Source: a virus | Lineage: Duplodnaviria > Heunggongvirae > Uroviricota > Caudoviricetes | Virus record (IMG/VR): IMGVR_UViG_2563366982_000004 | Length of the DNA stretch: 13,990 bases | Direction: 5' to 3' (one strand) | Shown here: positions 1 to 13,990 of the stretch, one piece after another | How the letters are laid out: every line of letters begins with the position of its first letter | Numbering within the stretch: the stretch's first letter is position 1 | Made by a program: the position numbers and the translations under genes | The notes under the pieces: generated by a model | The model's input: the letters and a program-made list of their open reading frames with translations, nothing else | What the model was told of the DNA's origin: nothing | Database searches by the model: none

Positions 1-858
1 ATGTTGAAACTTAAACAACCTGCTTACACATATGCCGATATGCTGACTAGTTGCCGCGAAGGCATAACCGGTAATCCGGGCTTGTTGCTGAAAGTAAATG
101 AAGCAATAACTGATTTGCAAACACTGGCAGCTTCATATAGCGCATCGGCATCAACTGGTGAGCTTTATACAATACAACCATTGAAAAACAAAGATAAGGA
201 AGACCCTATTGTTGTCGGTCGGTTAAAGAAATCTGACTTTGTTAAGCTTTATGGCAATTATGTTGTTGGGAAGAAAAAGCCTGCTCGAGCTATTTATGAT
301 TCCCTGATTACTGCTGCTAATGAAAAATGTCCATATTGTGGTGGAATTGGGCGCCCTCGAAATTTAGATCATTATTTGCCTAAAGCTTACTATCCTCAGT
401 TTTCTATATTGCCAGTTAATCTGGTGCCTGCTTGTCGAGACTGTAATATGGATGGCAAAGGGGAAGTTTTTGCAAGAAATGAAGCAGAACAGATCATACA
501 TCCCTATTTAGACGATAGCCGTTATTATGATGAACAGTGGATATCGGCTAGATACTTGGCTGGCAAAAATGATGAGCCAGGAGTTATTGAGTATTTTGTT
601 TCTCCACCGGCTGATTGGGATGAAGCACACAAACAAAGAGTGGAAAAACATTTTAACGATTTTGATTTGTCTTTAAGATATTCGAAAGAGGCTAGTGCGA
701 GATTAGTTGTACTTTTAGCTCTATATAACTCAGTGCTACCACTCTCCAGAGATAAAAATGCTGCTAAACACCTTATATTTCAAACAATAATTAATAAATC
801 GCCTTTTGTGAATCATTGGGAACGGGTTATGTGTTTGGCTCTTATGTCAGACTTGTAG
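1..858 (+). CDS. HNH-motif nuclease-family protein, function unknown (may be 5'-partial, since the ORF starts at window base 1)
   Basis: Translation carries CPYCGG...NLDHYLP...VNLVPACRDCN, i.e. CxxC / DH / N / CxxC spacing typical of HNH (beta-beta-alpha-Me) nucleases. Flanked by ~110 aa N-terminal and ~130 aa C-terminal regions I do not recognise. Not McrA and not Lit (no HExxH). Coding region looks A+T-richer than the phage core by eye. Confidence 0.55.
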   Translation: MLKLKQPAYTYADMLTSCREGITGNPGLLLKVNEAITDLQTLAASYSASASTGELYTIQPLKNKDKEDPIVVGRLKKSDFVKLYGNYVVGKKKPARAIYDSLITAANEKCPYCGGIGRPRNLDHYLPKAYYPQFSILPVNLVPACRDCNMDGKGEVFARNEAEQIIHPYLDDSRYYDEQWISARYLAGKNDEPGVIEYFVSPPADWDEAHKQRVEKHFNDFDLSLRYSKEASARLVVLLALYNSVLPLSRDKNAAKHLIFQTIINKSPFVNHWERVMCLALMSDL

Positions 859-912
859 TAATGCTTGAAGTTTTTATTTCTGTTCTAATTTCGTAGTTCC
901 ATTTTATTAAAT

Positions 913-947
913 AGATACCAAGCTCTATGCATAAGAGCTTGGTATCT
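913..947. terminator. Perfect 14-bp inverted repeat (AGATACCAAGCTCT / AGAGCTTGGTATCT) with 7-nt loop, between the convergent HNH gene and int; possible bidirectional terminator
   Basis: Palindrome read directly from the sequence. Flanks are A/T-rich on both sides but there is no clean U-tract, so terminator function is tentative. Confidence 0.35.
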
Positions 948-1126
948 ATTGAAATTAAGCTCAATAACTGATCTGCTCTCCATTGATTAACACGTCACAA
1001 TATTAGTAATGTAACTATTAGGTTTCGAGATTAACTGCGAACTTCTGCTTTTTGCTCAAAGTGGACTGTTTGGTTCTTTTTCAAGTGTAGTTCGAAATTC
1101 AAGGTGGCGTTAAGGCACTTAATGCT

Positions 1127-2253
1127 TTACAACGCTACTTTACTCCATCCTTTACCTCGATCATCATGATAACGATCGGTTTGCTGTTGCGTTTTATGAC
1201 CAAGTAGTTTTTGTGTATTTAAACCCTGTTCTTTATACAAACGTTCTGATAAAGACCTTTGTTCATGAAATGTTGCGGGAGAACCTTCACCCCAGTTAAT
1301 TCCTGCTAAATCCCTCGCTTTACTGAAATTCATCGTCAATGTATTGGCTTTAACCTGCGCGCCGCGTTCAGCCTGTGAGGTAGTACGAAAAAAATGTACA
1401 AGGTATGGGCTGACAGCATAGTCACGGCAGCGGGCTACTACATCGCGCAAACTCCATTTAATCGCATTGAGACGCAGGGAAAGCGGGATGGCGATTTTGC
1501 TCCCGGTTTTTTCCTGGATGACATGGAGATGATCATCCCAAATATCGCTAAATTTCATACGCGAGATATCACCTAACCTCTGGCCGGTAACCAGTGCTAA
1601 CAGCATGGCATTCCCCATATAACGATGACTGGCATCAGCGATATCAAAGATTTTTTGCCACTCTTCAAGACTTAACCGTTGTCGGGTAATTTTTCTTCTG
1701 GGCTGTTTGGTGGCTAATGCCGGGTTATAGCCAGGGGGACTTCTCCGTAGTGTTGCGCCTCTTTGAAAACATCAATCAGTACGGAACGAACTACTTGCGC
1801 CATTCTCGGCTGTCCGGCGGCGATATACTCGTCAAGCAACTGGGCTATATCCCTGACATCAACGGCTGAAATTAACTTCAGTCCTGCTCGTTCCCTGAGC
1901 AAGGATACTGGTTTGGCTTTCTGTTTATAGGTGTTGAGCTTTATATCGCCACTTTTCAGTCTGTCTTCCTGGATTGCTTGATAGCGATCTAACCAGGTTG
2001 ACGTTGTGATTGCTTTTCCTTTGCTGGTTGCGATCCTGTCACTGATAGCTAGAATCTGCCGGGTTCTTTGCTCAGCTAGGCGTGTATTGGCCTCAGTGGC
2101 AATAGCAATGGCTTCAGCTTCGTTTGTGCCCAAAGAATGAAACTTCCCGGTCACTGGATGCTTATATCGCCAATAAACTTTATTTACTTTTCTGCTATAG
2201 AGCGGATACAAGTTCGGGACTGAAACATTATTCTTACGTGGTCTGGCTGCCAT
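1127..2253 (-). pseudogene. int: Lambda-family tyrosine integrase, split by a frameshift into an N-terminal ORF (1714..2253) and a C-terminal ORF (1127..1618)
   Basis: N-terminal ORF (MAARPRKNN...GEVPLAITRH) and C-terminal ORF (...LLALVTGQRLGD...FHEQRSLSERLY...LLGHK...RYHDDRG) together match the lambda Int arm-binding and catalytic domains. The two ORFs are in different frames. Reading through the 1619..1713 gap in the C-terminal frame gives a continuous Int-like sequence (...GYNPALATKQPRRKITRQRLSLEEWQKIFDIADASHRYMGNAMLL). The shift maps to a G5 run at 1734..1738. Confidence 0.8.
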
Positions 2254-2384
2254 TACTTAAAATCCTTTGTAGAATAATAGAATCACTTTTCTTAATGACA
2301 GGAGTAACTAATTCTCCAACTAACTCTGCGTCCTCACGTACTCGCCATAGTCGACCTTGTTTCATTGCCGGTGTGTAGTGGCAC
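2234..2384 (-). pseudogene. xis: Excisionase (xis) remnant, 3' end overlapping the int start; 5' end abuts the IS left terminus
   Basis: Minus-strand frame reads ...MKQGRLWRVREDAELVGELVTPVIKKSDSIILQRILSNGSQTT*, resembling the C-terminal two thirds of lambda Xis (W-VRE ... LLKRIRNG). Stop overlaps the int ATG as in lambda. Only ~50 codons remain before the IS end, so an N-terminal loss is likely but not proven. Confidence 0.45.
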
Positions 2385-2456
2385 TGAAGTGGTTTACTGA
2401 ATTTGGCCACCTGAACAGAGGTGATATGCTCACCTCAGAACAACACAGGTGCCATA

Positions 2457-3604
<1,148 letters not shown>

Positions 3605-3636
3605 CTCGGTGGCCAGTTTTTGTTGACCACTTCAAT

Positions 3637-4059
3637 CGCGGTAACTTCATCGCTATCGGCCAGCAGATCCAGCCTTATCTGGAGGACGGAAAATGCTTTC
3701 GCATGGTGCTTAAACCGTGGCGTGAGAAACGCAGTCTTTCCCAGAATGCACTCAGCCATATGTGGTACAGCGAAATCAGTGAATACCTCATCAGCAGGGG
3801 GAAATCGTTCGCTACCGCAGCATGGGTAAAAGATGCTCTCAAACACACATACCTCGGTTATGAAACCAAGGACCTGGTTGATGTCGTAACCGGCGAAATC
3901 ACTACTATCCAGTCGTTACGCCATACCTCCGATCTTGATACCGGAGAGATGTATGTCTTCCTGTGTAAGGTTGAAGCCTGGGCGATGAATATTGGCTGCC
4001 ACCTGACTATTCCGCAGAGCTGCGAGTTCCAGCTGCTGCGCGACAAGCAGGAGGCGTAA
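3637..4059 (+). pseudogene. ninB: NinB-like recombination protein (YbcN-like), 5'-truncated at the IS right end; first in-frame ATG at 3703
   Basis: The frame is open from the IS boundary (RGNFIAIGQQIQPYLEDGKCFRMVLKPWREKRSLSQN...), aligning to lambda NinB from about residue 10 onward (QQI.P...RSLDQN). No start codon or ribosome-binding site remains upstream. Confidence 0.7.
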
Positions 4060-4229
4060 TGGCTACACCGCTTATTCGTGTCATGAACGGACACATCTAC
4101 AAAGTACCAAATCGTCGTAAGCGTAAACCTGAGCTGAAGCCATCCGAAATACCAACACTGCTCGGGTATACCGCCAGCCTGGTTGATAAAAAATGGTTGC
4201 GACTGGCAGCAAGGAGGAATCATGGCTGA
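4059..4229 (+). CDS. ninE: NinE-like small protein (56 aa); absent from the ORF track because it is under 60 aa
   Basis: Hand translation: [59 protein letters not shown] overlaps the ninB stop (TAATG). Position and basic composition match NinE of lambdoid nin regions. Confidence 0.6.
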   Translation: MATPLIRVMNGHIYKVPNRRKRKPELKPSEIPTLLGYTASLVDKKWLRLAARRNHG

Positions 4230-4512
4230 TTTAAGAAAAGCAGCGCGTGGTCGGGAATGCCAGGTAAGAATCCCTGGCGTATGTAATGGCAATCCTGAAA
4301 CGTCAGTACTGGCACATATCCGGCTGGCTGGATTGTGCGGTACCGGTATCAAACCGCCAGACCTGATTGCCACCATTGCATGTTCTGCCTGCCACGACGA
4401 AATCGACCGTCGCACGCATTTTGTTGACGCTGGATATGCAAAAGAATGCGCGCTGGAAGGTATGGCGAGAACACAGGTTATCTGGTTGAAAGAGGGGGTT
4501 ATTGAGGCGTGA
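4222..4512 (+). CDS. ybcO: YbcO-like DUF1364 protein (putative Cys-rich nuclease of the nin region)
   Basis: [34 protein letters not shown]...[11 protein letters not shown] matches the DLP12-type YbcO. AGGAGG lies 6 nt upstream of the ATG at 4222; the track start at 4183 is probably not the real start. Confidence 0.7.
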
Positions 4513-4871
4513 ATACCTACAGCATCACATTACCCTGGCCTCCGAGCAATAATCGCTATTACCGCCATAATCGTGGGCGCACGCACGTCAGCGCAGAGGG
4601 GCAGGCATACTGCGATAACGTCGCCCGAATCATTAAAAACGCAATGCTGGATATCGGCTTGGCTATGCCAGTGAAAATCAGCATTGAGTGCCACATGCCG
4701 GATCGCCGTCGCCGTGACCTTGATAATCTGCAAAAGGCCGCTTTTGACGCACTCACCAAAGCAGGTTTCTGGCTGGATGATGCTCAGGTCGTTGATTACC
4801 GCGTTGTGAAGATGCCCGTTACCAAAGGTGGGAAGCTGGAGCTGACTATCACTGAACTGGGAGATGAATGA
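4509..4871 (+). CDS. rusA: RusA Holliday-junction resolvase
   Basis: [34 protein letters not shown]...[25 protein letters not shown] is near-identical to my recollection of E. coli RusA. GTG start overlaps the ybcO stop (GTGA). Confidence 0.9.
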
Positions 4872-5008
4872 TGTTTGAGTCTTATATGGCAGAGCGTCTT
4901 CGCCGCCGCTGGGTGCGCCTGCGCTTATATCGTTTTCCTGGTTCTGTTTTGACCGATTACCGAATACTGAAGAATTACGCCAAAACCCTGACAGGAGCAG
5001 GAGTATGA
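4868..5008 (+). CDS. ylcG: YlcG-like small protein (46 aa); not in the ORF track
   Basis: Hand translation: [49 protein letters not shown] overlaps the rusA stop. Matches the small ORF between rusA and Q in DLP12-type prophages. Confidence 0.5.
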
Positions 5009-5093
5009 AGTCAGAGATAACAATCAACTAATACTGTTTTGTTGATTTTTGCTTGTAATTGGCGTTCTGGTCTGATTTTTGTGGAGTAAGTTG

Positions 5094-5477
5094 ATGCGTG
5101 ATATTCAGATGGTTCTTGAGCGTTGGGGAGCGTGGGCGGCTAATAATCATGAAGATGTGACCTGGTCGTCCGTTGCCGCCGGTTTTAAGGGATTAATTCC
5201 TTCAAAAGTAAAATCTCGCCCGCAATGTTGTGACGATGACGCGATGATCATTTGCGGGTGCATGGCCCGTCTGAAAAAGAACAACAGCGATTTACACGAT
5301 TTATTAGTAGATTATTATGTATGTGGTATGACATTCATGTCACTGGCAAGTAAGCATTGCTGCTCGGATGGTTATATCGGGAAAAGGTTACAGAAGGCTG
5401 AGGGCATAATTGAAGGGATGTTAATGGCATTAGATATCCGGTTAGATATGGATATCGTTGCTAATAATTCTAATTGA
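5094..5477 (+). CDS. quuD: Late-gene antiterminator Q (QuuD-like)
   Basis: [26 protein letters not shown]...[16 protein letters not shown]... matches the DLP12 QuuD-type Q protein. GGAGTAAG lies upstream of the ATG at 5094; the track start at 5079 is probably an upstream in-frame ATG. Confidence 0.8.
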
Positions 5478-5509
5478 TATGCAATTGTTTACTAAAAGTT
5501 ATTAAAAAT

Positions 5510-5528
5510 GGGGCGTGGAAACGCCCCC
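5510..5528 (-). terminator. GC-rich hairpin (GGGGCGT-ggaaa-ACGCCCC) followed on the minus strand by a U-rich tract; candidate intrinsic terminator for the porin transcript
   Basis: 7-bp G/C stem. The downstream minus-strand sequence is ATTTTTAATAA. On the plus strand it is not followed by a T-run. Confidence 0.4.
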
Positions 5529-5614
5529 AAAATAAAGGGTAATATATAACAGAAGGTTTATATAGTAAGAAGCAAGGTAGTGCTTCTAAAGGAAGTGGCT
5601 TGAGGGCTCCACTT

Positions 5615-5656
5615 ATATGTTGCGGAGGCAAAGCCTCCCGCAACATATCTTTTTCG
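5615..5656 (+). terminator. Rho-independent terminator on the plus strand, downstream of Q (tR'-like)
   Basis: ATATGTTGCGGAGGC-aaa-GCCTCCCGCAACATAT, a ~15-bp stem with one bulge, followed by CTTTTTCG. Confidence 0.55.
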
Positions 5657-5665
5657 TAAGTCAGA

Positions 5666-6748
5666 TTAGAACTGATAAACCAGACCTACAGCGACGATGT
5701 CGTCGGTATCAATACCAGCTGTTTTGGTAAACTTACTATCGTCAATTAAGTTGATTTTGTAATCAACAAAAGTGGACATGTTTTTATTAAAGTAGTAAGT
5801 AGCACCGACATCGACATACTTGACTAAGTCTCGGTCACCATGAACACCAAGGTCTTTACCTTTTGACTGAAGGTAAGCAACAGATGGTCGCAGACCGAAG
5901 TCAAACTGATATTGTGCTACTGCTTCAAAGTTTTGTGCTTTGTTTGCAATATGGTTATTACCAAAAACGGTCATATTCTGAGTTTCAGAATATGTGGTAG
6001 CCAGATAGATATTGTTCGCATCATATTTCAGGCCTGCAGCCCATACTTCCGCATTTTTGCCGGAGGCATTGAATTTGCTCTTACCATAGGCGACCTGACC
6101 GTCAGTGCGATCTGATTTAGCATAGGTTGCACCCACGCCGAATCCTTCATACTCATAAGTAGTGGAGAAACCGAAACCATCACCATTGGCTTCAGTTACG
6201 TCAGTGCGGTCATTTTTACCCTGATACTGAGCAGCAAAGTTCAGGCCATCGACCAGACCAAAGAAGTCGTTGTTACGATAAGTTGCAACACCAGTAGTGC
6301 GACCAGTCATGAACACATCTGTTTGGGTCCAGGTATCACCACCGAATTCTGGCAGGACGTCAGTCCACGCACCGATGTCGTATGCTACACCGTAGTTACG
6401 GCCGTAATCGATTGAGCCGTAATCACCAAATTTCAGGCCTGCAAATGCAAGACGGGTTTTGTCTTTGGAAGAACCTTGAGATTCAGCACGGTTGCCTTTG
6501 AATTCATATTCCCACTGACCGAAACCAGTCAGTTGATCGTTGATTTGGGTTTCACCTTTGAAGCCAAGACGGGCATAAGTAGTATCACCATCATCTGCAT
6601 CATTAGAGGAGAAGTAGTGCTTGGCATTAACTTTCCCGTATAGATCCAGCTTGTTACTGTCTTTATTATAAATTTCAGCTGCCTGAGCAGACATCGCCAT
6701 CAGTACTGATGCAGCTACAGCAGAAATTGCCACTGTTAATTTTTTCAT
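5666..6748 (-). CDS. nmpC: OmpC/OmpF-family outer-membrane porin, prophage-encoded (NmpC / Lc type), apparently intact
   Basis: 360 aa with signal peptide [23 protein letters not shown], a full-length porin body and the C-terminal ...VGLVYQF beta-barrel signature. Matches NmpC/Lc. RBS AAGGG lies upstream on the minus strand. Confidence 0.9.
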
Positions 6749-6990
6749 TGTACGCCCTTTTTTTTGAACTATTATTAAAAAATGATGTCACTGCGCGATA
6801 AATATTCATCTAATCAATGCGATTATTTCAAGATGTAAGTTTTAGTTTCTCATTTAATTTGTGAAGTAGATCTCTATTTTTATCTGAACCTTTTCTATCT
6901 AATCCTATTCATGGCTCTTGTTTGAACGAAAATAAATCTATTAGCTAATTTATATTAATGGCACTTATTTATAAGCGCTCTATAATTCTT
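6749..6990 (-). promoter_or_regulatory. A+T-rich upstream region of the porin gene (probable promoter/regulatory region)
   Basis: Long noncoding A+T-rich tract immediately 5' of nmpC on its coding strand. No individual -35/-10 or regulator site can be assigned by eye. Confidence 0.35.
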
Positions 6991-7175
6991 TAACTTAATT
7001 TAAACAAACTAAAAATAACATCGGAAATTATTCATTGGTTATTTGTTGAAGTTTTCTTATGTATTTGTGGTGGTGTTTTGAACACTCGGTGGCATTCTCA
7101 CAAATATCATTTAGTAGTTTACGTACGTAAAAAATTGGTTATGCTGTTAAGAGTGGTTACTTCGTCACACAGCTT

Positions 7176-7208
7176 AAACCCGCCGTCGAGCGGGTTTTTC
7201 CATTTTTT
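7176..7208 (+). terminator. Rho-independent terminator on the plus strand with no ORF upstream (lambda tR'-like: AAACCCGC-cgtcga-GCGGGTTT + TTCCATTTTTTG)
   Basis: 8-bp stem plus T-tract, resembling my recollection of the lambda tR' hairpin (CCGCC...GAGCGGGCTTTTTT). Lies ~130 bp upstream of the holin gene. Confidence 0.55.
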
Positions 7209-7337
7209 GAGTCTCGATATTAGCTGATAACCCAATACCTGAGTTATTCACTGACTCCGAATCTGTTACGTTTCTGCCTTTATTGCGATACGTAGTATCC
7301 CCTTAATTTACACCCGCTTTGTCTGCGAGGTGGGGTT

Positions 7338-7553
7338 ATGAAATCCATGGATAAGTTAACAACGGGTGTCGCCTATGGCACCTCAGCAGGTAGTGCCGGG
7401 TACTGGTTTTTACAGTTGCTCGATAAAGTCACGCCCTCACAGTGGGCGGCAATAGGTGTGCTGGGTAGTCTGGTATTTGGCTTGCTGACGTATCTGACAA
7501 ACCTTTATTTCAAGATTAAAGAAGATAAGCGTAAGGCTGCGAGAGGTGAATAA
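7338..7553 (+). CDS. essD: Class II holin / pinholin (S21-like, EssD-like)
   Basis: 71 aa, [71 protein letters not shown], with two transmembrane segments as in phage 21 S. Stop overlaps the next ATG (TAATG). Confidence 0.85.
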
Positions 7554-7750
7554 TGTCGCCATCATTACGCAAGGCTATTGCTGCTGCTATTGGTGGTGGG
7601 GCTGTTGCCATAGCGTCTGTGCTCATCACTGGTCCGAGTGGTGACGATGGCCTGGAAGGTGTCAGCTACATACCATACAAAGATATTGTTGGTGTATGGA
7701 CTGTATGTCACGGGCATACAGGAAAAGACATCATGCTCGGTAAAACGTAT
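7553..7750 (+). pseudogene. rrrD: 5' fragment of the SAR-endolysin gene (rrrD / R21-like) retained as the head of the J fusion
   Basis: Only ~66 codons of an expected ~165-codon lysozyme are present; the rest of the lysozyme fold is missing. Confidence 0.7.
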
Positions 7751-10700
7751 AAAGGCAGCAGTAAGGGGCATACCCCGCGCGAAGCGAAGGACAACCTGAA
7801 ATCCACGCAGTTACTGAGTGTGATCGATGCCATCAGCGAAGGGCCGATTGAAGGTCCGGTGGATGGGTTAAAAAGCGTGCTACTGAACAGTACGCCGGTG
7901 CTGGACACTGAGGGGAATACCAATATCTCCGGTGTCACGGTGGTGTTCCGGGCAGGTGAGCAGGAGCAGACTCCGCCGGAGGGGTTTGAATCCTCCGGCT
8001 CCGAGACGGTGCTGGGTACGGAAGTGAAATACGACACGCCGATCACCCGCACCATCACGTCGGCAAACATCGACCGTCTGCGTTTTACCTTCGGTGTGCA
8101 GGCACTGGTGGAAACCACTTCAAAGGGTGACCGGAATCCGTCGGAAGTTCGCCTGCTGGTTCAGATACAGCGTAACGGTGGCTGGGTGACGGAAAAAGAC
8201 ATCACCATTAAGGGCAAAACCACCTCGCAGTATCTGGCCTCGGTGGTGGTGGATAACCTGCCTCCGCGCCCGTTCAATATCCGGATGCGCAGGATGACAC
8301 CGGACAGCACCACAGACCAGCTGCAGAACAAAACGCTCTGGTCGTCATACACCGAAATCATCGATATGAAACAGTGCTACCCGAACACGGCACTGGTCGG
8401 TGTGCAGGTGGACTCGGAGCAGTTCGGCAGTCAGCAGGTGAGTCGTAATTATCATCTGCGCGGGCGCATTCTGCAGGTGCCGTCGAACTATAACCCGCAG
8501 ACGCGACAATACAGCGGTATCTGGGACGGAACGTTAAAACCGGCATACAGCAACAACATGGCCTGGTGTCTGTGGGATATGCTGACCCATCCGCGCTACG
8601 GCATGGGGAAACGTCTTGGTGCGGCGGATGTGGACAAATGGGCGCTGTATGTCATCGGCCAGAATTGCGACCAGTCGGTGCCGGATGGTTTTGGTGGCAC
8701 GGAGCCGCGCATCACCTGTAATGCCTGGCTGACCACACAGCGTAAGGCGTGGGATGTTCTCAGTGATTTCTGCTCGGCGATGCGCTGTATGCCGGTATGG
8801 AACGGGCAGACGCTGACGTTCGTGCAGGACCGGCCGTCGGATAAGGTGTGGACCTATAACCGCAGTAATGTGGTGATGCCGGATGATGGCGCGCCGTTCC
8901 GCTACAGTTTCAGCGCCCTGAAGGACCGCCATAATGCCGTTGAGGTGAACTGGATTGACCCGGATAACGGCTGGGAGACGGCGACAGAGCTTGTGGAGGA
9001 CACGCAGGCCATTGCCCGTTACGGTCGTAACGTCACGAAGATGGATGCCTTTGGCTGTACCAGTCGGGGGCAGGCACACCGAGCCGGGCTGTGGCTGATT
9101 AAAACGGAACTGCTGGAAACGCAGACCGTGGATTTCAGCGTGGGCGCAGAAGGGCTTCGCCATGTGCCGGGCGATGTTATTGAAATCTGCGATGATGACT
9201 ATGCGGGTATCAGCATCGGCGGGCGCGTGCTGGCGGTGAACAGCCAGACCCGGACGCTGACGCTCGACCGTGAAATCACTCTGCCATCCTCCGGTACCAC
9301 GCTGATAAGCCTGGTTGACGGAAGCGGCAATCCGGTCAGCGTGGAGGTCCAGTCCGTCACCGACGGCGTGAAGGTAAAAGTGAGCCGGGTTCCTGACGGC
9401 GTTGCCGGATACAGCGTGTGGGGGCTGAAGTTGCCGACGTTGCGCCAGCGCCTGTTCCGCTGCGTGAGTATCCGTGAGAACGATGACGGCACGTATGCCA
9501 TCACTGCCGTGCAGCATGTACCGGAAAAAGAGGCCATCGTGGATAACGGGGCGCACTTTGACGGCGACCAGAGCGGCACGGTGAATGGTGTCACGCCGCC
9601 AGCGGTGCAGCACCTGACTGCCGAAGTCACCGCAGACAGCGGGGAATATCAGGTGCTGGCGCGCTGGGACACGCCGAAGGTGGTGAAGGGGGTGAGCTTT
9701 ATGCTTCGCCTGACCGTGGCAGCGGATGACGGCAGTGAGCGGCTGGTCAGCACGGCCCGGACGACGGAAACCACATACCGCTTCACGCAACTGGCGCTGG
9801 GGCGGTACACGCTGACAGTCCGGGCGGTAAATGCGTGGGGGCAGCAGGGCGATCCGGCGTCGGTATCGTTCCGGATTGCCGCACCGGCAGCACCGTCGAG
9901 GATTGATCTGACGCCGGGCTATTTTCAGATAACCGCCACGCCGCATCTTGCCGTTTATGACCCGACGGTACAGTTTGAATTCTGGTTCTCGGAAAAGCGG
10001 ATTACCGATATCAGGCAGGTTGAAACCACAGCCCGCTATCTTGGCACGGCGCTGTACTGGATAGCTGCCAGTATCAATATTAAGCCGGGCCATGATTATT
10101 ATTTTTATATCCGCAGTGTGAATACTGTTGGCAAATCGGCATTCGTGGAGGCTGTCGGTCAGGCGAGCGATGATGCTTCCGGCTATCTGGATTTTTTCAA
10201 AGGCCAGATAACTGAATCCCATCTCGGCAAGGAGCTGCTGGAAAAAGTCGAGCTGACGGAGGATAACGCCAGCAAACTGGAGGAGTTTTCGAAAGAGTGG
10301 AAAGACGCCAACGATAAATGGAATGCCATGTGGGGCGTCAAAATTGAGCAGACCGAAGACGGCAGGCATTATGTCGCGGGTATTGGCCTCAGCATGGAGG
10401 ATACGGAGGAAGGCAAACTGAGCCAGTTCCTGGTTGCCGCTAACCGTATCGCGTTTATTGACCCGGCAAACGGGAATGAAACGCCGATGTTTGTGGCGCA
10501 GGGCAACCAGATATTCATGAACGAAGTGTTCCTGAAGTATCTGACGGCTCCCACCATTACCAGCGGCGGCAATCCGCCGGTATTTTCCCTGACACCGGAC
10601 GGGCGGTTGACGGCGAAAAATGCCGATATCAGCGGTAACGTGAATGCGAACTCAGGGACGCTCAATAATGTCACGATTAACCAGAACTGTCGGATTCTGG

Positions 10701-11143
10701 GAAAACTGTCTGCCAACCAGATTGAAGGTGATATTGTCAAAACGGTGGGAAAAGCCTTTCCGAGAAATGGCAGTTATGCCAGCGGTACAATAACGGTCAC
10801 TGTGTACGATGACCAGGCTTTTGACCGTCAGATAGTAATCCCACCCGTTCTGTTTCGCGGTGGTAAGCATGAAAACTTCAACAGCAACAACCAACAGTCA
10901 TACTGGTATTCAACCTGTAAGCTGCAGGTACTGAAGAACGGACAGGAAATCTTTCAGCAACCCGCGACGGATGTCAGCAGGGTATTTTCATCCGTCATTG
11001 ATATGCCAGCGGGACACGGCCATGTCACCCTGACTTTCAATGTTTCTTCATATGGTGCAAATAACTGGACGCCAACGACCAGTATCAGCGACCTTCTTGT
11101 TGTCGTGATGAAGAAATCAACAGCCGGTATCAGTATCAGTTGA
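7553..11143 (+). CDS. In-frame chimera: SAR endolysin N-terminus (codons 1..66) fused to lambda J-like host-specificity / tail-tip protein (codons 67..1196)
   Basis: Residues 1..66 ([66 protein letters not shown]) match the signal-anchor-release domain and catalytic start of the phage 21 / RrrD lysozyme. From residue 67 ([32 protein letters not shown]...) it is lambda J from its third codon to the end. Junction is at about nt 7750/7751. GAGGTG RBS is intact upstream of the ATG. Confidence 0.8.
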
Positions 11144-11161
11144 ATTTTATAACCCAAATAC

Positions 11162-11190
11162 GGGCGCCAGAAATGGCGCCTTTTTTATTT
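11162..11190 (+). terminator. Rho-independent terminator between J and stf (GGCGCC-agaaat-GGCGCC followed by TTTTTTATTT)
   Basis: 6-7 bp G/C stem with a T6 tract immediately downstream on the plus strand. Confidence 0.6.
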
Positions 11191-11201
11191 GTGGAGTGAA
11201 T

Positions 11202-13262
11202 ATGGCAGTACAGATTTCAGGCGTGCTGAAAGACGGTGCAGGAAAACCAATACAGAACTGTACTATTCAGCTCAAAGCAAAGCGTAACAGCACCACGGTA
11301 CTGGTGAACACGGTGGCCTCTGAAAATCCGGATGAAGCCGGGCGTTACAGCATGGATGTTGAGTATGGCCAGTACAGCGTCACCCTGCTGGTTGAAGGTT
11401 TTCCGCCTTCACATGCCGGGACCATTACCGTCTATGAAGGTTCCAGACCAGGTACGCTGAATGATTTTCTCGGTGCCATGACGGAAGATGATGTCATGCC
11501 GGAGGCATTGCGTCGTTTTGAGGTAATGGTGGAGGATGTGGCACGCAACGCTGAAGCCGCCTCTCAGAGCGCAGCGGCAGCAAAGAAATCAGAAACAGCA
11601 GCGGCATCGTCCAGGAACGCGGCGAAAACATCAGAGACGAATGCAGGTAACAGCGCGAAAGCGGCAGCTTCTTCAAAAACAGCCGCACAAAACGCAGCAA
11701 CAGCGGCAGAACGTTCAGAGACAAATGCCCGTGCGTCAGAAGAAGCCTCCGCAGACAGTGAAGAGGCTTCCCGCCGTAATGCAGAGTCAGCCGCTGAAAA
11801 TGCCGGAGTCGCCACCACAAAAGCGCGGGAGGCTGCAGCAGACGCAACAAAGGCCGGGCAGAAAAAGGATGAGGCTCTGTCGGCAGCGACACGAGCTGAA
11901 AAGGCGGCAGACCGCGCAGAAGCCGCAGCGGAAGTGACTGCAGAGCCCTATGCGAATATAGTGCCGCCGCTGCCTGATGTGTGGATACCGTTTAACGATT
12001 CACTGGATATGATTGCGGGTTTTTCTCCGGGCTATAAAAAAATAGCTATTGGTGACGATGTGGTTCAGGTCGCCAGTGATAAACAGGTTAATTTCAGTCG
12101 CGCATCAACGGCAACATATATCAACAAATCTGGCGAACTGAAAACGGCGGAAATTAATGAGCCGCGATTTGAGTGTGATGGCCTGCTTATTGAGGGACAA
12201 AGAACGAACTACATGCTCAATTCGGAAAGTCCAGCCAGCTGGGGGAAGTCATCAAACATGGATGTGCCCGAAACCGGGACGGATAGTTTTGGTTTTACTT
12301 ATGGAAAGTTTGTCTGCAACGATTCTCTGGTTGGGCAAACTTCGGCTATTAATATGGCATCAATTGCTGCAACAAAGTCAGTTGATGTCTCAGGCGATAA
12401 CAAGTACGTGACAACCTCATGCCGTTTTAAAACAGAACGACAGGTAAGGTTACGTATACGGTTTGATAAGTATGATGGTAGTGCAACAACTTTTCTTGGC
12501 GATGCGTACATTGATACGCAAACGCTTGAAATTAATATGACAGGTGGTGCTGCCGGCAGAATTACGGCACGAGTCAGGAAGGATAAGACCACGGGCTGGA
12601 TTTTTGCAGAGGCAACGATTCAGGCAATTGATGGTGAGTTAAAAATAGGCTCTCAGATACAGTATTCTCCTGAGCAGGGTGGGGCAACAGTATCTGGTGA
12701 CTATATTTATCTTGCCACCCCACAAGTAGAGAATGGGCCGTGTGTATCATCATTTATTATTTCAGGAGGCAGCGCAACGACAAGAGCCAGTGATTTGGTT
12801 AGTATCCCCACCAGAAATAATCTTTATAAGTTACCATTTACTTTTTTACTTGAGATTCATAAAAACTGGGATATTGCACCAAACGCCGCACCCCGCGTGT
12901 GGGATATAGCAGCAGCCAATACCGGGCAATCAGCAATTGCAGCAATCAACAGAGGTAGTGGTAAGTTATATATGAGTCTGTCAAACCCTTCAGGCTCGTA
13001 TGTTAATAGCGCAGCGACAGATGTATTTGCAGAGAAAACCACATTTGGATGTATTGCAAAAGCTGATGGTCACTTTCATGTGGTGACAAATGGTAAAGCG
13101 GTTAATGAAGTTTATTGTGAATATAATGGCGTGACCGCTGATAAAAATATCCGATTTGGAGGGCAGACGAATACTGGAGAACGACATCTGTTTGGCCATA
13201 TTCGCAATTTCCGCATATGGCATAAAGAATTAAATGACAGGCAATTAAAAGAGGTCGTATGA
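11202..13262 (+). CDS. stf: Side tail fiber protein (Stf-like): lambda-type N-terminal tail-attachment domain, Ala/Ser-rich repeat linker, and a distinct C-terminal putative receptor-binding domain
   Basis: N-terminus MAVQISGVLKDGAGKPIQNCTIQLKAKRNSTTVLVNTVASENPDEAGRYSMDVEYGQYSV... matches the lambda Stf N-terminus. Probable start is the ATG at 11202 (GGAG 5 nt upstream); the track start at 11196 is GTG. The C-terminal ~440 aa are unlike lambda Stf and end ...RFGGQTNTGERHLFGHIRNFRIWHKELNDRQLKEVV. Confidence 0.8.
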   Translation: MAVQISGVLKDGAGKPIQNCTIQLKAKRNSTTVLVNTVASENPDEAGRYSMDVEYGQYSVTLLVEGFPPSHAGTITVYEGSRPGTLNDFLGAMTEDDVMPEALRRFEVMVEDVARNAEAASQSAAAAKKSETAAASSRNAAKTSETNAGNSAKAAASSKTAAQNAATAAERSETNARASEEASADSEEASRRNAESAAENAGVATTKAREAAADATKAGQKKDEALSAATRAEKAADRAEAAAEVTAEPYANIVPPLPDVWIPFNDSLDMIAGFSPGYKKIAIGDDVVQVASDKQVNFSRASTATYINKSGELKTAEINEPRFECDGLLIEGQRTNYMLNSESPASWGKSSNMDVPETGTDSFGFTYGKFVCNDSLVGQTSAINMASIAATKSVDVSGDNKYVTTSCRFKTERQVRLRIRFDKYDGSATTFLGDAYIDTQTLEINMTGGAAGRITARVRKDKTTGWIFAEATIQAIDGELKIGSQIQYSPEQGGATVSGDYIYLATPQVENGPCVSSFIISGGSATTRASDLVSIPTRNNLYKLPFTFLLEIHKNWDIAPNAAPRVWDIAAANTGQSAIAAINRGSGKLYMSLSNPSGSYVNSAATDVFAEKTTFGCIAKADGHFHVVTNGKAVNEVYCEYNGVTADKNIRFGGQTNTGERHLFGHIRNFRIWHKELNDRQLKEVV
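11565..11940 (+). repeat. Low-complexity Ala/Ser/Glu/Lys-rich repeat region inside stf (degenerate SETNA / AAxxA-type units)
   Basis: Translation ...AAKKSETAAASSRNAAKTSETNAGNSAKAAASSKTAAQNAATAAERSETNARASEEA.... The GC-rich repetitive DNA also generates the spurious overlapping ORFs seen on both strands here. Confidence 0.5.
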
Positions 13263-13537
13263 AAGATTTAACTTTGAAGTTTCATGACAAACTGCAGTTT
13301 AAGGCCTTCCTGTCATCTCTTGGCTGGGCGGAAGATGAAGACCTCCAGAATAAACTGTTAGTTGATGAAATTGGTTTCACCTACACAGAAACAGGGGTAA
13401 CAGAAGAGGGAGAACCTGTCTGTATCCGGAATGATGGTTATTTTGTCAACATTCGCATTCTTGATGACTTGTTTGATGTTTCTGTATTCTCTGATTATGT
13501 CGTGGAGCTGGAAACACCGCTTCGGGAATGGAGCTGA
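13259..13537 (+). CDS. Hypothetical acidic 92-aa protein, translationally coupled to stf (ATGA overlap); function unknown
   Basis: ATG overlaps the stf stop. No similarity I can recognise to lambda Tfa or T4 gp38-type fibre chaperones. A+T-rich. Confidence 0.45.
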   Translation: MKDLTLKFHDKLQFKAFLSSLGWAEDEDLQNKLLVDEIGFTYTETGVTEEGEPVCIRNDGYFVNIRILDDLFDVSVFSDYVVELETPLREWS

Positions 13538-13549
13538 AAGGAGGAAATA

Positions 13550-13990
13550 ATGGATATAAGCCCCTTACTTCATGCACTTTGTGCTGTGGCTGCGCAGATA
13601 CTGGTTGGTCTTTTTACCGGAAACTGGGCTTACGGAGCGATAGCCGGTTGTACGTTCTTCATTGCGCGTGAACATACCCAGGCAGAATATCGCTGGATTG
13701 AAATGTTCGGGCATGGCAAGCGAATGAATATGCCGTGGTGGGGCGGTTTTGATCCGCGTGCTTGGGATGTGGCAAGCCTGATGGATTTTGCTGTGCCGGT
13801 GGTGGCGTGTCTGCTGGTCTGGCTGTTGGTTAATCGTGGGCGAAAAAAGGTGAGCTGTATATGCAACGGAGGAAGAAACCCCGTTGCTGGAAGCCAGGAA
13901 AAAGTATCGGGTGTTGCTGTCCTCGGATGTTGTGCTAATTGGGTGATAACAGATCCTGTGTATGGGAGTTTCCCTTTTTGCGTGCGTTGA
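13550..13990 (+). CDS. Hypothetical small membrane protein (two or three predicted hydrophobic helices); 3' boundary uncertain, stop coincides with the window end
   Basis: Strong RBS AAAGGAGG 7 nt upstream of the ATG. Hydrophobic segments LLHALCAVAAQILVGLFTGNWAYGAIAGCTFFIA and VASLMDFAVPVVACLLVWLLV. The last ~45 codons are Cys/Gly-rich and look less protein-like. Confidence 0.4.
   Translation: MDISPLLHALCAVAAQILVGLFTGNWAYGAIAGCTFFIAREHTQAEYRWIEMFGHGKRMNMPWWGGFDPRAWDVASLMDFAVPVVACLLVWLLVNRGRKKVSCICNGGRNPVAGSQEKVSGVAVLGCCANWVITDPVYGSFPFCVR

Follow-up and report, generated by a model that had tools for sequence, protein, structure and literature searches.

Organization of the locus

The window, by which we mean the whole 13,990-nucleotide stretch of DNA that was analyzed (IMG/VR record IMGVR_UViG_2563366982_000004), opens with an ATG-to-TAG reading frame that was recovered from the list of open reading frames and their translations and encodes a 285-amino acid HNH protein. 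It is followed by the remains of an integrase gene on the other strand and by an insertion sequence, and the general features of this region are shown in Table 1. Over its first 3634 bases the window shows 100% identity to Escherichia coli M1/5, in which the annotated gene order is icd, IS200C, a gene for a 505-aa 'AAA family ATPase', the HNH gene and a frameshifted intE. Positions in the M1/5 locus are given below as L001 coordinates.

Table 1. Features in the first 3634 bases of the window, with positions numbered from the first base.
Feature	Position	Strand	Basis
HNH nuclease gene, Ea31-like/PtuB-like, PDC-M01B (WP_001556896.1)	1-858	+	ORF, PADLOC, PHROG 10378
N-terminal extension, mostly helical, family-specific (aa 1-~95)	1-285	+	56-sequence alignment, AF2 secondary structure
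HNH beta-beta-alpha-metal core: zinc site C110/C113/C145/C148, catalytic D123-H124, N140, N149	328-447	+	Alignment invariance
C-terminal part (aa ~174-285), two strands and four helices	520-855	+	
3' flank of the cargo cassette	859-1053	.	blastn break against K-12 e14
Hairpin with a perfect 17-bp stem, located between the HNH gene and the converging int	910-950	.	RNA fold
e14-type tyrosine integrase gene intE, frameshift-inactivated (ORFs 1127-1618 and 1714-2253)	1127-2253	-	Pfam, RefSeq
Excisionase gene remnant, cut by IS insertion	2234-2371	-	RefSeq annotation, identical M1/5 sequence
ISEc52 (IS3 family), frameshifted orfAB	2385-3634	+	Pfam HTH_Tnp_1 and rve, annotation

The integrase gene is 88% identical to intE of E. 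coli K-12; the Pfam domains Phage_integrase and Arm-DNA-bind_1 are found on its two halves, and RefSeq lists it as a 'frameshifted' pseudogene. A first-pass annotation of this DNA had described the HNH gene as convergent with the integrase, and the orientation stands, although the integrase is no longer an intact gene. What the same annotation took for a phage backbone is in fact a remnant that has suffered heavy deletion and is riddled with IS elements. Matches of the window to other E. coli genomes stop at position 2384. Past the junction at 3634/3635 the window lacks 3189 bp that are found in M1/5, where they encode an Ig-like-domain protein and an alpha/beta hydrolase, and enters a 5'-truncated ybcN/NinB-like gene; the junction looks like an IS-adjacent deletion. 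Further to the right, the holin gene essD (7338-7553) abuts the tail-tip gene gpJ (7553-11143). Terminase and head genes are missing, along with the remainder of the lysis cassette and the majority of the tail genes, so that the prophage is a chimeric remnant.

Several other features of the remnant can be recorded. A Q-type antiterminator gene (5079-5477) is followed by an oppositely oriented general porin gene (5666-6748; annotated ompC; Porin_1, E 2e-151), and an A+T-rich stretch of about 30% G+C lies at 6600-7200. Downstream of the 688-aa tail-fiber gene, the segment 13259-13990 contains ORFs of 92 and 146 aa that have no Pfam match, and the window ends exactly at the stop codon of the 146-aa ORF.

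A cargo cassette between attL and int

The HNH gene lies in an A+T-rich cassette of 2.8 kb (L001 7260-10053), the boundaries of which were established by blastn comparison of M1/5 with K-12. Homology covers icd and a further 165 bp on the attL side of e14 and breaks at L001 7260; it restarts at L001 10054, which is position 1054 of the window and 73 bp past the stop codon of int. The K-12 e14 interval that matches the cassette holds ymfD, ymfE and lit, with lit convergent on intE just as the HNH gene is, which bears out the att-proximal cargo position assigned to the gene at first pass. In K-12, mcrA is carried at the other end of e14. Likewise, the impression that the gene is A+T-rich held when base composition was computed: the HNH gene is 38.8% G+C (GC3 29%) and its partner ATPase gene 39.9%, compared with 45.6% for int, 50-54% for the adjoining host genes and 55.8% for gpJ.

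The cassette, which likely has its own promoter and terminator hairpin, constitutes swappable cargo between attL, which is in icd, and int of the decayed e14-like prophage. The 120-nt segment that contains the hairpin between the HNH and int genes has a folding energy of -30.9 kcal/mol (z -3.8, RNA fold). The hairpin is without a T-run and was missed by the terminator scan; it is probably the transcription stop for the module. A 78-bp stretch that encloses it (891-968) is missing from the allele carried by an integrative and conjugative element (ICE; L012). We asked whether this stretch is a dispersed repeat and ruled this out, as it is present only with the cassette among 81 E. coli genomes. 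At the other end of the cassette, a scan for consensus promoters and terminators yielded no sigma-70 site upstream of the ATPase gene, with totals no higher than in shuffled controls, and a pattern search gave a candidate promoter element, the extended -10 sequence TGATATAAT, 39 nt upstream of the ATPase ATG.

In M1/5, an IS200C that includes the STnc490 RNA (Rfam, 146 bits) is situated between icd and the cassette at L001 6392-7094, and at least one strain, 23AR0151, has an identical HNH gene without IS200C. We also note a 195-kb record labelled a 'plasmid' (L013, NZ_CP195449.1), which contains hflD-mnmA-nudJ-rluE-icd together with the cassette and a decayed int. As hflD, mnmA, nudJ, rluE and icd are chromosomal core genes, the record may be the product of misassembly or mislabelling, or else of the capture of a large piece of chromosome.

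The HNH protein

The HNH motif that had been noticed within a protein of about 285 residues is intact, and consists of C110-P-Y-C113-G-G (nt 328-345), D123-H124-Y-L-P (nt 367-381), N140, and C145-R-D-C148-N149 (nt 433-447). In an alignment of 56 sequences with 47-73% identity to the query, the eight residues C110, C113, D123, H124, N140, C145, C148 and N149 are invariant, and the motif is therefore a conserved active site and no chance pattern. More than 100 homologues are 284-292 aa long and can be aligned from residue 1. These lengths, together with the end-to-end profile matches in PADLOC and PHROG described below, show that the ORF is complete, and rule out that it is a piece of a larger gene. 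The regions on either side of the core had been regarded as unassignable. This holds for the N-terminal ~95 residues, which are family-specific, with an invariant C18 and a nearly invariant G21-I-T-G-N25 in the 56-sequence alignment, but not for the C-terminal helical part, which could be assigned to the PtuB fold (see below).

An ATPase encoded directly upstream

The first-pass annotation had placed any partner of the nuclease upstream of the window, and inspection of the upstream genes in M1/5 located it there. The ATPase gene lies outside the window at L001 7484-9001, on the same strand as the HNH gene, and base 1 of the window is common to the A of the HNH ATG and the last base of the ATPase TAA stop codon, giving a 1-nt stop/start overlap. 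Its 505-aa product is an ABC-type ATPase with Pfam domains AAA_21/AAA_15 above cut-off. The Walker A, signature, Walker B and H-loop residues are invariant; Walker A (G194-T201) is positioned behind a domain of about 170 aa, and Walker B is D371-E372.

We examined the pairing in 80 loci from species-representative genomes, 13 of which proved to be lambda DNA in unrelated assemblies and were set aside, leaving 67. An Ea59-like ATPase gene is directly upstream of the HNH gene in 66 of these 67 non-lambda loci. The ATPase gene ends one base inside the HNH gene in four phylogenetically distant loci, and the stop/start junctions are TAATG or TGATG in five lineages and ATGA in lambda. Conservation is always higher in the ATPase than in the HNH protein. 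A comparison of the prophage-borne and ICE-borne E. coli alleles shows purifying selection on both members of the pair, with dN/dS values of 0.16 (HNH gene) and 0.15 (ATPase gene).

The 13 assemblies that were set aside (L080-L092) are designated 'species-representative' and come from unrelated organisms, among them Streptomyces, Bradyrhizobium, Oceanobacillus, Neobacillus, Leeuwenhoekiella, Pseudomonas and Shewanella. Several of the phage lambda contigs that they hold are about 48 kb long, and several have very low coverage values in their names; control-DNA contamination is the most likely source.

Family assignment

Profile searches place both proteins in one catalogued family. The HNH protein matches the PADLOC model PDC-M01B (PDLC04256) with an E value of 1e-114, residues 1-284 of 285 aligning to profile positions 1-277 of 285, and PHROG 10378 with an E value of 2e-130, end to end. 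The ATPase matches PDC-M01A over its full length (E 1e-217) and, slightly better, the PADLOC model for PtuA of Septu (PDLC00282; E 2e-239, residues 1-504 on positions 1-519 of 520). The best 25 PADLOC matches of the HNH protein are all to PDC-M01B, and therefore any PtuB model ranks below an E value of 3e-14. Pfam and NCBIfam are unable to classify the HNH protein since all of its matches are sub-threshold: TIGR02646, the model for the PtuB family, does not recognize it (15.3 bits; cut-off 52.15), Pfam HNH maps onto residues 110-149 with 13.2 bits against a cut-off of 21.4, and IscB scores 12.3 bits.

The relationship of the HNH protein to PtuB becomes clear only through comparison of folds. 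Sequence matches to PtuB proteins in the PDB are marginal (E 0.003-0.38) and confined to the HNH core, with residues 97-150 aligned to PtuB residues 30-83, such that the core of PtuB begins about 67 residues earlier. The AlphaFold model of the HNH protein, by contrast, has clear structural matches to PtuB only, over the HNH core and over the helical domain that follows it at the C terminus, and the predicted fold, with the two in this order, is that of PtuB. For the modelled ATPase, the best structural matches are to PtuA. Among phage genomes searched by tblastn, the HNH protein is 39% identical to lambda Ea31 over 285 aa and the ATPase 53% identical to lambda Ea59.

These assignments bear on whether the HNH protein might act alone, as a terminase-associated nuclease, a homing endonuclease or an McrA-like type IV restriction enzyme. 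The HNH motif itself, weak PHROG matches to generic 'HNH endonuclease' families and the presence of mcrA at the far end of K-12 e14 are compatible with a solitary enzyme, but such a reading is contradicted by the obligatory partner and by the genomic context, in which there is no terminase, intron or intein. Furthermore, the best structural relatives of the modelled protein are PtuB proteins only, and it is a dedicated two-gene family that gives the best matches in PHROG and PADLOC, over the full length. We consider a stand-alone nuclease extremely improbable.

Three candidate classes were rejected on these grounds or others. A terminase-associated or homing HNH protein was ruled out, as the neighbors of the gene are the ATPase gene and int and no terminase is present in the window; the contexts of the HNH gene in other taxa are likewise non-structural, and its phage relative is Ea31, the product of a non-essential accessory gene, rather than a terminase-associated or replication protein. 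A retron effector was ruled out because no reverse transcriptase is annotated upstream, where Rfam shows only the IS200 STnc490 RNA. OLD, Gabija and PARIS were ruled out because the partner is an HNH and not a Toprim protein, the matches of the ATPase to AriA and OLD being weak and limited to the ATPase domain.

PDC-M01 is an unpublished candidate class, and PADLOC sometimes also calls its loci Septu (PMC11811056). The literature that we found treats it as a candidate system only, and reports on Ea31 and Ea59 use the genes as dispensable insertion sites. No paper was found on the RefSeq accessions of the pair, nor was any experiment on the Ea59/Ea31-type subfamily found in the searchable literature.

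Distribution, mobility and neighboring defense systems

Copies of the cassette with at least 93% identity are present in 90 of 5426 complete E. coli genomes (~1.5%), always with the ATPase gene. The cassette is also mobile: a version that is 93.7% identical and shares its ends (the right end being at L001 10066) is found in an ICE inserted at tRNA-Thr in strain PSS-13, where it adjoins the Lamassu genes LmuA/LmuB. Defense genes neighbor other relatives as well, with one in Vibrio located between PD-Lambda-2 genes and a P4-type integrase gene, and a deltaproteobacterial one beside RmrT/RmrA (RmrTA). The HNH family comprises 627 clusters (50% identity) at E≤1e-30, and 213 matches were confirmed in species-representative bacterial genomes, many of them without nearby phage genes. 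Integrase genes were detected near 7 of the 67 loci with a three-protein tblastn panel, a crude lower bound, and adjacency to int is thus recurrent but no rule of the family.

The module is carried on prophages, satellites and ICEs, and the lambda homologues are encoded by non-essential phage genes. The pair may therefore work for the mobile element rather than for its host, either while the element itself develops lytically or when it competes with other phages and plasmids, and would then be a leftover in a dead prophage. The closest characterized context, the lambda b region beside attP, agrees with this, and 'ben', the gene of the endonuclease described below, probably maps to that same region. 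A nuclease of this kind might degrade rival or host DNA, or process DNA ends. [quoted passage not shown] However, full-length relatives number only about 19 in 2.9 million IMG/VR viral contigs, several of these being lambda itself, against the 213 in bacterial genomes, and purifying selection has preserved both genes intact although the prophage has lost the ability to excise and to form particles. In addition, the neighbors of the module are host-protective defense systems, and ea31 and ea59 are dispensable for the growth of lambda. We therefore regard service to the element as unlikely.

Proposed function and mechanism

In our preferred interpretation, which we consider probable, the gene at the start of the window encodes the nuclease (B) subunit of an ATPase-nuclease module of the lambda Ea59/Ea31 type that acts as a Septu-like defense effector. 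The module is a distant and architecturally distinct branch of the Septu (PtuA/PtuB) family, catalogued as candidate PDC-M01. The suggestion made at first pass, of a candidate stand-alone or partnered anti-phage nuclease in a cargo slot, is thus supported, with the anti-phage activity itself being putative.

Work on Septu provides the basis for a proposed mechanism. [quoted passage not shown] Our proposal for the present module is modelled on the solved complexes of Septu and of the PtuAB pair of retron-Eco7.

According to this proposal, the ATPase and HNH protein would be made by coupled translation, and the ABC/SMC-type ATPase would oligomerize and hold the HNH subunit inactive in a complex formed through the C-terminal helices of both proteins, the C-terminal part of the HNH protein being the presumed ATPase-binding domain. 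Infection would free or activate the HNH site (D123-H124, N140, N149 and the Zn-Cys4), with the family-specific N-terminal domains as candidate sensors of the trigger. The active nuclease might then cut phage or host DNA, or tRNA, and the putative outcome is a halt in phage multiplication, probably at the cost of the infected cell.

A nuclease restrained by its partner could also be pictured as the toxin of an addiction (toxin-antitoxin-like) module, with the ATPase as the restraining component, and selection would then favor stabilization of the island or prophage in the genome rather than the stopping of phages. The ATPase does belong to a family, AAA_21, that is described as 'putative AbiEii toxin, type IV TA system', the two genes are tightly coupled and overlapping, and the module is on mobile elements. 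Nevertheless, the superfamily pairs that have been tested (Septu and retron-Eco7 PtuAB) are phage-triggered defense effectors, features of a labile antitoxin are not evident, and the cassette is retained in a remnant that no longer needs stabilization. Addiction thus appears quite improbable to us, and there is more overlap than conflict between it and abortive infection.

Within the preferred reading of a Septu-like effector, a more specific variant is possible although doubtful, namely that the Ea59/Ea31 clade is a distinct Septu-like subtype that senses another cue through residues 1-170 of the ATPase and 1-95 of the HNH protein, that the lambda pair in the 'dispensable' b region is a system for defense or for competition between phages, and that Ben represents the first biochemistry of the group.

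The HNH locus belongs to a catalogued Septu-related candidate family and is not a new kind of system. If it proves protective, the unpublished PDC-M01 would become a validated system backed by the clusters counted above, a function would be assigned to ea59 and ea31, which have long been orphans in lambda, and the e14-type attL-int slot would be an exchangeable site for defense cargo, occupied by lit in K-12 and by the cassette in ~1.5% of complete E. coli genomes. Of most interest are the connection with lambda ea59/ea31 and the way in which the cassette cleanly takes the place of lit. As its architecture departs from that of canonical Septu, the module would also be helpful in comparing how pairs of an ABC ATPase and an HNH protein detect infection and come to target DNA or tRNA.

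Comparison with known systems

Lit of the K-12 e14 prophage is the positional counterpart of the HNH gene, occupying the same attL-int slot on the same strand and converging on intE. Because Lit is a known abortive-infection gene, the slot is one used for exclusion functions. The likeness is of position, as Lit is an unrelated protein, annotated as a cell-death peptidase, with an unrelated mechanism.

The lambda Ea59/Ea31 pair shares with the present module its gene order, its overlapping stop and start codons, its protein sizes (525 and 296 aa, compared with 505 and 285 aa here) and its location adjoining the att/int region of a lambdoid element. The two differ in that the lambda pair is across attP from int and co-directional with it, whereas the pair described here is between attL and int and convergent with it, and in that the overlap in lambda is a 4-nt ATGA, compared with a 1-nt TAATG in the M1/5 locus. 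Both ea31 and ea59 are non-essential for lambda (PMC10695390). With PDC-M01 the agreement is complete, as its A and B models are both matched over their full length and we found no difference.

The closest solved structures and PDB sequences for both proteins are those of PtuAB from type I-A retrons (Ec78/Eco7 and Ec83). These retrons differ in having a reverse transcriptase gene and msr/msd, which are not present upstream of the pair here; that position is occupied by attL sequence and, in M1/5, additionally by IS200C.

Septu itself (for example that of E. coli ATCC 25922, PDB 8EE4/8EE7, and Ec-B88) is likewise a two-gene operon of an ATPase gene followed by an HNH gene, and the ATPase described here matches the curated PtuA model with intact Walker A, Walker B and signature motifs. 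In contrast, the HNH protein fails TIGR02646 and carries the ~67 extra N-terminal residues noted above, and the ATPase has its Walker A at about residue 200, after the extra domain of ~170 aa, whereas the Walker A and Walker B residues of tested Septu systems are K43 and D316; the insert between Walker A and Walker B is also much shorter here. Because the ATPase is organized differently from PtuA, the geometry of the oligomer and its regulation may differ from those of Septu. The C-terminal part of the HNH protein nevertheless corresponds, in both length and predicted fold, to the C-terminal domain with which PtuB docks on PtuA in the solved complexes.

Follow-up and report, generated by a model that had tools for sequence, protein, structure and literature searches.

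The window, by which is meant the whole 13,990-nt stretch of DNA analysed here, contains on its + strand an ATG-initiated ORF of 1196 codons (with a product of ~131 kDa), in which residues 1-66 of a phage-21/RrrD-type SAR (signal-anchor-release) endolysin are followed by residues 3-1132 of the tail-tip protein J (Table 1). The ORF is preceded by essD, which codes for a pinholin with the dual-start motif MKSM and is now the sole complete lysis gene in the element, and is followed by a tail-fibre ORF with a prophage tail-fibre N-terminal domain (PF08400).

Table 1. Features of the locus, with window positions and the evidence behind each assignment
Feature	Position	Strand	Evidence
quuD, Q-type late antiterminator	5094..5477	+	identical DNA so annotated in M1/5 and MS10858
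Candidate late-promoter-like site (6958-6986) and terminator-like hairpin (7176-7206), 5' of essD	6958..7206	+	consensus scan
essD, S21-type class II holin (pinholin), 71 codons, intact	7338..7553	+	PF04971, E=2e-35; essD annotation in all relatives
Chimeric ORF, endolysin 5' fragment and J in frame	7553..11143	+	RefSeq WP_001556898.1, "phage attachment tail tip protein J"
rrrD/R21-type SAR endolysin, 5' 199 nt, codons 1-66	7553..7751	+	DNA, Pfam and PDB matches
SAR segment, residues 8-26	7574..7630	+	Kyte-Doolittle and composition
Deletion junction, TA common to both parents	7750..7751	+	base-by-base alignment, BLAST end points
J tail-tip/host-specificity gene, codon 3 to stop	7750..11143	+	DNA, Pfam and PDB matches
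Tail-fibre ORF, 688 codons, 3' of J	11196..13262	+	PF08400, E=4.8e-67; collinear with 4A7 18865-20793

Residues 1-68 of the fusion match the R21 lysozyme (PDB 3hde) with E=1.2e-35, the RrrD structure 4zpu being also matched, and residues 67-1195 match residues 3-1131 of lambda gpJ (PDB 8iyk) with E=0. Judged from sequence, both homologies are far above chance, and the domain assignment can be taken as already settled by identity to solved structures. At the DNA level, the endolysin fragment lies in a stretch that matches the holin/endolysin region of phage 4A7 at 98.8% identity. The N-terminal part has the marks by which SAR endolysins of this type (T4-like "true lysozymes") are recognised, a SAR domain and an E-X8-D-X5-T catalytic motif (PMC9239132): residues 8-26 form the top-scoring 19-residue Kyte-Doolittle window of the whole protein (2.11), are 58% Gly/Ala/Ser and align 1:1 with R21, and the motif is present in the translation as E35-X8-D44-X5-T50. 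The lysozyme fold is incomplete, since only positions 3-45 of the 125 in the PF00959 profile are matched, and the homology to 3hde and 4zpu ends at residue 68 of a fold that takes ~165 residues when complete.

The J part has a complete domain set, composed of FNIII-A, Phage-tail_3, two Ig-like domains, the tail-tip fibre and the C-terminal receptor-binding domain, and matches six Pfam J families (E 1e-35 to 1e-43). Its receptor-binding C-terminal part is 99-100% identical to J of phage 4A7 (NC_049946), versus 38-45% to lambda J. A J gene normally has its own start after the tail-tip genes M-L-K-I and yields a protein assembled into the tail; in the window there is no J start codon, no J RBS and no upstream tail gene, all of which are present in 4A7 and in the icd prophage of SE15. 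A 611-codon antisense ORF inside J was considered as a gene and rejected as a compositional feature, since equally long antisense stop-free runs (705-850 codons) occur in J of lambda and of 4A7.

The preliminary description of this DNA had read the ORF as about 66 endolysin codons running in frame into J from its third codon, and this is exact to the base, as endolysin DNA homology continues up to 7751 and J homology begins at 7750, both in alignments and in BLAST end points. The breakpoint alignment and microhomology search that it had proposed, made against 4A7, K-12 rrrD, lambda and PhiR55_1, place the joint at a 2-nt TA overlap, formed on the endolysin side by the third base of codon Y66 and the first base of the next codon, and on the J side by base 3 of codon 2 and base 1 of codon 3. 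By calculation, roughly 15% of random joins should show microhomology of at least 2 nt, and the TA overlap is no more than chance would give; the prior for an in-frame join is 1/3. A few bases from the joint, both parents have a 6-nt GGTAAA, which was rejected as mediator of the join, ACGTAT being retained beyond it.

The same description had named two findings that would undo its reading, namely that the 66 N-terminal residues belong naturally to J in related intact phages, or that the junction is an assembly error, and had suggested a search of related genomes for the junction. Of 5426 complete E. coli genomes, 79 contain the junction; these were independently assembled in many laboratories and include named ST1193 strains, and the exact fusion protein is found on at least 1000 public contigs. 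In ~4900 other genomes the endolysin and J halves are separate genes, rrrD matches stopping at 7751 and J matches starting at 7750; in 3240 records the J homology from base 198 of the ORF (window position 7750) belongs to a J gene of ordinary form, 1132 codons long and preceded by its own gene I, and no record spanning the junction was found among 50,697 phage records. Nothing in favour of either possibility was found beyond the fact that RefSeq merely names the protein gpJ, and both are refuted by the separate genes elsewhere and by the junction shared among the 79 genomes, which leaves them a probability close to nil.

The junction is flanked on both sides by DNA collinear with 4A7 and with the SE15 icd prophage, and the segment absent from the window is exactly 17,255 bp long in each of them. 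It holds the rest of the endolysin gene, Rz/Rz1, cos, terminase, and the head and tail genes through I, so that the loss of the whole head and tail assembly region, as originally claimed, is borne out against each relative, and the order S-R-Rz-terminase-head-tail-J is the one seen in both of them when intact. With this essential segment lost relative to an intact relative, the element is a defective ("grounded") prophage, and it is of the 4A7/SE15 type. A literature search on phage 4A7/4C10 found no paper, so that the viability of 4A7 is attested by its database record only.

Identity to 4A7 is 99.5% over window positions 3635-7751 (4A7 43211-47327), 97.0% over 7750-13129 (15413-20789) and 99.9% over 13122-13990 (23322-24190). 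Within these alignments, a block of ~95% identity runs from 7687, inside the endolysin fragment, across the junction to ~10450 in J, its stretch in the endolysin fragment containing five differences from 4A7, all synonymous. This uneven identity bears on the possibility that illegitimate recombination between two co-resident prophages, for instance in tandem at icd, gave rise to the junction. Such an origin would agree with the int/xis end being of e14 type (88.6% to K-12 intE versus only ~63% to the 4A7 integrase) while the rest of the element is of 4A7 type, and with the drop in identity from ~100% in the left flank to ~95% in J. However, the 95% block begins 65 nt upstream of the junction and crosses it, as expected of a single parent whose R-to-J region formed one mosaic block; 3' of J, identity to 4A7 is back at 99-100% through the fibre, small ORFs and sitDCBA, which follow one another as in the phage, and mosaic int modules are normal among lambdoid phages. 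A two-prophage origin is therefore unlikely, and the parent is best described as a mosaic relative of 4A7, not 4A7 itself.

The junction lies at the same locus beside sitDCBA in 6/6 carriers examined, attachment at icd being demonstrated for MS10858 only. The fusion ORF is identical in five of these six, four of which have only 3 SNPs relative to the window in 10,356 bp; overall, the sampled carriers show 0-3 SNPs per 10.3 kb, none of them in the fusion ORF, and no frameshift or stop, although none is expected at 0-3 SNPs per 10 kb. With so little divergence the open frame is uninformative on selection, and a dN/dS or disruption-frequency test was dropped because the carriers are nearly invariant. 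The junction has a single origin, and the lineage that carries it is clonal complex 14 (ST14, ST550 and ST1193). The lineage-specific left arm of the element (window 1-2300) is found in 81 genomes, against the 79 that have the junction. Further decay is found in the same element: J is interrupted by an IS4 insertion in at least two carriers (FDAARGOS_536 and AREA_492), intE is frameshifted, nested IS elements occupy the place of the immunity region, cI/cro are missing, and in ST1193 O has a frameshift.

The chimera is thus probably the scar of one illegitimate (RecA-independent) deletion of 17,255 bp in an icd-integrated, sitABCD-carrying lambdoid prophage, and a neutral by-product of it. A break after endolysin codon 66 would have been joined to a break at J codon 2/3 through the TA overlap, with loss of the endolysin's catalytic body, both spanins (Rz/Rz1), cos, terminase, every head gene and the tail genes as far as I. 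Lysis and particle assembly would both have been disabled by this, with the cargo genes (the porin gene and sitABCD) left in place. The frame was probably kept by chance, and the endolysin start codon, its RBS and the holin overlap would in this way have come to head a 1196-codon ORF, whose product, if there is one, would consist of an inactive one-third of a lysozyme plus a SAR membrane segment on a J with no tail to join, and is presumably without function. One clonal lineage, comprising M1/5-like strains and pandemic ST1193, would then have inherited the scar, and the ORF would be still open because the event is recent in that lineage, not because it is maintained.

The translation signals count against this view of a mere scar. 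The ATG of the fusion shares one base with the TAA of the 71-codon holin gene (TAATG), a GAGAGG Shine-Dalgarno sequence lies 5' of it at 7541-7546, and positions 7235-7634 are 100% identical to 4A7, so that the upstream RBS and the coupling to the holin have survived unchanged, as had been proposed. With these signals and the upstream holin gene intact, the fusion ORF would be translated whenever a late transcript is made. The homologous lysis operon of DLP12 is reported to be transcribed in K-12, which also counts against a scar, and its SRRz operon is regulated by Q, RpoE and Hha (PMC7918800). Read-through into essD and the fusion would require the quuD product. A promoter and terminator consensus scan of 5000-7800, compared with shuffles, gave fewer promoter-like sites than the shuffles; the candidate promoter-like and terminator-like pair 5' of essD may serve only as a lead, and Rfam, at gathering thresholds, gave no RNA family anywhere in the window.

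These intact signals could alternatively mean that a functional new gene has arisen in the fusion, with late-operon expression through its own QuuD or through the Q of a superinfecting lambdoid phage. The SAR segment, which is also intact, would export the J receptor-binding protein and tether it at the inner membrane or in the periplasm, where the product, alone or with the pinholin, could block a receptor, keep out or abort related phages, or change the envelope or the output of vesicles. Every J domain is present, the receptor-binding one included, quuD and essD are intact, and the genotype resembles that of a K-12 DLP12 mutant with holin and without endolysin and spanins, which shows 2.4-fold more vesiculation (PMC7918800). 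On the other hand, an in-phase join has a prior of 1/3, no sequence variation is available to reveal constraint, and J is split by IS4 in the two or more carriers mentioned above. The receptor-binding domain of lambda J recognises surface-exposed loops of its receptor LamB, not the periplasmic face, and Sec export of a cytoplasmic-folding protein of 1130 residues is doubtful. The immunity/pR region, the normal driver of Q, is gone, and the fusion has no defence-family match (PADLOC defence profiles gave 0 families at E<=0.001 for the fusion and nothing for a 92-codon ORF). A functional gene is consequently very unlikely, and the evidence favours a passive scar over an expressed product. It is more improbable still that the late-operon stub (pinholin EssD, SAR-anchored J and tail fibre) is an exapted module benefiting the ST1193 lineage; if it were, Q antitermination, by the resident QuuD or an incoming related phage, would yield a receptor-binding protein tethered to the membrane and a pinholin with no endolysin beside it, with possible phage exclusion, abortive infection or changed envelope or vesicle behaviour.

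As a scar, the chimera is a case of routine, ordinary prophage decay and no new kind of biological system. The analysis nevertheless corrects the annotation of a "tail tip protein J" in over a thousand public assemblies, which is an endolysin-J chimera, and provides a base-level record of how, in the lineage to which pandemic ST1193 belongs, a sitABCD-carrying phage was disabled for lysis and for virion assembly. The junction is also a compact lineage marker that could be scored by PCR across 7700-7800, and the element offers a defined genotype (a lone pinholin and a SAR-tagged J, with neither endolysin nor spanins) for envelope or phage-exclusion effects.

Compared with R21 of phage 21 and RrrD of K-12, residues 1-66 of the fusion are homologous (E=1e-35) and contain both the Gly/Ala-rich SAR segment and the motif E-X8-D-X5-T, but J replaces the ~100 C-terminal residues of the lysozyme fold, for which reason no muralytic activity is expected. 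With lambda gpJ (PDB 8iyk), to whose residues 3-1132 its residues 67-1196 align, the fusion has all six Pfam J domains in common, and differs in its foreign 66-residue membrane-anchor N-terminus, in the absence of the partner tail genes and in a receptor-binding end that is of the 4A7 or "A8 gpJ" (PDB 9wca) type, not of the lambda type. The closest whole elements are 4A7 (Bievrevirus bv4A7) and the SE15 prophage, with the same gene order and near-identical DNA on either side of the junction (99.5% from the hydrolase through endolysin codon 66, and 97-99.9% on the side of J, fibre and sitDCBA), which keep the full 17,255-bp lysis-to-tail segment and have endolysin and J as separate genes. NC-SV of strain NC101 (PMC12803456), a lambdoid prophage likened to the present one by its icd attachment site and lambda-like gene order alone, may also be related.

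A literature search combining DLP12, essD and rrrD found nothing. DLP12, Rac, e14 and Qin of K-12 are described as grounded or defective lambdoid prophages of E. coli (PMC6379469). Like them, the window prophage is lambdoid, deletion and IS insertion have cost it essential modules but not its cargo genes, and, as in several K-12 remnants, tail-fibre genes are kept beside its right end. It has in common with DLP12 the series ybcN-ninE-ybcO-rusA-ylcG-quuD, a porin gene and essD, at 88-96% DNA identity, but DLP12 lies at argU and has a complete S-R-Rz/Rz1 module, whereas the window prophage lies at icd, carries sitABCD and has only the holin whole. Unlike in the K-12 defective prophages, its deletion ends inside two genes and has made a long in-frame chimera of them.

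Structure matches and Pfam confirm, at the coordinates given there, the in-frame endolysin-J fusion proposed in the preliminary description. Among solved structures, residues 1-68 of the fusion protein match lysozyme R21 of phage 21 (PDB 3hde, E=1.2e-35) and likewise K-12 RrrD (PDB 4zpu), and residues 67-1195 match residues 3-1131 of lambda gpJ (PDB 8iyk, E=0); Pfam finds six J-specific domains and only positions 3-45 of the 125 in the phage lysozyme profile. Retained in the N-terminal part are the SAR segment, which is weakly hydrophobic and rich in Gly/Ala (residues 8-26 are the top 19-residue hydrophobicity window of the whole protein), and the lysozyme motif, E35-X8-D44-X5-T50, as defined in PMC9239132. 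The protein thus has the SAR segment and catalytic motif of a SAR endolysin without its complete fold, and the domain set of J without its genomic context, and should be classed neither with functional endolysins nor with functional tail-tip genes. No defence-family match was found for it. There is a one-base overlap between the fusion ATG and the stop codon (TAA) of the upstream holin gene, and a Shine-Dalgarno GAGAGG lies six bases 5' of this ATG. A 611-codon ORF runs antisense within J (8534-10369, minus strand); it was rejected as a gene, since antisense stop-free runs are equally long in the J genes of lambda and of phage 4A7 (705-850 codons), and arises from the composition of the J coding sequence.

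Coordinates of the features in the window
Feature	Position	Strand	Length	Remarks
HNH endonuclease gene	1-858	+	285 codons	complete; matches candidate defence protein PDC-M01B of PADLOC, E=1e-114
intE, e14-type	1127..1618 + 1714..2253	-		split in two ORFs; frameshifted in M1/5, ST1193 annotation
OmpC/NmpC-type porin gene	5666-6748	-	359 residues	intact; PF00267, E=2e-151
Class II holin gene (essD), phage-21-type	7338..7553		71 codons	PF04971, E=2e-35
Fusion ORF	7553..11143	+	1196 codons	ATG start
Tail-fibre ORF	11196-13262	+	688 codons	continuous in window

Alignment, which the preliminary description had proposed for placing the breakpoint and detecting microhomology, puts the joint at 7750/7751. 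By megablast against phage genomes, endolysin homology stops at 7751 and J homology begins at 7750, and base-by-base comparison with 4A7, K-12 rrrD, lambda and PhiR55_1 gives the same breakpoint. The endolysin parent reads ...GGTAAAACGTATA up to the joint and CCGAAG beyond it, the J parent ...GAATGGG before it and TAAAGGCAGC after it, and the window ...GGTAAAACGTATAAAGGCAGC, so that TA is the sole overlap of both parents. Because an overlap of at least 2 nt is, by our calculation, expected at ~15% of random joins, the join is classed as illegitimate, with little or no microhomology. Both parents also contain, a few bases off, a 6-nt GGTAAA that was not used as the joint. The frame is kept because the joint falls at codon position 3/1 in both genes (prior 1/3).

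Phage 4A7 (NC_049946, Bievrevirus) contains every window gene in phage order: hydrolase, ybcN, ninE, ybcO, rusA, ylcG, Q and an opposite-strand porin; holin, endolysin and Rz, then terminase, head, tail, J and fibre; and small ORFs, sitDCBA and an integrase adjoining an icd fragment. Strain SE15 carries a chromosomal prophage at icd whose genes follow this order too. Window 3635-7751 is 99.5% identical to 4A7 43211-47327, 7750-13129 is 97.0% identical to 15413-20789, and 13122-13990 is 99.9% identical to 23322-24190, the last two blocks being separated by an IS in 4A7. With both junction sides anchored, the missing segment measures exactly 17,255 bp against 4A7 and against SE15. It held the endolysin from codon 67 to its end, Rz/Rz1 and three small ORFs, cos, the genes for terminase, portal, protease, decoration protein and capsid, every tail gene as far as I, and the first two J codons. 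The gene order and the loss of the head and tail region were read correctly at the outset, and one deletion is shown to have turned S-R-Rz...J into S-(R'::J). The join would have formed by RecA-independent end joining or slippage; a conceivable, speculative source of the break is a terminase cut at cos, inside the lost segment, in the unexcised prophage.

A 121-nt query centred on the joint (coverage at least 80%) is covered in 80 records, representing 79 of 5426 complete E. coli genomes, and a 1-kb query gives the same carrier count. Split matches, with rrrD ending at 7751 and J beginning at 7750, occur in 4945 genomes; with a whole-ORF query every J gene outside the carrier set begins at ORF base 198; and among 50,697 phage records there is no match across the junction. 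A natural N-terminal extension of J is thus contradicted by the separate halves, and an assembly error by the recurrence in complete genomes. Among six carriers examined, M1/5, MS10858, CUVET20-PYO2, FAH and EC8 have an identical fusion ORF, encoding RefSeq protein WP_001556898.1; over 10,356 bp (3635-13990), comparison with the window gives no difference for M1/5 and 3 SNPs for each of the other four. All eight named ST1193 strains (MS10858, MS10711, MS10860, MS8320, MS8324, MCJCHV-1, 09-02E and AVS0096; PMC11488385) carry the junction, and a left-arm marker (1-2300) occurs at ≥99% in 81 genomes, a set that is essentially that of the junction. From the carrier counts, the near-identity of carriers and the shared left arm, the junction is real, of single origin and clonally inherited. 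In FDAARGOS_536 (locus L001, 12050-13395) J is interrupted near window 10282 by an IS4, which has a 13-bp target duplication, and AREA_492 likewise has an IS4 there; this is secondary decay that the chimeric ORF has undergone in the lineage. 21AR0173 may share the insertion, from its split pseudogene annotation. The exact chimeric protein is on at least 1000 public contigs, named J every time, and PGAP names both halves only where further disruption forces pseudogene calls. No paper on this junction was found.

Window 4835-7634 is essentially 100% identical to 4A7; from 7687 the retained endolysin fragment has five differences, all synonymous, and ~95% identity extends past the junction and into J as far as about 10450, beyond which it is mostly 99-100% again, with a second ~95% stretch at 11050-11650. 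Intact rrrD genes of other E. coli match 7690-7751 at 100%, the same endolysin allele. This pattern and the shared allele argue against post-deletion decay, and a single mosaic parent, with an R-to-J block from a lineage other than that of 4A7, would produce it. A join between two separate prophages is kept as a minor rival because the int/xis end is e14-type rather than 4A7-type, although the ~95% block, which starts inside the endolysin fragment and crosses the junction, weighs against it, less than against decay. The last ~230 J residues (10450-11143) are 99-100% identical to 4A7 J and only 38-45% to lambda J; their best solved match is 'A8 gpJ 713' (PDB 9wca, E=1e-255), and their receptor specificity may depart from lambda's LamB. 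In the tail fibre, PGAP calls on identical DNA an N-terminal-domain pseudogene and a separate 'head spike fiber domain' CDS, a split that varies between genomes; 4A7 has an IS insertion directly past this gene.

The chimera product is probably without function, since two-thirds of the lysozyme fold is missing, J has no tail to join and is dispensable in the IS4 carriers, and the normal targets of its receptor-binding domain are surface loops of an outer-membrane protein. With hardly any substitutions accumulated in the lineage, the open frame is uninformative. Both the RBS and the coupling to the holin gene are unaltered, and quuD and essD are intact; if a late transcript is made, the chimera would be translated and might be inert, toxic or exapted, an exapted pinholin/SAR-J module being testable but highly improbable. 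The homologous DLP12 lysis operon of K-12 is transcribed, under the influence of Q, RpoE and Hha, and vesiculation is higher in a DLP12 mutant with only the holin left (PMC7918800). Upstream of essD, a scan that was not significant against shuffles gave a promoter-like site (6958-6986) and a terminator-like hairpin (7176-7206); no Rfam families were found.

The ST1193 element runs from icd, an AAA ATPase, the HNH endonuclease, frameshifted intE and xis, through an IS3/IS30/IS110 nest, frameshifted O, P, an inverse autotransporter and a hydrolase, to the window's genes, sitDCBA and an icd fragment; its repressor/cro/pR region is gone. In MS10858 (locus L012, 8268-14256) nested IS3, IS30 and IS110 replace the recombination and immunity region, and a large inverse-autotransporter gene occupies the ren-emrE-ybcK place of SE15 and 4A7. 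As the ATPase gene precedes the HNH gene in the interval from icd to the prophage integrase, the two probably form an anti-phage module at the attL end. intE is 88.6% identical to K-12 e14 intE but only ~63% to the integrase of 4A7; the left end therefore derives from another lambdoid module than the remainder. At 3634/3635 the right end of the IS3-family ISEc52 adjoins a 5'-truncated ybcN, where the otherwise 100% identical M1/5 RefSeq chromosome has 3,189 bp more (an Ig-like/inverse-autotransporter fragment, an alpha/beta hydrolase and the ybcN start), so that the window's source has an IS-adjacent deletion relative to the M1/5 assembly; the window's own arrangement is in no complete genome of the collection. 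Given the frameshifts in int and O and the loss of the immunity region, several events have inactivated the element, the R-to-J deletion among them; the element lacks excision, immunity, replication, lysis and morphogenesis but has kept its cargo.

What is new is one precisely mapped case of a well-known kind of event, of use as an annotation correction (the protein named J is an endolysin-J chimera) and as a lineage marker. The porin gene lies between the Q antiterminator and holin genes as in DLP12, and also in the viable phage 4A7. The element is a grounded lambdoid prophage, of the kind covered in PMC6379469, and a deletion derivative of the icd-integrating 4A7/SE15 type; by site, not by sequence, it is likened here to NC-SV of NC101, a lambdoid prophage at icd (PMC12803456).

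What the first reader, a model, noticed from the sequence alone, without database searches (positions are those of the whole stretch)
11202..13262. Mosaic side tail fibre: lambda-type N-terminus, repeat linker, then an A+T-richer foreign C-terminal domain with a lectin-like terminus
The composition changes visibly around nt ~11950, from a GC-rich Ala-rich repeat region to A+T-rich coding sequence. The C-terminal ~440 residues do not resemble lambda Stf and end in a motif reminiscent of concanavalin/LamG-type lectin folds (...GERHLFGHIRNFRIWHKELNDRQL...). That suggests a horizontally acquired, sugar-binding receptor-recognition module grafted on via the repeat linker, which is a likely recombination hotspot.
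Basis: partly seen in the sequence, partly recalled or inferred. Interest (0 to 1): 0.45.

Follow-up and report, generated by a model that had tools for sequence, protein, structure and literature searches.

The report
Mosaic lambdoid side tail fibre gene
This is an intact side tail-fibre gene stranded in a decayed lambda-like prophage of E. coli: it joins a lambda-type attachment end to a widely traded pair of lectin-like domains, and it is real but ordinary and already in the databases.

Summary
ORF 11202-13262 (686 aa) has a lambda Stf N-terminus (PF08400, E 5e-67) and an Ala-rich stretch (37% Ala). At residue ~250 it switches to a 434-residue region with no similarity to lambda Stf. GC falls from 0.554 to 0.436 (GC3 0.48 to 0.37). 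The best change point is nt 11991, and it exceeds all 200 codon shuffles.

The same module occurs in lambda-like, T5-like, rV5-like, Drexlerviridae, Dhillonvirus and Seuratvirus phages, and behind P2-type N-termini. It is always followed by a conserved ~92-aa ORF. Its two domains also reassort independently.

However, the protein is 98.5% identical to the Stf of phage mEp460_4F5 and present in 576 complete E. coli genomes. Here it sits in a prophage that lacks head and tail genes. Sugar binding is inferred, not shown. Low novelty.

The parts
11202..13262 (+). Side (lateral) tail fibre gene, 686 aa, one continuous ORF (in-frame GTG at 11196)
   Evidence: PHROG 1419 'tail protein', 1113 bits. 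100% identical DNA in many complete E. coli genomes. 98.5% identical protein in phage mEp460_4F5.
11202..11594 (+). N-terminal tail-attachment domain, lambda Stf type (aa 1-131)
   Evidence: PF08400, E 4.8e-67, 224.5 bits. Residues 1-94 match the lambda Stf chain in PDB 9e7m/9mgh, E 6.7e-49, about 87% identical. 73% identity to lambda orf-401 over residues 1-158.
11532..11957 (+). Ala-rich low-complexity shaft (aa 111-252), GC 0.587; overlaps the end of the Pfam N-terminal match
   Evidence: 37% Ala, 13% Glu, 11% Ser. 53% identity to the Ala/Ser-rich part of lambda orf-401. No tandem repeat, only degenerate short direct repeats. A trimeric alpha-helical shaft is inferred by analogy with the LtfA coiled coil (PMC10713586).
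11958..12230 (+). Conserved entry segment of the distal module (aa 253-343; PLPDVWIPFNDSLDM...RASTATYINKSG...EPRFE.DGLLIEGQRTN)
   Evidence: 65-100% identity to all homologues in most blocks, whatever their N-terminus. Many invariant columns. Alignments to fibres with other N-termini start at aa 246-254. AF2 pLDDT below 50 as a monomer.
12231..12671 (+). Variable central beta-sandwich domain (aa 344-490), core of the 'GTA head spike fibre' domain
12672..12818 (+). Conserved junction between the two domains (aa 491-539; TPQVE.G..SSFI...TRASD.V.IP)
   Evidence: Invariant columns in A1. Identity switches across this segment in P0095, P0090 and Tritos. Megablast matches in other E. coli genomes end at about query nt 808.
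12819..13259 (+). Terminal LamG_3 / ConA-like domain (aa 540-686), GC 0.414, GC3 0.32
13259..13537 (+). 92-aa acidic ORF whose start overlaps the fibre stop codon (ATGA); conserved partner of the distal module; function unknown
   Evidence: phrog_1361, E 3e-42. No Pfam or NCBIfam match. A homologue (32-100% identity) directly follows the fibre gene in all 10 phage contexts examined. Only 54 clusters among 1.84 billion representatives. No similarity to lambda Tfa.
13550..13990 (+). Small membrane-protein ORF (phrog_1443, normally ~97 aa), extended to 146 aa by loss of its stop codon
   Evidence: phrog_1443, E 7e-58 over residues 1-96. TGA in Lambda_ev245 is CGA here at about nt 13841. PGAP marks it as a pseudogene.
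7553..11143 (+). Context: tail tip protein J fused in frame to the N-terminus of a phage lysozyme, marking a deletion of all head and most tail genes
   Evidence: Six J-specific Pfam domains, plus PF00959 Phage_lysozyme at residues 34-84. Residues 67-1195 are 89% identical to lambda J 3-1131. The holin gene ends at 7553.

Best explanation
The gene encodes the side (lateral) tail fibre of a lambda-like siphovirus, built from exchangeable parts.

Shown:
- Residues 1-~130 are the lambda Stf-type domain that docks the fibre on the tail tip.
- Residues ~111-252 are an Ala-rich low-complexity segment.
- Residues ~253-686 are a distal head unrelated to lambda Stf.
- The head has a conserved entry segment, a variable beta-sandwich homologous to the RcGTA head spike fibre, a conserved junction, and a terminal LamG_3-like beta-sandwich.
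- The head, together with a conserved 92-aa ORF, is shared by at least six unrelated coliphage lineages behind different N-terminal anchors.
- Its two domains have recombined independently of each other.

Inferred:
- The Ala-rich segment forms a trimeric alpha-helical shaft.
- The two ConA-like domains bind surface polysaccharide (O-antigen or capsule) reversibly. This would give the phage its first, host-range-determining contact before J engages its outer-membrane receptor.
- The lower G+C of the head reflects traffic with lower-G+C virulent coliphages.
- The 92-aa protein assists assembly of the head or forms part of it.

In this genome the gene is a stranded remnant. The prophage has lost its head genes and most tail genes, so the fibre cannot be mounted on a virion of its own. 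At most it can serve as recombination material for incoming phages.
For: Domain assignments:
- PF08400, E 5e-67, and the lambda Stf chain of PDB 9e7m, E 7e-49.
- NF048003 at 55.7 bits against a cut-off of 36. Rcc01080 at E 1.4e-9, or 2.9e-18 with a profile.
- Laminin_G_3 at E 1.4e-5, with 8 of 10 homologues matching.

Fold:
- AF2 gives pLDDT ~90 for aa 341-514.

No similarity to lambda orf-401, orf-314 or Tfa beyond residue 250.

Spread of the module:
- 228 phage records.
- It sits in the lateral-fibre position after the collar protein in T5-like EC104 and SP15, after J in lambda-like and Seuratvirus phages, and in rV5-like fibres.
- It also follows PF12571 and PF03406 N-termini.

Recombination:
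- P0095 is 100% identical up to aa ~490, then 41-53%. P0090 is 100% in the terminal domain but 61-67% in the central one.
- At 80% allele clustering there are 11 central alleles, 15 terminal alleles, 22 combinations, and 5 allele quartets with all four combinations.

Composition: step as. The module has GC 0.37-0.41 in T5-like, Seuratvirus and Warwickvirus phages.

Function in relatives:
- The tagged Rcc01080 protein binds cells in a capsule-dependent way (PMC10218006).
- Lateral fibres of T5-like and small siphoviruses are taken to bind O-antigen, and their loci vary downstream of a conserved N-terminus (PMC8594841, PMC4728585).

Defective context: holin, then a lysozyme'-'J fusion, then stf.
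Against: - No binding data exist for this fibre or any close relative. Glycan binding rests on fold class and on one distant homologue (about 25% identity).
- The Laminin_G_3 score is below Pfam's gathering threshold for this sequence and its closest relatives.
- Both AF2 models of the terminal domain are low confidence.
- The conserved entry segment (aa 253-343) was not modelled (pLDDT below 50).
- LamG and ConA-like folds also bind proteins, and some are enzymes.
- Several carrier phages (the BASEL isolates) were isolated on K-12, which has no O-antigen. The fibre is therefore not needed there, and its ligand is unknown.
- The direction of transfer cannot be read from G+C alone. Part of the G+C step comes from Ala codons.
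Confidence: 0.75

Rival explanations
1. The distal domains are enzymes (a glycanase or lyase of the ConA-like 'lectin/glucanase' superfamily) that cut O-antigen or capsule, rather than binding it passively.
Against: Across ten homologues the variable central domain has no invariant acidic residue. Its only invariant columns are S157 and W217. The invariant residues of the terminal domain are the structural LamG end motif. The best matches are non-catalytic lectin-like domains (pentraxin, BoNT HcN, CBM40, LG). Hypervariability with conserved flanks is the pattern of a specificity domain, not of an active site.
Confidence: 0.08
2. The distal head recognises a protein receptor, not a glycan.
For: LG/LNS domains (neurexin, laminin, Gas6) and BoNT Hc domains, the top fold matches, often bind proteins. 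Lambda Stf itself binds OmpC (general knowledge). Several carriers were isolated on O-antigen-less K-12.
Against: The only tested homologue binds capsule (PMC10218006). One homologue (P0228, Lambda_ev245 type) also gives a weak sub-threshold match to CBM_4_9 (E 0.0019, 19 bits). In T5-like phages the module occupies the lateral-fibre position that is linked to O-antigen specificity (PMC4728585, PMC8594841). The very high allelic diversity (11 x 15 alleles in a limited sample) resembles O-antigen diversity.
Confidence: 0.12
3. The G+C step is only a by-product of amino-acid composition (Ala codons in the shaft) and says nothing about a foreign origin.
For: GC1 and GC2 are 0.66 and 0.65 in the Ala-rich segment, against 0.49 and 0.45 in the distal part.
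Against: GC3, which is largely free of that effect, also falls, from 0.48 to 0.37, and to 0.32 in the last domain. The neighbouring J gene has GC3 0.66. The same N/C contrast is seen in Tritos, Lambda_ev245 and mEp460. The module has GC 0.37-0.41 in low-G+C phages. Mosaicism is shown independently by sequence identity.
Confidence: 0.1
4. The intact fibre gene is kept in the decayed prophage because it benefits the host or serves as a reservoir, for example by supplying a receptor-binding module to superinfecting phages, rather than being a recent neutral remnant.
For: The ORF is intact and at least 99% identical in 570 E. coli records, although the prophage lacks head and tail genes. It sits next to the sitABCD moron, which is under positive selection in gut E. 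coli according to PMC6969025. Natural phages carry the same flanks with other alleles.
Against: Near-identity is expected from clonal descent in ExPEC lineages. The neighbouring small ORF has already lost its stop codon, and the integrase is split. No expression or fitness data were available.
Confidence: 0.1

Closest known systems
Side tail fibre of Escherichia phages mEp460_4F5, PhiR57_1, D2 and 3W (sequenced lambda-like phages)
   Same: Essentially the same protein. Whole-protein identity to mEp460_4F5 is 98.5%. The distal 437 aa are 99-99.8% identical to mEp460_4F5 and PhiR57_1. The gene order J, stf, 92-aa ORF, small membrane ORF is the same.
   Different: Those are complete, plaque-forming or induced phages. 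Here the gene lies in a prophage remnant without head or tail-shaft genes.
Bacteriophage lambda Stf (orf-401/orf-314 in lambda PaPa) with its chaperone Tfa
   Same: N-terminal attachment domain (73% identity over 158 aa; PF08400; PDB 9e7m). Ala/Ser-rich segment. Position downstream of J.
   Different: The distal 434 residues have no similarity to lambda Stf. There is no Tfa homologue; a 92-aa ORF of unknown function follows instead. There is no lom gene between J and stf.
RcGTA head spike fibre Rcc01080 (Rhodobacter capsulatus gene transfer agent)
   Same: Homologous over residues 297-543 (E 1.4e-9; profile E 2.9e-18; NCBIfam NF048003), including the flanking motifs RA..ATY...PR(F/Y) and Q.E.G...SS.I.T....TRA.D. 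It binds capsular polysaccharide (PMC10218006).
   Different: It is anchored on the capsid by a short N-terminal peptide, as a single subunit per pentamer (PMC7296036). It is 325 aa, so too short to contain a domain corresponding to the ~150-aa terminal domain here. Only residues 2-10 are experimentally resolved.
Lateral tail fibres of T5-like phages (EC104, SP15, AKFV33, T5_ev219) and of Drexlerviridae, Dhillonvirus and Seuratvirus phages (swan01, KarlBarth, VogelGryff)
   Same: Same distal module at 36-60% identity, followed by the homologous small ORF. It sits in the lateral-fibre locus that is variable downstream of a conserved N-terminus and is thought to read O-antigen (PMC8594841).
   Different: Different N-terminal anchors. 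In many of these phages a second fibre gene follows the small ORF. The best-studied branched fibre, DT57C LtfA/LtfB, ends instead in an autocleaving pfam13884 chaperone and is not this module (PMC4728585).
Pseudomonas phage Pa193 / E217 baseplate-tail fibre protein gp46 (PDB 9b45, 8env)
   Different: Only 14-16% sequence identity. It is a myovirus baseplate component. No sequence-level relation was detected.

Membership tests
Lambda-type side tail fibre (PF08400 'prophage tail fibre N-terminal') | N-terminal domain scores above the Pfam gathering threshold | tested here: met
   224.5 bits against 26.6, residues 1-131. E 6.7e-49 to the lambda Stf chain of PDB 9e7m.
Lambda-type side tail fibre (PF08400 'prophage tail fibre N-terminal') | Gene lies just downstream of the tail tip gene J | tested here: met
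   J ends at 11143 and the fibre starts at 11202.
Lambda Stf proper (Stf + Tfa system) | gp37-like distal part and a downstream Tfa assembly chaperone | tested here: not met
   No BLASTP hit of residues 250-686 to orf-401 or orf-314, and none of the 92-aa ORF to Tfa.
NCBIfam NF048003 'phage head spike fiber domain' (RcGTA Rcc01080-like) | Domain score above NCBI's curated cut-off | tested here: met
   55.7 bits against 36, residues 329-529, profile 1-181 of 182. Direct hit to Rcc01080 at E 1.4e-9.
NCBIfam NF048003 'phage head spike fiber domain' (RcGTA Rcc01080-like) | Binds capsular polysaccharide | not testable with these tools
   Shown only for Rcc01080 itself (PMC10218006).
Pfam PF13385 Laminin_G_3 (ConA-like lectin/glucanase superfamily) | Score at or above the gathering threshold (27.6 bits) | tested here: not met
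   The window scores 25.0-25.7 bits (E 1.4e-5 to 2.3e-5). The close relatives P0087, P0071 and P0090 score 24.9-25.4 bits. 8 of 10 diverse homologues match at E < 0.01, best 1.8e-7. Significant by E-value, but below the curated cut-off.
Pfam PF13385 Laminin_G_3 (ConA-like lectin/glucanase superfamily) | Jelly-roll beta-sandwich of LG/ConA topology | tested here: inconclusive
Pfam PF13385 Laminin_G_3 (ConA-like lectin/glucanase superfamily) | Sugar or Ca2+ binding site | not tested
   No ligand-site analysis was possible on low-confidence models.
PHROG 1419 (phage 'tail protein') | Full-length match to the family profile | tested here: met
   1113 bits. Residues 194-686 match profile positions 299-793 of 793.

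The most novel reading that the evidence does not exclude
The distal head plus its 92-aa partner may be a self-contained, portable glycan-reading cassette. It is shared by at least six unrelated coliphage lineages and is related to the gene transfer agent head spike. Its two lectin-like domains reassort independently and could give combinatorial O-antigen or capsule specificity. Copies stranded in decayed prophages such as this one would then act as a reservoir of alleles for incoming phages.
Probability: 0.3. Interest if true: 0.4.

Novelty: already known. Interest (0 to 1): 0.18.

Why it matters
As a discovery it matters little. Mosaic tail fibres are textbook phage biology, and this allele is already in sequenced phages and in hundreds of E. 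coli genomes.

Three by-products have practical use for predicting and engineering host range:
- A domain map of a very common but uncharacterised coliphage fibre head: a conserved entry segment, a GTA-spike-like sandwich, a conserved junction and a LamG-like sandwich.
- Evidence that the two domains swap independently at conserved junctions.
- The strict linkage to a 92-aa ORF of unknown function.

The analysis also shows that NCBI's pipeline splits this intact ORF into a pseudogene plus a 'head spike fiber' CDS, which is misleading.

Tried and rejected
- Tandem repeat search of the linker found nothing. Only weak, degenerate direct repeats appear, so 'repeat region' is better called low-complexity.
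- I considered equating the fibre with the branched LtfA/LtfB fibre of DT57C. I rejected this because those proteins end in an autocleaving pfam13884 chaperone domain, which is not this module (PMC4728585).
- The third protein search, with a profile of divergent members, returned almost only identical Lambda_ev245-type sequences and added little diversity. This limited the depth of the AF2 alignments.
- AF2 of the whole distal head left aa 250-340 and the terminal domain at low confidence. Re-running the terminal 163 aa alone was worse (pLDDT 50.5).
- A profile search of PDB sequences found no LG-domain structure by sequence.
- The 92-aa ORF gave no Pfam or NCBIfam family. Its only non-phage hit is a 13-Ig-domain protein, P0391, with weak repeated similarity (E 4.7e-4). 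I treat this as an unreliable hint of an Ig-like fold.
- Literature searches for a described LamG or ConA-type lambdoid side tail fibre found nothing specific.
Full report
**What is there.** The window is a piece of an E. coli chromosome. The fibre gene is 100% identical to many complete, mostly human and ExPEC-type genomes. It carries the right end of a decayed lambda-like prophage next to sitABCD.

It follows the tail-tip gene J (7553-11143) after a 58-nt gap. Two small ORFs follow it, at 13259-13537 and 13550-13990.

**Check of the observation.** Composition does change.
- aa 1-252 have GC 0.554 (GC3 0.48).
- aa 253-686 have GC 0.436 (GC3 0.369).
- The last domain has GC 0.414 (GC3 0.319).
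- The maximum-likelihood change point is nt 11991. Its log-likelihood ratio is 15.2, against a maximum of 8.3 in 200 codon shuffles.

Part of the step is caused by alanine codons: GC1/GC2 are 0.66/0.65 in the 37%-Ala segment. The drop in GC3 shows it is not only that.

The 'repeat' label is weak. Tandem Repeats Finder finds nothing, and only a few degenerate 12-28 nt direct repeats exist.

Against lambda itself:
- Residues 1-158 are 73% identical to orf-401.
- Residues 134-240 match its Ala/Ser-rich part.
- Residues 250-686 match nothing in orf-401, orf-314 or Tfa.

**Anatomy.**
- N-terminus. Residues 1-131 are the lambda Stf attachment domain (PF08400, E 4.8e-67). Residues 1-94 match the Stf chain in the solved lambda tail-tip structures 9e7m/9mgh (E 6.7e-49).
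- Shaft. Residues ~111-252 are Ala/Glu/Ser-rich. I infer a trimeric helical shaft, by analogy with the coiled coil seen for LtfA of DT57C (PMC10713586).
- Distal head. It starts at residues 246-254. That is where alignments begin to fibres with entirely different N-termini, namely P0087 with a P2-type PF12571 domain and the rV5-like SYGMH1 fibre.

An alignment of ten homologues at 36-72% identity and block-wise identities divide the head into four parts:
- a conserved entry segment (aa 253-343);
- a hypervariable central domain (aa 344-490);
- a conserved junction (aa 491-539, TPQVE.G..SSFI...TRASD.V.IP);
- a variable terminal domain (aa 540-686).

**Central domain.** NCBIfam NF048003 ('phage head spike fiber domain') matches aa 329-529 at 55.7 bits against a cut-off of 36. 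The RcGTA head spike fibre Rcc01080 is hit directly (E 1.4e-9) and with the family profile (E 2.9e-18).

Only residues 2-10 of Rcc01080 are resolved experimentally (PMC7296036), so no solved structure covers the homologous part. An AF2 model built on 33 sequences gives pLDDT ~90 for aa 341-514 as a beta-sandwich.

**Terminal domain.** Pfam Laminin_G_3 matches aa 560-681 at E 1.4e-5 to 2.3e-5. The score is 25.0-25.7 bits, just under the 27.6-bit gathering score. Close relatives score the same.

Eight of ten diverse homologues match, the best at E 1.8e-7.

**Distribution and mosaicism.** The distal 437 aa hit 228 phage records:

| Phage group | Examples | Identity |
|---|---|---|
| Lambda-like | mEp460_4F5, PhiR57_1 | 99-99.8% |
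| Lambda-like | Tritos | 70% |
| Lambda-like | Lambda_ev245 | 44% |
| Seuratvirus | VogelGryff | 60% |
| Seuratvirus | SA126VB | 36% |
| Drexlerviridae | swan01 | 54% |
| Dhillonvirus | KarlBarth | 50% |
| T5-like, in the lateral-fibre position after the collar protein | EC104, SP15, AKFV33 | 37-42% |
| rV5-like | SYGMH1 | ~40% |

Rhodobacter phage RcapMu gives a partial 29% hit. In E. coli prophages the same head also follows PF12571 and PF03406 (P2-type) N-termini.

Within the head the two domains assort independently.
- P0095 is 100% identical to the window up to aa ~490, then 41-53%.
- P0090 is 100% identical in the terminal domain but 61-67% in the central one.
- Lambda_ev245 shares the N-terminal half at 90-100% but only 24-31% of the central domain.

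I clustered 346 proteins at 80% identity. This gives 11 central alleles, 15 terminal alleles and 22 observed combinations. Five allele quartets show all four combinations. The window's central allele is paired with seven different terminal alleles.

Megablast against E. coli genomes shows the same breakpoints. The conserved segments inside the head are equally used.

**The partner ORF.** In all ten phage contexts examined, a ~85-110-aa acidic ORF homologous to 13259-13537 (32-100% identity) directly follows the fibre gene, usually overlapping its stop codon.
- It is phrog_1361, of unknown function.
- It has no Pfam or NCBIfam family.
- It has only 54 clusters among 1.84 billion representatives.
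- It is unrelated to lambda Tfa.

I infer a role in assembly of the head, or as part of it. This is untested.

**Function.** Nothing has been measured for this fibre type. The argument for reversible polysaccharide binding has four parts:
- Both domains belong, confidently or probably, to the ConA-like lectin superfamily.
- The only tested homologue, Rcc01080, binds cells in a capsule-dependent manner (PMC10218006).
- The module sits in the lateral-fibre loci that are held to read O-antigen in T5-like and small siphoviruses (PMC8594841; PMC4728585).
- The variable domains have no invariant acidic residues. That argues against a conserved glycosidase site and for a diversifying binding surface.

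Protein binding or enzymatic activity cannot be excluded.

**Context in this genome.** The prophage cannot make particles.
- The 'J' ORF starts with ~66 residues of a phage lysozyme (PF00959, residues 34-84), fused in frame to lambda-J residue 3 (89% identity), directly after the holin gene. A deletion therefore removed everything from the lysis genes to J.
- The integrase is split, an IS3-family element interrupts the nin region, and the small membrane ORF after the fibre has lost its stop codon.
- Natural lambda-like phages from infant guts carry the same fibre, small-ORF and sitABCD arrangement. sitABCD was reported on 70% of such phages (PMC6969025).

**Verdict.** The feature is a normal, already sequenced and annotated mosaic tail fibre (PHROG 1419; 'side tail fiber protein' in phage records).

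It is not novel as a gene or as a principle. The modest added value is the domain map, the link to the GTA head spike fibre, the independent reassortment of the two domains, and the conserved 92-aa partner.

Noticed in passing
window 7553-11143 (+): The ORF annotated as gpJ is a fusion. Its first ~66 residues are the N-terminus of a phage lysozyme (PF00959 at residues 34-84). Residues 67-1195 are lambda J 3-1131 at 89% identity. It starts at the stop codon of the holin gene (7338-7553). A single deletion therefore removed the rest of the lysis cassette, the terminase genes, the head genes and most tail genes.
   Followed up: partly
window 13550-13990 (+), codon at ~13841-13843: The small three-helix membrane ORF (phrog_1443, ~97 aa in phages) has lost its stop codon. 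TGA in Lambda_ev245 is CGA here. The ORF reads on to 146 aa, towards the 3' end of sitD on the other strand. PGAP marks it as a pseudogene.
   Followed up: yes
window 11196-13262; locus L001 12007-14067: NCBI's pipeline splits this uninterrupted ORF into an N-terminal 'pseudogene' (missing its C-terminus) and an overlapping 574-aa CDS named 'phage head spike fiber domain-containing protein'. The DNA is 100% identical to the window. The split and the 'head' name are annotation artefacts.
   Followed up: yes
window 13259-13537 (+): The 92-aa partner ORF has weak, repeated similarity (E 4.7e-4; 25-33% identity over ~45 residues, several repeats) to the immunoglobulin domains of a 13-Ig-domain protein (P0391). 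This may hint at an Ig-like fold, or may be chance.
   Followed up: partly
window 1127-3604: A lambda-type integrase is split into two ORFs on the minus strand: 1714-2253 (arm-binding domain) and 1127-1618 (catalytic domain). An IS3-family element follows (2421-2759 HTH_Tnp_1; 2786-3604 rve) and abuts a truncated NinB-like ORF (3703-4059). This left part differs from strain EcPF40, which has an inverse autotransporter and a hydrolase gene there.
   Followed up: partly
window 5666-6748 (-): A complete porin gene (Porin_1, E 2e-151), annotated ompC in RefSeq, sits between the Q antiterminator gene and the holin gene of the prophage, on the opposite strand.
   Followed up: no
locus L005 (Lambda_ev245) 4945-7269; window end ~13935-13990: A natural lambda-like phage carries sitDCB directly after the same fibre, small-ORF and membrane-ORF cassette, but with a fibre head only 44% identical. 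The flanks are conserved while the head allele differs. sitABCD as a phage moron is published (PMC6969025).
   Followed up: partly
phage records MG065653.1 (Campylobacter phage C14), OR848352.1 / OR847733.1 (Listeria phage LM 4-14-1, 4-11-1): Records labelled as Campylobacter and Listeria phages carry this coliphage-type fibre module at 40-49% identity, like rV5- or T5-type coliphages. They are unannotated and some are very short, so they may be mislabelled or contaminated.
   Followed up: no
PDB 9occ_C: A solved 'tail fiber protein gp17' (457 aa) matches the central-domain profile at E 9.1e-5 (profile positions 157-291 against chain residues 281-409), including the PQ.E...S.I.T....TR motif. 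The phage was not identified. It may be the only solved structure of this domain type.
   Followed up: no
window 1-858 (+): A 285-aa ORF at the left edge has no Pfam match and low G+C (0.35-0.40). It was not examined further.
   Followed up: no

Follow-up and report, generated by a model that had tools for sequence, protein, structure and literature searches.

Several moron and exclusion genes lie after the tail genes of phages, among them lom and bor of lambda, cor of phi80, N15, and T1-like phages, llp of T5, gp15 of HK97, and gtrABC and sieA of P22. Tail fibers can also have separately encoded "chaperone caps," as in the Alteromonas phages V22 (gp27) and A5 (gp9) (PMC10579305), and the distal fiber of the branched, T5-like lateral fiber of IrisVonRoten (Bas32) was modeled as T-shaped with an intramolecular chaperone (PMC11990801), in a study where the small gene between the two fiber genes goes without discussion. 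The two small genes that we analyze here, ORF-A and ORF-B, follow the side tail fiber gene stf of a prophage and encode the same proteins as phrog_1361 and phrog_1443 and as CPT_21_23 and CPT_21_24 of phage 21 (OL657228, PMC9119081), respectively. There they carry the labels "unknown function," "hypothetical protein," or "putative membrane protein," with no word on a linkage to the fiber, on the spread of the families, or on the tfa relic described below. Neither gene is discussed in the genome announcement of phage 21 (PMC9119081) or in the two BASEL papers.

The window, that is, the whole stretch of 13,990 nucleotides that was analyzed (IMG/VR record IMGVR_UViG_2563366982_000004), belongs to a defective, phage-21-like prophage. 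An earlier note had treated the two genes as a pair standing where a tail fiber assembly chaperone gene (tfa) is expected, and had considered a novel fiber chaperone or a membrane-acting accessory module. As judged from sequence comparisons, ORF-A and ORF-B are real, conserved, and unrelated genes rather than one module. We favor, with a probability of roughly 60%, a reading in which the fiber has its cognate partner in ORF-A, ORF-B is an independent membrane protein, and what follows ORF-B is a leftover of tfa (Table 1).

Table 1. Features from stf to the 3' edge of the window
Feature	Position	Strand	Remarks
stf, side tail fiber gene	11196..13262	+	Complete in the window; 688 aa from a GTG start
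Distal fiber module (Stf residues ~250-688), lectin-like, mobile	11946..13259	+	Homology to the C termini of other phage fibers; GC drop
ORF-A, 92-aa acidic alpha/beta protein (phrog_1361)	13259..13537	+	Proposed cognate fiber accessory/assembly protein, translationally coupled to stf
Shine-Dalgarno sequence of ORF-B, AAGGAGG	13538..13544	+	5 nt upstream of the start; ribosome binding site annotated at the same place in phage 21
ORF-B proper, 97 codons, three-helix small membrane protein (phrog_1443)	13550..13840	+	PHROG match, family alignment, AlphaFold2
Lost stop codon of ORF-B, CGA for TGA	13841..13843	+	Alignment to relatives; creates a 146-aa read-through ending at 13990
3'-terminal relic of a lambda-type tfa, reads YATEEETPLLEARKKYRVLL	13860..13919	+	Frame differs from that of ORF-B; right side cut off 15 nt before sitD
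sitD, last 56 nt including the stop codon (iron/manganese ABC transporter permease)	13935..13990	-	So annotated in records of 100% and 98.9% identity

Stf is 98% identical to its counterpart in phage 21 and has PHROG matches to phrog_1419 and phrog_5939. Its N-terminal ~250 residues comprise a lambdoid anchor (residues 3 to 133 match Pfam phage_tail_N, 4.8e-67) and a coiled region, and further matches are to NCBIfam GTA_spike_fiber (residues 331 to 531) and Pfam Laminin_G_3 (residues 562 to 683). GC content is 0.44 in the distal part of stf and 0.42 in ORF-A against 0.55 in the N-terminal part of stf and 0.53 in ORF-B, which speaks for a pairing of ORF-A with the distal part. A Pfam scan found no Peptidase_S74 domain in Stf itself, the C terminus of which is a Laminin_G_3-type domain; S74 domains of other loci are on separate proteins downstream. 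A second short fiber protein with such a domain follows ORF-A in many loci, making an adaptor role possible.

The distal module of the window is 36 to 54% identical to the C termini of fibers from T1-like, Dhillonvirus, T5-like, and rV5-like phages and from other prophages. These distal ~435 residues are the only region common to the fibers compared, and the accompanying copies of ORF-A are 42 to 54% identical. A tblastn search of phage records found the distal domain in 208 and ORF-A in 191, with a nearly identical taxonomic breakdown (ORF-A/fiber domain: Salmonella, 17/17; Campylobacter-labeled, 8/8; Enterobacteria, 4/4; Dhillonvirus, 3/3; Shigella, 2/2), and the pair is seen in lambdoid, T1-like, T5-like, Dhillonvirus, JenP-like, and rV5-like phages. 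The start of ORF-A lies at or over the fiber stop codon in every locus inspected, namely, phage 21, ityhuna (Drexlerviridae), T5_ev219, rolling (Dhillonvirus), nimi (Vequintavirus), Lambda_2E9, and three prophage types. ORF-A is thus found directly downstream of the fiber gene and inherited with the distal part of the fiber, as expected of a Tfa-type gene, and we conclude from these comparisons that the distal module moves horizontally together with ORF-A. As a point against the partnership, ORF-A does not track the variable surface of the fiber, since ORF-A of Lambda_2E9 is 90% identical to that of the window whereas the distal domains share only 37% identity. In Comamonas kerstersii, a 95-aa ORF flanked by the gene for a phrog_5939-type tail protein and by ORF-B resembles ORF-A by eye; hhalign gave an E value of 0.01 with a probability of 4%, and hmmsearch gave no match.

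In agreement with the earlier note, ORF-A encodes an acidic protein (pI 4.2) tightly coupled to stf, its ATG overlapping the stf stop codon in GTATGA. It matches the phrog_1361 profile (3.2e-42, residues 1 to 91 of the 92-position profile) and is 96.7% identical to CPT_21_23 over 92 aa. Both small ORFs are under purifying selection (dN/dS, 0.15 to 0.34 for ORF-A and 0.15 to 0.31 for ORF-B). The AlphaFold2 monomer model of ORF-A (pLDDT 90) shows a compact alpha/beta fold with no significant match among solved structures, and Foldseek searches of viral models retrieved only uncharacterized phage proteins of 64 to 121 aa. No Caudo_TAP or other Pfam, NCBIfam, or PADLOC family matches ORF-A, its sole Pfam match at E ≤ 1 being LUD_dom (E = 0.29), and a profile search of PDB sequences returned only matches with E > 0.4. 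Neither small protein is of the Tfa/gp38 type, as had been supposed, in that Caudo_TAP matches neither, and profile searches with both together with structure searches with ORF-A found no characterized fiber chaperone, structural, or lysis relative.

The supposition that the locus is a place for tfa proved correct, the relic in Table 1 being proof of its former presence. The relic peptide aligns to profile positions 95 to 115 of Caudo_TAP (E = 0.0062) with 17.1 bits, below the cutoff of 22.1 bits because just 20 codons are left, and a longer, 40-aa allele in an Escherichia ruysiae prophage (L020) reaches 63.2 bits (E = 3.4e-17) and is 87 to 90% identical to the C terminus of lambda Tfa. Its frame is closed by a stop codon directly before it, and the segment is therefore a relic and not a gene. 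These alignments indicate that tfa was once present here and has since been displaced. We propose that the fiber-tip/ORF-A/ORF-B segment and the sitABCD cargo, the convergently oriented sitDCBA genes of which start with the 56 nt of sitD in Table 1, would have displaced it, the sequence after ORF-B being what was left. At the same locus where the classical chaperone gene was destroyed, stf and ORF-A are intact.

We suggest that ORF-A is most likely the fiber's own accessory or assembly protein, and a novel fiber chaperone is a good predicted role for it. The observations behind this proposal are the linkage across unrelated phages, the translational coupling, the purifying selection, the confidently modeled compact fold, and the loss of tfa at this locus, from which we infer that ORF-A would bind Stf physically and act as a chaperone. 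Produced in step with Stf via the overlapping stop and start codons, it would be dedicated to the lectin-like distal domain as its cognate partner, assembling or stabilizing the fiber tip in the cytoplasm, possibly as a transient cap, and so doing the job of Tfa on lambda-type fibers.

A rather unlikely alternative is that ORF-A is a structural adaptor that stays on the lectin-like tip of a proximal fiber and docks a second, distal fiber, the Peptidase_S74 protein. Such S74 proteins do follow ORF-A in E. coli prophages (234 aa in loci L013 to L016 and 246 to 342 aa in loci L017 to L019), T5_ev219 has a 573-aa protein at this place, the two small ORFs after ORF-A in ityhuna look, by eye only, like a split S74-type protein, and a T5-like proximal fiber with a C-terminal galectin-like domain and an attached T-shaped distal fiber has been modeled (PMC11990801). 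An adaptor would, however, be a leftover in phage 21-type prophages, which have no second fiber, whereas phage 21, Lambda_2E9, and relatives without a second fiber gene keep ORF-A intact (dN/dS, about 0.3); moreover, the genes after ORF-A in rolling and nimi do not encode S74 proteins. We retain an assembly partner of the fiber tip as the preferred role of ORF-A.

ORF-B matches the phrog_1443 profile (2.4e-58, residues 1 to 96 of 97) and is 100% identical to CPT_21_24 over 97 aa. The small membrane protein with a strong ribosome binding site described in the earlier note stands as to its AAGGAGG motif and hydrophobic product, but not as to its extent to the window edge, the length of 146 aa being an artifact of the lost stop codon. 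Its AlphaFold2 model (pLDDT 94) has helices at residues 4 to 23, 26 to 53, and 74 to 96. Helices 2 and 3 are joined by an extended, conserved polar loop, the charges of which are balanced and leave the topology ambiguous. At 50% identity, the family falls into 433 clusters, which contain only short proteins without fused domains; nearly all homologs have 90 to 140 aa, the close ones 95 to 102 aa, and R40, E41, and W72 are invariant. No Pfam (including Caudo_TAP), NCBIfam, or PADLOC family matches ORF-B, a Pfam scan of 57 diverse relatives gave scattered subthreshold matches only, a profile search of PDB sequences gave none, and the PADLOC models gave zero matches at E ≤ 1 to either ORF-A or ORF-B.

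The settings of ORF-B, found in 72 phage records, speak against the pair being one module: ORF-A follows the fiber tip into virulent phages, and ORF-B is absent from all virulent ORF-A carriers inspected, following instead unrelated receptor-binding genes and occupying ordinary chromosomal sites as well. A Peptidase_S74 fiber gene separates the two ORFs in one lambdoid prophage type. Elsewhere, ORF-B comes directly after a P22-like tailspike gene (JEP4), a P2-like fiber gene (Leclercia), tfa (phiHAP-1), a tailspike-type gene (Desulfovibrio), the gene for a J-like protein (Comamonas), or a gene that lies upstream of the Avd gene of a diversity-generating retroelement. Nonprophage chromosomal copies occur in Aeromonas, five genomes of which share one site between pirin and RIO1, and in sphingomonads, and alphaproteobacterial copies adjoin ligA, PNPase, FtsZ, and other housekeeping genes. 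We rejected ORF-B as a companion of sitABCD, as it occurs without sit in most contexts. Intrinsic-terminator-like hairpins follow ORF-B in several loci, as judged by eye. A scan of positions 11000 to 13990 for consensus promoters and terminators found none between stf and sitD, with site counts no higher than in shuffled sequence, and the RNA fold of the ORF-B/sitD spacer is no more stable than that of shuffles (z = -1.05), leaving a bidirectional terminator there unsupported. ORF-B begins within or right next to the gene before it in JEP4, phiHAP-1, Chelativorans (L046), and Desulfovibrio (L081); in several phages the overlap is with a late gene, which points to expression late in the lytic cycle rather than in the lysogen. 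The phrog_1419/5939 fiber type lies upstream of ORF-B in 7 of 58 genomic loci, including Comamonas and Chelativorans, which hints at some tie to this fiber.

We propose that ORF-B is an independent, widespread small inner-membrane protein, encoded by the last gene behind the receptor-binding gene in temperate phages of many architectures, and that its target would be the cell and not the virion. Speculatively, the conserved polar cluster of H8, R40, E41, Q44, E46, and W72, lying at one face of the membrane, would bind a conserved ligand or protein of the envelope, and the outcome could be an altered envelope or a blocked entry of other phages. Superinfection exclusion, suggested in the earlier note, is a possible but unsupported role of ORF-B; no defense-system model matches it, and its strong conservation across proteobacterial classes and its chromosomal copies fit poorly with a receptor-specific exclusion protein. 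A full-text literature search on exclusion by genes behind the tail genes found nothing. A Cor/Llp-type exclusion lipoprotein was considered and rejected: the IAGC sequence (residues 31 to 34) occurs in the enterobacterial subgroup, Cys34 is not conserved family-wide, and the segment is modeled as a membrane helix.

A bolder reading of the locus, which we regard as possible though improbable, takes ORF-B as an undescribed, ancient membrane family of ~97 aa with a fixed polar site and a cellular role in some proteobacteria, captured repeatedly by temperate phages behind receptor-binding genes, and ORF-A as the founder of a new structural class of chaperone or cap for lectin-like fiber tips. As one example, this small protein ORF-B could modulate a conserved envelope-glycan or lipid-carrier step and in this way alter the receptor landscape for glycan-binding fibers.

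Somewhat more doubtful is a role of ORF-B tied to receptor-binding proteins, as a late membrane factor for the maturation of fibers or tailspikes or as a guard against trapping of virions by the envelope of the dying cell, rather than as host-directed cargo. In at least six tail architectures unrelated to one another, it comes directly after the receptor-binding gene or the helper of that gene, which argues for this role, as do the start overlaps, the failure to detect a promoter of its own here, and the seven loci with the same fiber type upstream. Against it stand the syntenic nonprophage copies in Aeromonas and sphingomonads and the absence of ORF-B from virulent phages that use the same fiber module; in addition, accessory genes in general tend to land at the end of a tail operon, so that position alone is weak evidence. 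We continue to prefer a membrane protein acting on the host cell. That ORF-B would be a holin, an antiholin, or a lysis-timing factor is very improbable: the small size, the three hydrophobic helices, a location immediately before an endolysin-like ORF and an Rz-like spanin in C. kerstersii, and a Phage_holin_8 match (E = 0.0036) would suit a lysis protein, but the lysis-gene adjacency is seen in Comamonas only, the match concerns 1 of 57 members and is far below any cutoff, a charged C-terminal tail is missing, helices 2 and 3 are separated by the conserved polar loop, an E. coli relative has its lysis genes, essD and a glycoside hydrolase fragment, elsewhere, upstream of J, and the chromosomal orthologs lie in a housekeeping context.

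In the window, ORF-B is probably decaying, in line with a defective prophage. Phage 21, Lambda_2E9, and an E. ruysiae prophage have TGA where the window has CGA, the NCBI pipeline PGAP calls the identical chromosomal locus a pseudogene, and a 62-nt probe centered on the CGA codon is exact in 77 of the 1,739 E. coli records carrying the segment. The loss of the normal TGA at 13841 is what makes the 146-aa length an artifact, the extension (13841 to 13990) consisting of a short spacer, the tfa relic in a different frame, 15 nt, and antisense sitD. The doubt raised earlier about the 3' end of this ORF was justified, its Cys/Gly-rich tail being the out-of-frame relic followed by antisense sitD, while the alternative ORF from the ATG at 13861 is an out-of-frame reading of the relic. 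The annotations of the 100% and 98.9% identical records place the stop within antisense sitD, and its coincidence with the window edge is without significance. That the read-through product, or the 25-codon ORF from ATG 13861, is a genuine new protein of this lineage is hardly credible: the frame is open to 13990, the same 146-aa sequence forms a 205-member protein cluster, AGGTGA lies 7 nt upstream of ATG 13861, and the four differences from the E. ruysiae allele of L020 are all synonymous in that frame, yet the extension runs out of frame over the relic and antisense to sitD, lacks the conserved family features, and depends on an allele exact in so few records, while another E. ruysiae allele (L021) has two amino acid changes and both E. 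ruysiae alleles cut the small ORF to 19 codons.

The fiber-tip and ORF-A cassette moves among lambdoid, T1-like, T5-like, Dhillonvirus, and rV5-like coliphages, so that the engineering or swapping of lectin-type fibers, for host range or for the retargeting of tailocins, probably needs the 92-aa gene too, as it does with Tfa; this gene is currently annotated as hypothetical only. ORF-B is among the more widespread unannotated small membrane proteins beside phage receptor-binding genes, and its handful of invariant polar residues makes a clean mutational test possible. The locus is also an example for annotation, in which what reads as a 146-aa ORF behind a strong ribosome binding site is a 97-aa gene that lost its stop and runs through a tfa relic into antisense sitD.

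Like known moron and exclusion genes, ORF-B is small, predicted to reside in the envelope, and placed at the end of the tail or receptor-binding cluster of temperate phages, often before a terminator-like hairpin and near further cargo, such as sitABCD in the window and a retron-like reverse transcriptase in L013. It differs from them in having no sequence or profile similarity to those systems and no PADLOC match, in being far more conserved and more widespread across proteobacterial classes and phage types, and in having chromosomal orthologs and no detected promoter of its own. Many ORF-A loci resemble those of T5-like branched fibers, with a long fiber protein, a small gene, and then a second fiber with Peptidase_S74, and the distal module of Stf is homologous to fibers of T5-like phages, whereas the window has no second fiber gene. 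With the Tfa family of lambda and Mu (Caudo_TAP, PF02413), ORF-A shares its small size, its position directly 3' of the fiber gene, its coinheritance with the distal domain across unrelated families, and its place in the tfa slot, the tfa relic lying 320 nt further downstream. It differs in having 92 aa versus ~190 to 240 aa, in lacking a sequence match to Caudo_TAP, and in an alpha/beta fold without a significant match in solved structures; its chaperone role is a prediction, and its putative client is a lectin-like beta-sandwich rather than a fiber tip of the lambda/Mu type.

Comparison across phages and prophages shows that the lectin-like tip of the side tail fibre (Stf) and ORF-A, the acidic protein gene behind it, form a mobile two-gene cassette, a reading supported together by phage co-occurrence, stop-start junctions, tip-limited identity, GC steps, and dN/dS. 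ORF-A, whose coordinates in the earlier note were borne out by a sequence check, is a full-length match to phrog_1361 (unknown function) and has no match among Pfam, NCBIfam, and PADLOC profiles. Among its relatives, 47 in Escherichia and Shigella in a first protein search and 328 in a profile search, none carries a named product or a Pfam domain. ORF-A is found in 191 records of a phage collection, many of them virulent phages, and a tblastn search with Stf residues 330 to 688 retrieved 208 phage records, whose breakdown by organism name nearly equals that of ORF-A. At all inspected loci, namely, those of ityhuna (T1-like), T5_ev219 (T5-like), rolling (Dhillonvirus), nimi (Vequintavirus), Lambda_2E9, and three prophage types, ORF-A begins where a tail fibre gene ends, at the stop codon or overlapping it. 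The fibres upstream resemble the Stf of the window solely across the distal ∼435 residues (36 to 54% identity), and ORF-A itself is 42 to 54% identical across the compared loci; its dN/dS is 0.15 to 0.34. The tip carries the GTA_spike_fiber and Laminin_G_3 signatures. GC content drops from 0.55 to 0.44 within stf (∼11946), is 0.42 in ORF-A, and returns to 0.53 at ORF-B, the small membrane protein gene that follows (13538 to 13550), steps that mark the borders of the imported fibre-tip/ORF-A cassette.

Features of the window and of comparison loci from other genomes (L numbers; positions in their own coordinates)
Feature	Position	Strand	Remark
ORF annotated as OmpC	5666-6748	-	360 aa
Endolysin-like N-terminus joined to tail tip protein J	7553-11143	+	one 1196-aa ORF
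stf	11196-13262	+	688 aa
ORF-A	13259-13537	+	92 aa
ORF-B	13550-13840	+	97 codons
tfa relic	13860-13919	+	third reading frame gives YATEEETPLLEARKKYRVLL
25-codon ORF	13861-13938	+	MQRRKKPRCWKPGKSIGCCCPRMLC; AGGTGA motif 7 nt upstream
Short S74 second fibre protein, E. coli prophages L013-L016	5292-5996		directly after ORF-A
Short S74 second fibre protein, E. coli prophages L017-L019	5341-6390		directly after ORF-A
Reverse transcriptase and SLATT-domain gene pair, L013-L016	6402-8301		after ORF-B
Comamonas kerstersii locus, L027	4551-6294		phrog_5939 tail protein (same distal-domain type), 95-aa ORF, ORF-B, endolysin-like ORF, Rz-like spanin
Comamonas nitrativorans and Pigmentiphaga humi loci, L048 and L050	4785-6691		370-383-aa ORF, ORF-B, Avd gene
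Aeromonas ORF-B homologues, L004, L024, L026, L030, L031	∼6001-6309		two lipid A acyltransferase genes nearby
E. ruysiae allele of the 25-codon ORF, L020/L021	∼6314-6373

We propose that ORF-A would serve as the dedicated accessory protein of the fibre tip, taking over the role vacated by the destroyed tail fibre assembly gene, tfa. Lambda_2E9 has an ORF-A 90% identical to that of the window and a fibre tip just 37% identical, the exchange point falling in the ∼36 terminal codons of stf, where the domain is most conserved; therefore, ORF-A does not track the variable surface of the tip. An adaptor function, rather than an accessory or chaperone one, stays a live rival because many loci encode, after ORF-A, a second short fibre protein bearing a Peptidase_S74 domain and because, in a published model of the T5-like branched fibre, the galectin-like C-terminal domain of the proximal fibre carries the distal fibre (PMC11990801). 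The earlier note had considered a fibre chaperone or cargo for the two small genes; the cassette evidence favours a fibre partner in the case of ORF-A, whereas the genomic contexts of ORF-B, discussed below, remove it from this fibre system.

The position behind stf had been expected to hold tfa, and it formerly did. The relic peptide in the window aligns with positions 95 to 115 of the Pfam family Caudo_TAP (E 0.006, 17 bits), a score under the 22.1-bit cut-off because so little sequence remains. A fuller, 40-residue relic in an Escherichia ruysiae prophage reaches 63 bits (E 3.4e-17), is 87 to 90% identical to the C terminus of lambda Tfa, and finds matches among genes annotated for tail fibre assembly in numerous phages. 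A stop codon lies immediately upstream in the relic frame, the tfa homology ends at ∼13919, 15 nt short of the sitD stop codon (CTA on the + strand, 13935 to 13937), and the window closes with 56 nt of antisense sitD. The fibre-tip/ORF-A/ORF-B segment has thus displaced tfa on its left side, and the sit cargo has done so on its right.

The start assigned to the second frame, with AAGGAGG in front, is correct, but its length of 146 residues is an artefact: the frame is that long because a stop codon was lost, position 13841 to 13843 being CGA in the window and TGA in phage 21, Lambda_2E9, and the E. ruysiae prophage. Close homologues of ORF-B measure 95 to 102 residues, almost all of 150 representatives of the wider family 60 to 140, and PGAP calls the identical locus a pseudogene. 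A 62-nt probe spanning codon 13841 had an exact match in 77 of the 1739 E. coli records carrying the segment; 1634 records fell in the band expected for 1 to 3 mismatches, which does not by itself prove TGA for each. Doubts about the 3' end were thus justified, with stop loss, the tfa relic, and antisense sitD all contributing. Since the relic lies in another frame, the Cys/Gly-rich tail and the ORF beginning at ATG 13861 are both out-of-frame readings. Compared with one E. ruysiae allele, all four of the four differences in the latter, 25-codon ORF are synonymous; compared with the other, there are two amino acid changes, and both alleles have a stop at codon 20. Judged on these two alleles, and thus on few comparisons, this out-of-frame reading of the tfa relic is probably not a gene.

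Over its final 7.5 kb, the window shows 100% identity to the chromosomes of several E. coli isolates from humans, e.g., strain M1/5, and 13100 to 13990 shares 98.9% identity with phage 21 (OL657228), in which J and stf are followed by the hypothetical gene CPT_21_23, the "putative membrane protein" gene CPT_21_24, sitDCBA on the opposite strand, and then attP and int at icd. In an E. coli chromosome that carries this sequence unchanged, a holin gene lies upstream and the adjoining glycoside hydrolase fragment leads directly into J, annotated by PGAP as a truncated glycoside hydrolase continuing into a truncated J; at the other end, sitABCD precedes the icd-side host genes. The endolysin-like/J fusion implies that a deletion reaching from the lysis gene into J took out the head genes and most of the tail genes, and the prophage is therefore a defective remnant. 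Just upstream of its lysis genes, the ORF annotated as porin OmpC in matching E. coli chromosomes may be a prophage-associated porin copy. In the lambdoid phages 4A7, Lambda_4C10, 1W, and 3W (hits H29-H33 and H144), the stf match ends at about residue 316 of the 359-residue query segment and the ORF-A/ORF-B/sitD block picks up again ∼2.5 kb later, which suggests an insertion within the 3' end of stf.

ORF-B matches phrog_1443 (unknown function). A first search gave 577 relatives, including proteins of 57 to 68% identity in Comamonas, Aeromonas, Salmonella, Citrobacter, and Leclercia, and an exhaustive profile search gave 433 clusters at 50% identity, every one short and none fused to another domain. 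Among 57 diverse members, R40, E41, and W72 never vary, and H8, Q44, A45, E46, and P83 are nearly as constant. The predicted structure (pLDDT 94) has three helices (residues 4 to 23, 26 to 53, and 74 to 96), hydropathy indicates two N-terminal hydrophobic stretches and one C-terminal stretch with polar residues 40 to 73 between them, and the loop charges are balanced, favouring neither membrane face. We infer that the conserved residues would cluster at one of the two faces.

ORF-B is absent from the inspected virulent carriers of ORF-A, and we conclude from its contexts that it does not belong to this fibre system. A common type of lambdoid prophage has an S74 fibre gene between ORF-A and ORF-B, and behind ORF-B a hairpin and then a retron-like reverse transcriptase; the reverse transcriptase/SLATT pair in L013-L016 looks like a retron-type defence system. 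ORF-B lies between tailspike and int in the P22-like JEP4, behind a fibre that itself carries an S74 chaperone domain in a P2-like prophage of Leclercia, behind a Tfa homologue in Halomonas phiHAP-1, behind a tailspike-type protein in Desulfovibrio, and, in Comamonas, between a J-like protein plus small ORF and the lysis genes. The 95-residue ORF of the C. kerstersii locus resembles ORF-A by eye, but hhalign did not establish homology (E 0.01, probability 4%). At two betaproteobacterial loci, ORF-B sits just upstream of the Avd gene of a diversity-generating retroelement; the preceding ORF there may encode a variable receptor-binding protein. Five Aeromonas genomes hold a homologue at one syntenic, non-prophage chromosomal site flanked by pirin and RIO1 kinase genes, and in alphaproteobacteria it sits beside housekeeping genes, among them those for ligA, PNPase, FtsZ, and a cyclopropane-fatty-acid synthase.

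We conclude that ORF-B belongs to a cellular small-membrane-protein family whose members are often found in temperate phages, where they close the tail operon. Our preferred reading, held with low confidence, is that it would act on the host at the inner membrane through its conserved polar site. A lytic-cycle role linked to the receptor-binding protein is still alive because a consensus scan from stf to sitD detected no promoter for ORF-B, because its start overlaps the stop of a late gene in several phages, and because 7 of 58 genomic loci have the same fibre-domain type in front of ORF-B.

Both proteins were already present in PHROGs as families of unknown function and in phage 21 as hypothetical genes, to which the genome announcement (PMC9119081) gave no function. 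The original observation was real, its 3' end needing correction, its interpretation holds in part, and we consider the locus of moderate interest: it offers a putative fibre-partner family with good support, an unannotated family of membrane proteins that is widespread, and a clear example of stop-codon loss and read-through into a gene relic in a decaying prophage.

With the accessory and exclusion genes that sit behind tail genes, ORF-B shares position and size alone; its product does not qualify as a lipoprotein, shows much stronger conservation and a much broader distribution than is usual for such proteins, and matches no PADLOC defence model. ORF-A behaves genetically like the Tfa-type chaperones but differs from them in size and fold, and its sequence does not place it among them. 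It is best seen as another form of the "fibre plus cognate helper" arrangement, outside the Tfa family.
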